Assembly (NCBI GenBank): GCA_020184695.1
Contig: JAANOX010000198.1
Coordinates: 62,001 to 126,000, forward strand
Source of the DNA: Histomonas meleagridis 2922-C6/04-290x
Lineage: Eukaryota > Protista > Parabasalia
Direction of reading: 5' to 3'
DNA length: 64,000 bases
Both the position numbers and the translations under genes were made by a program. The notes under the pieces are model-generated. The model saw nothing but the letters and a program-made list of their open reading frames with translations. It ran no database searches and had not been told where the DNA came from. Shown here piece after piece: positions 1 to 64,000 of this stretch (positions are counted from its first letter, which is position 1; each line of letters starts with the position of its first letter).

Positions 1-59
1 GTTTTGTTGTGGTTTTTCAAATCAACTTAGAAATATTTGAATTTATCTTTTAAAGTGAT

Positions 60-375
60 GATCAAAGAAACCACTTTAAAACATTATGAAGACACTTTTA
101 AATAAACATAATGAATGCATGTCATAGAATTAAATTTATGCTTTAATTTGATATGTCGTTTATCGATTTGAACAGTTTCTATCACCATAAAATTGATCCT
201 TTTTTTATAACATTGGGAATTCTGCGATTTCTTTTTAAATTTAAATTTATTGTTTCATGTAAAGCACTCATAATATTGAACTTGTTACATACATTTTAAA
301 GTCAAAAGGAATTGATATTAATACTAGAGATATTTTTTTTAATAATTTAATGTTTCAAAATATTGTTTGAAATTA
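60..375 (+). pseudogene. Decayed DUF3447/ankyrin gene fragment, truncated inside its first 17+3 spacer
   Basis: 273-331 translates NIELVTYILKSKGIDINTRD (cf. NIELVTYILKQKGIDINAKD at 10262-10320). It is followed by 17-mer+AAT, 17-mer+GAA, then breaks at ~375 where the transposase remnant starts. Confidence 0.7.
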
Positions 376-1460
376 TTTAGTTAATCCATTACATATTGAT
401 CTTCGTACAAGATCTGAGATTTCTCTTATAAATGTAGCATAATCTTTTCCTGTTACACTTTTCAAAAACCATCTACTAATAACTCCAAATCCAGGTATTA
501 CACAAGATAAAATTGATAGCTTCCTACAAGATAAATCACCTTCAACAATTGGAACTACCCCAATCAAAGATCTCCCATTTATGGCATGAGGCAAATAAGT
601 CACAGCTGCTTCGTCAACAAATAAAAATAGTATATTAGATCGCGATGTCAACTCCAAAACAATAGTTGCCCGAAAAGCTCTGAGGCACATTAATGTGGTA
701 ATTCTCATACAAATTATAATTTTCATCCCATATATTTACTCAAATTAAAAAATAATGGAATTTGAATTCGCTGTGTATTTTTTGTGTTATTGATTTCATT
801 TATATTGATCGTTAAAACTTTAGGACATCTTTTGATTCTGATTTTTGCTATATAATTTGAATTTTCAATAATTTCTGATTGAAAATACTTTTTGATACTG
901 CTCAAAATGTTTCCAGTTTCGAAACTTAATAACATAGATGTCATTGTATCATAAGTTAATAAATATTCCACCTCACTCTACCCATAGTTTTTTTCAAAAT
1001 CATAGCAAAATTATTCTTCGTTTCTTCTGCTAATGAATTTATAAAATATTGATAGAATTCATGAACATCTTGTTGAACAAGAAAATTGCCATCATCGAAT
1101 AGAAGAAAAGAATTCATCCAGCAGTCCCATTTTTGAATTAAATTCTTCAGTCGTATAATAAAATTATAGAATTTAGTACTTTCCATTTGATCGATGATTT
1201 CTTTAACTAGTATGTTTGAATATTCATTACTATGTGATCTAATTGAGTTAATAATTTCTTCTACAACAAGAATTGCTTGGAAATAAGAAATAATAGAACA
1301 AGAATGATTTGTATTTAAATAACCTTTTAGAAAGGCTTGAAACTTATAAACGTATTTCTTCTTGTCGAGTTTCTCGAGACCTGAGAGAATTGCTCCAGGT
1401 CGTTTTGAGTCATAAGTACCGGATTTTTCTCCAGTTTGCGTAAAAAATAATATAAAATCA
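373..1460 (-). mobile_element. Frameshifted DDE transposase remnant (IS630/Tc1-like, DDE_3 type)
   Basis: Consecutive same-strand ORF pieces (956-1186, 723-971, 373-726). The last has FLFVDEAAV...KLSILSCVIPGFGV...SVTGKDYATFIREI, resembling the first-D region of IS630/Tc1 catalytic cores. No TIRs found. Confidence 0.5.
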
Positions 1461-2078
1461 TCATTAATTCAAAATAAATTTCATAATAATCAAAATATCA
1501 ATTTTTTCACTTAATTTTTATTGAAGGAATATGACATTTTCTAGTCTCCGACTGTTAAAAGTGGGCAATTTTTAATGAACGATGGATGAAAATTAACGTC
1601 CTGGCAGAAAACGTTTAGAAAACGTTAAAAAGTGGACAATTTTTAGCTTCCAATGGTCAAATTTTTGTGGCCGGCACTGTAGCATCAAAGGAATGGATTT
1701 TTGAATAAATGGGCACCCAAAAAGTTTGTTTCAACACAAGAGATTGATTTTTGTAATACAAGTAACCGCCAACCAAGAGGACGATATGTGAGCACAATTA
1801 CCTAACACTTTTTGAAACGTTAAGAAAAATTCTGGATGTGTGGCATCAAGTAAAAGTAAAAATTCAAGTAAATTTACTTTCTGTTGTTGTAAAAAAATTA
1901 TTAAACTTAAACAAATTATATTTAATATAATACAAGAAAAATGAACAAACCAGTTAAAGTGTCAACTTTCTGTTTTGTTCTTGTATATTGTAATCGTATA
2001 GAAGCATAAAATCTTTAAAATGAACAATTTTTATTTGATGAATTAAATATGTAAATATGTTTCAACATAACCATTCCA

Positions 2079-4013
2079 TCAAAGAATGGTTTTGAAAGCA
2101 ACGAACATATCTTTATCCAGATATTTTTCTCTTCTACAAGCAACAACGGTAAATATAATAATCATAACGAGAGGTATTATCGAGAAGCATGGACTCGTCA
2201 AACAGCCCCATGCGTCAACCATTTCGTTAAACAAATAATACCCCATAAAAGCAACAGCAGCGTCACAACACACAAAAACAATTAAGTCAATGGTGAAAAT
2301 CGCCGACCAACTTTTTGCCAAAAACTCACTAAACGAAGAAGCAAAGACAAAAGTAGGCAAAGCAACTAATGCATAATATATAAATACAATGATTTGACCC
2401 ATGACATCAAAATGATTTTTTCCACTCATTATGAATCCATATGCCCATAAAATACCAATAATACCATCAACCTCAACAAAAAAAGTTGGTAATACAATAG
2501 GATATATTAATAAAATAAATAAAATAATTCTTAGCCATGTTGGAAGATTTGAAATTCGTTCGTTCATTGCAAAGAAGCCTAAAAATATTGAGCCAAACTT
2601 ACGACTTTCTTCTTCACCATCTTCAACTATCCATGAATTTAAGATTTGTCCATATTGAAACTTTGGGATAAAAGTCCTAAACGGGATTACTATCAACATT
2701 AAAAGGAACACAATAAGAAACATTCCAATTCTGGAGGTGAACGTTAAGTTGGGCCACCCCAAAACTTTTTCTTTATTGAGTTGAATTTCATCTCCAATAA
2801 CAAAAGTCATTTCATAGTTATAATCTCCAAAGAATTTTAAATTATAAATACCATTTTCTTTTATATTAATATTATCAGAATATAAAGAAATAGTATTATT
2901 TGTATTTATATATCTATTAAATTTCAATTTTTTGGTTGTGTTTTCGTTATTAATTTGATAATTTATATTTAATGTTTGATTTGAATCATAAACTATAACT
3001 CGAATTCGAATGTCCTTTTGATTAAATATCGATAATGTACTTACTTGATTAATAGGAATTGGATTAGTCACAAAAGCATTTTGTAAAACGTCATCTATTT
3101 TTAATGAATGATAAACAATTCGACCATTATCAATAGTGATAATACCAAAACCTTTATGTTTAAGAAGATCTGATGCAACAACTTCAAGCATTCCATTCGT
3201 ATGGATGAATGTTGTTTCACTTGGATGTGTATGACCTGTGATAAGCATTGAACAATTATTATTCGTTATAATTTGTTCAAGTGTTTTACCTGTTGAAGAT
3301 GTACATGTGTATTTATCCCATAAGTCTAATGGATAATGACAATGAATTATTCGCGTTTTCGTTTGGGGATTTTGAATGAAAAATTCTTCAATGTTATCCA
3401 ATACTTCATGTGGAGGATATATCCACATACCATACTTGGCATTAATGGTCGGATAACGAAATGGTGAAATAGAAATAATTTCACTTTGAGCTGTTTCATA
3501 TTTTGATACATAAAATTCTTTCTGAGCTAAATTATAAGTTTTCAGATAAGAACTATAATTAAGAAAATAATGATGCTTGGATTCATAGTTATAAATACGA
3601 TATTCATCATGGTTACCAGCAATGTCAATAAGGATTTTGCTGATGTTATACTTATCAATAACAGAATGATAATTAAGATAATCTTCTTCACTTTGTTTGG
3701 GATAACTAAGTTCTGTGGGTTTGTTGTCAACTAAATCACCTGTAATGATGACACTGGATGGCTCCCATTTCATTGAATAATTTAATGCCATATCAAAATG
3801 TTGAGCTCTTGATGATACCTCATGATTTATATGTGTATCTGCAAAGCTGGCAATAATTTCAGGATTTAATTCATCATTCCATTCGATATTTGTAGTAGAT
3901 GATTTAATTGGGTCTATGGTTTTTGTGGTTGGCATAAATACACCAATTAAAAGGACGATTATTATGATTATTACCCAAGTATATTGTGAAAATAAGTAAA
4001 AGAGGGATCTCAT
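2079..4013 (-). CDS. TMEM62: TMEM62-like calcineurin-type metallophosphoesterase with C-terminal multi-pass TM region
   Basis: Motifs DTH, GDLVDN, GNHD, H-x-H-YP, GHTH; N-terminal hydrophobic anchor; ~5 C-terminal TM helices. Confidence 0.8.
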   Translation of the reverse strand: MRSLFYLFSQYTWVIIIIIVLLIGVFMPTTKTIDPIKSSTTNIEWNDELNPEIIASFADTHINHEVSSRAQHFDMALNYSMKWEPSSVIITGDLVDNKPTELSYPKQSEEDYLNYHSVIDKYNISKILIDIAGNHDEYRIYNYESKHHYFLNYSSYLKTYNLAQKEFYVSKYETAQSEIISISPFRYPTINAKYGMWIYPPHEVLDNIEEFFIQNPQTKTRIIHCHYPLDLWDKYTCTSSTGKTLEQIITNNNCSMLITGHTHPSETTFIHTNGMLEVVASDLLKHKGFGIITIDNGRIVYHSLKIDDVLQNAFVTNPIPINQVSTLSIFNQKDIRIRVIVYDSNQTLNINYQINNENTTKKLKFNRYINTNNTISLYSDNINIKENGIYNLKFFGDYNYEMTFVIGDEIQLNKEKVLGWPNLTFTSRIGMFLIVFLLMLIVIPFRTFIPKFQYGQILNSWIVEDGEEESRKFGSIFLGFFAMNERISNLPTWLRIILFILLIYPIVLPTFFVEVDGIIGILWAYGFIMSGKNHFDVMGQIIVFIYYALVALPTFVFASSFSEFLAKSWSAIFTIDLIVFVCCDAAVAFMGYYLFNEMVDAWGCLTSPCFSIIPLVMIIIFTVVACRREKYLDKDMFVAFKTIL

Positions 4014-4228
4014 TTTATTAAATGTAAAAGAGACCGAATCTATCTAATCGTTGAAAAAGTCGAATTGATTGTAAAGTGGCGGTTAATTTAACACTTTTTT
4101 TAAACGTGCACTGGCAAAAGCAGAAAAAAATGTCAATTCGGAATTAATTTTTATTTTGATTATGATAATGTTCTTGGTTGGTTTGGTAAAAGAAAAAAAA
4201 ATTATAACACTTTATCAAAATTTTTATT

Positions 4229-4846
4229 TTACATCTTTAATTGATCTACTTTTATATCTTTATGAGAAGAGGTGTTTGATTTCATCTGAGAAAGTAAATT
4301 TGTTTGTTGTTTCTGCGGACTTGGAATATTGCCCTTTGAAGGAGATGACGATTTTTGAATTGTCTCTCTTATTATTGATTGGAGGGTTTTCTGAAGAGCC
4401 TGTGCTGATGGTGCCACGCATTTTTGAGTAGGATTTGTTTGGGGCTCTTTTTTAATGGTAGGAGATTGATTAATTTTGAAACATTCTAATTTGGATTCAT
4501 AGTAATTTATTAAAGCATCATAATGGTGTTCAAGCATTTTATTTCTTGTTTTGATTTTTACTTCTCCCTTTTTATTTTTTATTTTGAATACTAAATTATT
4601 ATTATATTTTGCAACACCAATAATTTCAATAGCCTCACTTCCTTTTTTAATGTTTGATTTTTTTGATTTCCAGTAATTTTCAAGAATTTGTGGACAATTT
4701 AGATTTTCCTCTTTTTCCCAAGTGGATTCCGATACAGGATATCCTTTCCATTTTAGAAGGTATTTAATTCCGCTTTGAGTATGTTTATGATCCATAATTT
4801 GTTCTACTTCATACATCCTGCTTGTATTTTTCACATCAAATGTCAT
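4229..4846 (-). CDS. Chromodomain (HP1-like) protein
   Basis: YEVEQIMDHK...YLLKWKGYPVSESTWEKEENLNCPQILENYW is a canonical chromodomain, followed by a chromo-shadow-like segment. Confidence 0.85.
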   Translation of the reverse strand: MTFDVKNTSRMYEVEQIMDHKHTQSGIKYLLKWKGYPVSESTWEKEENLNCPQILENYWKSKKSNIKKGSEAIEIIGVAKYNNNLVFKIKNKKGEVKIKTRNKMLEHHYDALINYYESKLECFKINQSPTIKKEPQTNPTQKCVAPSAQALQKTLQSIIRETIQKSSSPSKGNIPSPQKQQTNLLSQMKSNTSSHKDIKVDQLKM

Positions 4847-5316
4847 TTATCTGCAAATGAACTATTGTTTAAATGCTTATATTTACATATTCATTTTTAA
4901 TTTCATTAAAGAAAACAATATTTGATTGAACTACAAATCATCTTAAAGTCTCAGTTGTTAAAACTCTGGAATTATTTGATCATTTAAATTTATCATGCAC
5001 TTTTAATAATGTTATTCATAATTTGATTTATTATAAGTTTTAAAATATCTTATACATTTGATATTGATTATTAATAATATAAATTTCGTTTCAATTTCGT
5101 AATAAAAATGAAGATTTGACGTTTAAAGAAGAATACAACCAAAATTAAAATTTTCGTTTGTACTTTTTTCACCAAGGAAATGAACAATTTTGATGGAATA
5201 CTTTTGTTGTGCAATTTGAAATGTAGTTAAAGATCGTTAAAATATATTCAAAATTTTAAAAAAATATTCCAAATTATTCAAATGAATAATTTTTTCTTTA
5301 ATCATTTTTTCTTCAG

Positions 5317-5675
5317 TTAAATGTTTTAAATATTTACTTATGAATAATGCAAGTGTAGAAAACACAGGTAAATATGCAATTGCAGGTGGAAATGAAGAAA
5401 TCATTCATTTATGTGAACAAAATCATTCATCTTTTGAAGGTGCATATGAAACAGCAATTAAATTTCAACGAAATGATATCTTTAAATATCTTTATGAAAA
5501 TAAAATTGAAGATATTAACAAATTAAAAAAATTCGGAGAAAAATGTGTTTCATATTTTAATTATGAAATTTTTGCATATTTAGAAAAAGAAGGAAAGAAA
5601 ATTAATAAAAATATCATTAATAAAGCAGCAAAAATTGGAAATATTTTTCTTGTAAAATATTTCCATAAAAATAAT
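5317..5675 (+). pseudogene. Orphan DUF3447 fragment, near-identical inverted copy of 10364-10723
   Basis: Direct sequence match (reverse complement) to the locus-1 DUF3447 tail; lacks both gene ends. Confidence 0.85.
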
Positions 5676-6265
5676 TTACTTAATATATTAAAAATTAGAA
5701 TTCTAATATTGTATTGGAATTTATCTTTGATAAATTTGGTTAATGTTTTTCGTGAATGAAATTCGAATGTATGATAATAATGAATATTAATTATGTCGGT
5801 TTATTTCATGAGTTTTCAAAAGCTCTATCGTTTTTACAGAATGAATTATATAGTAATGTATAGTATTTTTTCGGTTTAACTTTTCAATTGCCAGGGTTTG
5901 ACTACACAGTTCTTCACTTTCCCACAATTACCGCCGTCAAACGAAAAAGTTTGAGAACATTTCAAAGCAACCGCTAATAACGATGTGACGCAGAAAATTC
6001 AATAGTTTAAAACGGCTGACAATAGAAAAATATCTCCAACAATAACTCAAGAGAAAATCATGTGAAAATGAAATCTAACAAATCAAATGCGCAACATAAA
6101 CATTTGATTATAATATTTGAATAAAATTTTAAAAGTTTGCTTTAAATTGCAACGGATTTGATGATTTTTCTTCTCAATTTATCCGATAACTTTTTCGGAT
6201 TAAACAAATTCAATCGATATTTGTTCGAAGTAAAAAATTTGACTGCATAGAAATCAGATCAAGAA

Positions 6266-8263
6266 ATGGAAAAACAGTTTGAATTCATGAACCTATCTCC
6301 TCTCCATATGTCCACTCTGTTACATCGGTACGATATGGTTATGGAGTTAAAGGAACATGTTGCTGCCACAGAAAAGACTTTTCAACATTATGCTGAATGT
6401 GGTCGACAATTATGCGAGTGTATGGAAAAACTTTCCGGCACATTCCAGCGTTACGATGAATTTAAATCCGATCCTGCATTACAAAGCATATCAGAATTAC
6501 TTATTTCATTTTCAAGTACCTTAAAGAGTCATTATGACCAAGTTGATCAACACATCATTACCTCTTTGAAGACTTTTATTAAAAAAGATATTGGCCGAGT
6601 TGAAGAAGACAATCGTCGAGTTTCACATTGCATTGATACATATAACAAACTTGTTGAACAGTTCGTTCAAATCAACAAGAAAAAGCCCGGTGCTGATCAA
6701 GAAGAGAAAGAAGCCCGTATGATGGCCTCACATTGGCAAGCTGTTTATTCCAGTTTCATGTTTAACCGTAGTCTCGACTATGTTGAACGAAAGAAGTTAC
6801 TAGAAATCACAGGAACCATGCTTATGTTTATTAATCTCGTTGCTTTGGCATATAAAGAATGTTTATTTAGTTTTGATGATGCCAAAGATTCTTTTTCAAA
6901 TCTTCAACTTGCACTTCCAGTTTCCTCTGATGAAGTCAACAACTTTGAAAAGAACACAGATATTCTTGGAAAATCACTCGAAGGATATTATACGTTATAT
7001 TGGAAGCGATTAAAAGTCTCATTTACACACACCCCTGCCATCAACCACGAAGGCTATTTATGGAAGAAAGGCAGTGGTTTTACCAAATCTTGGCAAAAGC
7101 GATATTTCATATGTCAAAATCATACATTATCATATTTCCATGGAACAGAAGACAGTGATAAGCCACAAGGTATCTTACCCCTGTTATTGACCACAGTTAA
7201 ACCTATTAAGGATCCAGAACGCCGATTTTGTTTCACGATCATATCGCAAGAAAAAGTCTATGTACTACAGGCGTTAACTGAATGGGACATGAACGAATGG
7301 ATCGCAGTCATCCAAAACAATATTCAATATCTGTTAGATCATAGTGGGGAAGATATCAAAGAAACTACTACATTTACGAAAGATTCTAGCAATGACTCAC
7401 CATTATCGGTCGAGTGTAATTGTGTTTGTGCAGATTGCGGTGCACCAAATCCAGTTTGGTGTTGCATCAATTGGGGAGTTTGCATCTGCATCAATTGTAG
7501 TGGAGTTCATCGATCATTGACCACATCAGTTTCTAAAGTTCGATCATTAACCTTAGATCGATTAGATCCCACCACCAATAAGTTATTTTTTTAGCGATTG
7601 GTAATTCTAATGCTAATTCCATATTAGAGAAGAACGTTGGGAGCGAGAAAATCAACCCTGGCGTTACTGAAAGGGAAACGAGAAGAGTATATGCGGAAGA
7701 AGTACTTGCAGATGTCATATTTTGCCAACAACGGCGTAAGCTATGACATGCACGAAGCGATAAGAGATGGTAACGTTCTCAAAGTTTACTCGTGCATTTG
7801 CGACATGAAAAAGCGTCAAATCAATCCGACCAACGGTTATACCCCATTACACGAAGCAGCCTCAGCCGGTAACCAGTTGATTACTTTGTTGTTGGCTTTG
7901 AATACAGATAACTTAAATGCTTTAGATGAAGAATGGTCAGCTTTGGCTTATGCAACTTATTATAATAATAATGATGCAGTCGAAGTGTTGTTACAATGCG
8001 GTTGTAATCCAAATGCTTCACATATTGTACACCCATATCAAATAGCAAAGGAAAATGGTAACCAGGCAATTATAGCAATGATGTTACCTTATTGGAATGA
8101 GAAAAATATGGAACAGCATGCTACAAACTTAAAGCCACCACATCCTTTGTCGTGGCAAGCAAGCAATGATACAAAGAATACCAAACTTGAAAGATATGCA
8201 ACAATTAATTTACTTGGAGCAATGGATTTCCAGTATTACGATCGAAAAAATGTTTTTTGTTAA
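6266..8263 (+). CDS. BAR-PH-ArfGAP-ankyrin protein (ACAP/centaurin-beta-like), with two compensating 1-nt frameshifts at ~7590 and ~7675
   Basis: PH (HEGYLWKKG...WQKRYF), ArfGAP zinc finger CADC-x16-CINC with HRSL...SKVRSLTLD, and ankyrin GYTPLHEAA. The intermediate frame reads LAIGNSNANSILE, bridging ORFs 6266-7594 and 7637-8263. Confidence 0.85.
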
Positions 8264-8340
8264 TGAGTCTTAAAGTGTTTAAAGACTTCAGATTATAAAT
8301 GTAACTATTTTTAGTAAAACTATTTAATGAAAGTAGATGA

Positions 8341-8767
8341 ATTGAAGAATTTTTCATTCAAAATCCCCAAAAGAAAACGCGAATAATTCATTGTCATTAT
8401 CCATTAGACTTATGGGATAAATACACATGTACATCTTCAACAGGTAAAACACTTGAACAAATTATAACGAATAATAATTGTTCAATGCTTATCACAGGTC
8501 ATACACATCCAAGTGAAACAACATTCATCCATACGAATGGAATGCTTGAAGTTGTTGCATCAGATCTTCTTAAACATAAAGGTTTTGGTATTATCACTAT
8601 TGATAATGGTCGAATTGTTTATCATTCATTAAAAATAGATGACGTTTTACAAAATGCTTTTGTGACTAATCCAATTCCTATTAATCAAGTAAGTACATTA
8701 TCGATATTTAATCAAAAGGACATTCGAATTCGAGTTATAGTTTATGATTCAAATCAAACATTAAATA
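8341..8767 (+). pseudogene. 427-bp inverted duplicate of an internal TMEM62-like segment (2966-3392)
   Basis: Near-identical sequence; ORF 8485-8808 repeats MLITGHTHPSETT...SNQTLN. Confidence 0.9.
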
Positions 8768-10261
8768 CTTTTAGCATCAATATCAATTCCTTTTTGTTCA
8801 AGAAGTAATTTGACTATTTCTATATGACCATTTTCAGATGCAATCATAAGTGCTGTTTGAAATAATTTAAATAATTTCCAAATATTATTTTGAAATAAAA
8901 AATTATTAAAATAAATTTCAAATAAAATAAATAAATATCTTTAGCATTAATATCAATTCCTTCTTGTTCAAGAAGTAATTTAAATATTTCTGTATGAACA
9001 TTTGAAGATGTAATCATAAGTGCTGTTTGAAATAATTTAAATAAATTCCAAATATTATTTTAAAATATAAAATCATTAAAATAAATATTAAATAAAACAA
9101 ATAAATATCTTTAGCATTAATATCAATTCCTTCTTGTTCAAGAAGTAATTTGACTATTTCTGTATGAACATTTGAAGATGTAATCATAAGTGCTGTTTGA
9201 AATAATTTAAATAAATTCCAAATATTATTTTGAAATAAAAAATTATTAAAATAAATTTCAAATAAAATAAATAAATATCTTTAGCATTAATATCAATTCC
9301 TTCTTGTTCAAGAAGTAATTTGACTATTTCTGTATGACCATTTTCAGATGCAATCATAAGTGCTGTTTCAAATATTTTAAATAATTTTCAAATATTATTT
9401 TGTAATTTCAAATTATTAATATAAATTTTATCTTTAGCATTAATATCAATTCCTTCTTGTTCAAGAAGTAATTTAAATATTTCTGTATGAACATTTGAAG
9501 ATGTAATCATAAGTGCTGTTTGAAATAATTTAAATAAATTCCAAATATTATTTTAAAAATATAAAAATCATTAAAATAAATATTAAATAAAACAAATAAA
9601 TATCTTTAGCATTAATATCAATTCCTTCTTGTTCAAGAAGTAATTTGACTATTTCTGTATGAACATTTGAAGATGTAATCATAAGTGCTGTTTGAAATAA
9701 TTTAAATAAATTCCAAATATTATTTTAAAATATAAAATCATTAAAATAAATATTAAATAAAACAAATAAATATCTTTAGCATTAATATCAATTCCTTCTT
9801 GTTCAAGAAGTAATTTGACTATTTCTATATGACCATTTTCAGATGCAATCATAAGTGCTGTTTGAAATAATTTAAATAAATTCCAAATATTATTTTAAAA
9901 TATAAAATCATTAAAATAAATTCTATATAAAACAAATAAATATCTTTAGCATTAATATCAATTCCTTCTTGTTCAAGAAGTAATTGAACTATTTCTGTAT
10001 GACCTACTTTAGATGCCCAAATAAGTGCTGTATAAAATAATTTAAATAATTTCCAAATATTATTTTGAAATCCAAATTTATTAAAATAAATTTTGAACAT
10101 AACGAATAAATGTCTTTAGCATTAATATCAATTCCTTCTTGTTCAAGAAGTAATTTAACGATTTCTATATTACCTTTTTTAGATTCAATCATAAGTGCTG
10201 TTTGAAATAATTTAAATAATTTCCAAATATTATTTTGAAATTAAAAATTTTTAAAATAAAT
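8767..10261 (-). repeat. 170-bp ankyrin unit array with (17+3)n spacers
   Basis: TAL codons at 10196, 10026, 9856, 9686, 9514, 9361, 9191, 9021, 8851; spacer lengths 60,80,80,80,82,63,80,80,80. Confidence 0.95.
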
Positions 10262-11440
10262 ATCTTTAGCATTAATATCAATTCCTTTTTGCTTTAAAAT
10301 GTATGTAACAAGTTCAATATTTCCTGAAAATGAAGCAAAAACTAAAATATTTCCTGGAAGTTGATTATTTTTATGGAAATATTTTACAAGAAAAATATTT
10401 CCAATTTTTGCTGCTTTATTAATGATATTTTTATTAATTTTCTTTCCTTCTTTTTCTAAATATGCAAAAATTTCATAATTAAAATATGAAACACATTTTT
10501 CTCCGAATTTTTTTAATTTGTTAATATCTTCAATTTTATTTTCATAAAGATATTTTAAAGATATCATTTCGTTGAAATTTAATTGCTGTTTCATATGCAC
10601 CTTCAAAAGATGAATGATTTTGTTCACATAAATGAATGATTTCTTCATTTCCACCTGCAATTGCATATTTACCTGTGTTTTCTACACTTGCATTATTCAT
10701 AAGTAAATATTTAAAACATTTAATTGATCCAAAGAATGCTGCATAATCAATTAATGTAACATTTTTATGATTAATAAATGAACATCTTTCATAAAGTGAT
10801 GGTTCAATTGTTTGATCAAAATTATAATTTGTTTGAGATGATATATCTTGAAGTTTTTCTATTTCATCATTTCGAATTATTTTTGCAATTTCTCTTGGAT
10901 TAACTCCTTCTTCAATTAATTGCTTATGAAGTTCAAAATCATTCTTTGAAAGTTCTTCATAAGCAATATTTTCTTGATCAAATAAATATTTATATTCATT
11001 TGATTTATCTTGATTAATATGAACAAAAAATGGATTAAATGTATTTTTGATGAATTTTGATTCAAGTAAATTATGCTTAATCATGTAATTAAGTAAATAA
11101 AATGATTCTTGTGTGTTTTCTTTAAGTAGAAATTGAGAAAATAAATTTATTATTTTTGAGCCGATTTTATTATTTTCTTCATATTTTTCAATTTCTTGTA
11201 ATAATCTCAAATATATATCAAAATTATTACTATCAATCAGAAGATATATATATATATCATTCGGAATATAATGATATCATAAGATAATGGATATTCTTAA
11301 CAAAACTTGCTGATAATAAAATTTGATGATTGAGCAAAATTATCTATATTCAAACCAAAGATTATGCTTTTGAGCGCTGTAAATGTTTCCCACTCCTTTT
11401 GAGATTTCTGATTTGATGTTGCTGATTGATTTTGATTCAT
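8767..11440 (-). pseudogene. DUF3447-ankyrin locus 1 (9 micro-exon-interrupted ANK repeats); N-terminus disrupted, 3' end truncated
   Basis: ATG at 11440 (MNQNQSA); TAA at 11297-11299; (AT)7 slip at ~11244-11257; +1 A at ~10555; DUF3447 core IIRNDEIEKL...IDYAAFFGSIKCFKYL...YAIAGGNEEIIHLCEQ. Confidence 0.8.
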
Positions 11441-11885
11441 TTTAGAAAAACAGAAAGGGCAACAAAGCCGTTTAAAAAACCGCCAAATTTTGTTCTTTGA
11501 ATATTATTTATAATATATAAGAACAAAACAGACGGTTGACACTCTAACCGTAATTTCTCCTCGAAAATTATCATTCAATTTCATCTATCGGAGCGGCTTC
11601 CAGTTTTTCCTAGAAAATTTCAGTTATTTTTTCTGATGTTTATTCTTTACATGTATCGTCATTCAATATTGAAAACTTTATTATTAGAAAAAGTTTCATC
11701 TTCGAATTAAATGATTTACTTACGCACTTTTTTTTTCTAATTGTTCGCGCTGCCAATTTTTTACTATATCATGTCAACCAGCGATCTCTAATGATTTGAT
11801 TCATTTTTAAGCAATTTTTTTCTTTTTTCTCTTCTCTTAATTTTTTTCTTATCTTATTATTCACTGTTTTTAAGGGACTGCGGTC

Positions 11886-13053
11886 TAAACGGTCTCCCCC
11901 GGAAATTTATTTTTTTCCAAGAAATCTCTGTGGTTGAATGTAATACTTACAATTAATAACAAACAATATTTCTACCTAATGATTTACTTATTGTTTATTG
12001 AAATATTAAGATTTTTGATAAAATATGACAGATAATTAAATTTTATATTAAAATAAGATGAAAAAATCGTTATATTACATTATTACAAATTCTAAAATAT
12101 AAATAAATATTTATCTGTTTTTAACTTTTTTTGGTTATTCATAAGTTCTGTTCATATTTAATCTATAAATTCGAATTTTTCGATAATGCAAAATTATAAT
12201 TAATGAATTATCTTAGCTTTATACTTGGATTTATATTTTGTAATTATCTTTATTTTTTATTTTAATAATGTTGTTTAAATTCCAAAAATACGATTAAAAT
12301 CCATCGAAATAAGCCCAAACGTCAAAATAATAAAATAGGGTCTGAAATATATTTATTTCGTAATTATATAGATTAAATCCAATTTATTATTAATAAAATA
12401 AATTACATGGATGTATAAATTTTTTAAACAGAGTATAATATTAATATTTATTGAAATATGTTAACAAATTGCATTTGAAATTTTTATCTTCAAATTTTCA
12501 ATATCTCTCTATTCGTTGATTTCGATTGATTTTGTAATTATATATTTTATTTTGTTTTGTTTTATCACTTATATCTATCCCTCTATTCATTTTAAAATTT
12601 ATTTTTTTAAATTGAATGCAATTTGATCGATTTGAATTCAATTTTTTGATGTGTTTTTTAATGAATTTTGCGTTTTTTGTTTTTTCTCTCTTATTTTTCT
12701 GGATTCTATATTAATTTCAGAAAATATGTTATCACATTATTAAATGGAATTTCTCATATTAATTTCAGTATTGAATTTTTCTTTTATGATCATTTGTTCA
12801 TCATTTTTTTCAATTTTCTACAATTTCTTCTTTTTCAGAACCATATATAAGGAAAATTTATAAAAATGTAATAGAACGTTTTTTTCATCTTATTTTAATA
12901 TAAAATTTAATTATCTGTCATATTTTAGCAAAAATCTTAATATTTCAATAAACAATAAGTACATCATTAGGTAGAAATATTGTTTATTTTTAATCGTGAG
13001 TGTTACATTCAACCACGAGATTTCTCGATAAAAAATTCCTATAAGACCGTTTA
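11886..13053. mobile_element. Non-autonomous TIR element (MITE/foldback-like), ~205-bp imperfect TIRs
   Basis: 11886-12091 is the reverse complement of ~12853-13053 (e.g. gtggttgaatgtaa...tttctacctaatgat...ataagatgaaaaaa); TA at both ends; no coding capacity inside. Confidence 0.75.
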
Positions 13054-13462
13054 TGCTTTTATCGATTAATCGTTTTCTATTCAATTTAGTAAACCACCTT
13101 TAAATAAGATTTTCTTTTCTTTGTTGAATTTGATCATTTCGAATTTTTATTAATATCCCTATAAATCATTTTTTTTTATAATAATGATTATTCTAATAAT
13201 GATAGTTTAATAATTTCTGTCCTATTATATATATCAATCAATTGATATATCAATTATATAGATGTACATTGATTTTCCCGTTGATTGATGCATAATTTTT
13301 TTGATCTAAGAACAAAATAATTGGATTAAACTTTGATTTAAATCTCTAAATATGGTTTAACATTTCTTCTGACATTATTTATATTATCTCTCACAGAAAC
13401 TCGACTTATTAAAAATACAGATCACGATCGAAAGGTGGTAATTAATGTTATGTTTCAGAATT

Positions 13463-13572
13463 ATATTTGGAAATTATTCAAAACATTGAACACATCACTT
13501 ATGAAAGCATCTAATAATGGTAATCTAGAAATAATTAAATTACTTATTGAACATTAAGGAGTTGATATTAAA
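13463..13572 (+). pseudogene. Solitary decayed ankyrin unit retaining two 17+3 modules
   Basis: gtttcagaattatattt-GGA-aattattcaaaacattg-AAC then TSLMKASNNGNLEIIKLLIEH*GVDI. Confidence 0.7.
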
Positions 13573-14655
13573 ATTATGATCCATGTTCATTATAAAATGG
13601 GTTTAACCATTTTAAAGAAAAAGTGATTGAACCTCAAAACAAAGCAAAAATATCTTCTTTAATAAACAATATTTTTTAAGATTAATAAATGAACCATGAA
13701 TAGCTATTTAATTTTATATTGTAATATTATATTCAGAATTTAAAGAGAGAAAAAGAATGCGAAAAATTGATTATTTATAAATTAGAGCCTTTTCTTCTTG
13801 CTTATAAGAATATTGATCTAAGTTATTTTTTAGATATTAACTTCAATCATTTCCATGATTTTGTTTTCGTTATTATTGATTTTGTGCGTAATCTGTAGTT
13901 GAAATATTAATGTTTTTTGAATGAAATATAATATTGTCTTAATTATTGTTTTCTCGAAGTTGATACAAATTGTCATGTGAATTACATTATTAATTAATAT
14001 TAAGATTAAATTTTTATAAAAAATATTAGTTAGATGGCGGAGACACTTTTTGAGCTCTGCTCAAAAAGTGGCATTACTTGTTAACTTAAATAAAAAAATA
14101 TATCATCTTTGAATTCAAAAAGAAAAAATGAAAAAAGAAGCAAGATTTGGAATGCCTACAAAAATGTAAGGGAGAATATGACATTATTTGGAAAAATGAT
14201 AATAACAATAAATTTGATAGCCTATTAGTGATAAATTAGAGAATAAAGAACTTTTCTTATGCAAGAGATATTTTTGCAATAGATGATACTGAATGAGCCA
14301 ATAGATTTCAATATCTCTTTTTACCCTTTTTTGTATTTGATGAGAATAACAAAAAATAATTTTAAAAAACCATTGAGTTTTAACTTCCTTTAATATCTGA
14401 TAATTATGAATTTTTTATTTTTGCCCGAAACTTTGGCAATGAAAAGGATTATAGATGAAAAATATTTTTTAGAATAAATAAAACAAAAGTGTTGATTTGC
14501 ATTAGAAAGTGGGAAACATAAAAATTATTATTATTTCATTGAAAAAAATATTAATATTAATAAATTGGAAAGCTTTCAGAGTTAAATTATCCATAATAAT
14601 GAGGAAAATTGTTTGCTAAATTTTCACATTTGGATGATTTCGTAATATAGAGATA

Positions 14656-14925
14656 TTGAAGAAAAAAGATCTTGCAAAATGCAACATGAAAGCATACCCA
14701 TACACACTTTATGTTGGAGAAGTTCTCTTAATTCCATTTCCACTTCCAATACCATCAAGATCACCGACAGCTTCTCCTTCTAAATCACCGACAGCTACTC
14801 CTTCTAAAACATTTTCTCCAACAGAAGCATTTACGCAATCAAACACATATTCTCAATCGAATGCCTTCACACCATCGAATACGTACAGTCAGTCAAACAC
14901 ATATACGCCAACAGAAGCGCCATAA
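14656..14925 (+). pseudogene. Fragment of a Ser/Thr-rich surface-protein stalk
   Basis: SPTASPSKSPTATPS and FTQSN/YSQSN repeats, like the stalks at 35396-36076 and 60351-60944; no signal peptide or TM. Confidence 0.55.
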
Positions 14926-15988
14926 ATTTATTCCTTCCTCTCTGAAAGTATGTTTTAATGTAAGTGAATGTTTATATGAACAAATTTTAGAACATATTAA
15001 ATGATGTGGATTCAAACATTTTCCTTATTTCAACTTGTTCAATTATAATTTTTTTAACACATAGAATTCAATGTTATGGATCCATAAAAACCTCTAAATT
15101 TTATTATATATTTAATGTTGTAGATTATATATAAAATAACATGGCAATTTCAATCCATAAAAAATATATAAATATTTATAATTTGTTAAACATGTTTAAT
15201 GGATAAATTGTTTCAAATATATTCTTGTTTTTGTTTCAAAGATTTGCAAAATAAATTCTTTATTATTTGAGTTCTTCGGCAATCGATTGTGTGCTTTACT
15301 CATACGAGATACTGTATAAATATGAAATTAATATATTTTATATTTTAAATAATTATTGAATACAATATGTTATATAAAAATATTATAATATAATAATTAT
15401 AGAATTATACATATTTATTAAAAAAAAATATTTTTCATATAAAATTTCATGAAATAATTATCTTCGTTTTACTTCATCTTTAAAAAAAAGATTTTCCATT
15501 GAATCTTCTGATGTAATATTACTTTCACTATTTTGTGATAACAACATACCTCCGCTTTGAATCGAATTTTGTGTGAAGGAATGAATGATATAAAGCGTGA
15601 AAAATTTGATTAAGCTACCTCTGATTTGGCAAGTTTGGACTCCTGGTGGAGAAAAAGAAATCCGGGTGATGTCTGCTTGATTCGTTTCATGTGCATCTAA
15701 GCCTGTTTCACTTGAAGAAGAAAATTATTTTGTTGAAGATTGTATTTTTGTCATAAACTATTGAAAATTGAATTCATATCTGGTCGAATTATCATTAAAA
15801 ATTATATCGTAAATCAAAACTAAAAACAATCGAAACGTTTGGCCAACACACAAGTTTAAATGTTTATATTAATGAAAATATTAGAAAAAATTGAAGATCT
15901 TTAGTTCTTCTTTTGTGATCTGGGAAACTTAATACACTTTTTCAATAAACTATTATTGACTTAAACCGCACATATCATCTGGAAGAAC

Positions 15989-18917
15989 ATGCGAAAACGC
16001 AAAACAAATATAAGTAAAAAAGAAAAAATATTTCCTCAAAACATAAAACTAGAATTATTCTCTAAGCTTGAACAAATAATAATGAATCTAACAGAAGAAA
16101 ATATAAATTTGTCAGCTAAACATACAATAAAATTATTTGATTTTAATTTACCATATTCATTTAATCTTGTTATAAATAATTTAATTTATTATGCATTTTT
16201 ATCACAAAGAAATAAGTGTACTACGTATTTTAAATTTTTAGAAATAATTCAAAAGAAAGAAGAGGAAAAAATTAATTCTAAATACAATATTATTGAAATA
16301 TTCCTTAATTATATCATAAAAAATAATTCTCAAGAAGCTCTATATCTAACTGAGCAAATGATTAGACAAAATTTAATTGATGCAAACATTACAAAGATAA
16401 TTCCTTCAAAATATTTTGCTCATTACAAAACTACAACTGAAAACAAAGAATGGTTATGTGGTGATCGATTTTGTTCAACTTTTGTAAAAAATTATGACCA
16501 ACTTTCAAAGAATGATTTTGAACTTCATAAAAAATATGTTAAAAAAGGACATAATCCGAATGAAATTGCAAAAATAATTCGAAATGATGAAATAGAAAAA
16601 CTTCAAGAAATAACATCGCAAAATGATTTTGACTTTAATCAAACAATTGAACCATCACTTTATGAAAGATGTTCATTTATTAATCAAGAAAATGTTACAT
16701 TAATTGATTATGCAGCATTTTTTTCTTCAGTTAAATGTTTTAAATATTTACTTATGAATGAAGCAAATGTAAATAATACAGGTAAATATGCAATTGCAGG
16801 TGGAAATGAAGAAATTGTTCATTTATGTGAACAAAATGGTTCATCATTTATAGGGTCTTATGAAATAGCAATTAAATCTCACCGAAATGATATTTTTCTT
16901 TATCTTTATGAAAATAAAATGGATAATTTGTGTGAGGAACATGATACAAAAACCTCATAAAAAAATTATCTGAAATATGAAGATTTCATAAAAATTTTGT
17001 GTTATGAGTGGAAATTATGAAATCCTATCATTTTTAGAAGGAGAAGGAACTAAAATCAATGAATCTATCATCAAAAAATCAGCAGAAATAGGTAATATAT
17101 ATCTACTCATGTATTTTCTTCATAATAACAAGAAAATACCAAAAAATATTTTAATTTATTCTATTAAATCAGAGAATGCTGAAGTTGTGGAATATATCAT
17201 TCTTAAACATAGAAAAGAAATCAATTTTAATTCTGTAAATATTTTTTGTAAAATTTCAATGCTTTCATACAATATTTGATAATGATTAATTAAGTTATTT
17301 AGAACTCCTTTGATATATGTTGCTGAAAAAGGTTACACAGAAATAGTTAAATTACTTATTAAACAAAAAGAAATTGATATTAATGCTAAAGATATTTATT
17401 TGTTTTATTTAAAATTTATTTTAATAATATAGTATTTCAAAATAATATTTGGAAATTATTTAAATTATTTGATACAGCACTTATTGAAGCATCATGGAAA
17501 GGTCATATAGAAATAGTTCAATTACTTCTTGAACAAAAAGGAATTGATATTAATGCTAAAGATATTTATTTGTTTTATTTAAAATTTATTTTAATAATAT
17601 AGTATTTCAAAATAATATTTGGAAATTATTTAAATTATTTGATACAGCACTTATTGAAGCATCATGGAAAGGTCATATAGAAATAGTTCAATTACTTCTT
17701 GAACAAAAAGGAATTGATATTAATGCTAAAGATATTTATTTGTTTTATTTGAGATTTATTTAAATTATTTTATATTTCGAAATAATATTTGGAAATTATT
17801 CAAATTATTTAGAACAGCACTTATTTTGGCATCTTATTATGGTCATACAGAAATAGTTAAATTACTTCTTGAGCAAAAAGGAATTGATATTAATTCCAAA
17901 GATATTTTATTCCTTTACCTAAAATTTATTTTAATGATATAATATTTCAAAATAATTTTTGGAAATTACACAAAATATTTAAAACAGCACTTATTTTTGC
18001 ATCTAGAGATGGTAATTTAAATATAGTTAAATTACTTTTGGAACATAAAAGAATTGCTTTAAATGTTATAGATGATTTTTATTTATTATAATCGATATTA
18101 TTTAGAGTTACTTTGGGTTTTAAGCCAAAATTTAAAGTTTTATTATATAATTTGAAACACCATTAATTTGGGCCTCAAAAAATGGTCATAAAGAAATTGT
18201 TAAAATACTTCTCGAAAAAGAAGGAACTAATATTAATGCCAAAAATTTTTGAATGTTTTGTTCAAGGTTTAAATTAATTAAAATGGATTTCTTAATAATG
18301 TTTGGAAAATATTCATATTGTTTCAAACAGCACTTATAAAGGCATCTTCAAGTGGATACACTGAAATAGCCAAATTACTTTTAGGAAAAGAAGGAATTGA
18401 TGTTAATGCTAAAGATATTATTTTCATATTTTGTTTAGAATTTATTTATACAATTGGATGTGCTAAATGTGTATTTAGGATTTGTTTAAAATACTTGAAA
18501 CAGCAATTGTGTTTGCTGCTAAAAATGGTCACACAGAAATCGTTAAATTACTTCTTGAACAAAAAGGAATTGAAATTAATGCTAAAGATGAATTTTTGTT
18601 GTTTTATATGATATTTATTATAATAATTTGATATATTAAGATAATATTTGGAATTTACTTAAAATATTTTGTACAGCACTCATGAAAGCATCGAGAAATG
18701 GTCATGCTGAAATAGTTAAATTACTTCTTGGACAAAAAGGAATTGATATTCAAGCTAAAACTATTTATTAAATTTATTTAAAATTCAAATAAACGATATA
18801 ATATTTCAAAATAATATTTGGAAATTATTTAAATTATTTGAAACAGCACTCGATTTAGCATCTTCAAAAGATAACCAAAAAATTGTTAAGTTATTTATTA
18901 AAAAAAATTATAATTAA
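15989..18917 (+). CDS. DUF3447-ankyrin locus 2 (10 micro-exon-interrupted ANK repeats); homopolymer frameshifts at ~16950-17000
   Basis: DUF3447 core in ORF 15989-16960; ANK blocks at 17304-18843; terminal repeat ends IKKNYN* at 18917. Confidence 0.75.
17241..18917 (+). repeat. Ankyrin unit array with (17+3)n spacers
   Basis: TAL/TPL at 17304, 17474, 17644, 17814, 17984, 18157, 18327, 18500, 18673, 18843; spacers 63,80,80,80,80,83,80,83,83,80. Confidence 0.95.
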
Positions 18918-18954
18918 TAAAAAAATTATTGAATAAAATTATGTGGATCACCAC

Positions 18955-19052
18955 ATTAAACCGATAGAATTTTTTGAGATGAGCGTTTAATGCATTCAAA
19001 AAGTTGAGAATACCGTTTATCCAGAGCCAATTCAAAAAATTCTATCGTTTAA
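18955..19052. repeat. Short inverted repeat (16-bp perfect core) flanking ~55 bp
   Basis: cgatagaattttttga at 18962 and tcaaaaaattctatcg at ~19032. Confidence 0.6.
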
Positions 19053-20143
19053 CGGTCGTCTGCCTGGAAATCATTTATCCACTTAATAAAGACACTGTCA
19101 ACCAACTCTCCCTCTTATGGATTTCTTATTAATTTTAAAATTATTTGTAATGTATTTAATACATATCAGATTTTAACATATACAAATTTTTATGAAAATA
19201 TAATAATTTTTTTAAAATTTCCTTTGAATTTAGTCACTTTCCATTTAAATTCGTGTACGATACAATACACAAACGGTCATCTAAGCGAAGACTGGATGTA
19301 TCAATTAACCACATCTAAACCAGTATATACAAGAATTGTTGAAAAAATGTTTACAATATTTTTATCTTCTGTTTGATTTTGTGATTCCTGTTGTGAGTAT
19401 CGCTCACTCGTGGAGGAACGGATCTTGATGGATTTGTAACCGAAAATCGATTCAAAAAGTTATTTTTTCTTCTTTGACCAGAGTATCCAATAATGAATAA
19501 ATTGTTTCAAGAATTATCCTATTCATAGAACAAATAAATTATATAAAATTGCAAAGACAGATTTTTGAATTTTTGCTCTGATCTATAGATATTGAAAATC
19601 TTGTATAACTTAAAAACAGAATGAAAACTCTAGAAAAATTATATAAATTAATATTGATTATCATTAGTTCTATATATTTATTGAAGTTAAACTTTTGTAT
19701 TTAATCCTAAAGCCCAAAAAAGCATTTTGAAATTTTGGATATTGCTCATAAAAAATAATACAACAAAATTTGGTTAAGATAATTTTATTGAATAGAATGT
19801 GTATACTAATTTATTTATATTTTTTTTAAAATTTAGTACAGTGGAAAATGAAAAAAATTGATTTTCTGATTTGAAAAGACCGTTTATTTGGTCGACTTAT
19901 TTAATACAACAGACTTATTCATTTGATGTTTGTCTCAACATTTAATACCGCTTATTTCTTTAAACAATTTCAATTTATTAATTTGGCGCAATAATTTGTA
20001 CACCAACATCAGCAAGAACAATTTTTGTGTCATTTCCAGTTAAACTCATTAAGGAATTTGAAGATAATTTTCTGAGTTTTACAAAGTATACTTTCACATG
20101 AATTCAAATTTTCTCTACTAACCGTTTATTATTATTTTTAACA

Positions 20144-23100
20144 TTGGGAGGAAATATTTCACACGAAAAAGTACAAACCAAAAGAATTGTTAAAACGGAA
20201 TTCACTATAGAAGTATTACAGCAAATCGAAAAGCTTATTTTTGAAGTGAATGAAAATAATATTTCAAAAACAGTTGAATCAATATTAGTATTCGAAAATA
20301 ATAAGTTTCCTTTTTCATTTAAACTTTTAATATGTCAAATTATATATGTATATTATATATCAGGAAATTATAATATTAACATAATTTGTGAATTTTTAAG
20401 ACAATTTCAAATCAAAGAAGAAGAAAATAAAGAAACAAAAAATAAAATTATAAATATTTTTGAATATTTTCTAATTTGTACTAAAACACAAGAATCTTAT
20501 CATATTCTTTATAAATTACATGAAAATAAGTTAATTAAAGAAAAAATGACTGTAATTCAAAACTCATTATATTTTCTTCAATGCATTCCAAAAGAAGAAA
20601 TATGTAAAACAAAATCCAAATTTCAAAATGAAATTTTAAATAATTATGAAAAACTTTCACAAAATGATTTTAAGCTTCATAAGCAATTCATTGAAGAAGG
20701 ACATAATCCAAATGAAATTGCAAAAATAATTCGAAATGATGAAATAGAAAAACTTCAAGAAATAACATCACAAAGTGATTTTAACATTAATCAAAAAATC
20801 GAACCATCACTTTATGAAAGATGTTCATTTATTAATGAAGAAGTTTCATTAATTTATTATGCAGCATTTTTTTCAGCAGTCAAATGTTTTAAATATTTAC
20901 TTATAAATGGTGCTAAAACAAATTATATAGGCAAATATGCAATTGCAGGTGGAAATGAAGAAATCATTCATTTATGTGAACAAAATCATTCATCATTTAA
21001 AGGCTCGTATGAAATATCAATAAAATTTCACAAAAATGATATATTTTTTTATCTTTATGAAAACAAAAGTGAAAAAATTCATAATTTGGAAGACTTAGGA
21101 AGGTTTTGCATTCTATATCATAACTATGAAATTTTTCTATTTTTGATAAAAAATGGAATGAATATCATTAAATTTTTAATCAATACTTCATTGGAAACAG
21201 GAAATATATTCATTTTACAATATTTCCTGAAAATAAATCCATTTACATTAAATATTTGCGATATTTCATCCATTTATAATAATAAAGAACTTTTTAATTA
21301 CTTAATTGCTGAAAATATTTTTGATATTAATAAGGAAACTATATATTTCTTTCATTTAATGTTTATGTAAATGATTTGTTATATCAGAATATTATTTGAA
21401 AATTCTTTAAATTTTTTGGAACAGCATTAATGTTTGCAATAGAAAATGGTAAGAATGAATTATTTAAATTACTACTTAAACAAAAAGGGATTGATATTAA
21501 TGCTAAAGATATTTATTTGTTTTATTTAAAATTTATTTTAATAATATAGTATTTCAAAATAATATTTGGAAATTATTTAAATTATTTGATACAGCACTTA
21601 TTGAAGCATCATGGAAAGGTCATATAGAAATAGTTCAATTACTTCTTGAACAAAAAGGAATTGATATTAATGCTAAAGATATTTATTTGTTTTATTTAAA
21701 ATTTATTTTAATAATATAGTATTTCAAAATAATATTTGGAAATTATTCAAAATATTTAGAACAGCACTTATTTATGCATCTAAATATGGTCATACAGAAA
21801 TCGTTAGGTTACTTCTTGAACAAAAAGGAATTGACATTAATGCTAAAGGTGTTTATTTGTTTTATTTATAATTTATTTTAATAATTTTATATTTCAAAAT
21901 AATATTTGGAAATTATTTAAATTACTTCATACAGCACTTATGTATGCATCTGAAGAAGGTAGTACAGAAATAGTTAAATTACTTCTTGAACAAAAAGGAA
22001 TTGACATTAATGCTAAAAATATTTATATGTTTTAATTTAATATTCGTTTTGATAATTTTGTGTTTCAAAATAATATTTGGAAATTATTTAAATTATTTGA
22101 TACAGCACTTATTGAAGCATCATGGAGGGGTCATATAGAAATAGTTAAATTACTTCTTGAACAAAAAGGAATTGATATTAATGCTAAAGATATTTATTTG
22201 TTTTATTTATTTTATTTTTAATCGTTATAATATTTTGATAGAATATGTGAAAATTATATAAATTTTTTGAAACAGCACTTATGTTTGCATCTGGAAAAGG
22301 TCATATAGAAATAGTTAAATTACTTCTTGAACAAGAAGGAATTGATATTAATACTGTTAATATTTATTCTTTTCCTTTCATATTTATTTGAATAATTTTG
22401 GATTTCAAAGTTTGATTCAATAAATGCTTAAAATATTTGAAACAGCATTAACACTTGCATCTTGTAATGGTCACACAGATGTAATCGTAATGCTTCTTAA
22501 ACAAAAAGGAATTGCTGTTAATACCAAAAATATTTTTTTTATTTTATATAACATTAATTTTAATTATTATATATTTTAAAATAATATTTGGAAATTATTT
22601 AAATTATTCAGAACAGCACTTATGTTTGCATCTGGAAAAGGTCATACAGAAATAGTTAAATTACTTCTTGAACAAGAAGGAATTGATATTAATGTGAAAA
22701 ATGTCTAATTAAAATGTAAAATATTTCAAATATAGTTTTGAAATAACATCAAAAAATATGGAAATTAAATTAAATTATTAAAACAGCACTCATATGTGCA
22801 ACAGAAGAAGGATATATCGAAATAGTAAAAAATCTTCTAGAACAAAAAGGAATTGATATTAATTCACAAGATATTATATTAAATAATAACGAATCTCAAA
22901 AAAAATTTTAATGATATCATAATATATTACATATTTAAATTAAATTAATAAATCATCACTTATATTGGCATCAGAAAAAGGTTATTTCGAAATAGTTCAA
23001 ATACTACTTCAACAAAAAAGGATTAATATTAATATAAAAGATGTTTCAATTGATTAATTAATATTTCAATTAACAATTTTGTGATTTAAAAGAAAATTTG

Positions 23101-23550
23101 GAAAGTATTTTCAATATATTTTACTCCACTTATGTGGGCATCTATTAATGGACATAAAAAAATAGTTCAAATATTACTTAAACAAAAAAGTATTGATATT
23201 AATGCCAAAAATTTATGCTTTTTATTATATAATATTTATATGAATCTTTTTATATTTCCAAATTATTTTTGGAGTTTCTTTAAATATTTGAAAACAGCTC
23301 TTATAAAAGCAATTGAAAATGAACATGTTAAAGTCATAAAATTACTATTAAAAAATGATAATATTGATATGAATATTCATGATGTTAAAATGATTTAAAT
23401 GATTTTCATATTAAATATTTAAAATTTTAAGATAATTTTTGGAATTTATTAAAATTAAAAGAAACGGCTCTTATGCATGCAACTAAAAAAGGAAACACAG
23501 AAATTGTCAAATTACTAACAAAATATAAACGAAAAAAGAGTAAAAAATAA
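20144..23550 (+). CDS. DUF3447-ankyrin locus 3 (13 micro-exon-interrupted ANK repeats)
   Basis: Open 20144-21340 with the DUF3447 core; ANK blocks 21421-23464 are all stop-free; terminal repeat ends KYKRKKSKK* at 23550. The start reads acaTTGgga (probably ATG with a 1-nt insertion). Confidence 0.8.
21341..23550 (+). repeat. Ankyrin unit array with (17+3)4 spacers
   Basis: Unit starts 21421, 21591, 21761, 21931, 22102, 22272, 22442, 22613, 22783, 22953, 23123, 23294, 23464; ten 80-nt and three 81-nt spacers despite strong divergence. Confidence 0.95.
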
Positions 23551-24377
23551 TATATTTTATATATAAAAATGTCTTTATATAAAAATTTTGTATTTAAATA
23601 GATCCGACTTTATTTCAAAATGTTTAACAACTGATAATAATGTTTTTGAACGATTAGAAAATCATTTAACAATTAAAAATTCAACTAATGGGAATCAATA
23701 AAATGAAAGAGCTTTTGTTCGGGAATTTCGAACATAAATTAGGCACTAACTACATCAAGATTAACTAACATGATTGGACGAAAAATTACTTCAATACATC
23801 ATACAAAATTAGGTACCAAGTAAAATTCTTTTCAATCTTTTCTTTATGTTGTTTGTGAATTTGATTTATCAAGGAATTGATTCGTTATTCCTTATAAGGA
23901 GTCTAATTTATATGCTATTAATTGAAATACACTTGGAACAATATAAATAATTTCGAATTTTTAAAAAAAACCTATAAGAAAGAAAATTGATTGCCAAACC
24001 GAAATTTCGTTGTTATTAGTCCTAAAAATTGAAGAATTGAAATGATTCATTTTACCACATGAAACCAAATGAACATTGCGACTGGGAAACACATCTATCA
24101 ATAAATCAAGCAGTTTTTAGTTTGAATGAAGAAAATTTAAATATTTAGGTTTAATAATCAGCAGTAAAATATCTTCTAATTAAAGAAACAATTTGGCATT
24201 CTTTTTTGGCAATGTTATAAGCAATTAAAGGATTTTATTCTCACAATGTTGAAAGAATTAAATTTCTGAAAAAAATGTTTCTTCATGAAGAAAAAAAATT
24301 TTATAAAAGTCCCAATCAAAAGCATAGAAAATTGTATAAAATTCGAAAATTGATGAATTATATTTAATAAACTTGAG

Positions 24378-24860
24378 GATCTGGCCCGAAAATTCGTATG
24401 TACTCTTTATTGCTTAGATCTTCGACTTTTTCATCTTCATCATTTGCAAAATCTTCGAACTCAAAATGTTCCATTCACCATTCAGAGTATTAGTACTGAT
24501 TCTATTCCATGCAACAATAATTTGATCGGCAATTTCCCATCGATCAATTTTTCCTCCTTCATACTTATGATAATGTTCCCTCTATATTTGTTTAACGTAA
24601 GCTTTCAATACACCAAATACTTTCCTATCCGAAGGTTGCAACTCATCTGTACTTCCAGGAGGAATAAACGTTAATTCTTTTCCTAGTTCAGCAGCCTTTT
24701 CCTTTACTTTCTCTGTTCTGTGTGGTGCATAAGTATCAATTATTAATGCACATTTTTTCTTAACAAATTTTTTAAAAATTTCTAACACTGATTCCTAACA
24801 CTTCAGGAAGCACCTCTAACATTTCTTTTTCTTCCTATCATAATTTTTCGGGCTCAGAGT
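24378..24860 (-). mobile_element. Internally deleted pogo/Tc5-like (DDE_1) transposon remnant
   Basis: LIIDTYAPHRT...FIPPGSTDELQPSD matches the DxxxxH...PPxxTxxLQPxD motif; short imperfect IR ctggcccgaaaatt (24381) / aatttttcgggctcag (24842). Confidence 0.7.
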
Positions 24861-24902
24861 CGAAATCATTCAAAAAGGTTAAAATTGATGAAAATAATAT
24901 TT

Positions 24903-25796
24903 TTATTTAAAATATTTTGATTCAAGTGCCTCTTTTGCTGTTGGCCTTTGGTTCATATCCAATGTCAGCAAAGATTTCATCAGCTCAATGAGTTCTTCGC
25001 TTTGTAAGTTTGCACGTTTTGGAGAAAAAAACGTTTCAATATCGGCGGTTTTCTCCATTTCGAATTTTTGCGAATAGCACTCAGGTATTTTCTTTCCGAG
25101 GCTCTCCGCGTATTCAAGAATCCTCCTTCCGCCAAAGAACTTCGTCATCTCGACCAAATGACCCCATTGATTTCGGGAATCCCATGGAAGTTTAAAATCA
25201 CAAAGAATTAAAAGAATGAGTGTGCCAACAGCCCAAATGTCTCCTTTTGTCCCAAACTTTTCCGATTGAAACAGCATCTCTGGAGAACGCATGGTACGAG
25301 ATCCAATAGATGATGGCATAGAAGATGAAAGCCGACATGAAGAACCCCAGTCAATAATGGTGACGTCGTCAAATTCTGGTGAAACTATGATGTTTGACAT
25401 TGTAAGATCAGCATGAATAAAACCTTTAGAATGGACTGATTCAAGACATTCAAGAATAGACTTTAATAAAAATTTGATTCGTTCAGGAGTGAGTTGATCT
25501 ATTAATTTTTTGCTGCTAATTCCTTGTTTAAATTCCATAATTAGAATGGGACAATCAGTTGGTGCAGCTATTAATTTTATAACATGTGGACATTGTTGGA
25601 TTTCACTTAGTATTTGTCCTTCATTATTGGAAAAAATATTATTAGATGGATTTAGAATTTTTACGGCAACATCTTGATTATCTTGCCAAATGCCTTTATA
25701 AACGCTTGCAAATCTTCCACGTCCTATTTCGTTTTCAATTCTCAAACCTGGGTAGTTTAAAGAAAGTGCATAAGATTCGAATTCTTTATCCCGCAT
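24903..25796 (-). CDS. CK2-alpha-like CMGC protein kinase (atypical catalytic loop)
   Basis: GRGRFASV, VAVK, HADLTMSN, IIDWG, RSPEML, DIWAVG, RPTAKEAL. Confidence 0.8.
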   Translation of the reverse strand: MRDKEFESYALSLNYPGLRIENEIGRGRFASVYKGIWQDNQDVAVKILNPSNNIFSNNEGQILSEIQQCPHVIKLIAAPTDCPILIMEFKQGISSKKLIDQLTPERIKFLLKSILECLESVHSKGFIHADLTMSNIIVSPEFDDVTIIDWGSSCRLSSSMPSSIGSRTMRSPEMLFQSEKFGTKGDIWAVGTLILLILCDFKLPWDSRNQWGHLVEMTKFFGGRRILEYAESLGKKIPECYSQKFEMEKTADIETFFSPKRANLQSEELIELMKSLLTLDMNQRPTAKEALESKYFK

Positions 25797-26027
25797 TTTT
25801 ACATCGACCGTTTATAATATGAATGCAAAAAATTTTTTTGTTATAATAATAAATCTTCTTTCATATTTTTTTTTTTTAGAAATGAAAATAAAAATGCATA
25901 TAAATTTTATTGCTTCATTTCTCTGAATAATTTTTTTTCTTTTCTTCAAATGCATTTTAATAAACACAATTAATTAATAAATTAAACATAAAATGTTTTC
26001 TATTTACATTTTTATTTAAATTTTTAT

Positions 26028-29000
26028 CTAATCCACTTTCATTTGAATTGTACTTTCGCCACTTTTATTTTTCGTTACTAATTTTCCGCCTTCATCGCCC
26101 CAAAAGTATTGTGTGTTCTCCACCATTTCTGTGCTATATGATTGTTTAAACGTAATAACATCGCCGTCATCAGTCATCAGAATATTAATTCTAATTAAAA
26201 ACAAAATTTTATCATCAAAACATTTCAACAATGCGAATTTTCCACTTAAGTCGAAATCGATTGAAGAAATGTTATTACAATCGATTTTATCTTCTCCTTT
26301 AAGAGAAATTCCATTTTTATATTGATAAACAATCAATTTCAAAGTGGAATTTTTATATATGTATGAAATATATTTAAACTTTAAGTTAAACGAAATAATT
26401 TTACATTTGTTATTCAATTCGGAAATTAATTTTAATGAATCATCTTCATTTAATAATAAGAAACCATCCATTAACATGAACAAAAATTGTTCGATTTCAG
26501 TAACATTCTTAAACAATAATAAAATTTTCGAGTTAAACAAATTAATTAATTTCTTAAACAAAACATAAATCAATTCTTTATTTTGATCCTTAATTAAGTT
26601 TTTAATAAAAATAATACATGAAGAAGTCACTTTCTTAAACAAAACTTTAAATGAATAATCATCCAAATGATTATTATTTAAGTTATTAATAATCGAGAAA
26701 AAAAGTTTTTTAAAGAAATCATTAGTTAAATATTTTCCATATCTATCGATTCCTCTCGCTAAAAGTTCTCTAACGAAAGGACCGAATTCATTTGATTGCA
26801 CACCGGATATTAATTGTATCACATTACTTTGTATATACTCATCATTTAATTTATCCAAAATAGTATCAGCTATAAAACATCTCAAAAAAGTAAAAACATT
26901 TCGATAATTCGGAAAACATTTTGCTGCATCCCTTAATTTATCGATCCAAACTAATCTCAATTTAGAATCATAAGAAGAAACTAATCTCAAAAGTAAATCA
27001 TGTCGATATATATCACATGAAAACAAAAATGTCATTAAATGAAATATCGATGGTCGTTGGAAATGTGAAATTTTTTGTATGGCGCTTATATCCAAATGAA
27101 ACATTTCTTCGATATAATTTGATATTATTTTGTTCTCTTTCATTGCAGTCGATATTATTATTCGACATGCAAATATTATCGATGAAGCTAATGGTGATAT
27201 TTGCCAATGTGAACGACGATTAAATTTAATATTTGGGAAATGAATTGTTTGAACATAATGATGACCTACGAAACCGAATTGGAATTGTAATTTAGAATGA
27301 TATTTAAACTTAGTCTTAAAGAAATGTCGAGTATTTTCAGATAGTACTCCAAACAACAAAGAAAAGTTTGGAATTTTTCGAATGATATTATTAATTTCTT
27401 CTTTAGAATTCTCTTTAAATATATTTTGGATAACTTTACTATATTTGTTTATATGAATAATTGGGATTTGTAATGATAATGACCCGATTTTTAATGGTTG
27501 TATATTAATGCCATAACATTCATTCGATATGAATGTAAATGGGATATATTGTTCATTTAAATGATGCATTATAATAAACTTTTTATTCCCAGTAACTATC
27601 GATTCTAAATTACCGGATAATAATGACCAAAAATATAATGAATTAGCTTCAACTAATAATATTTTCGTAGGAGGATGATACCAAATCGATTTAATTCGGC
27701 CATCATGTCCTGTCATTATACGTTTACTTTGTAATTCATTTAAGTTTATCAATGACAATACATTATTTCTTGTACGAAATATTACACAATTATCAATTTC
27801 GGTATTCGTTTGATATTTTACTCGTAAAATTGATACGACTGGCATTGTGAATTGACAAAAACTTGCTTTTAATTCAAACGATTCTAAATCGAATATAAAG
27901 ACTAAACAATCATCACCAGAAGTAATTAAATAATTCTTTGTTGAACACATTGATACTACTCTGCCATTATGTTTTGTAGTTATATAAAAGTTCTTCGATG
28001 GATGAATCCTTCGAATATGAATTTCTCCATTTTCTGATCCTTCTGCTAATGCTATAATGTTATCATTCTTCATGATAAAACATTGCGCTGTTATTGGATT
28101 ATTATTTTTAATAAACGCGTTTTGATGTATTGAACATTCTTTAAAATTATGTGATGAAATACATATAATATCATCAAACCCTAAGACAATGTTATCTTTA
28201 AAACCTGTAATGATCGGTTGATCTAATGGTGATGATGTTACATTGATAATGTTATCTGGCTTCATAACAGTAGCTTTACTTGTTTGGATTTGATTGATTT
28301 TGGTGGATAATGAGTCAGGTATAATGTTCTCTTTGATTAAATCAATGTTTGGATCTTGTGGATTAGAAAATGGATTTAATAAATCATCAATCTCATTGAC
28401 CATGTTGGAATACGTTTGATCCATACATTCGGTTTTACTACGTAATTGATCAGGATTACGTATTAATGATGAAACAATGTCAATATGTGTGTACGTAGAT
28501 TGAGATTTATGAACATTGTAAACTGACAAATGTCCATTCATCTCAATCAAGGCAAATTTGGTGGTGTTTATCCATATGCATTGGATAATAGGTGAGTCAG
28601 TGTCACTATGATATGATGGGAAATGTTGATATTTCAAATCAATGAGATAAAATGATTGTGGACAGATCGCTAAAAGATAAGAAAAATCGGGCGAAGGCGT
28701 TGCTGAGATAAAGTCATTGTTCTCAGGTGGAGTTATAAGACGGATTTTTTGTGTATTTGTGAAATTCGGAAACTTGGTGGAATATGTAGCACAACCATTG
28801 GAATCAAATGTAAAAAGCCATTCTGTGCATTGAGTAACATAAAATGAAATACAGACAACAAAACTGGAGGATGGATGAATCATTTGGGTTATTGAACCAT
28901 CACTTAAATTAACAATAAAAATAGGCGCAAATGCTCCAGAAACTATTGCAAAGTCTACGCATAATTCAGAAATTGTCATCCTTTGACATCCATTCGGTAA

Positions 29001-29369
29001 AATTCGATCAAATTTACGGATACAAATTCCATCAACAACACTCCACACACAAATTGTACCATCAAAAGATAAGGATGCGACTCCACATTTGATAATTGGA
29101 ATCTTGCAATTTGCAAATTGAACAATTTTTGTTCTATGTCCAAATGAGCATGAAATTGGCATTTCTCTGTCATGTAAAATAAAAAACCTTGCTATTTCCC
29201 CATAATATGATCCTGCAAAAATTATTCCTTCAATATCTTCTTTGAAATCATATGCTTCTGTGGTAATATTACTAATTTCACACACATGTAGGGCTGAAAT
29301 GTTGAATTTTAATGGCTTCAAACGTTTCCAATCAACGAGGGAAACACTTAGATCAGGAACAGCCCACAT
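26028..29369 (-). CDS. Large WD40-repeat protein, WDR7/WDR72 (rabconnectin-3 beta)-like
   Basis: GHRTKIV...SLSFDGTICVWSVVDGICIRKF; second propeller SGDDCLVFIFD, GHDGRIKSIWY; helical C-terminus. Confidence 0.65.
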   Translation of the reverse strand: MWAVPDLSVSLVDWKRLKPLKFNISALHVCEISNITTEAYDFKEDIEGIIFAGSYYGEIARFFILHDREMPISCSFGHRTKIVQFANCKIPIIKCGVASLSFDGTICVWSVVDGICIRKFDRILPNGCQRMTISELCVDFAIVSGAFAPIFIVNLSDGSITQMIHPSSSFVVCISFYVTQCTEWLFTFDSNGCATYSTKFPNFTNTQKIRLITPPENNDFISATPSPDFSYLLAICPQSFYLIDLKYQHFPSYHSDTDSPIIQCIWINTTKFALIEMNGHLSVYNVHKSQSTYTHIDIVSSLIRNPDQLRSKTECMDQTYSNMVNEIDDLLNPFSNPQDPNIDLIKENIIPDSLSTKINQIQTSKATVMKPDNIINVTSSPLDQPIITGFKDNIVLGFDDIICISSHNFKECSIHQNAFIKNNNPITAQCFIMKNDNIIALAEGSENGEIHIRRIHPSKNFYITTKHNGRVVSMCSTKNYLITSGDDCLVFIFDLESFELKASFCQFTMPVVSILRVKYQTNTEIDNCVIFRTRNNVLSLINLNELQSKRIMTGHDGRIKSIWYHPPTKILLVEANSLYFWSLLSGNLESIVTGNKKFIIMHHLNEQYIPFTFISNECYGINIQPLKIGSLSLQIPIIHINKYSKVIQNIFKENSKEEINNIIRKIPNFSLLFGVLSENTRHFFKTKFKYHSKLQFQFGFVGHHYVQTIHFPNIKFNRRSHWQISPLASSIIFACRIIISTAMKENKIISNYIEEMFHLDISAIQKISHFQRPSIFHLMTFLFSCDIYRHDLLLRLVSSYDSKLRLVWIDKLRDAAKCFPNYRNVFTFLRCFIADTILDKLNDEYIQSNVIQLISGVQSNEFGPFVRELLARGIDRYGKYLTNDFFKKLFFSIINNLNNNHLDDYSFKVLFKKVTSSCIIFIKNLIKDQNKELIYVLFKKLINLFNSKILLLFKNVTEIEQFLFMLMDGFLLLNEDDSLKLISELNNKCKIISFNLKFKYISYIYKNSTLKLIVYQYKNGISLKGEDKIDCNNISSIDFDLSGKFALLKCFDDKILFLIRINILMTDDGDVITFKQSYSTEMVENTQYFWGDEGGKLVTKNKSGESTIQMKVD

Positions 29370-29447
29370 AAATTTTTAGGGTACCCCCATTAACATGTTT
29401 AGAATTTATCCAAACAAACTTAGGCAATTCCAGACAAACAAAAAAAA

Positions 29448-29684
29448 ATGGAAAACATCATCAACGAAAAGATTGATGAAATGGAAATCAAGACAAAAAA
29501 GGTTGAAATCAGATTAAACAACTATTTGAAAAGAAATAGTTTACCAATTTATACAAATTCTAAAATTGTAAAGAAATCAAATAAGACATGTTCCAGATAT
29601 TTATCAGCTTTTGCAGTACTGCTGATTGTCGTACTTGTTGTTATTGCCAGAAACTTTTTGAACTTCGATAGATTTATTTATTAA
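29448..29684 (+). CDS. Small tail-anchored coiled-coil membrane protein
   Basis: 78 aa, ATG start, single C-terminal hydrophobic helix. Confidence 0.5.
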   Translation: MENIINEKIDEMEIKTKKVEIRLNNYLKRNSLPIYTNSKIVKKSNKTCSRYLSAFAVLLIVVLVVIARNFLNFDRFIY

Positions 29685-29991
29685 ATATTAGATTTTAAAA
29701 AAATCAGTTTTTATTTTCAAGATATGCTTTCAGCTTCTGTAATTTTAAAGAAAGAATATTTAAAGCGTATAAATTTATTTCATTTTTGAATTAATTGTGT
29801 ACTTTTATATACATTCATTTTTTTAAATAAAAAGTAGCTTGAGTTGTGATTTGTTAGCAAGCAAAATGAGTTTGTTTTTTTTCATAACTTATGAGGAGGA
29901 GATTTTTAACTCGGTTCGAGTAAAATAAGAAAATCCTATCGTCATTGAAAGTATGAACATTTTTTTATAGAATCATATTCACAAGCCAAAA

Positions 29992-30468
29992 ATGGTCGAA
30001 GCTCCAATTGATAAATCAAAGATACAATACCGTAGATATAAAGGAGAGGAAGAAATCCAAGCAATATTCAAAATAATTGATGAAGAGTTATCAGAACCAT
30101 ACGGTCTTTTTACTTATCGTTATTTCATGGATTGTTGCCCACAACATTGTTTAGTTGCTACATATAACGATGAAATTGTCGGTACTATAATAGGAAGAGA
30201 AACACCCAAAGAAAACTTTAAAAAAGGATACATTGCAATGCTTGTTGTTCTTAAACAATACCGTAAATGCGGCATTGGAAGAAACCTTGCTGTCCAACTT
30301 ATCAATGAAATGAAGAAAACATGCAAAGTTGTATCATTGGATGCTGAATATGATAATGTTCCAGCTCTTCATCTTTATGAATCATTAGGTTTTGTAAGAA
30401 CAAAACGTCTTTTCAGGTATTATCTTAATGGCAACCAAGCATATCGTTTGAAAATATGGTTCCCATAA
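29992..30468 (+). CDS. NAA30: N-alpha-acetyltransferase 30 (NatC catalytic subunit, Mak3)
   Basis: LSEPYGLFTYRYF, GYIAMLVV, RKCGIG, LYESLGF, KRLFRYYLNG. Confidence 0.9.
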   Translation: MVEAPIDKSKIQYRRYKGEEEIQAIFKIIDEELSEPYGLFTYRYFMDCCPQHCLVATYNDEIVGTIIGRETPKENFKKGYIAMLVVLKQYRKCGIGRNLAVQLINEMKKTCKVVSLDAEYDNVPALHLYESLGFVRTKRLFRYYLNGNQAYRLKIWFP

Positions 30469-30518
30469 AAAAATGAGTAAAACTAATAATGTGATAATTC
30501 ACAAATAAAAAATGTTTT

Positions 30519-31097
30519 TTAAGCTCTCATATAGTTTAAGAGAAGGTTGTAATCATATGTTCCGTTGTCTTGATCAAATGCACGAGTTAATGTGATCGCT
30601 GCGTGTGGCGTAATTTGAGGGACAAAACTATTAAAAATTGATTTAGCTTCATCAACACTAACAATACCAGTCTTTCTTTTATCGTATTCTTCAAAAAGTG
30701 CTCGAATGCTTTTTGTACTTTGCTGACAAATTGTAGTTAATTTCTCAACTATAAGTGTGATGTTTGCCTCAGGGAAATCATCAGGGTTTGCTTCCATAAG
30801 GTTGAATGTATGAGGTGCAGCATCAATTAATTCAAAAACGCGACCAGATACATGGATCTTGGCTCCAACATAAAATGATGAAGCATCAAAGAACTGATTA
30901 GTAACTGGATCCCTAAGGCGTGTTCTTTGAAGGAATTTACCAGCTCTAAATCCAGAATTAGGAACTTCCATTTCAAAAACAGCAATTGTTTTATCATAAA
31001 GATAAAATGATACAACAAACTTACGTCTAAGATCTTCAGGGTACCTAGATTGCATTTTCGCAGAGAAGTTTAAAACTTGAGTTCTTTCGTCATCCAT
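30519..31097 (-). CDS. DM10 + EF-hand protein (EFHC1/Rib72 family, short form)
   Basis: VLNFSAKM...RKFVVSFYLYDKTIAVFE...NSGFRAGKFL is a DM10 domain; C-terminal EF-hand-like DKRKTGIVS. Confidence 0.8.
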   Translation of the reverse strand: MDDERTQVLNFSAKMQSRYPEDLRRKFVVSFYLYDKTIAVFEMEVPNSGFRAGKFLQRTRLRDPVTNQFFDASSFYVGAKIHVSGRVFELIDAAPHTFNLMEANPDDFPEANITLIVEKLTTICQQSTKSIRALFEEYDKRKTGIVSVDEAKSIFNSFVPQITPHAAITLTRAFDQDNGTYDYNLLLNYMRA

Positions 31098-31238
31098 TGG
31101 TTAATTTGAACTTTAACGTATTTTTTACACATTCTATTCAATAAAATTATCTTAACCAAATTTTGTTTTCTTATTTTTTATGAGCAATCTCCATAATTTC
31201 AATAATTTTTGGGCTTTAGAATTAAAAACAGATGTTTA

Positions 31239-31242
<4 letters not shown>

Positions 31243-31277
<35 letters not shown>
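31243..31277. repeat. (AT)n microsatellite
   Basis: ~17 AT units. Confidence 0.9.
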
Positions 31278-31281
<4 letters not shown>

Positions 31282-31817
31282 TAATATAATTTTTTTTAGT
31301 TTTCATTCTGTTTTTAAGTTATACAAGACTTTCAATATTAATAGACCAGAGCAAGTTCAAAAATCTGTCTTTGCAATTTTTTATAATTCATTTGTTCTAT
31401 AAATAGGATGATTCTTGAAACAATTTATTCATTTTTGGTAGTTAAGCATTTTTACTTTGATTCACAATAATTATCACATATCCATTTTTACTATAGTTTG
31501 CAGCTTTTGATTTGAGTGTTAGCGTTTATAGAACTCGTACGAGCACGTTCAATGAAGTGCAACATGTTATATTAATTTCATGTTAGCTTCAAATAACATA
31601 AATCTATTAAATTGTTATTGAACACATAAATTAAGAAAAACATGATTTACTTGTTCTTGGCGCATATGTAGAAATCAGAACAAAAATTTAACATATTAAA
31701 AATAATCCATACAAAAAAAATTTATTAATATTATGAAATAAATTAAAACAAATTAATATTGGCTGTATTACACAGAGTGAATAAGAATAAAAACAAATAT
31801 TTTTCTAAATCAACAAA

Positions 31818-32315
31818 TTAATGAATATCATCTAATACCAATCCATCATCTTCTTCAATTGTACCAGTTGGAGCACGATTAAGAGATAAATAACCAAATT
31901 GGAATTTAAAGAAGCTTCTCTGATACTTAGAAATTAGTATTAGCTGATAAATTCCAAATACAAAGAATTCTAAAAAATGTATAATTATCATTCCTATAAT
32001 TACAATAAAGTCAAAAGCACTTCTGGTTTCAACAAAAAATATCCATAAAAAATCTAAGATTATCATTGGTATTGCTGTTAAAATTAAAAATGCAACAAAT
32101 AACGGAACATTCCCAGTATTAAATCCTCTTGAAATTAAGAGTCTAAAGAATTCTACGACTGAAAATAATATAAATGTTAATAAAAATGTTTCATCATTAA
32201 ATCTTACGAAGAGTAGGCAAAAAAAGATCACGAATATTGCAGCAAAATATATTTTGTTGATGGTGATGATTTCTTGTAAGAAGACAAGTCTTGGATCACC
32301 ACCAAAGAGCTTCAT
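31818..32315 (-). CDS. TMEM17/TMEM216-like multi-pass membrane protein
   Basis: Four hydrophobic helices; VVEFFRLLISRGFNTGN resembles the E..RL.LG..GN motif. Confidence 0.55.
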   Translation of the reverse strand: MKLFGGDPRLVFLQEIITINKIYFAAIFVIFFCLLFVRFNDETFLLTFILFSVVEFFRLLISRGFNTGNVPLFVAFLILTAIPMIILDFLWIFFVETRSAFDFIVIIGMIIIHFLEFFVFGIYQLILISKYQRSFFKFQFGYLSLNRAPTGTIEEDDGLVLDDIH

Positions 32316-32551
32316 TGAAATCCCAGTTCTGATTGTACGTTAAAAAAATTCTATCGTTTATAAACGTTCGATCTAATTCTGATTGATTCTCGCATCCTTT
32401 TTATGAACATCAATACATATATGGACTTTATATGAAATTATTCATTTTGCTTTTTCAACCAAATAAGTTTTAAAAAAAGTTTATTATCAGAAAACGAGTG
32501 ATTAAATGATTCACTTGCTTAAAATTAAAATGAAAATAAAAAGGCAATATT

Positions 32552-33295
32552 TTATTCAGTCTTTTTGTTTTCATGGTTACCAATGATGATTGTGTGTTGT
32601 GGGTAGTCATTCTTAATAAGAAGGATTTTCAAGAACAATGAAAAAACTGTGATATATTGGAATACAGCGCCAAGGCTGTACATTCGCTTAGATTTCCTGA
32701 AAACTTGGATGAGAATAAGATAAGAAATTGCAATCAGAAATGAAATATATGGAAGTGCAAATGAAAATGATTTGACTTTGATGCCTGCCTTTCGAGCGAG
32801 AATATCAGTGATTATAAAGTATATTAAAATTGTTAAAAAGAATACATTTGCTGAATGAATGTGTATGTAAAAATGATCTTTAAGTGTAACATTTGCTATT
32901 GTTGCTAAGCTAATACATATTACAGGAATCATGCATGATGTAATGCTAAGAAGGATGCTTTTCTTGTTCATGCAACTACGAATAATTTTTTGACGAAGGC
33001 TGAACAAAATAAAACCAACAAACGCTGTAATATTCATTCCTATTACAAAAATTCTGCTTTGAGGAAAGCTATTAACAGTTTCTGATATTGTCTTTATTGG
33101 GAACAAATTGTGTTTAGAATAAAAAATGACCCAACTTATTATGATTGATGAGGACGCAAATATTGTTACAAAGTAATATAATGGGTTAAGTGATTTAATA
33201 TTTACTGTTATAGGCATTTGAAATTTGGCAGAAAATAGATTTGGAGCACCCCAATAGAAAAATTGATCGTTCGGCCAAACAACGGTTCGTTCCAA
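32552..33295 (-). CDS. Frag1/DRAM/Sfk1-family membrane protein
   Basis: TISETVNSFPQSRIFVIGMN, IHSANVFF; ~6 TM helices. Confidence 0.75.
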   Translation of the reverse strand: MERTVVWPNDQFFYWGAPNLFSAKFQMPITVNIKSLNPLYYFVTIFASSSIIISWVIFYSKHNLFPIKTISETVNSFPQSRIFVIGMNITAFVGFILFSLRQKIIRSCMNKKSILLSITSCMIPVICISLATIANVTLKDHFYIHIHSANVFFLTILIYFIITDILARKAGIKVKSFSFALPYISFLIAISYLILIQVFRKSKRMYSLGAVFQYITVFSLFLKILLIKNDYPQHTIIIGNHENKKTE

Positions 33296-33406
33296 ATTTT
33301 TAATTCAAAATGTGTTACATAATCTTTACAAACACATGTAAAAGGGAATCAGAAGTTTAGATTTGATGTTAGTTAATTATAGTTTTATTATGATAGACTA
33401 TAAAAT

Positions 33407-33630
33407 TCATGATTTCACTTTTTGTAAGGGAAACATCACATGATATTTTTCTTCTGAATAACTGCCTAATCCTGTGTTGCCCATATACTTTTCCCAACGG
33501 CCTCTTACAACGTAGGTCCCATCACCGTGAGAATGCATTTTATATTCAGCGCTTTCAAGTGCCCCATTGATTTTGACTAAAAGATGATCAAGCAATTTTT
33601 TGACGATCGAAAAGCACGGAAAAAGCCATT
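33407..33630 (-). CDS. Small hypothetical protein (probable homopolymer frameshift near the start)
   Basis: GC-richer codon-like stretch; removing one T after ATG-GCT gives MAFPCFSIVKKLLDHLLVKING. Confidence 0.4.
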
Positions 33631-33889
33631 TTCAACGGTTAATAATATGAAAAAGTAAATCTTTTTGATAAAAATGCCGGCTCCTCTCAAAATGGCAGAC
33701 GTTTGTGTCAAAAATGACGTTGAACCGCATATTATTATCAAAAAGTGAAAACATCAAAAATTTGATAACTTGTTTGTCAATTATTTCAAATTTTGAATAA
33801 TTAGAAATGGTTGAATTATAATTCAATTGATATGGCATTTTTTTCCTACCTAAAACACAGTTAAAGCCATTTATCAGTTCACAAATCAA

Positions 33890-35005
33890 ATGTTCTTCCT
33901 CCTTATTGTTTGTTCTTTATCAGATTTCCAACGTATTGTTTTCACAAAGAATCTTGATGAATGCAAACCTGAAATACGAGAAGAAGAATTGAAGTTGGAT
34001 TGCACAAGTATATCATCTGAAATTTTTTGTGATAACTATATCGAATATCTTAAAGTATCAAACGATAACACTGTTTGCGAATTTGATAATTCAAAGCTCT
34101 CAAAGATTGAGAGTTTGGTAAAATCGGATTTTGTATCAATAATTCCGATGTACTCATATTCGGAGGAAATTGGTGACTTTTCAAGTATTTCTGGAAAACA
34201 TAGTGTATGGATTGGATCATCTAATGGTACCTTTGCCAGTGCTGATGTTTCAAATTCAATTCCACTTCTTGTTTTCGAAGGGTCTCGTTATAAATTTAAA
34301 GGGAAATTCAAGGGCGATCACATAGTATTTTATAATCTTAATTCTCATTCATTTAACATAAATGATATTGAAGCAAATCATATTTATAGTGATGATCTTT
34401 CTTTAATTAAAGCATCTAATGCAAAAGAAAAAACATACATTGTGGGAAAACTCGAAAAGATTGTAGTTAGCGACGATACTTATACAATACACACTCCAGG
34501 AGGATTTACGGATACATTATCATCAGATATTTCGATTATGGTAGATCCATATCCCATATCATCATATAATATTGAAATTGAACAAGAAAAAGGAATAAGT
34601 TCTGCTAAAACATTAAAAATATTATTTGAAGAACCAGAAATAGCATTTAATTCTAATCTTTATGGTAATTCATATATACTTGAGAAAGGAGATAAAATTA
34701 AAGATATTGACAAACTCATTGAAGCAAAAGTTGGATTTGATTTTAAAGGTGATTGGGATAATTTAAAGGATTTTAAGTTGGATTTAACAATTTATACATC
34801 AAGTAAAGATAAAATCGATACTTCTGGCATTCCAAATTCTGTTTCATATGAAATAAAAGAAGATGACACATTTGGGAAAGCAGATAATGGCTTATCGAAA
34901 GGTATAATAGCTGTCATTGTCGTAGTTGTTGTTGTTGTTGTAATAATTATTGTTGTTGTCATTATTATCGTCATTAAAAAGAAGAAGAAGCAGAGTTCAA
35001 GTTAA
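33890..35005 (+). CDS. Type I single-pass surface membrane protein
   Basis: Signal-peptide-like N-terminus, C-terminal V/I-rich TM followed by KKKKK. Confidence 0.8.
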   Translation: MFFLLIVCSLSDFQRIVFTKNLDECKPEIREEELKLDCTSISSEIFCDNYIEYLKVSNDNTVCEFDNSKLSKIESLVKSDFVSIIPMYSYSEEIGDFSSISGKHSVWIGSSNGTFASADVSNSIPLLVFEGSRYKFKGKFKGDHIVFYNLNSHSFNINDIEANHIYSDDLSLIKASNAKEKTYIVGKLEKIVVSDDTYTIHTPGGFTDTLSSDISIMVDPYPISSYNIEIEQEKGISSAKTLKILFEEPEIAFNSNLYGNSYILEKGDKIKDIDKLIEAKVGFDFKGDWDNLKDFKLDLTIYTSSKDKIDTSGIPNSVSYEIKEDDTFGKADNGLSKGIIAVIVVVVVVVVIIIVVVIIIVIKKKKKQSSS

Positions 35006-35395
35006 ATACCTTAAATAAAAACTGAATTCATTTTAATTGTTAAACAAAAAGATAGTATTTGAATAATAAATTACAGAAGTACATTCTGAAATGAGGTTAA
35101 CCAAAGTTGGCAAATACTTGGAAATGATAAAAAATAAATTAATGTGATACATATATTACTACAATGTATGAAATGTGTGATTTCAGTATGAATCTCGAAA
35201 ATGTAATAATATTCTCAGAAAAGATTTTACTGTTAAAAAAATATTTATTTAATAAATTCTATAAGAAAATAACAATTGTTTAATTACAAAATATTTATTT
35301 CAAACGCAAAACACATTGTTTTAATATACAAATTACTATATATCTTAAATTTCTATGATCGAAGTAATATAACAAAACTACTTCAACTCCTAAAT

Positions 35396-36880
35396 TTATT
35401 TAATCCATTGATCATCATCTTCATCCATAATTTCTGCGATACCATTGGTAGTCTCATTAACTTCGCTTATTTGATCTGATGGACATTGTTCTTTATTTGA
35501 TAATGAATGTGTTTCATAATGTTTTTTGTGCTTAATGACAAAATATGTAAATCCTATAATCAGTAAAACAACTGCAAATGATCCACATATTATTCCAATT
35601 AATACTTTAATAGGAAGCGATTCGTTTTGTTGGGGGTTGATTTTAATCATTGTATAAAAATTAGAATAAAAATGATAAAGTGAAGAATAATAAATAATTG
35701 TATATTCATATGAAATAATATACGTTGGATAATAATAATATTGAGAGTTATTTAATGAAATTGTTATAGTACTTATGTATTTTGCAAAAAAAGAAATATG
35801 TTCAGTAACTGAAAACGAATTTATCAAAACAAAAGAATGTGTAATTGTCATGTCATTTGATAGCGAAGCAGTAAATGTGTTTGACTTAGTAAAAGTATTA
35901 CTTTGGATAAATGAATTTGATCTTGAAAATGTATTTGATTTTGAAAATGTTTTAGAAAATGTATTTGAATATGAAAATGTTTGTGTTGGCCAAGGAAGAC
36001 ATTCATCAATTGTTATTCCTTTGGAAACATTTAAACCGCCAAAAGTTTCATTTGAATATGTTTCCTTTGTCATCACTGATTTAGCTGCAATTCCAACAAA
36101 AGTATTTCACCATAAAAATAAATACATTTAAGAGAGAAACATGATGAAAATGCATCAGAGCCAATTGAATCAACATTTTCTCCAATAAAAATTGTTTCAA
36201 CCGAAATACAATTTCGAAATGAATATTGTTCAATATAAGTAATTGAATTTGGAATATGAAATGTTTTTGTTGAATTTCCAATTGGATAAAGAATTAGTTT
36301 TGTAATATTTTTATTGTATAAAACGCCATCATTTTCATAATTAGAAAAATATAAATTTTCTTCTGAAACTTTAATAAATTGAAGACTTCTGCAATTTTCA
36401 AATGAACTTGATGACATTGAAGAAACAGAACTTGGAATATATATGTTTTTCAAATTTATACAATCTGAGAAAGCACTTTGTCCAATAGAAGTTAATGATT
36501 TTGGAAATGTGATTTGAGTCATTTGGCATTTATAAAACGCTTGTAAACCTATTTCTGTTAAATTTGCTCCAAATTCGACTGTTTCCAATTTAGAACAATT
36601 ACAAAATGACATCATTCCAATTGTTTTTACTGAATCACCAATTTGTACATATGATAATAAAGGCCATAAGTAGAAAGCAAAATCACCAACTTCTTCAACG
36701 CCATTAATTACAACATGCTCAGTAACATCCTTATAATCACATGTAAATTCACTTGGTTGAGTTATATTAAGTGTTTTTGTTGAATTATTAAATGTTTGCG
36801 ACGTATTAATGAAAAATATAAAAATTAAAAATGAAATAATATGTTTATCTTTGCTATAGGTATATTTAATAAAATAATTT
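35396..36880 (-). pseudogene. BspA-like (LRR_5) surface protein with S/T stalk and TM, frameshifted at ~36090
   Basis: SLTSIGQSAFSDCINLKNIYIPSSV repeats; CIYFYG then a shifted frame TFVGIAAKSVMTKETYSNETFGG; FSxSN stalk; TM VLIGIICGSFAVV. True start uncertain. Confidence 0.75.
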
Positions 36881-37441
36881 CCTGCTAAACTATTAAAAGT
36901 AAAGAAAATAATTACAAAATCATATGAAACGATGGTTAAAAATATTATCACTTTGGAAGAAAAAATATTTGAAACTGCTATTGAAAAAGAATGTAAGAAT
37001 CCATTAGCTTTTGGATTATGAAACTTGTGTAAATTATCTGATAAAAATGCATTAAAAAATAATAATTTTTCCAAAAAATTGATATTATGATAATACTTTA
37101 CTGTTTTAATGTGTTCTATGTGTTTTTCTGTTGATTGTATAATAGATATAATATTAATATGATGAATTCCTTTTATGCTTTGAAGATTAGTTCCTTTTTT
37201 GTCCATAATTAAATGAATGTCATGTAACAGATGTTGAACTATACCTACGAACATCGTTACTATCAACAATTGAAGATACTTAGAGTATATCATGCTTTTT
37301 TTTTCTTTATGACTTTCTTGAATTAACCCAATTTGTTCTGAATTTTTCTGTTGTTATCCTAGGATTTAACGCAGTTATTCACAAATATTTGTGAGAATGC
37401 CGATTATTTTCAATGTAAATTTTGTGCAAACGATCTTGGCA

Positions 37442-38686
37442 ATGGAGTCAATAACCGGAATCGTTTGGTGCAAAACAGAAATTGTTAATGAAGTTAAATC
37501 GTGGATTGTATCACAATTTAATAACATTATATGGACTTATCTAAAGCCAACTCTCACAGGACCAATATCATCAACTTCTTTTTCGCGTTTAAATTTTGGG
37601 ATTATTGATAGTGGTGATATACAAGACGAGGAATGTGTAACAAAAGTACTTATGTCATTGTGCAAAGCCTACCCTGATATTACATTCAAAATTAAAACAG
37701 CAGAAGGTGATTTTTTAATGTTTGAAACAGCTCAACTCGTCGATGAATCAGTCACAATTCCTGATCAAACTTCTGTTGTTCATAACGGGGAGTTACATCA
37801 TGTCGATGATTCGATTTCATCATTTCCAGATCTTCCTATGCATCTGAACGACGAAACAAAGTTCGAATCCAAAGTACAAACAGCATTTCAAGCGTTTATA
37901 TCACAGATTAATTCCACAAATTTTTATCAATACAAAAATTTATTCATTCCAGAAGATCTCAAGAAACTACTTATATATGATCCCAAACTCATCTCCACCA
38001 TCATACGTAAGTCCAGTTTTTCCAAGAGCGTTGACTTTCGGCGATATACATATTGTGAGCATTCGATCAAATTTCGGAAGTATCAATTTGCGTATTTAGA
38101 TTCTATGGATGTCAGAGTTCCTCGATCATTTGGATTGCTTTGTCCAACCCAAAATCGGTCGCTTCGTTACATTCGTTTTTCATTTCTTCTTACAGTCGGA
38201 TATCATAACAGCGAAGAAGAACTTTCGAATGAAATAAAACGATCGCAAAACATAAAAACGGAAGAAACGCAACATGAAGATGATGACGAAAGTTGGCTCA
38301 ATGATTTCCAAAAGCCAGAGTACAGTTTCGAAGACATTGGGACGCAAATGGCTGAACGCGTTGGTGAATTCATGAAAGAGATTTCGCAATTTGACTCTGT
38401 TGAAGCAGACGGTCCGATAAACTTTGATTTCGACTCGTACAAATCGAAACTTGAACATTTCCTTGACAGTAGTAGTGATGAAGAGGAAGAAGAAGATGAC
38501 TATGAAGAAGACGAACTTTTGGAGCATTTGGAAGACGAAGATGAGAAAATACTTCGGAAAGTCGCCGATGGGAAGATGAATGCGAACGAATATGTTTCGA
38601 GTTTTCTTGAGCAGTCTTATGAAACGCAGCCAATCGATAGCGGGCCCACTAGTGATCTGATGCAATTATTTAACCTTCGAAAATAA
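37442..38686 (+). CDS. ECD: Ecdysoneless/SGT1-family protein
   Basis: GDIQDEECV..LMSLCKAYP.....AEGDFLMFETA, DDESWL, acidic C-terminus. Confidence 0.7.
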   Translation: MESITGIVWCKTEIVNEVKSWIVSQFNNIIWTYLKPTLTGPISSTSFSRLNFGIIDSGDIQDEECVTKVLMSLCKAYPDITFKIKTAEGDFLMFETAQLVDESVTIPDQTSVVHNGELHHVDDSISSFPDLPMHLNDETKFESKVQTAFQAFISQINSTNFYQYKNLFIPEDLKKLLIYDPKLISTIIRKSSFSKSVDFRRYTYCEHSIKFRKYQFAYLDSMDVRVPRSFGLLCPTQNRSLRYIRFSFLLTVGYHNSEEELSNEIKRSQNIKTEETQHEDDDESWLNDFQKPEYSFEDIGTQMAERVGEFMKEISQFDSVEADGPINFDFDSYKSKLEHFLDSSSDEEEEEDDYEEDELLEHLEDEDEKILRKVADGKMNANEYVSSFLEQSYETQPIDSGPTSDLMQLFNLRK

Positions 38687-39787
38687 CGATTTTGTGCGTG
38701 GCTGAAATTCTTTTGTTGGGTTATGTATTGTAATTGTTGATAAATCTTTTTGCTGACGAGTTATAATGTTCGCTTTGTCTTCATTTGGTATGGAGAGAAG
38801 CATTTGATTCCGGAAATTGATTAACGTATCAAATGTTCGACGTTGTTCTTGTGTTGTGTATCGCATAGTTACGTCAATGCATTCAGATTCGCTTAATGAA
38901 ATTACATATTTAATTTGCGTGTTCCATCCTTTTTCATAGAGTAATGGATTATCGATTTGGTTCTCATATGGATCAAGATGGATAAACCGATCTAATGATT
39001 CGTCCCAAAATTCAAGCCAAAACAACCGAGCACTGACACCAGTGACTCGAATGATGTAACGAAGGGATTTCAATAGGGACCCAAATAAAATATTGAATTC
39101 GAGCCTATCGCCAATTGGATTTTCAATGAGCGTTTGAATTTTTGTGTAGCGAGGATAACGTTCGCCAGAATGACAAGTCGGGCAGCGTAAAACAGACGTT
39201 ATAAAGGCACCTTTTCCGAGTTCATCCTTGGTTGGTAAGGAATTTTTCTCAAAAATAAGAGCGGTGTTGCAACGCTTACAATTGAGTGATGTAACTTTGT
39301 GGAAAAATTCATTGGTAAACCAATCAAGAATTTCTTGTACGTGTGAAATGCTAGAGCTTTCTTGGAAAAATTGGCTTGGAAGAATTGATGTTGTGACTGC
39401 GTTAGAATAATCATCAGAAATATTTTTGAAGTATGTGGATAAAAAGGATATTGTTTTCAAAACTTTGACTGATTCTGGATCTAGCTCAGATGATTCGTAT
39501 ATGATTGAGGGAAATAATTTCGATGAATAATTTTTGATTGCTTGATACTCGAAATTTTCAAAAATTTCTACATTAGAAACAAATGGATTAAAAACTACTG
39601 ACAAAACTTCAGGGCAAAAATAATGCATTTTGTCTGTATACAATGAATAACTTGGATATGTTTTTTCGAATTTAAAGTAAGAAGATATTTCATGAAATAA
39701 ATCAACCAATGTCATATGCTCAAACTCAGATGGTGAAAACTTTCTGGTGAGCTTCTTAGATTTATAAGTTAGAGTAACAGCCCTCAT
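38666..39787 (-). CDS. PNG1: Peptide:N-glycanase (PNG1/NGLY1)-like protein, catalytic Cys/His absent
   Basis: ILDWFTNEFF, CxxC...CxxC, RYPRY, HLDPYEN..DNPLLYEKGW, DVTMRY. Confidence 0.8.
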   Translation of the reverse strand: MRAVTLTYKSKKLTRKFSPSEFEHMTLVDLFHEISSYFKFEKTYPSYSLYTDKMHYFCPEVLSVVFNPFVSNVEIFENFEYQAIKNYSSKLFPSIIYESSELDPESVKVLKTISFLSTYFKNISDDYSNAVTTSILPSQFFQESSSISHVQEILDWFTNEFFHKVTSLNCKRCNTALIFEKNSLPTKDELGKGAFITSVLRCPTCHSGERYPRYTKIQTLIENPIGDRLEFNILFGSLLKSLRYIIRVTGVSARLFWLEFWDESLDRFIHLDPYENQIDNPLLYEKGWNTQIKYVISLSESECIDVTMRYTTQEQRRTFDTLINFRNQMLLSIPNEDKANIITRQQKDLSTITIHNPTKEFQPRTKSLFSKVK

Positions 39788-40624
39788 TTTGTGGAACGTT
39801 GAGGTGCAAGGCAGCCACTTTTATGTCAAACAAAGTTACTCAATCAGTGAAATCATTAAACGGTCAAACTTCACTATTGTGAACTGAACATTAAAGAACG
39901 TTAAAAAAAATTTCAAGACCCAACCAATTTTTAGCTTTTTGCATAGTTTATTTAGGTAAAAAATCGAACCTGAAGTTTCGTACATACAAATTTGTCCTTA
40001 AGAACTTAGCTTACCAAAACAAATAAACTGTTGACAAAACCATTGGGGAATCAGGTAAGGTAAGAATCTTGCAATTTGTGTTTAAAACTTTTATCCAAAT
40101 CGTAATCAAAATCTTAAAACAACAAAGTTGTGCCAACTATTAATCAAGTTGAATGTCATCCATTTTGTCAAAAGATCGAAGCCATAAAGCATATGGAAGA
40201 ATTGAGATACAAATAAGCCATTAATCACCAACTCCCACGATAGAAATATAGTTAAGATCATGATCAGTGTGATTTTATAAACAGATAATACAGTATTTAC
40301 AATACAAGATATCTTGTATCCAAATTGAAATTGTAATATATTTTTGATCTGAGTTTGGTCATTGATTTTTCGAAAGAATTAATGTATCTTGAAATGAAGT
40401 TTATTCATTTATTTCACTTATTTAAAATTACAAGTAACTCCAATTAATAGGAATATGCTTTTTGAATAAAAGTTAAAAGAGACTTGTGCTTGTTCATTGA
40501 ATGAATCTTCTTTATCCAAAACGATACACTTTTTGAATACCAACGTTTGACCAAATAAGTGACTTTTTATCAATGTTTTTGTGTGTAACGATACAAATTC
40601 GTATCAACCAAAAGGAGGAAAACC

Positions 40625-41755
40625 ATGTTTTTTTGGCTACTGTTTCATGCACAAAGCCAAAAAATATACCCCACAGTAAGCATAATTAATCATTCATATT
40701 GGAACCAATATCGCATTTGTTTTCCTCCTTTCAACTGGTCAATACCCAATGGAATCAATCAAAAACAACTTCCATTATTTTGGGCACAGCCAGAAAACTC
40801 AAGACATTTCCGGGATACTAATTCCAGTGAGCATTGTGGTATTGTTCGAATTGTTAAAAATGGTTCAATTAAACTTCCTTTTCCATCAATTTCTAATGTT
40901 ACACATTTTATTAATACTAATCATCCTCCATCTCATTCAAAAACACAACGCTTCAATAATTTGCTTATATTATCTGGTCATTGGGGTCATTATTTTCAAC
41001 ATTTCTTTGATAACATTGGCCCTCAATTTGGTCTTGTTTCAGTTTTAGACAACATAATTAATATCAGCAATACCACTGTCATAGGGGATACCTCACCATT
41101 ATTTCCAAATGTTCCAAAACTTTGGAATCGCATGAACATCAAAAAATTTATATCATCTCAAGACAAAACTTACACAGCACACAATCTCATTTACGTAGAG
41201 TCCTGTCCACGTGTTCATCCCTATTTTTTTAGTGTCTTACGTGATCAATTGTTATTGCAAATATCCAAACCCAAATACATCATATTTATTTCACGTAAAA
41301 ACACCAACTCTTATTATAATCAACGATTTATTCTTAACCAAAACAGTATTATTAATACTTTAAAGTCACTTTATGGAAATCGCGTCTTTGTATTTGACCA
41401 TAAGCAACATACATTAAGTGAAACCATAGCAATATTTGGCAAAGCAATTGCAATAATCGGTGCGCATGGCGGAGGTATGTATAATCAATTCTTTGCCCCG
41501 AAGTCGTGCGTTATTGTTGAGATAATGCCCATCAAAGAAAACGGTCTCTATCCCGATCAAAATTCATTCAAAGATGTTCCATCGTTCTCGCATATGTCGG
41601 TGTGGTCTAATTCCTTGTTGATTGGTCAAAAGTTTTACAGATTCTATCAAGTAACAAAGTACCCTAACTTTAGAGTTGATGTACAGAAGTTTAAACGGTT
41701 CTTGATAGACATCGAAGAAATAACTCCAAATAATTACCCAAATTTCGAGTTGTAG
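40625..41755 (+). CDS. Glycosyltransferase family 61 (DUF563)-like protein
   Basis: WGHYFQHFFD, FISRK, RFILNQ, IIGAHGGGMYNQFF, IVEIMP. Confidence 0.8.
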   Translation: MFFWLLFHAQSQKIYPTVSIINHSYWNQYRICFPPFNWSIPNGINQKQLPLFWAQPENSRHFRDTNSSEHCGIVRIVKNGSIKLPFPSISNVTHFINTNHPPSHSKTQRFNNLLILSGHWGHYFQHFFDNIGPQFGLVSVLDNIINISNTTVIGDTSPLFPNVPKLWNRMNIKKFISSQDKTYTAHNLIYVESCPRVHPYFFSVLRDQLLLQISKPKYIIFISRKNTNSYYNQRFILNQNSIINTLKSLYGNRVFVFDHKQHTLSETIAIFGKAIAIIGAHGGGMYNQFFAPKSCVIVEIMPIKENGLYPDQNSFKDVPSFSHMSVWSNSLLIGQKFYRFYQVTKYPNFRVDVQKFKRFLIDIEEITPNNYPNFEL

Positions 41756-43356
41756 AATAAATGTATTTTATATCGATTTTTGATATTTACAAAATAAATA
41801 AAAACCTTAATCAGGATGAATTATTCATCAGGAATGTGATATACAATGATCGGGGAATTAAAATATGTTGAAAAATTAAATTGCATTAGTATATGCAAGC
41901 AAACTTGATCGAAGAAAACTCACGAAATTTAGATTTAATTAGCAACAGTTATCATCACAGAAAATGAAAAAACAATTGAAACTTTTTCGTTATCTGGTTG
42001 TAATAATTTAACATTTGTTCATTTTACATGTTATCAATCACCAACTGACATAAGTTATAAACACCATCAGATTTATGTATCAAGAGGTTCATTTGTTGAA
42101 GAATGTTCTCAATATGTTTGTCCAACACATGCATTTACTCAATCAAATGCATTTATTGAATCATTACAATCTGATGTAACGTATATTCAAACATTAATTT
42201 TAATACAAACAGTTATTTCCAAAAATATTTTCACAAATACTTTTACTTTTTGATGTTTAAACCATTTTATTCTGATGTAAACGAAATTTGTTTGGGCAAA
42301 CATAACCAAACTGGGCAATCGTTTTTTGCTACAGACAAACCTTGTCAACCTAAGCTATTCTAACAACCTTTCTTAGATAAAAAATAGATGGAGCAAAATG
42401 TCAGATTATGAAGAAAAAATTATGATATAAGAAGCTAACAAAATCATATAAATTATTGATTTTTGTAATTTCTTCACATTTTTTGAGTTTCAAATTCTGG
42501 TGAATGCAGTTAAGAAGAAAAAAATTGATAAATATCATATGCTGAAAAAGAAAAAGAATCAAAGATTTATGAATAATAAATAAAACATTATAATTCACAT
42601 ATATGTTGAAAGGATAATAGCAAAATAAAATTGGATGGGAAAAAAGAATGTACATTATAGCATAAGGATATTTTTAATAAATGGATGCAGATTTCCAACG
42701 ATAGAATCAAATGAATGAAAAATCTTTATGATCCTATTTAATCAAAACATTTTTATTTTTAGAGTTCATATATCATCCCACTTAAATCTATTTTAATCTC
42801 GCAAAATATAAAGCCATCAAAAAGCGGGAGTCTTGAAAAAGTTCGAATTATTGTTCACTTTTTGAATGGTTTACTTGGAAATTGAATGATTTTTGGTTTC
42901 GGTACACAACACTCAGATGAAAAACCACATGCCTAATGATGGGATTACCATAAGCACAGGAGATAAAAAGTTGGAAAATTTATCAACCGGCTTGAAATTC
43001 CTAATTAAAATTGAGAAAAATATATTCGGTTTAACCGAAGAAAACTTTCAGCCGTCCATTAAAAAAATATTGGAATTATTCGATTCAAATTATCCCTTTA
43101 CGTTTAATACCATTATAAGTAACATCGTTTATAATGCATTTTCATCAAAAAAGCAAGTATTTGATATTTACTTAAATTTTTTAAAGAAACTTCAAACTAA
43201 AGAAGAAGAAATTAATCAAAACACAGTTAAATTAATAGCAATTTTTATCAAACGTATATCTGCAGCAAACACACAAGAATCATATTATTTAATAGAACAA
43301 ATGATTGAACAAAATTTAATTGATAGAAATATAACTAAAAACATTAAATCAAAATA

Positions 43357-44625
43357 TAGGGGGTGGAAAAAGTCCGTTCGTCAGCTTTTTTTTGATTTAT
43401 ATTAGATATTAATGAAATCAAATTATATAAATAAAATTTATAATAAATATATTATCATTATTATTATAATACTTTTTTCCAAGTAAATATGATGCATGAA
43501 GTAAAACTACTTTTTTTCATGATACCTCTGAAAGAGGACGTTTAATCATTTTGATGTCAGTTCCAATTGAGGAATTACGTTCTGTTGTCCATTTCCTTTG
43601 GTTAGAATCAAATGAAAATCAAGACATATATAGGCGATTATGTGCTGTATATGGTGATAATATTATTACACTTCGAACAGTTCAGAAATGGACAAAAAAG
43701 ATGAATGAACATACCTTCTCAATTTTCGAACAGAAAAAAACAGGGAGACCAAGAAGATCGGATTTCGATCAAAGAATAACCAGTTTTATATTAAGTTATC
43801 CATATGCATCGACGAAGAAAATTGCGAAGAATGTAGGCGCAGATCCAAAAACAGTGAAAAATATAATGATTAATATTTTAGGGATGAAAAAAGTTAACTT
43901 CAAATGGATTTCACATAAGTTGACTCCAGAAATTAAAGCCAAAAGAGCTGCCATTGCTTCTGAATTATTTGAATTCCTTTCTAGTTCAAATGACTACTAA
44001 CTAAGACACATATTGACGCAAGATGAAACCTGGATTTATTTTGTTAACGGGAGAAACTCGATGTGGATTGAATCTGGAGTGCAAAAACCATACAAACCCA
44101 AACAAACTATTGCCTCCAAAAAAAGTAATGATATCTGTTATATGGTCTATAACTGGTATCAAATCAATAACAATGCTCCCGATAGGCCAAAAATTTAATC
44201 GAATTTTTTTTTCTGAAGTTGTACTTGAAGATTTGGCTAAAAGAATTTCAACGAAGGGATATTTTTTGCATATGGATAACGCCCGGCCTCATTTGGTTCA
44301 TGAAAAATTGAATTAATTGGGGATTAAAAGACTTCCGCAACCCCCGTTTTCGCCAGACCTCGCACCTTCTGACTTTTTCTGTTCGGATATCTATGCTCGA
44401 AGGTGAGGAGTTTGAAAATGAAGATCAACTTTTTCAAAAGGTTGAAACATTACTGTATAATATTCCTAAAGACACCTTCAGAGCCGTATATAATGAATGG
44501 ATGAACAGACTTTTAATTACAATTGAAACTCAAGGTGAATACATATCATAATAAATAAACAAAATTTCTTTTACTTTTTTATTCATTAAAAAAAAGGCTG
44601 ACGAACGCACTTTTTCCACCCCCTA
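43357..44625 (+). mobile_element. Full-length mariner-like transposon (1269 bp), defective transposase 43554-44551
   Basis: TIR tagggggtggaaaaagt(c/g)cgttcgtcagc (29 bp, 1 mismatch); TA TSD at 43355-43356 and 44626-44627; motifs TQDETW, MDNARPH, FSPDLAPSD; internal TAAs and frameshifts. Confidence 0.95.
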
Positions 44626-45441
44626 TATTTTGCTCATTATCAACCAAAAGAAGAAAACCAAAACCATTTTTCATTTGGGTCTAATAGAAATGATCCAAAA
44701 GAAAAATACTTTTTGGAAAATTATGAAGAACTTTCAAAGAATGATTGGGAGCTTCATAAGAAATATATTAAAGAAGGAGTTAATCCAAATGAAACTGCGA
44801 AAATCATTCGAAATGATGAAATAGAAAAACTTCAAGAAATATCATCACAAATAAAATTTGATTTTAACCAAACAATCGAACCATCATTTTATGAAAGATG
44901 TTCATATATTAATGCAGAAAATGTATCTTTAATTGATTATGCAGCATTCTTTGGATCAATTAAATGTTTTAAATATTTACTTGTAAATAATGCAAATGTA
45001 GAAAACACAGGTAAATATGCAATTGCAGGTGGAAATGAAGAAATCATTCATTTATGTGAACAAAATCATTCATCATTTGAAGGTGCATATAAAACAGCAA
45101 TTGAATTTCATCAAAATGATATCTTTAAATATCTTTATGAAAATAAATTAGAAAAAATACAACCAAAGTCAAAAATTTCTAAAGTCACACATTATTTGGT
45201 AGATTTTTGTATTCAAAAAGATAATTATGAAATTTTAGCATTTTTGGCAGAAAAAGGAATTAATATTAATGCTTGTAATATAAATGAATCAGCAAGAAAT
45301 GGAAATTTATATCTCGTTAAAAATTTCCTTCAAAATAATCAAATTCCAAAAATTATTTTGCCATTTGCTTCAGAATCAGAAAATGTTGAACTCGTGAATT
45401 ATGTTTTAGAACAAAAAGGAATTGATATTAATGCAAAAAAT

Positions 45442-46478
45442 ATTCATTTGAATAACTTGGAATATGTTTTAATTTTTTGAAATATGTTTTAATAATTTGC
45501 AACAGCACTTCATATAGCAGTTAGAAATAATAATATAGAAATAGTAAAATTACTTTTAGATAAAGAAGGAATTGATGTTAATGCAAAATATATTCATTTG
45601 AATAATTTGGAATATGTTTTAATAATTTTATATATGTTTTAATAATTTAAAATCTGTATTAATAATTTGAAACAGCACTTCATATAGCAGTTAGAAATAA
45701 TAATATAGAAATAGTAAAATTACTTTTAGATAAAGGAATTGATGTTAATGCAAAATATATTCATTTGAATACCTTGGAATATGTTTTAATAATTTGGAAT
45801 ATGTTTTAATAATTTGGAATATGTTTTAATAACTTGGAATATGTTTTAATAATTTGGAATATGTTTTAATAATTTGAAACAGCACTTCATATAGCAGTTA
45901 GAAATAATAATATAGAAATAGTAAAATTACTTTTAGATAAAGGAATTGATGTTAATGAAAAAGATATTCATTTGAATAATTTAGAATATGTTTTAATAAT
46001 TTTATATATGTTTTAATAATTTATAATATGTTTTAATAATTTGGAATATGTTTTAATAATTTGCAACAGCACTTCATATAGCAGTTAGAAATAATAATAT
46101 AGAAATAGTAAAATTACTTTTAGATAAAGGAATTGATGTTAATGCAAAATATATTCATTTGAATAATTTGGAATATGTTTTAATAATTTTATATATGTTT
46201 TAATAATTTAAAATCTGTATTAATAATTTGAAACAGCACTTCATATAGCAGTTAGAAATAATAATATAGAAATAGTAAAATTACTTTTAGATAAAGGAAT
46301 TGATGTTAATGCAAAATATATTCATTTGAATAACATGGAATATGTTTTGATAATTTGATATATGTTTTAATGATTTGAAACAGTACTTCAAATTGCACAA
46401 CAATTAGGTTACACAGAAATAGTAAATTTACTCCTTGAAAAAAGTACAAACGAAAATTCTAATTGTCTTTTTCAATAA
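45442..46478 (+). repeat. Ankyrin array whose spacers are 3-6 copies of a near-constant 17-mer plus a variable triplet
   Basis: atatgttttaataattt + NNN; spacer lengths 60,80,120,100,80,60. Confidence 0.95.
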
Positions 46479-46559
46479 ACATCAAATCTTCACTTTCAAT
46501 AAGAAATGGAAATGAAGCATATATTGCTTAGTAAATTCTTTACTAAAATAAAGATGAAT

Positions 46560-49480
46560 TTTTTGATGATAATTTCAATGATTTTTTGATTTACAACTAT
46601 CTCTGTAAGGTTATATTCCACAAGAGATATTGATAAACCACAGAAAAAATAAACCAAGATAAATAATTATAACTGCTATCATTTACTTTGAAATTCTAAT
46701 CACCATAAGTAGCATTCATTAATTCATTATTTTAATGTATCAACACAAATTCCAATAAATTCCTTATTACATTTCCACTACTTTTAACAGATGGTATGCA
46801 GTTAATAGAGTCTGTAGTAGAAATATATTTATTTTCATTATTTTCATTATCTAATTCATAAGCATTAACTGCTATAAATACTGGTTTTCCTATAATAAAA
46901 TTATCAATATTTTCATTATATTCAATAGGTGCGTTGGGTTTAATTGTCTTATTCATTTGACCATCACCACTACTGCTTATAATTTCTTTTCTATACTGAG
47001 AATTTTAGTAATGCCAAAAACTAAGCTCATTTTGATAGGAAGCAATCCTCCAGGTATATGTTCCAGGAGCTTCAGTAGAATTATTATGATACAAAATCTA
47101 AAAATATGCCTGTTCCCAAAACAGAATTCTGATATAGCACAATATCATTTGGGACATTCGTATGAGTTGCTGGATTCAAAGTATTAGGTTTATCTGTAAT
47201 ATCCTTATAACTATGAATATGTCCATTTAATGAGAAAAAACTAACATCAATATAATTAATAGAATTACAATTTATATTGCCATTGTTTACATTAAAACTG
47301 ATATTATCATCGTTATTATTAAGTATACCAAAATATAATGTATTACCAGAAGTTCTTATTCCAGCTATAATCACTATTATAATCATTACTATCATGAAAA
47401 TCAACACAATCTCCAATCTCCATTACACCATCACTATTGATAGTAGCTATACGATTATATGTTCTACTAGTAATAAGTTTGATGAAACAGTTAATTCTTT
47501 TGGGGTGTTAATTAAGAAAAGTAAACTTATAGCAATATCTGATAACGATTTATTAGATTTCATAAATAAATATATAAGAAGAGTATTGAAATATAATTCT
47601 ATTATAAAATTTATCAATAATGATTTTAAAGAAGTTAATGAGGAATCTTTTTGCTCAAAATAAAGAATATGATAAACATATTGAACAAGCAAAAAATGAA
47701 TCTAAATTTGAAAAAGAAAATTATGAAAAAGAATTAAAGCATGGACAGGAATTAGAAAAACAAAACTATGAAAAAGAACAAGCTATTAAGAAAGCTAAGG
47801 AAGAAAAAGAAGAATCACGTAAAATAAATCAAACAATAGAGACAAAAGACTTTAGAACTCAATGGTTTAAAAAATTAATATGTTTTAAATGAACTCAATA
47901 ATCATCGAGATATTCTTTCGGCATGAATTAATGATATGGGAATGAATATACAGAATATAACAAGCAGCTATTGAACAGAGTGATATAAAAAGACAGATTA
48001 ATGAATTAGAATTTAAATATATTTAGAATTAGATAATAAAAAGAAAGAATTACAAGAATTAAATAATAGAAATGTCGATGAAACAGGATTATCTCAATCA
48101 GTTAAAGTTAGACATCAGAATTATTTACAAAGAATGGCAATAGATAGAATGCAAAAAAGAAGTGAACTTTTAAAAGAAAATCATGAATTAAAATTAGAGT
48201 ATCAACAGATGATATTAATAAAATTGATTAAGGAGAAGCAAATAGATTACAAGGAATTATTTGAGATAATGAAATTAAAACAAGGAAATTAATTATCTTG
48301 ATTCTGATTATGATGTTTATGCTGAAACAGAAAATATTAAATATGATGAAAAATAAAAAAATTCTCATTCGAAAGCTAAGATTTTTGAATTAGAGAAAAC
48401 ACAAGAAGAATTGGGGTAATTACCCAATGATAAAGATATTAATGAAAATTTGAAAAAAATGCTGTTGATGAACTTAGAATAAAACGAATTAATGAATTGA
48501 ATGATAGTAAAGAAAAAGAATATCAATCAAAAGTTGAATTAGTGAAAAGGAAGGCTTCTAGTAATGCTTATCTAAACGAAGACTTTATCAAATTAGCTAA
48601 AGAAGTTGCTGAGAAAGAACAGCAAGCTATGAATAATATGTAATAAAAAGAACAACGAGATATATTAGAAAAAGCTCGTCGTGAATCAATTATTTTACAA
48701 TAGCAGTTAAATGCAGCAAGAACTACTAATAATTTAAATGATATATCTGTTATGGCTCAAATTGGATATCATTTACAGAAATTAACAAAATTACCTAGGA
48801 AAAGGACTTGTAGAACAAATGATTGTTTTCAGACAAAATATTATAATTAGATGTAATATGTTTGGTAAATCTGGTTGGGAGAGCTATATTATTATATATT
48901 CTCAATTGAGAATCATGATTTTAACATATTTTATATTGGATATGATATAACTCATGAGTTTTTACAAGGTCCGAATTCAGCTTTGAAACGATTGATGAAT
49001 AGTTAATTAATTTTTTATCTTATATAGATGTTTGCACCTCAAAATCAACAACCTAATGTAATAGATGCATGAACGAACATTTAGAGGACTGGTATAATGC
49101 AGTTGATGAAGCACTAAAGTTATCAGAGATTATTCCTGAAAAATCTGAATATTCTACAGCAACATTCTACGAAGATGTTGGAAAAATAAATAAGAGCGAT
49201 ATTACTTACGTCGATATAATCAGATCGTTTCCAAATGATTAGTTTAAATAATTCATATATCACTTTAGAACAAGAAATTATTATTAACGTTAGTTTATAG
49301 TTTATCTGACGAAGCTAAGGCTGGAAATGATTGTTTTGCTACAATAGATAAAATAAGCAATCATGATCCTTTTGTACATGGTGTATATTGTGATTTTTCA
49401 GCAATAACTGCTAGTTAAAATATTTATGTAAAAATTCCTTGTCGAATCTCATTATTTTATTTCTGATTATTATTTAATAT
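46560..49480. pseudogene. Decayed multi-ORF block (Asn-rich minus-strand fragments, coiled-coil plus-strand fragments), possibly a Maverick/Polinton-like remnant
   Basis: Stop-riddled but protein-like frames (46732-46956, 47084-47416, 47620-48780); no diagnostic polB, integrase or capsid motif seen. Confidence 0.25.
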
Positions 49481-49504
49481 AAGATATTTGAGCTATATAT
49501 ATAA

Positions 49505-49582
49505 TTTGAGCGTAAGTGTTTCCCATTCGTTTTGAGATTTCTGACTTGTTGTTGCTGCTTGCTTTTGGTTCATCTTGAACAT
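49505..49582 (-). pseudogene. 5'-end fragment of a locus-1/5-type DUF3447 gene
   Basis: Reverse complement reads MNQKQAATTSQKSQNEWETLTL, cf. MNQNQTATTNQKFQNEWETLTAL at 51430. Confidence 0.7.
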
Positions 49583-51429
49583 ATAAACTACTCATTAACT
49601 TAGTATTGGATTTTGTGAATATTCGCTTTTTCTAAATTTTACTTGATCGGTTTCAGTTAAAAACACTTTTTGAATACTTTCGATCGGTGAGTGAGCTTAA
49701 ACAAACACGGATATCTTGGATATAAATTGGAGATCAGTAATAAAACATTGTTTTTTTCTTTAATGAGTATATGAATATTATATATAAAATTACAACAAAT
49801 TTGAGGCGAAATTTATGATGATATAGGGGTTGCATCCAGGTACGATCAAAATCAACTTTTTCAATACTTTCGAAAAAACATGTTTTTGTATCTCACATAT
49901 TTCCATGTATATAATAAATTATAAAATTTATTGTTGATCCAGGAAATAATACTACATGGACTTCAAGTTTATTATGTTGTTTCCGTATAAGGTAAGCCTA
50001 AATAAATTTATCAATATAATATATAAATCAAATTATCGTAATTTTTTGATACAAACATTACATGGCATTATATTTTATAGTGCTAGAAATCAAATAAATT
50101 AAAACAAAATCAAGAAATCCACAAAACGAAATGAAAAAAATTAAGTAAGTCTGTTCAAAGACAAAAGATACAAATAATATTGAGTGATTTATAATATTAT
50201 CAAAAGATTCTGACAAAATAAAGTTCTTATAATTTCATAATTTTTATCATTTGGTGTTATATGCAAATGTCTTAGATAATATTTTAAACATATCAAAAAA
50301 AAATTTTCCATACGTACATGAATTATGTGAATACAATTTTTCAACATTGTTGTAACCCGAAATGTTTTCTGAAAATGAACGGTCTCCAAATTGAATACTT
50401 CACACTCGGGAAAAGTTGATTGGTGCATCAATTGTTGGCGACGGTTACAGATCGGCAATAAATTTTACGGTGTCAAATTGACGATAGATATACGATAAAA
50501 CGTTTTGAACATGTTCAAAACGTTTTATCGTATATCTATCGTGAAAGTGACATTGGTGTGAAATATAATTGAATTGCTTACATTGGTATAAAGTATTGAA
50601 AAGGTTGAATGACATTTTGACGTGACGACTTTTTGAATAGATTTTAATCGTTGAATATTTTGTTAGTCGTGTGTAAACTATATAAAAAGTGAAGAAATAT
50701 TGACCGTTTATACGGATAACATATCGGGTTATTACAAACATCTCTCAACATAACATATAATTATTTTGATATATTTGCCATACTTTTATAAGTTCAAATT
50801 ATATATATATATCATAATAACAATAATTTAATCATATACTCGTTTTGTCTCATATGTAACATATGAGGTTGGACCAATTGAACCTTCGACTTTTTGTGCG
50901 GAAAAATACTTCCGTTACTATAAGACTATTAATATTGAATTATAAAAGTATATTCTGATTATTAACGGTTTTGGGGCGGTCGACGAAAATCTTCCGTTCT
51001 CAACACTGTATTATTGATATTTTGTATTGATGTAGGCTTTTAACCTCACGGATAACCTATTGAATCACTAATTATAAAAATCGATTTTTTCAAAGAATTT
51101 CATAGATTTCACTATATATTATTTATTTTGTTGCATCGTCTTAGTTCTTAGATAATATATTAGATTATTAAAAATCGTTTTGTATCAAATAAAATTAATA
51201 AATAAATAATATCCTCTGTTGTATTTATGAGGTTCAGCATGCAAAATTTGAGAAAAATCTGCATTTGCTGCTTCATATCGGCAACGATAGACTTCGGTCT
51301 ATAACGGTCGCCGATACGATAGAGTGAAAATCTTGAATTTAATAGTTCACTCATAATTAAATAGTTTACTTAATTGAGCGATTTCTTAGAATTTCCATAC
51401 GCAACAGTTACTTAGATATTCTTCCTAAA

Positions 51430-52492
51430 ATGAACCAAAATCAAACAGCAACAACAAATCAGAAATTTCAAAACGAATGGGAAACACTTACAGCGCTCAA
51501 AAAAATAATCTTTGGTTTGAATATAGATAATTTTTCTCAATCATCAAATTTTATTATCAGCAAGTTTTGTAAAGAATATCCAATATCTTATGATATCATT
51601 ATATTCCGAATGATATATATATATATCTTCTGATTGATAGTAATAATTTTGATATATATTTGAAATTATTGCAAGAAATTGAAAAATATGAAGAAAATAA
51701 TAAAATCAACACAAAAATAATAAATTTATTTTCTCAATTTCTACTTAAAGAAAACACACAAGAATCATTTTATTTACTTAATTACATGATTAAGTATAAT
51801 TTACTTGAATCAAAATTCATCAAAAAAATACATTTAATCCATTTTTGTTCATATTAATCAAGATAAATCAAAATGAATATAAATATTTATTTGATCAAGA
51901 AAATATTGCTTATGAAGAACTTTCACAAAATGACTTTGCACTTCATAAGCAATTAATTGAAGAAGGAGTTAATCCAAGAGAAATTGCGAAAATAATTCGA
52001 AATGATGAAATAGAAAAACTTCAAGATATATCATCACAAACAAATTTTGATTTTAATCAAACGATTAAACCATCACTTTATGAAAGATGTTCATTTATTA
52101 ATGAAGATAATGTTACATTAATTGATTATGCAGCATTTTTTTCTGCAATTAAATGCTTTAAATATTTACTTATGAATGGTGCAAGTGTAGAAAATACAGG
52201 TAAATATGCAATTGCAGGTGGAAATGAAGAAATTATTCATTTATGTGAACAAAATCATTCATCATTTGAAGGTGCATATAAAACAGCAATTAAGTTTCAT
52301 CTAAATAAAATTTTTAAATATCTTTATGAAAATAAAATTGAAGATATTAATAATTTGATATTTCAAAATAATATTTGGAAATTATTTAAATTATTTTATA
52401 CAGCACTTATTTTAGCATCTTATAAAGGTCATACAGAAATAGTTAAATTACTTCTTGAACAAAAAGGAATTGATATTAATGCTAAAGAATAA
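51430..52492 (+). pseudogene. DUF3447-ankyrin locus 5, close paralog of locus 1; frameshifts, internal deletion, single ANK unit
   Basis: (AT)7 slip at 51613-51626, extra As at ~51825 and ~51870; jumps from KIEDINN into mid-spacer; stops after INAKE. Confidence 0.85.
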
Positions 52493-52554
52493 TTAGCTTA
52501 AGCTAATAAAATTTTGGATATCTTTATCAAGAATAAAAACCTTTGCATAAATAT

Positions 52555-52586
<32 letters not shown>
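52555..52586. repeat. (AAC)n microsatellite
   Basis: ~10 units. Confidence 0.9.
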
Positions 52587-52629
52587 AAAGCTTTTTAACA
52601 AAAAGAAAAAATATTTAAATATCAAATTT

Positions 52630-53097
52630 TTAATGATTTACAACTTTTTGTTTCTTTTTGTCCTTATGGTTATGGGCCCATCTCACAACGAGTAATTTCC
52701 CTTCGACAAATTTGCCATTAAGCTCATTCATTGCAGCGACTGCGCTTTTGTGGTCCGCCATCATGCACAACGCAGTTCCCTCCTCCATAAGAAATGGAGA
52801 CTTGACAGTGCCAAATTGCGAGAACATGTCGGCAAGATCGTCGTTTGTCTTGATGTTGACGGAAGATTTTCAATATACAAATTGTTTCTATAAAAATGTT
52901 TAAATTTTTGCTGATTTTGTTTTGATCTTGGTTTTTTGAAATTATTATGAACACTATTCATTGCATTAGGTTGTGGATTTTGCTGGCGTTTTGCTTGATG
53001 GTTGAGTGGTCCATTTGTTGGAATCCTTGTTGCTGATTTGAATAAACCATTTGTTGACTTGGAATTGATATTGCTGGGATCCTATTTGTGGATCCAT
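52630..53097 (-). CDS. Gln/Asn-rich RRM RNA-binding protein (frameshifted in this sequence)
   Basis: RNP2-like NLYIENLPS, then after a 1-nt shift DLADMFSQFGTVKS...AVAAMNELNGKFVEGKLLVVRWA. Confidence 0.75.
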
Positions 53098-53258
53098 CTT
53101 AGATCTAAGTGTATCATTTGCTGAGATGGGTAGATATTATTATAGATCTTTGCCACCAGATTTTCGCCATTGGAAACATTAATAACGGTTATGGACGTTA
53201 ATTACAAAAGACGATAATATCGCACTCAACTTTTATACTCTCGTAAAAAAAGTGACAG

Positions 53259-53642
53259 ATGAGAATCAAATACTTTGAAGCGCATCTACGAGAAATTGAA
53301 CAAGGAGCAAATGCAATAAGGATGCTTACCGAACTTGAATCAAAAAAACTAAGTGATTTATTTTTAACTTTTGTCGTCGATATAGCAAATAGAAAAGAAG
53401 ACCATATTTATCCTGTTTCATCAAACATTGAAACAGTCACACAGAACGAATCAACTAAAATTGCAATTGAAATTCCAAATTTTTCATTTGATCCATCTTT
53501 AACATATGATGAATTAACAAATATTGGAGCTTTTGAATTATCAGGGAAAGATGATGATGGAATTCCTTTCTCTTTATCTATTCCTGTTTTCTGTTCAGAT
53601 GAATTTCATATTGAAATTTTATCACCAATTGCAAATCATTGA
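53259..53642 (+). CDS. Hypothetical 127-aa beta-rich protein (faint Asf1-like pattern)
   Basis: Clean ATG-TGA ORF with coding-like composition; family assignment is a guess. Confidence 0.55.
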   Translation: MRIKYFEAHLREIEQGANAIRMLTELESKKLSDLFLTFVVDIANRKEDHIYPVSSNIETVTQNESTKIAIEIPNFSFDPSLTYDELTNIGAFELSGKDDDGIPFSLSIPVFCSDEFHIEILSPIANH

Positions 53643-54340
53643 GATTTCAATAAAAATATTTATATTGTTTTATACTTTATCACAGTAAATAATGGTTAAC
53701 CTATTATTTTTTAATCATCCTAAAAGCAAAAAATGATTAATTAAGTTATCATTATTTCTATAGAAACAATGAGTCGTATAATTCCAACACTTTTATGCGG
53801 TAGAAAATGATAAATATCTAAAAAGTAACGAATTCAGAATTTGGTATATGTTATTTTAAAAGACAAAGAAAAACATGTTTTCCATGATATCTTCTTGAAA
53901 TCTTTAGGCGCTGAAATTTTGTAGAATAAATTAGAATGTAATAATAGCAAGGTGATAGTGGTTATAAATAAAAAGGAAATAATTCATTATTTGACGAATT
54001 CTCTTACAGATTTAAATTGTTCAATTTTTTGAGGGGCAAATTTTCTAATTCAAAATAGAAAATAATATTCAATATTTATTAATCAAGTGTTCGAGAACGA
54101 AAAATATTATAAAAAGGATCGTTGATTGACTCTGTCCTCACTCAACATACTCCATTAACGACCAAAGCTTTCCTTGACTGTTCGATTTTTCATTTTCGTT
54201 TAGTTTTAAGAATCTCTACACATAAAAAAAATTATGAAATAAATAAATCATTTGATTGTTTTAATTTTTGTTATGACTTTTACTTATTTAATTTTTTATC
54301 TAAACCAATTCATTTGTGGTCTTTCATTATGATTTGAACT

Positions 54341-57300
54341 TTATTCGTCAAATATTATTCCTTCTTGTTGTTTAAGTAAATTAATTATTTCAGGATTTCT
54401 TGTCAACATAATTGCAATTTCATATTATAAAAATTAACACCAAATTAATCGAACGAATATCGTAACATTAAAACAAAAGTCAAAAGGGATAAACAATTAT
54501 TATCGATATTCAAACAGATATCTTTTTGCTTTATAAGTAATTTTACTATTTCGATATTATTATATTGACAAGCGAACATTAAAGGTGTCCAAAATAATAA
54601 AAATAAATTCCAATAAATTTATAAAAACTGAAAATATTTCTAATAAATTTCATTTTGCGCATTAACATTTGCACCTTTTTCAAGAAGTATTTTAACAACT
54701 TCTGTTTGCGCTTGACTTAAATCACCATAAAATGAGTCACGATTCAACGCCGCGTTCTTAGCAGCAATTTTGGCCATTTTAATTAATTGTTTCTCAAATA
54801 AAATAAACAAATACTCAATAATGAAACCAAACCAAAAGCATTATAAATAAATTCCAAATATATTATATTAATATGATTCGTATTTAGATCAACTCCTTGA
54901 CTTTTCATGATCTTATGGATGAAATTAGGTCCCATTTCAGTAACTTTTTTACATATTAACATTAATGCTGTATAAAATACATTAAATAAATTCCAAATAA
55001 CATTTTGAAATTTGAAATGATTTGAATTTATTTTGTTTGCTGCATTTACATCAATATCTTCTTTCGTTAAAAGTAATTTTACTATTTCAATGTTTTGATT
55101 TTCACATCCATATATTAAAGCTGTATAAAATAATTTCAGTAAACTTGATATTTTCATATTAAATGTCAAATCATTATAGTAAATACGTAATAAATTTAAG
55201 AAATATTACATATATTAACATCAATATTATCTTGTTCAAGTAATAATTTAACGATATTAACAAAATCTTTTTGTGATGCATAAATTAACGGAGTATTAAA
55301 TTTTTATTATAAATACCAAAACATTTAAAAAAACTAAAAATTTAATAAAATTAACACAAAATTATATTAACAAATATTTTGGACATTACAATCTACATTT
55401 TGATGCTCGAGTATTAATTTCATAACTACCATTTTGTGCAGCAACAATTAAAACTGTTTCAATTAATATATGAAAACTCCGAATATTATGATTAAATACT
55501 TTATAAATTAAATAAATATCAAAAATTTTGGGTTTACATTTCGAATATTAACATCAATATCTTTTTGTTCAAGAAGTATTTTAGCTACATCAAAACTATT
55601 CTTAGCCGAAGCTTCCATTAAAGCAGTCCAAAACAAATTAAATAAATCCCAAATTTCAAGTTTATACATAAAAAGATTCAAATTAATATCAATATATTAT
55701 AACAAATACTTCTTGAATTAATATCGATTCCTTCTTTTGATAAAAGTAATTTTACTATTTCGATGTTATTATTTGTTGATGCTTTCATTAAAGCTGTCCA
55801 AAGATTCCCATAAAAACACCAAATTTATTATATTATACATTATATTATTCAAATTAACTTCAAATTGTGTATCAAAACGTTTTTCATATTAACATCAATT
55901 TTTTCATTATTCAAAAGTAATTTAACAATTTCATTGTTATTATTCTCAATAGAATACATTAAAGAAGTCCAACATAACAAAAACAATTTTCAAATTATAT
56001 TATAAAAATTTAAATATGCATATAATATATTATCATAAGAATTAACATTTATGTTTTCTTGGTCAAGAAGAAGTTTTAATATGTTAATGTTTTTATTTTT
56101 TGTTGCAATTATTAAAGCTGTTTCAAATATATTTAATCAATTCCAAATAATAAATTTAAACTAAAAATTATCAAGTTAATCATTAAGTTAATATTAAAGT
56201 AATATTTTGTGCATTAATATCAATGCTTTTATGCTCAAGAAATAGTTTAACAACATCAAAACTATTATTTTTTACTGCTATTAAAAGAGGAGTTGCAAAT
56301 AAAATGAACAAATTCCAAAAATTTTACTTAAACGTCAAATAAAATTTATAATTTTTTCTTATATTCATATCAATGTTCTTATTTTCTAAAAGCATTTTAA
56401 TAATTTCATTTTGATTATTCATACAAGCAAACAATAAAGCCGAATAAAATTATTTTAATAAACTCCATATAATTAATAAAAACATTAAATCATTCGAAGT
56501 TACAACTTTAGCATTAATATCAATTTCTTCTTTTTCAAGGAATAATTTAACAATTTCTTTATGACCTTCAATAATTGCTATCATTAAAGCAGTATAAAAA
56601 CATTGAAATAAACACCAAATTATAATATCAAATTTTATGTTAATATTAAAAATATTTTTAGCATTAATATCAATATCTTTTTGTTGAAGAAGTAATTTTA
56701 CTACTTCAATGTTATTCTTCATAACAGCAAACATTAATGGTGTGAAAAATATTTTGAATAAATACCAAAAAACTTGTTAAAACAGAAAATTATTAAAATT
56801 AATATAAAATAAATCAAATAAAGATCTCTCTTATTAACATCATCTCCTTTTTCAAGAAGTAATTTAACAATTTCGACATAACCATTTTGATTTGAATTTG
56901 GAACTAATAATTTAATAAATTTAAATGAATTTTTTTATCAGATGTTTTATAAATTTTATCTTCAATGAAACCAGTATTAATTGGTGTACCTTTAGCACAT
57001 GCATAAATAAGTGCTGTAAAAAGAAAACTTAATAAATTCCAAAAATTATATTTGGTCACAAAAACATTAAAAGAAACTAAAAATATTATAATACAACATC
57101 AACTGTTTTAATATCAATTTCTTTCTCAAGAAATGATTTTATTATATTAATATTACCACGAGTGCATGCAATAAGGAACGCTGTTAGGAATAATTAAAAT
57201 ATGTTCCAAATATTAATTTGATATATCAAATATATAAAATTTACACAAATAAAAATAAATAAACGTTTTTTATATGTACATTAATTCCTTCTTGTTCAAG

Positions 57301-58283
57301 AAGTAATTTAACTATTTCTGTACAACCATTAAAAGATGCATTCATAAGTGCTGTTTCAAATAATTTAAATAATTTCCAAATATTATTTTGAAATACTAAA
57401 TTATTAATATAAATTTTAAACAAAACAAATAAATATCTTTAGCATTGGTATCAATTCCTTCTTGTTCAAGAAGTAATTTAACTATTTCTGTATGACCATT
57501 TGAAGATGCTAATGTAAGTGCTGTATCAAATAATTTAAATAATTTCCAAACATTATTTTGAAATAGAAAATTATTAAAATAAATATTAAATAAAACAAAT
57601 AAATATCTTTAGCATTAATATCAATTCCTTCTTGTTCAAGAAGTAATGAAACTATTTCTGTATGACCTTTCCAAGATGCCCAAATAAGTGCCGAAAAAAT
57701 AATTTAAATAATTTCCAAATATTATTTTGAAATAGAAAATTATTAAAATAAATATAAAATAAAACAAATAAATATCTTTAGCATTAATATCAATTCCTTT
57801 TTGTTCAAGAAGTAATTTAACGATTTCTATATGACCGTAATTAGATGCAAAAATAAGTGCTGTTTGAAATAATTAAAATAATTTTCGAATATTATTTTGA
57901 AATATTAAATTATTAAAATAAATATCAAATAAAACAAATAAATATCTTTAGCATTAATATCAATTCCTTCTTGTTCAAGAAGTAATTTAACGATTTCTAT
58001 ATGACCGTAATTAGATGCAAAAATAAGTGCTGTATAAAATAATTTAAATAATTTCCAAATATTATTTTGAAATATCAAATTATTAAAATAAATTTTAAAT
58101 AAAATAAATAAATATCTTTAGCATTAATATCAATTCCTTCTTGTTCAAGAAGTAATTTAACTATTTCTGTATGACCTTTTTGAGATGCTCTCATAAGTGC
58201 TGTCCAAAATAATTTAAATAATTTCCAAATATTATTTTGAAATATCAAATTATTAAAATAAATATTAAATAAAACAAACAAAT
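54341..58283 (-). repeat. Long ankyrin unit array with (17+3)n spacers
   Basis: Periods 170,170,169,170,170,170,167, then 150,150,150,172,153,171,170,170,163,170,153. Confidence 0.9.
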
Positions 58284-59621
58284 ATCTTTAACATTAATAT
58301 CAATTCCTTTTTGTTCTAAAGCAAATTGAACACTTTCTATATTACCCGATTGTGAAAAATTGACTAAAAGATTTTTTGGAAATTGATGATTTCGTAGTAA
58401 ATATTTAACTAATAATAAGTTTCCTTCTTTTGATGAATTTTTTATAATAGAATCATCCATATGTATTCCTTCTTCTTCATTGAAAAATGAAAAAATTTCA
58501 TAGTTTCCACTACTTATACAAGTTTCGCATAATATTTTCAGCTTTTCTGCTCTTATCTCATCAGGAGACTTCATATTCTTTTGTATATTCATTGGTTGAT
58601 TCATAAAATTACCAAATAACCCAAAAACAGGCAACTTATTTCCAAACATTGAAAATTGATTTGTTGGAACTTGTTTCGGTTCTTCTTGATCAAGTTTTTC
58701 GATTTTATTATTATAAATATATTTAAAGATATCATTTTTGTGGAATTTTATTGCTGTTTCACATGCGCCATCAAATGAACAATTGTTTTGTTCGCACATT
58801 TTAATTATTTCAATGTTTCCACTTGCAACGGCATATTTCCCGACGTTTGTAGTTTTAGCTCCATTCAAAAGCAAATATTTGAAGCATTTTATTGATCCAA
58901 AAAATGCTGCATAATCAATTAATGAAACATTTATTTGATTAATGAATGAACATCTTTCATAAAGTGATGGATCAATTGTTTGGTTAAAATCAAAATTTGG
59001 ATGTGATGATATTTCTTGAAGTTTTTCTATTTCGTCATTTCGAATTATCTTTGTAATTTCATTCGGATTATGTCCTTCTTCAATTAATTTCTTATGAAGT
59101 TCCCAATCATTTGCTTTAAGTTTTTCAATATTTGCATCGAATATTTTTTCGATCTTCGTAAGCGTAGGATCTCTGTTGAATACAGTTGATTTTATTTTGT
59201 TACGATGTATAAAATAAGATGAGCATATGGATTTAGATTTATTTTCGTCAATTATCCCTTTGCTAATCATTTTCTCAACTAAATAAAGTTGTTCTTGTGT
59301 ATAAGGAGACTTGTAAATTAAATAGTTAGAAAATATTTTTAAGATTTTAGCTTTATCATTATCTTTGTTTATTTGCTCTTCTTTTGATTGGAGTGATTCT
59401 AAATATTTGAAATATATGTCACTAACACATTTGGTTGAAACAAATGAAGAATAAACTAATATAGATATGGCAACATTATATGAATAGATAAAATCGGGTT
59501 CAATAAGTTTCATTGTTTCTTCAACTGAAGCATTAAGATTTTCTTCATTTAATTTAAATATGATTTGAGTGATTGCAATTAGCTTTTGCATCTCAGTGGA
59601 TTGATTGTTAGCTCCTTCCAT
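54341..59621 (-). CDS. DUF3447-ankyrin locus 6 (~23 micro-exon-interrupted ANK repeats; distal half highly diverged with local lesions)
   Basis: Uninterrupted N-terminal ORF with the DUF3447 core; terminal repeat ends KQQEGIIFDE* at 54341; lesions at ~56850-56990 and ~55400. Confidence 0.75.
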
Positions 59622-60176
59622 GAACAAAAAGTAAAACTAACCGACCAAGGCACCACTTTTCTATAGAAATATTCTGTTGCTTTTGTATGGAGAACTCCTT
59701 TGTGTTGTGCTATCGTTTCTAAAACAGTTCATTTGTTGATTCACACCTTGCATTGAAATATTTCAAAAATATTGTTTAAACAAACGAATTCATACAAAAA
59801 AGCATAAAAACCGTTATTTTCAGAGCATCGTTTACTATCATTGGAATTCCAATGATTCATTCAATTCTATTGCAATTTGCAACATGATAAAAATCAAAAT
59901 AGTGAAACACCATAGATCAAGATTGCATGTGAGTCAATATAACAACGGATTTCAAACTTCAAAATTCAATTTCTTCAGTATAAAATAGTTTAAGAATTGA
60001 TAGGAAATATAATAAATTTTTTTAATCATGTTACTGCAATATAATCGCAAGCTAAAAGATAGATAATTTTAATTTGTAATTTTGTTTATTGAACTTCATC
60101 ACCAAAGAACTAAGAAGTAAATACTATGCTTCTACATTAATATATTGATGAAAAAAGAAAAATTTAAAAAAAATTA

Positions 60177-61010
60177 CTTTGTTTTATATGTTTCACTTTT
60201 TATTGGTTGTGTATTCTTCTTTGAAGTCATTTGCAAATGGATCTTCTTCAATGTTTTCGAGTGATGTTGTTCCGATGTATTTATTTATTTCTGTTTCATT
60301 TTGTTCGCTATTTTCTGAACTTTGTTCAACATTTTGTTTCTTTTTTCGCACTAAGATGATAACAAGAACAACAAAACAACTACAATTATTGCAATCACAA
60401 CTCCAACACTAATGTAAATATTTGTTTTATTATTATTTATATCATTATCATCAGTAAAAAGTGTAAAAAAATTCGAATAAAATTGGAAATATGTTGAATA
60501 AATTATTACATTATATTCATAATAAATAATATTTGTATAAATGCACGTAAATGTCGAGGCAATCGAAGAAAGAAGAAGTGTATTTATATTTGTAATTGTG
60601 AAAAAAGAAAATGTTTGTGTATATGAAAAAGTTAAAACAATTGAAGAAGTACAACTCAAAAAAGTTTCTGCATATTCATGTATATTACTTTGTGTGAAGA
60701 AAGTATTTGATTTCGTATATGTATTACTTTGCATAAATGTGTGTGATTTAGTAAATAAATTTGGGTTGGTAAATGTGATACTTTGTGTGAATGTAAGCGT
60801 TGAGATTGGATTACATCCTTTTGATATGGCATCTTTAACTACTTGTAATGTATCAAATGTTTCATTGCCTGTGTAAGTTGGTATCACCATAACTGTATTT
60901 ATTGAAAAATACATTGTTGCCAAGAGTTGGCTCTGTTTTGCCATAAAAATAAATACATTTCATACTAGCGCATGATGAAAATGTATTTGAGGAATACATT
61001 GTTATCATAA
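60177..61010 (-). pseudogene. Truncated BspA-like surface protein (C-terminal stalk, TM and cytosolic tail)
   Basis: FSSCASMKCIYFYGKTEPTLGNNVF, YTGNETF, FTxSN stalk, TM VGVVIAIIVVV, tail EEDPFANDFKEE; frameshifts. Confidence 0.7.
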
Positions 61011-61366
61011 TTACATATATCATCAAAAGAAGTCGAATTTTTATAACCTATTATACAAACAAACGGATAATCCTAAGAATAAATGAAAATATTATATTAT
61101 ATACATAAATGTCATTTTAATCTTAAACATCATTTGTTATTATTATGTAAAGACGTTTGTTAAATGCATTACAATAATGGCAAAATGTTATCTTTATACA
61201 TTTATAAACTGCGACAACATATATGTGAATTCAAGTTTAATAATGTGATACAACCAAATGAAATAAATTATGTAATTCATTTATTTACACAATTCTTCAT
61301 CAAGAACATCGCTGTTTCTAAAAATGAAAATTTATTATTTTATTAAACACAAAAGAGTAAAACGTT

Positions 61367-63604
61367 TTAATTTTGGCTTTCCATCAGATGAAGGTTAATT
61401 CTCGACATTGCACTTCTCAGCTGCAGACCTTTCGAAGGGTTTCCCAATTCTATCGCGATCAAATTTATAATTTCGTCCGCGTTTCCATTTCCGTTCAACA
61501 AGAAATCGAAAGTTTTGTTCCATATTTCATTGTTCCATCTTTTTGGACAATTTTCGACGTTATTATTTAATTGGATTTTTGTACAAAAGTAATGAAATAA
61601 CAATGCAACATTAACTCTGTCATTATTCCCATTGTTATTATTAATGTTTTCGCAATTACAGAGTATAATTCCTTGTTCGATCCACGAAGGATTATTAATA
61701 TCAAATTCTTTCGTGAGTTCCAAACTTGTGATTCTATTTAATAATGTGTTCATATTAATATTTCCATGTGATAAAAATTTCTCTTCAAGATTTTTGATGA
61801 TGAAAAGCATTTGCAATAGATAAAAATGCGCAATGAGTTCGTCAGTTCCACGCGGTCTATTATGACAATATTCGATTACGCGTTGAAATGTGCCATATTT
61901 ACAATATTTGGTGATGTATAAATTATTTGATATCAGTTTACCAACCAAAAAATATTGCGGATTTGTGGGCATAAATGGAATTACTTCATGTGAAACTTGC
62001 TTAAGATGGAATGTGCTCGAATTATTTGCGCATAAATATGACGAATTGCTAATTTTGGAAATAATATTATACGTTTCGCCGTCAATTATTATGCTATTTC
62101 CGACTTCGATTCTGTTATTTGGTGTTGAATTCTTTTTAGGTAATGATAAAAATGAATCATCTTCATTTGAAATATCCCTTTTCTTTCTTAAGGTTGATGA
62201 CGCCGAAGGCGGTGCATCACCAAAATCATATTCAGCGTTTTGAAATGAGGATTTAACTGGTTGAGGATTATCATAATTATCAAATTGGGGTTTCTTTTGT
62301 AATTTGCTTTTGAGTATGGACATAGGCGGCGGCGCATTGAGGAAATCATATTCGTCACTTTGGAATGAGTTTTTAATCGGCTGCGGTTGATCAAAGTCAT
62401 CGTCAAATGGAATTTTGGTTTTTTGACTTTTCTTAATTTGCGACGAGTTATTAAACGAAGTTTTGTTTTTAAGTATTGGCGAAGCTGAAGCAGCGTCAGC
62501 AAAGTCATATTCGTTGTTTTGAAATGCGGATTTAATTGGTAGCGGATTATCAAAGTCATCATCAAATGGAATTTTTTTGGATCTTTTGGGCATCGGCTGC
62601 GGTGAGTTATCGAATTTTGTTTTGTTTTTAAGTATTGGTGAAGCCGGAGCAGCATTTAAGAAATCATATTCATCATTTTGAAGTGCAGATTTAATCGGCT
62701 GTGGATTATCGATGTCATTATTAAATGGAATTTTGCTGTTTTTCTTGGGTATTGGTTGCAGTTGAGGATCATCAAAATCATCATCAAATGGAATTTTGGT
62801 TCTTTCCTTATGCACTGGCTTTGGCTGTGGTGAGTTATCGAATTTTGTTTTGTTTTTAAGTATTGGTGAAGCTGGAGCGGCATTTAAGAAATCATACTCA
62901 TCATTTTGAACATTATTTTTGCTTTGAAAGGCAGATTTGACTGGCTTAGAGTCATCAAAACCAAATTTTCTCTGTGAGACATCTCCATTAAAGGGTTGGT
63001 TTGGTACGAATAGTGGAGAATCAATTTCATCATTGCCTTGTGGTGTAAAATCAACTAGTTCAAGAAAATCATATTTTGGAGGAACTGGTTGCCTTGATAA
63101 AATTGATTTACAGGATACGCCCGTTGTATTGAATACATAACTTACATTGTCTAAAACACCAAGATCAAGAATGGGCTGGCTTGAAAGACGTATTTGCATC
63201 CTTTCAATAAATCCACTGTATACTTTTTGAAGAAATTCATTCGGCTCTACATTTTGTTGTTTTGCTGTTTCAAATATATCAAGTGAAGAAATAAAGTTCT
63301 GTTGGTGCTCAAATAGAATTGCAACTGTTGAATACCATAAAGCATTTTTATGACCTACACCAATTGAATGACATGATTTTAAAATTTCCAATCCAATCGA
63401 ATTTTCAAAGCCAGCAACGAATTTAACAAGTGATATTATTAACCGATTATCATTTCCAAGTTCTGGATTATTTAATAATACATCTTTTAATTGATTTTGT
63501 AAAGAAATCCATTCACGCGGAATTCTATTCGATGCTGGTTTGGTGGAATTTATTTGAGAAATTATTTTGGTAAGGACAGGATTTGAAAATAGCTTTAGAT
63601 CCAT
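61367..63604 (-). CDS. Bub1/BubR1(Mad3)-like checkpoint protein with degenerate kinase domain
   Basis: N-terminal Mad3/Bub1 TPR-like region (NDNRL...IGVGHKNALWY...LFE...F.ERM); C-terminal kinase fold with HGNINMNT in place of HGDIKPDN. Confidence 0.7.
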   Translation of the reverse strand: MDLKLFSNPVLTKIISQINSTKPASNRIPREWISLQNQLKDVLLNNPELGNDNRLIISLVKFVAGFENSIGLEILKSCHSIGVGHKNALWYSTVAILFEHQQNFISSLDIFETAKQQNVEPNEFLQKVYSGFIERMQIRLSSQPILDLGVLDNVSYVFNTTGVSCKSILSRQPVPPKYDFLELVDFTPQGNDEIDSPLFVPNQPFNGDVSQRKFGFDDSKPVKSAFQSKNNVQNDEYDFLNAAPASPILKNKTKFDNSPQPKPVHKERTKIPFDDDFDDPQLQPIPKKNSKIPFNNDIDNPQPIKSALQNDEYDFLNAAPASPILKNKTKFDNSPQPMPKRSKKIPFDDDFDNPLPIKSAFQNNEYDFADAASASPILKNKTSFNNSSQIKKSQKTKIPFDDDFDQPQPIKNSFQSDEYDFLNAPPPMSILKSKLQKKPQFDNYDNPQPVKSSFQNAEYDFGDAPPSASSTLRKKRDISNEDDSFLSLPKKNSTPNNRIEVGNSIIIDGETYNIISKISNSSYLCANNSSTFHLKQVSHEVIPFMPTNPQYFLVGKLISNNLYITKYCKYGTFQRVIEYCHNRPRGTDELIAHFYLLQMLFIIKNLEEKFLSHGNINMNTLLNRITSLELTKEFDINNPSWIEQGIILCNCENINNNNGNNDRVNVALLFHYFCTKIQLNNNVENCPKRWNNEIWNKTFDFLLNGNGNADEIINLIAIELGNPSKGLQLRSAMSRINLHLMESQN
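62200..62920 (-). repeat. In-frame internal repeats (5x EYDF...P...ILK motif)
   Basis: Motif copies at ~62900, 62672, 62513, 62354, 62234 (spacings 228,159,159,120 nt, all multiples of 3). Confidence 0.9.
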
Positions 63605-63859
63605 TTGAGTAACAACTATACGTTTATTATTAGGGGATGACCGTTTATTTCATTTCACAATGCATAAACAAAATATTCAATAAGCTATCTCAAAACAATG
63701 TAAACCTATGAATTATAAAATTCAAGTTCTTCATCATTTGTACAACATTCAGTTTGCTTAATGGTGTGGTCGTACTGGTAGAAATGGTGTCGCGTTAATT
63801 TTTTGATGTAAAATTTTTAACAAAAAATAAACAAAACAATATTTAAAAACAATTCTATT

Positions 63860-64000
63860 CTTCTGATGCAGATATCAGCCACGAAGTCCACAAATCTCTA
63901 AACCTAAAGAACATTTTTGCTCCTTTTCTCAAGAATCCAGAGATTCCTTTGTTTTCATCTTTCATCTGATTCATTTCTTCATCAGTCCAACCGAACTCTT
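63860..64000 (-). CDS. 3' end of a gene running off the window edge
   Basis: EFGWTDEEMNQM... coding-like composition; only a fragment is visible. Confidence 0.35.

What the first reader, a model, noticed from the sequence alone, without database searches (positions are those of the whole stretch)
17391..17470. The 17-mers have no GT-AG or AT-AC ends, so the removal machinery is unknown
Seen: the segments mostly start AT or GT (sometimes AA, GA, TT, CT), mostly end TTT, often have a central AAT/AAA, and are essentially devoid of terminal AG. The parabasalid 3' motif ACTAACACACAG is absent. Known: the shortest spliceosomal introns (15-16 nt in Stentor, ~18-21 nt in chlorarachniophyte nucleomorphs) are GT-AG. 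Inference, candidate mechanisms: (i) a ruler-type non-canonical splicing activity, (ii) serial ribosomal bypassing (read 3, skip 17), (iii) guide-directed RNA deletion, (iv) DNA-level excision in a subpopulation of cells.
Basis: partly seen in the sequence, partly recalled or inferred. Interest (0 to 1): 0.82.

Follow-up and report, generated by a model that had tools for sequence, protein, structure and literature searches.

The report
Seventeen-base inserts between ankyrin loop codons
In ankyrin-repeat genes of the poultry parasite Histomonas meleagridis, each loop codon is separated from the next by a 17-base AT-rich insert with no known splice signals, so the cell must skip them by an undescribed route, which I could not observe directly.

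Summary
Window 17391-17473 reads GAT, then four units of (17-mer + 3 nt). The four triplets, AAA AGT GGA GAT, complete the ankyrin hairpin D-K-S-G-D-T.

Across the window:
- 44 of 51 spacers are k x 20 or k x 20 - 17 nt, giving 172 17-mers.
- The 99 distinct 17-mers start AT 59, GT 20, AA 12 and end TT 72. None ends AG or AC. The consensus is RTTT...ATTT.
- The triplets carry 0 stops in 139 (12.5 expected). They are the most variable positions, and the Gly triplet is kept.
- The coding blocks carry 0 stops in 41 (about 19 expected under neutrality).

Tested and not met: a single GT-AG intron, the parabasalid 3' motif, matched take-off and landing codons for ribosome hopping, a single -1 frameshift, TA-bounded excision, and any conserved RNA fold.

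The window belongs to the Histomonas meleagridis attenuated-strain assembly. Two off-size spacers are exactly 80 nt in the virulent-strain assembly, so they are probably homopolymer errors.

Removal at the RNA level is my best guess and is unproven. The first stage noted this pattern at other places in the same genome; none had been followed up. I found no published description.

The parts
17304..17393 (+). 30-codon ankyrin block ending ...INAKD, upstream of the finding
   Evidence: HMM of blocks, 39.3 bits; translation
17394..17410 (+). 17-mer 1 (ATTTATTTGTTTTATTT)
17411..17413 (+). single codon AAA (Lys), loop position 1
   Evidence: variable across units
17414..17430 (+). 17-mer 2
17431..17433 (+). 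single codon AGT (Ser), loop position 2
17434..17450 (+). 17-mer 3
17451..17453 (+). single codon GGA (Gly), the conserved hairpin glycine
   Evidence: Gly in 29 of 36 regular spacers; GGA, GGT and GGG all seen
17454..17470 (+). 17-mer 4
17471..17473 (+). single codon GAT (Asp), loop position 4, directly before Thr of the next block
17474..17563 (+). next 30-codon ankyrin block, TALIEASWKGHIEIVQLLLEQKGIDINAKD
   Evidence: Pfam Ank E = 8e-8, profile positions 4-32
15989..18917 (+). gene A: DUF3447 N-terminal domain plus 10 ankyrin blocks. Removing 36 17-mers leaves the array open to its natural stop (virulent-strain sequence).
20144..23550 (+). gene B: 13 blocks, 40 17-mers in regular spacers. 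Two 81-nt spacers (22532-22612, 23213-23293) stay off-size in both assemblies.
44713..46480 (+). gene C (end approximate): a different, nearly constant 17-mer (ATATGTTTTAATAATTT) with variable triplets, 3 to 6 units per loop
54445..59627 (-). gene D: 20 blocks, with young and old diverged units in the same 17+3 register
8761..11210 (-). gene E: 10 blocks. It includes a 63-nt spacer (9367-9429) that lacks exactly the first 17-mer, and an 82-nt spacer that is 80 nt in the other strain's assembly.

Best explanation
In the DUF3447-ankyrin gene family of Histomonas meleagridis, each ankyrin repeat is encoded as a 90-nt block. The four (sometimes 3 to 6) residues of the beta-hairpin loop, D-x-x-G-x-T, are written as single codons. 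Each loop codon is separated from its neighbours by a 17-nt AT-rich, sense-strand T-rich insert, consensus RTTT-N9-ATTT.

Shown here: the pattern, its register, its length constancy, and the evolutionary signature that the triplets and blocks are protein-coding while the 17-mers are not.

Inferred: each 17-mer is an autonomous, phase-0, fixed-length intervening sequence that is taken out of the transcript before translation. It would be recognised by its short end motifs and length, not by GT-AG, a branch-site motif or a fold. The array grows by duplication of the 20-nt unit (one codon plus one 17-mer) and loses single 17-mers precisely, as introns do.

The enzyme is unknown. It could be a very divergent use of the spliceosome or an endonuclease-ligase pathway.
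For: Coding signature of the triplets:
- 0 stops in 139 (12.5 expected), and Gly at the right place in 29 of 36 spacers.
- Highest variability of all 20 registers, p = 1.5e-5.
- p-distance 0.54 for the triplets, against 0.28 for the 17-mers (the same as the synonymous pS of 0.28) and 0.21 for the blocks. This is what the hypervariable loop residues of ankyrin repeats would show.

The blocks stay open: 0 of 41 have a stop, against about 19 expected in simulation and never fewer than 10 in 500 runs.

Lengths: 44 of 51 spacers are k x 20 or k x 20 - 17. Two off-size spacers become exactly 80 nt in the other strain's assembly.

Removing 36 17-mers gives a 10-repeat array open to its natural stop.

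In phmmer against uninterrupted relatives, the 17+3 product scores best: 38.8 bits against 28.5 to 37.5, and better in 19 to 29 of 29 junctions.

A 63-nt spacer lacks exactly one 17-mer with both flanking codons kept. A related metagenome gene has a 12-nt junction with no insert.

The same grammar occurs at another H. meleagridis locus and on short-read metagenome contigs, so it is not an assembly artefact.

The sense-strand bias, T 55% against A 36%, holds in genes on both strands. That points to recognition as RNA.
Against: No processed RNA was seen:
- RNA-run contigs hold 0.28-0.32 of the sampled words of the array 17304-18932, against 0.50-0.65 for the DNA runs. That is the same relative level as for the whole 7.7 kb (0.22-0.29 against 0.47-0.60). 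So no depletion of spacer sequence in RNA is visible.
- If 0.65 is the practical maximum share, some spacer words must be present in the RNA-run contigs. These could be pre-mRNA, DNA carry-over or unprocessed mRNA.

No uninterrupted form turned up in the protein libraries or the JGI contigs.

Three-nucleotide exons between 17-nt introns have no precedent, and no known spliceosome uses A/G...T termini.

pN/pS of the blocks is only 0.73.

Five off-size spacers remain unexplained.
Confidence: 0.5

Rival explanations
1. One large non-canonical intron per spacer. The whole 60-80 nt (or 68-71 nt of it) is removed in one piece, and the triplets are never expressed.
For: Removing the whole spacer, or nearly all of it, is stop-free in all 54 spacers. 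The last 6 nt of 17-mer 4 read L-F in frame with the next block. Copy-number variation of a 20-nt unit inside an intron would not disturb the frame. An earlier first-stage note proposed removal of 71 nt.
Against: It does not explain why variation is concentrated in three-base islands exactly 20 nt apart, why these islands never hold a stop (0 of 139), or why one of them is a Gly codon. It also does not explain why spacer lengths come in steps of 20 or 17. The products score lower against uninterrupted relatives: 28.5 bits (all removed) and 32.4 bits (3+6 nt kept) against 38.8, worse in 29 of 29 junctions. The termini would not be GT-AG either.
Confidence: 0.15
2. Nothing is removed. The arrays downstream of the first spacer are not translated as ankyrin repeats, and the real products are the N-terminal ORFs that stop in the first spacer.
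For: Public gene models end in the first spacer (P0009 and P0001-P0007), or the genes are not annotated at all. The RNA-run word share of the array is not lower than that of the whole region. Ankyrin-annotated proteins in a transcriptome-based proteome table have masses of about 35-55 kDa, the size of N-terminal ORFs, though only two entries were seen.
Against: 41 distinct downstream blocks, averaging 15.6 differences from the consensus, have no stop (about 19 expected) and no indel. The triplets have no stop. The arrays end in natural stops after 10 to 20 repeats. 17-mer length is conserved.
Confidence: 0.12
3. Translational bypassing. The ribosome reads a codon, hops 17 nt, reads the next codon, and so on.
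For: The mRNA could keep the spacers, which would fit the undepleted word share in the RNA runs. Serial bypass elements do exist in yeast mitochondria (from my own knowledge of Magnusiomyces byps).
Against: The take-off codon equals the landing triplet in only 2 of 139 cases. The 17-mers typically start ATT, GTT or AAT, so no stop follows the take-off codon. There is no stable or conserved fold. Thirty-six to 80 hops per protein would need near-perfect efficiency.
Confidence: 0.08
4. DNA-level excision. The 17-mers are eliminated from the gene in expressing cells, as in ciliate internal eliminated sequences.
For: Some boundaries happen to be T|A on both sides, for example GAT|A...T|AAA at 17393/17394 and 17410/17411.
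Against: TA boundaries are not general: 17-mers 2 and 4 follow codons ending in A. Two independent strain assemblies keep all inserts and show no 17-nt indel in about 28 kb. Parabasalids have no known germline/soma split. The strand-specific T bias points to RNA.
Confidence: 0.05
5. Read-through with programmed frameshifting. The spacer is translated, with one or several -1 shifts.
For: In young units the downstream frame is open across the whole spacer. A single shift gives an open path in 20 of 31 distinct 80-nt spacers. 60-nt spacers can be read through in frame (P0023).
Against: 11 of 31 spacers have no open single-shift path, while 31 of 31 are stop-free under 17+3. There is no constant slippery site, because the triplets vary. 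The product would carry a 27-residue hydrophobic insert in every hairpin.
Confidence: 0.03

Closest known systems
Ultra-short spliceosomal introns (Stentor 15-16 nt, Bigelowiella nucleomorph 18-21 nt, Trichomonas vaginalis type B 23-25 nt; PMC12316389 for Trichomonas and the comparison)
   Same: Tiny, narrowly sized, T-rich intervening sequences in nuclear protein-coding genes. 24% of the 17-mers start with GT. There is an A-rich centre 7-8 nt from the 3' end, where the Trichomonas branch A sits.
   Different: No AG at the 3' end (0 of 99). Most start with AT or AA. There is no ACTAAC-type motif. They come in runs separated by single codons, whereas known tiny introns are flanked by ordinary exons.
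Non-conventional introns of euglenids and diplonemids (PMC12621601)
   Same: Nuclear introns without GT-AG borders, removed by unknown machinery.
   Different: In those, the intron ends base-pair. Here no pairing was found: RNAalifold gave 0 pairs on 31 spacers, and the single-sequence fold z-score was +1.1. Those introns are also much longer and variable in length.
Translational bypass elements (phage T4 gene 60; 'byps' of Magnusiomyces mitochondria)
   Same: Short non-coding inserts inside ORFs that must be skipped; many per genome in the yeast case.
   Different: Those need matching take-off and landing codons and usually a structure or a stop after take-off. Neither was found here. Those are 27-55 nt long and organellar or phage-borne.
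Ciliate internal eliminated sequences (Paramecium, 26 bp and longer, TA-bounded)
   Same: Short AT-rich inserts interrupting coding sequence at any phase, removed precisely.
   Different: Those are removed from DNA in a somatic nucleus and are bounded by TA. The 17-mers are not consistently TA-bounded, are always in phase 0, and sit in an organism without nuclear dimorphism.
3-nt microexons of animals and plants
   Same: A single codon as an exon.
   Different: Those lie between long GT-AG introns and depend on dedicated exon-definition factors. Here the flanking intervening sequences are 17 nt long.

Membership tests
U2-type GT-AG spliceosomal intron | GT (GC) at the 5' end and AG at the 3' end | tested here: not met
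   GT in 20 of 99 and AG in 0 of 99 distinct 17-mers. A single GT-AG intron that restores the frame exists in only 16 of 54 spacers, with no shared position.
U2-type GT-AG spliceosomal intron | Parabasalid branch/3' motif ACTAACACACAG or a short variant | tested here: not met
   0 matches in the window with up to 1 mismatch.
U2-type GT-AG spliceosomal intron | Absent from mature mRNA; lariat formed | not testable with these tools
Word shares are inconclusive.
U12-type AT-AC intron | AT...AC termini with a conserved ATATCC 5' site | tested here: not met
   AT start in 59 of 99, but AC end in 0 of 99. The 5' consensus is RTTT.
Programmed translational bypass (gene 60 / byp type) | Take-off codon matches the landing triplet | tested here: not met
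   2 of 139.
Programmed translational bypass (gene 60 / byp type) | Stop codon or stable structure at the take-off site | tested here: not met
   The 17-mers typically begin ATT, GTT or AAT. MFE -8.5 kcal/mol against a shuffle mean of -11.6. No consensus pairs.
Euglenozoan non-conventional intron | Base pairing between the intron ends that brings the exons together | tested here: not met
   RNAalifold on 31 spacers gave 0 pairs.
tRNA-type / IRE1-type endonucleolytic splicing | Bulge-helix-bulge or paired stem-loops at both cut sites | tested here: not met
   No conserved structure. No Rfam family in the window.
Ciliate-type internal eliminated sequence | TA dinucleotide at both boundaries; absent from somatic DNA | tested here: not met
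   17-mers 2 and 4 follow codons ending in A. All inserts are present in both strain assemblies.
Ankyrin repeat (Pfam PF00023) | 33-residue profile with T-P-L-H...G-H...LL...GA-D-N and a D-x-x-G-x-T hairpin | tested here: met
   The block matches profile positions 4-32, E = 8e-8. The triplets supply the missing four residues, with Gly in 29 of 36 spacers.

The most novel reading that the evidence does not exclude
Histomonas meleagridis has a previously unknown class of fixed-length (17-nt) intervening sequences with RTTT...ATTT ends. They are removed from nuclear pre-mRNA by a ruler-like, non-GT-AG mechanism and can be stacked between single codons. Duplication of a 20-nt unit then adds one residue at a time to the binding loops of a large, fast-evolving ankyrin family.
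Probability: 0.45. Interest if true: 0.95.

Novelty: categorically new. Interest (0 to 1): 0.85.

Why it matters
If the 17-mers are removed from RNA, they would be among the shortest intervening sequences known. They would be the first nuclear ones with neither GT-AG nor AT-AC ends that work at a fixed length, and the first case of runs of one-codon exons. That would point to either an unknown RNA-processing enzyme or an unsuspected capacity of a divergent spliceosome.

It also has practical consequences. The published H. meleagridis annotation truncates or omits these genes, so a large, diversifying family of putative binding proteins of a poultry pathogen is missing from its proteome databases.

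The question can be tested at once with existing RNA-seq and proteome data.

Tried and rejected
- Protein searches with N-terminal ORFs found only DNA-derived models that stop in the first spacer, and no processed form. The look-ups led to metagenome or genome assemblies, not RNA.
- The JGI scan with the N-terminal profile found nothing. The scan for a spacer-free junction found one unrelated ankyrin gene with ordinary uninterrupted repeats, L008.
- I compared the word share of the array with that of the whole region. The RNA/DNA ratio is about 0.48 in both. This fits fully processed gene A with weakly expressed gene B as well as it fits uniform partial coverage of unprocessed sequence.
- A single GT-AG intron, relaxed AT/GC-AG/AC introns (which only hit conserved coding bases), a single -1 frameshift, an RNA fold, Rfam families and the parabasalid 3' motif were all negative.
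- A scan for isolated 17-mers joining long ORFs in non-ankyrin genes of the window found none with the motif. The apparent frameshifts in the ArfGAP and BspA genes lie at T runs; only the ArfGAP one was checked against the other assembly.
- Supplementary proteome tables hold no peptide sequences.
- The decoded protein could not be sent to Pfam, structure prediction or database searches, because only unaltered window sequence is accepted there.
Full report
**What is there**

Window 17391-17473 reads GAT, then four units of a 17-mer plus a triplet (AAA, AGT, GGA, GAT), then ACA GCA CTT. It lies between two 30-codon ankyrin blocks. The DNA period is 170 nt: 90 nt of coding sequence and an 80-nt spacer. 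A block matches Pfam Ank profile positions 4-32 of 33 (E = 8e-8). Four residues of the repeat are therefore missing. The four triplets supply them as K-S-G-D, with Gly at profile position 2. The genes start with a DUF3447 domain.

**How general it is in the window**

An HMM of the blocks finds five genes and two fragments with 61 blocks.
- Of 51 spacers between neighbouring blocks, 39 are multiples of 20 nt (60, 80, 100, 120).
- Five are k x 20 - 17 (63 or 83 nt, with the first 17-mer missing).
- Seven are off by 1-2 nt.
- Regular spacers hold 172 17-mers.

Gene C uses a different, almost constant 17-mer with variable triplets, in 3 to 6 units per loop. One loop reads G-G-G-G-G-E.

On 99 distinct 17-mers:
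- Starts: AT 59, GT 20, AA 12, TT 3, GC 2, GA 2, AC 1.
- Ends: TT 72, AT 12, TC 6, AA 4, CT 2, TA 2, GT 1. None ends AG or AC. TTT ends 63.
- Position 1 is a purine in 97%. Positions 2-4 and 15-17 are T in 81-88%. Positions 10, 11 and 14 are A in 62-75%. The consensus is RTTT-N9-ATTT.
- Composition on the sense strand is T 55%, A 36%, G+C 10%, in genes of both orientations.

The parabasalid motif ACTAACACACAG does not occur anywhere in the window, even with one mismatch. All claims are confirmed.

**Are the triplets codons?**

1. None of 139 triplets is a stop, against 12.5 expected from 17-mer composition. The register one base earlier has 40 stops in 108.
2. The third triplet from the 5' side is Gly in 29 of 36 unfiltered spacers. 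GGA, GGT and GGG all occur. Exceptions are mostly GAA.
3. Triplets 1, 2 and 4 are the most variable positions of the whole unit: 1.32 against 0.69 bits, Mann-Whitney p = 1.5e-5, and this register ranks first of 20.
4. Between units, the p-distance is 0.54 for these triplets, 0.28 for the 17-mers and 0.21 for the blocks, and pS of the blocks is 0.28. The 17-mers therefore drift at about the synonymous rate, apart from their ends and length. The triplets change faster than that, as expected for the exposed x-x-G-x hairpin residues of ankyrin repeats. From my own knowledge, these are the positions randomised in designed ankyrin binders.
5. In phmmer against 21 relatives with uninterrupted arrays, the 17+3 product has the best mean domain score: 38.8 bits. 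The alternatives score 28.5 (spacer fully removed), 32.4 (3+6 nt kept), 34.8 and 35.5 (last or first 12 nt kept), and 34.1-37.5 (triplets taken in other registers). The 17+3 product wins in 19 to 29 of 29 junctions. A caveat: the references were picked for having canonical G-x-T loops.
6. The arrays are under selection to stay open. 41 distinct blocks, averaging 15.6 differences from their consensus, have no stop. Simulation expects 19 and never gave fewer than 10 in 500 runs. pN/pS is only 0.73.
7. Removing 36 17-mers from gene A (virulent-strain sequence) gives ten repeats, open to a natural stop.

**Organism and assembly quality**

The window's ArfGAP protein is listed as the window's own. 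It sits on contig JAANOX010000198.1 of GCA_020184695.1, the attenuated strain of Histomonas meleagridis. Cluster mates are named H. meleagridis. The genome paper reports 43 Mb, 28.7% GC, ONT plus Illumina sequencing, AUGUSTUS gene models and 'scarce' introns. It says nothing about these inserts (PMC8529796).

The virulent-strain assembly covers window 1-35800 (L006, L007) and is 99.9% identical over the aligned stretches. Nearly all differences are indels, most of them in homopolymer runs. They include:
- the T7 run that splits the ArfGAP gene in the window (intact, 648 aa, in the other strain);
- two extra bases that make the 82-nt spacer at 9520-9601, which is 80 nt there;
- the 18-nt first element at 22021, which is a canonical 17-mer there.

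So some of the off-size spacers are assembly errors, and the 17-nt length is even stricter than the window suggests. Two 81-nt spacers of gene B are identical in both assemblies. Three spacers in gene D could not be checked.

No 17-nt indel distinguishes the strains. The ankyrin genes A and B are not annotated in the public record, and P0009-type models stop in the first spacer.

**Elsewhere**

Another H. meleagridis locus (L003) shows the same grammar, for example D-[17]-E-[17]-Y-[17]-G-[17]-N-T-P. So do short-read metagenome contigs of unknown organism: L001 reads H-D-G-S and L002 reads N-Y-G-G-E. L001 also has one junction of 12 nt with no insert at all. I cannot say whether these contigs come from another species.

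**Known mechanisms tested**

- Single GT-AG intron: possible in 16 of 54 spacers, and never at a shared position.
- AT-AC: no AC ends.
- Bypassing: the take-off codon equals the landing triplet in 2 of 139 cases, and no stop follows take-off.
- One -1 shift: an open path exists in only 20 of 31 spacers, against 31 of 31 for 17+3.
- RNA structure: RNAalifold finds no pair in 31 aligned spacers. The finding's own spacer folds worse than its shuffles (z = +1.1). That excludes the end-pairing of euglenozoan introns and bulge-helix-bulge sites.
- Rfam: nothing in the window.
- TA-bounded excision: boundaries are T|A only when the neighbouring codons allow it.

**RNA evidence**

| Region | RNA runs (2023) | DNA runs |
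|---|---|---|
| 15900-23600 | 0.22-0.29 | 0.47-0.60 |
| array 17304-18932 | 0.28-0.32 | 0.50-0.65 |

The figures are shares of the sampled 31-mers held by each run's contigs. Only 37.5% of the array's 31-mers lie wholly inside blocks.
- If an RNA run could hold every word, 0.28-0.32 fits fully processed mRNA.
- If about 0.65 is the practical ceiling, as for the source DNA, part of the spacer words must be present in the RNA-run contigs. Those could be pre-mRNA, DNA carry-over or unprocessed mRNA.

The ratio of array to whole region (1.1-1.2) fits unprocessed RNA. It equally fits processed gene A with weakly expressed gene B. I draw no conclusion from it.

No processed product was found in the protein libraries or the JGI contigs. 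Proteome supplements list no peptides.

**Most likely mechanism**

The triplets and blocks evolve as coding sequence, and the 17-mers as length-constrained spacers with conserved ends. The signal is strand-specific and U-rich. Units behave autonomously: any number from 0 to 6 occurs per loop. A single 17-mer can be lost precisely with both neighbouring codons kept (9367-9429). Slippage would instead remove 20 nt, whereas recombination with a processed cDNA would give exactly this. Together these point to removal of each 17-mer from the transcript, measured by length and short end motifs. That is inference; the enzyme is unknown.

I rate 'the 17-mers are excluded from the protein while the triplets are included' at about 0.8. 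I rate RNA-level removal at about 0.5 overall.

**Novelty**

Full-text searches for short or non-canonical introns, microexons, parabasalids and Histomonas found no description. The Trichomonas intron survey gives 23 nt as that lineage's minimum, all GT-AG (PMC12316389). First-stage notes of this scan describe the same pattern at many other places in this genome. None had been followed up.

Noticed in passing
window 7580-7600: The BAR-PH-ArfGAP gene is split by a T7 run. The virulent-strain assembly has T5 and an intact 648-aa protein (P0289). This is probably a homopolymer error of the attenuated-strain assembly, not a strain difference reported in the genome paper.
   Followed up: yes
window 16940-17080: Gene A has an in-frame TAA and a frameshift in A runs of its N-terminal domain. 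The virulent assembly removes the stop but still needs one base fewer in an A5 run near 16990. This is either a residual assembly error or a real lesion.
   Followed up: partly
window 17235-17303: The first junction of gene A (69 nt) does not fit the usual 17-mer motif. It could instead be a 60-nt GT...AG intron (GTAAAT...TTAAG) giving N-S-L-F-R-T-P. Both readings are stop-free.
   Followed up: partly
window 15989-23550; L007: Ankyrin genes A and B carry no gene model in the public records looked up. Family members that are annotated end in the first spacer (P0009). The family is therefore under-represented in H. meleagridis protein databases.
   Followed up: partly
window 45762-45878: One loop of gene C holds six near-identical 20-nt units, five of them with GGA. 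This looks like a recent tandem expansion that would add a Gly run to the loop.
   Followed up: partly
L009 (ENA metagenome contig), gene 692-2056: A relative with a 60-nt, three-unit spacer that is open in frame, so the called protein (P0023) reads straight through it. 60-nt spacers do not force removal.
   Followed up: partly
window 36060-36130 (- strand): A BspA-type LRR gene is split into two ORFs (36073-37293 and 35396-36076) at a T run. This is probably another homopolymer error.
   Followed up: no
window 17304-18932: Three chicken gut metagenome runs hold about 5% of the sampled words of the array. This fits Histomonas or a close relative being present in those birds.
   Followed up: no
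ankyrin blocks throughout, e.g. 17474-17563: Within the blocks, variation is concentrated in codons 4-5 and 8-9 (T-A-L-x-x-A-S-x-x-G-H), the other surface positions of ankyrin repeats. This fits a diversifying binding family.
   Followed up: partly
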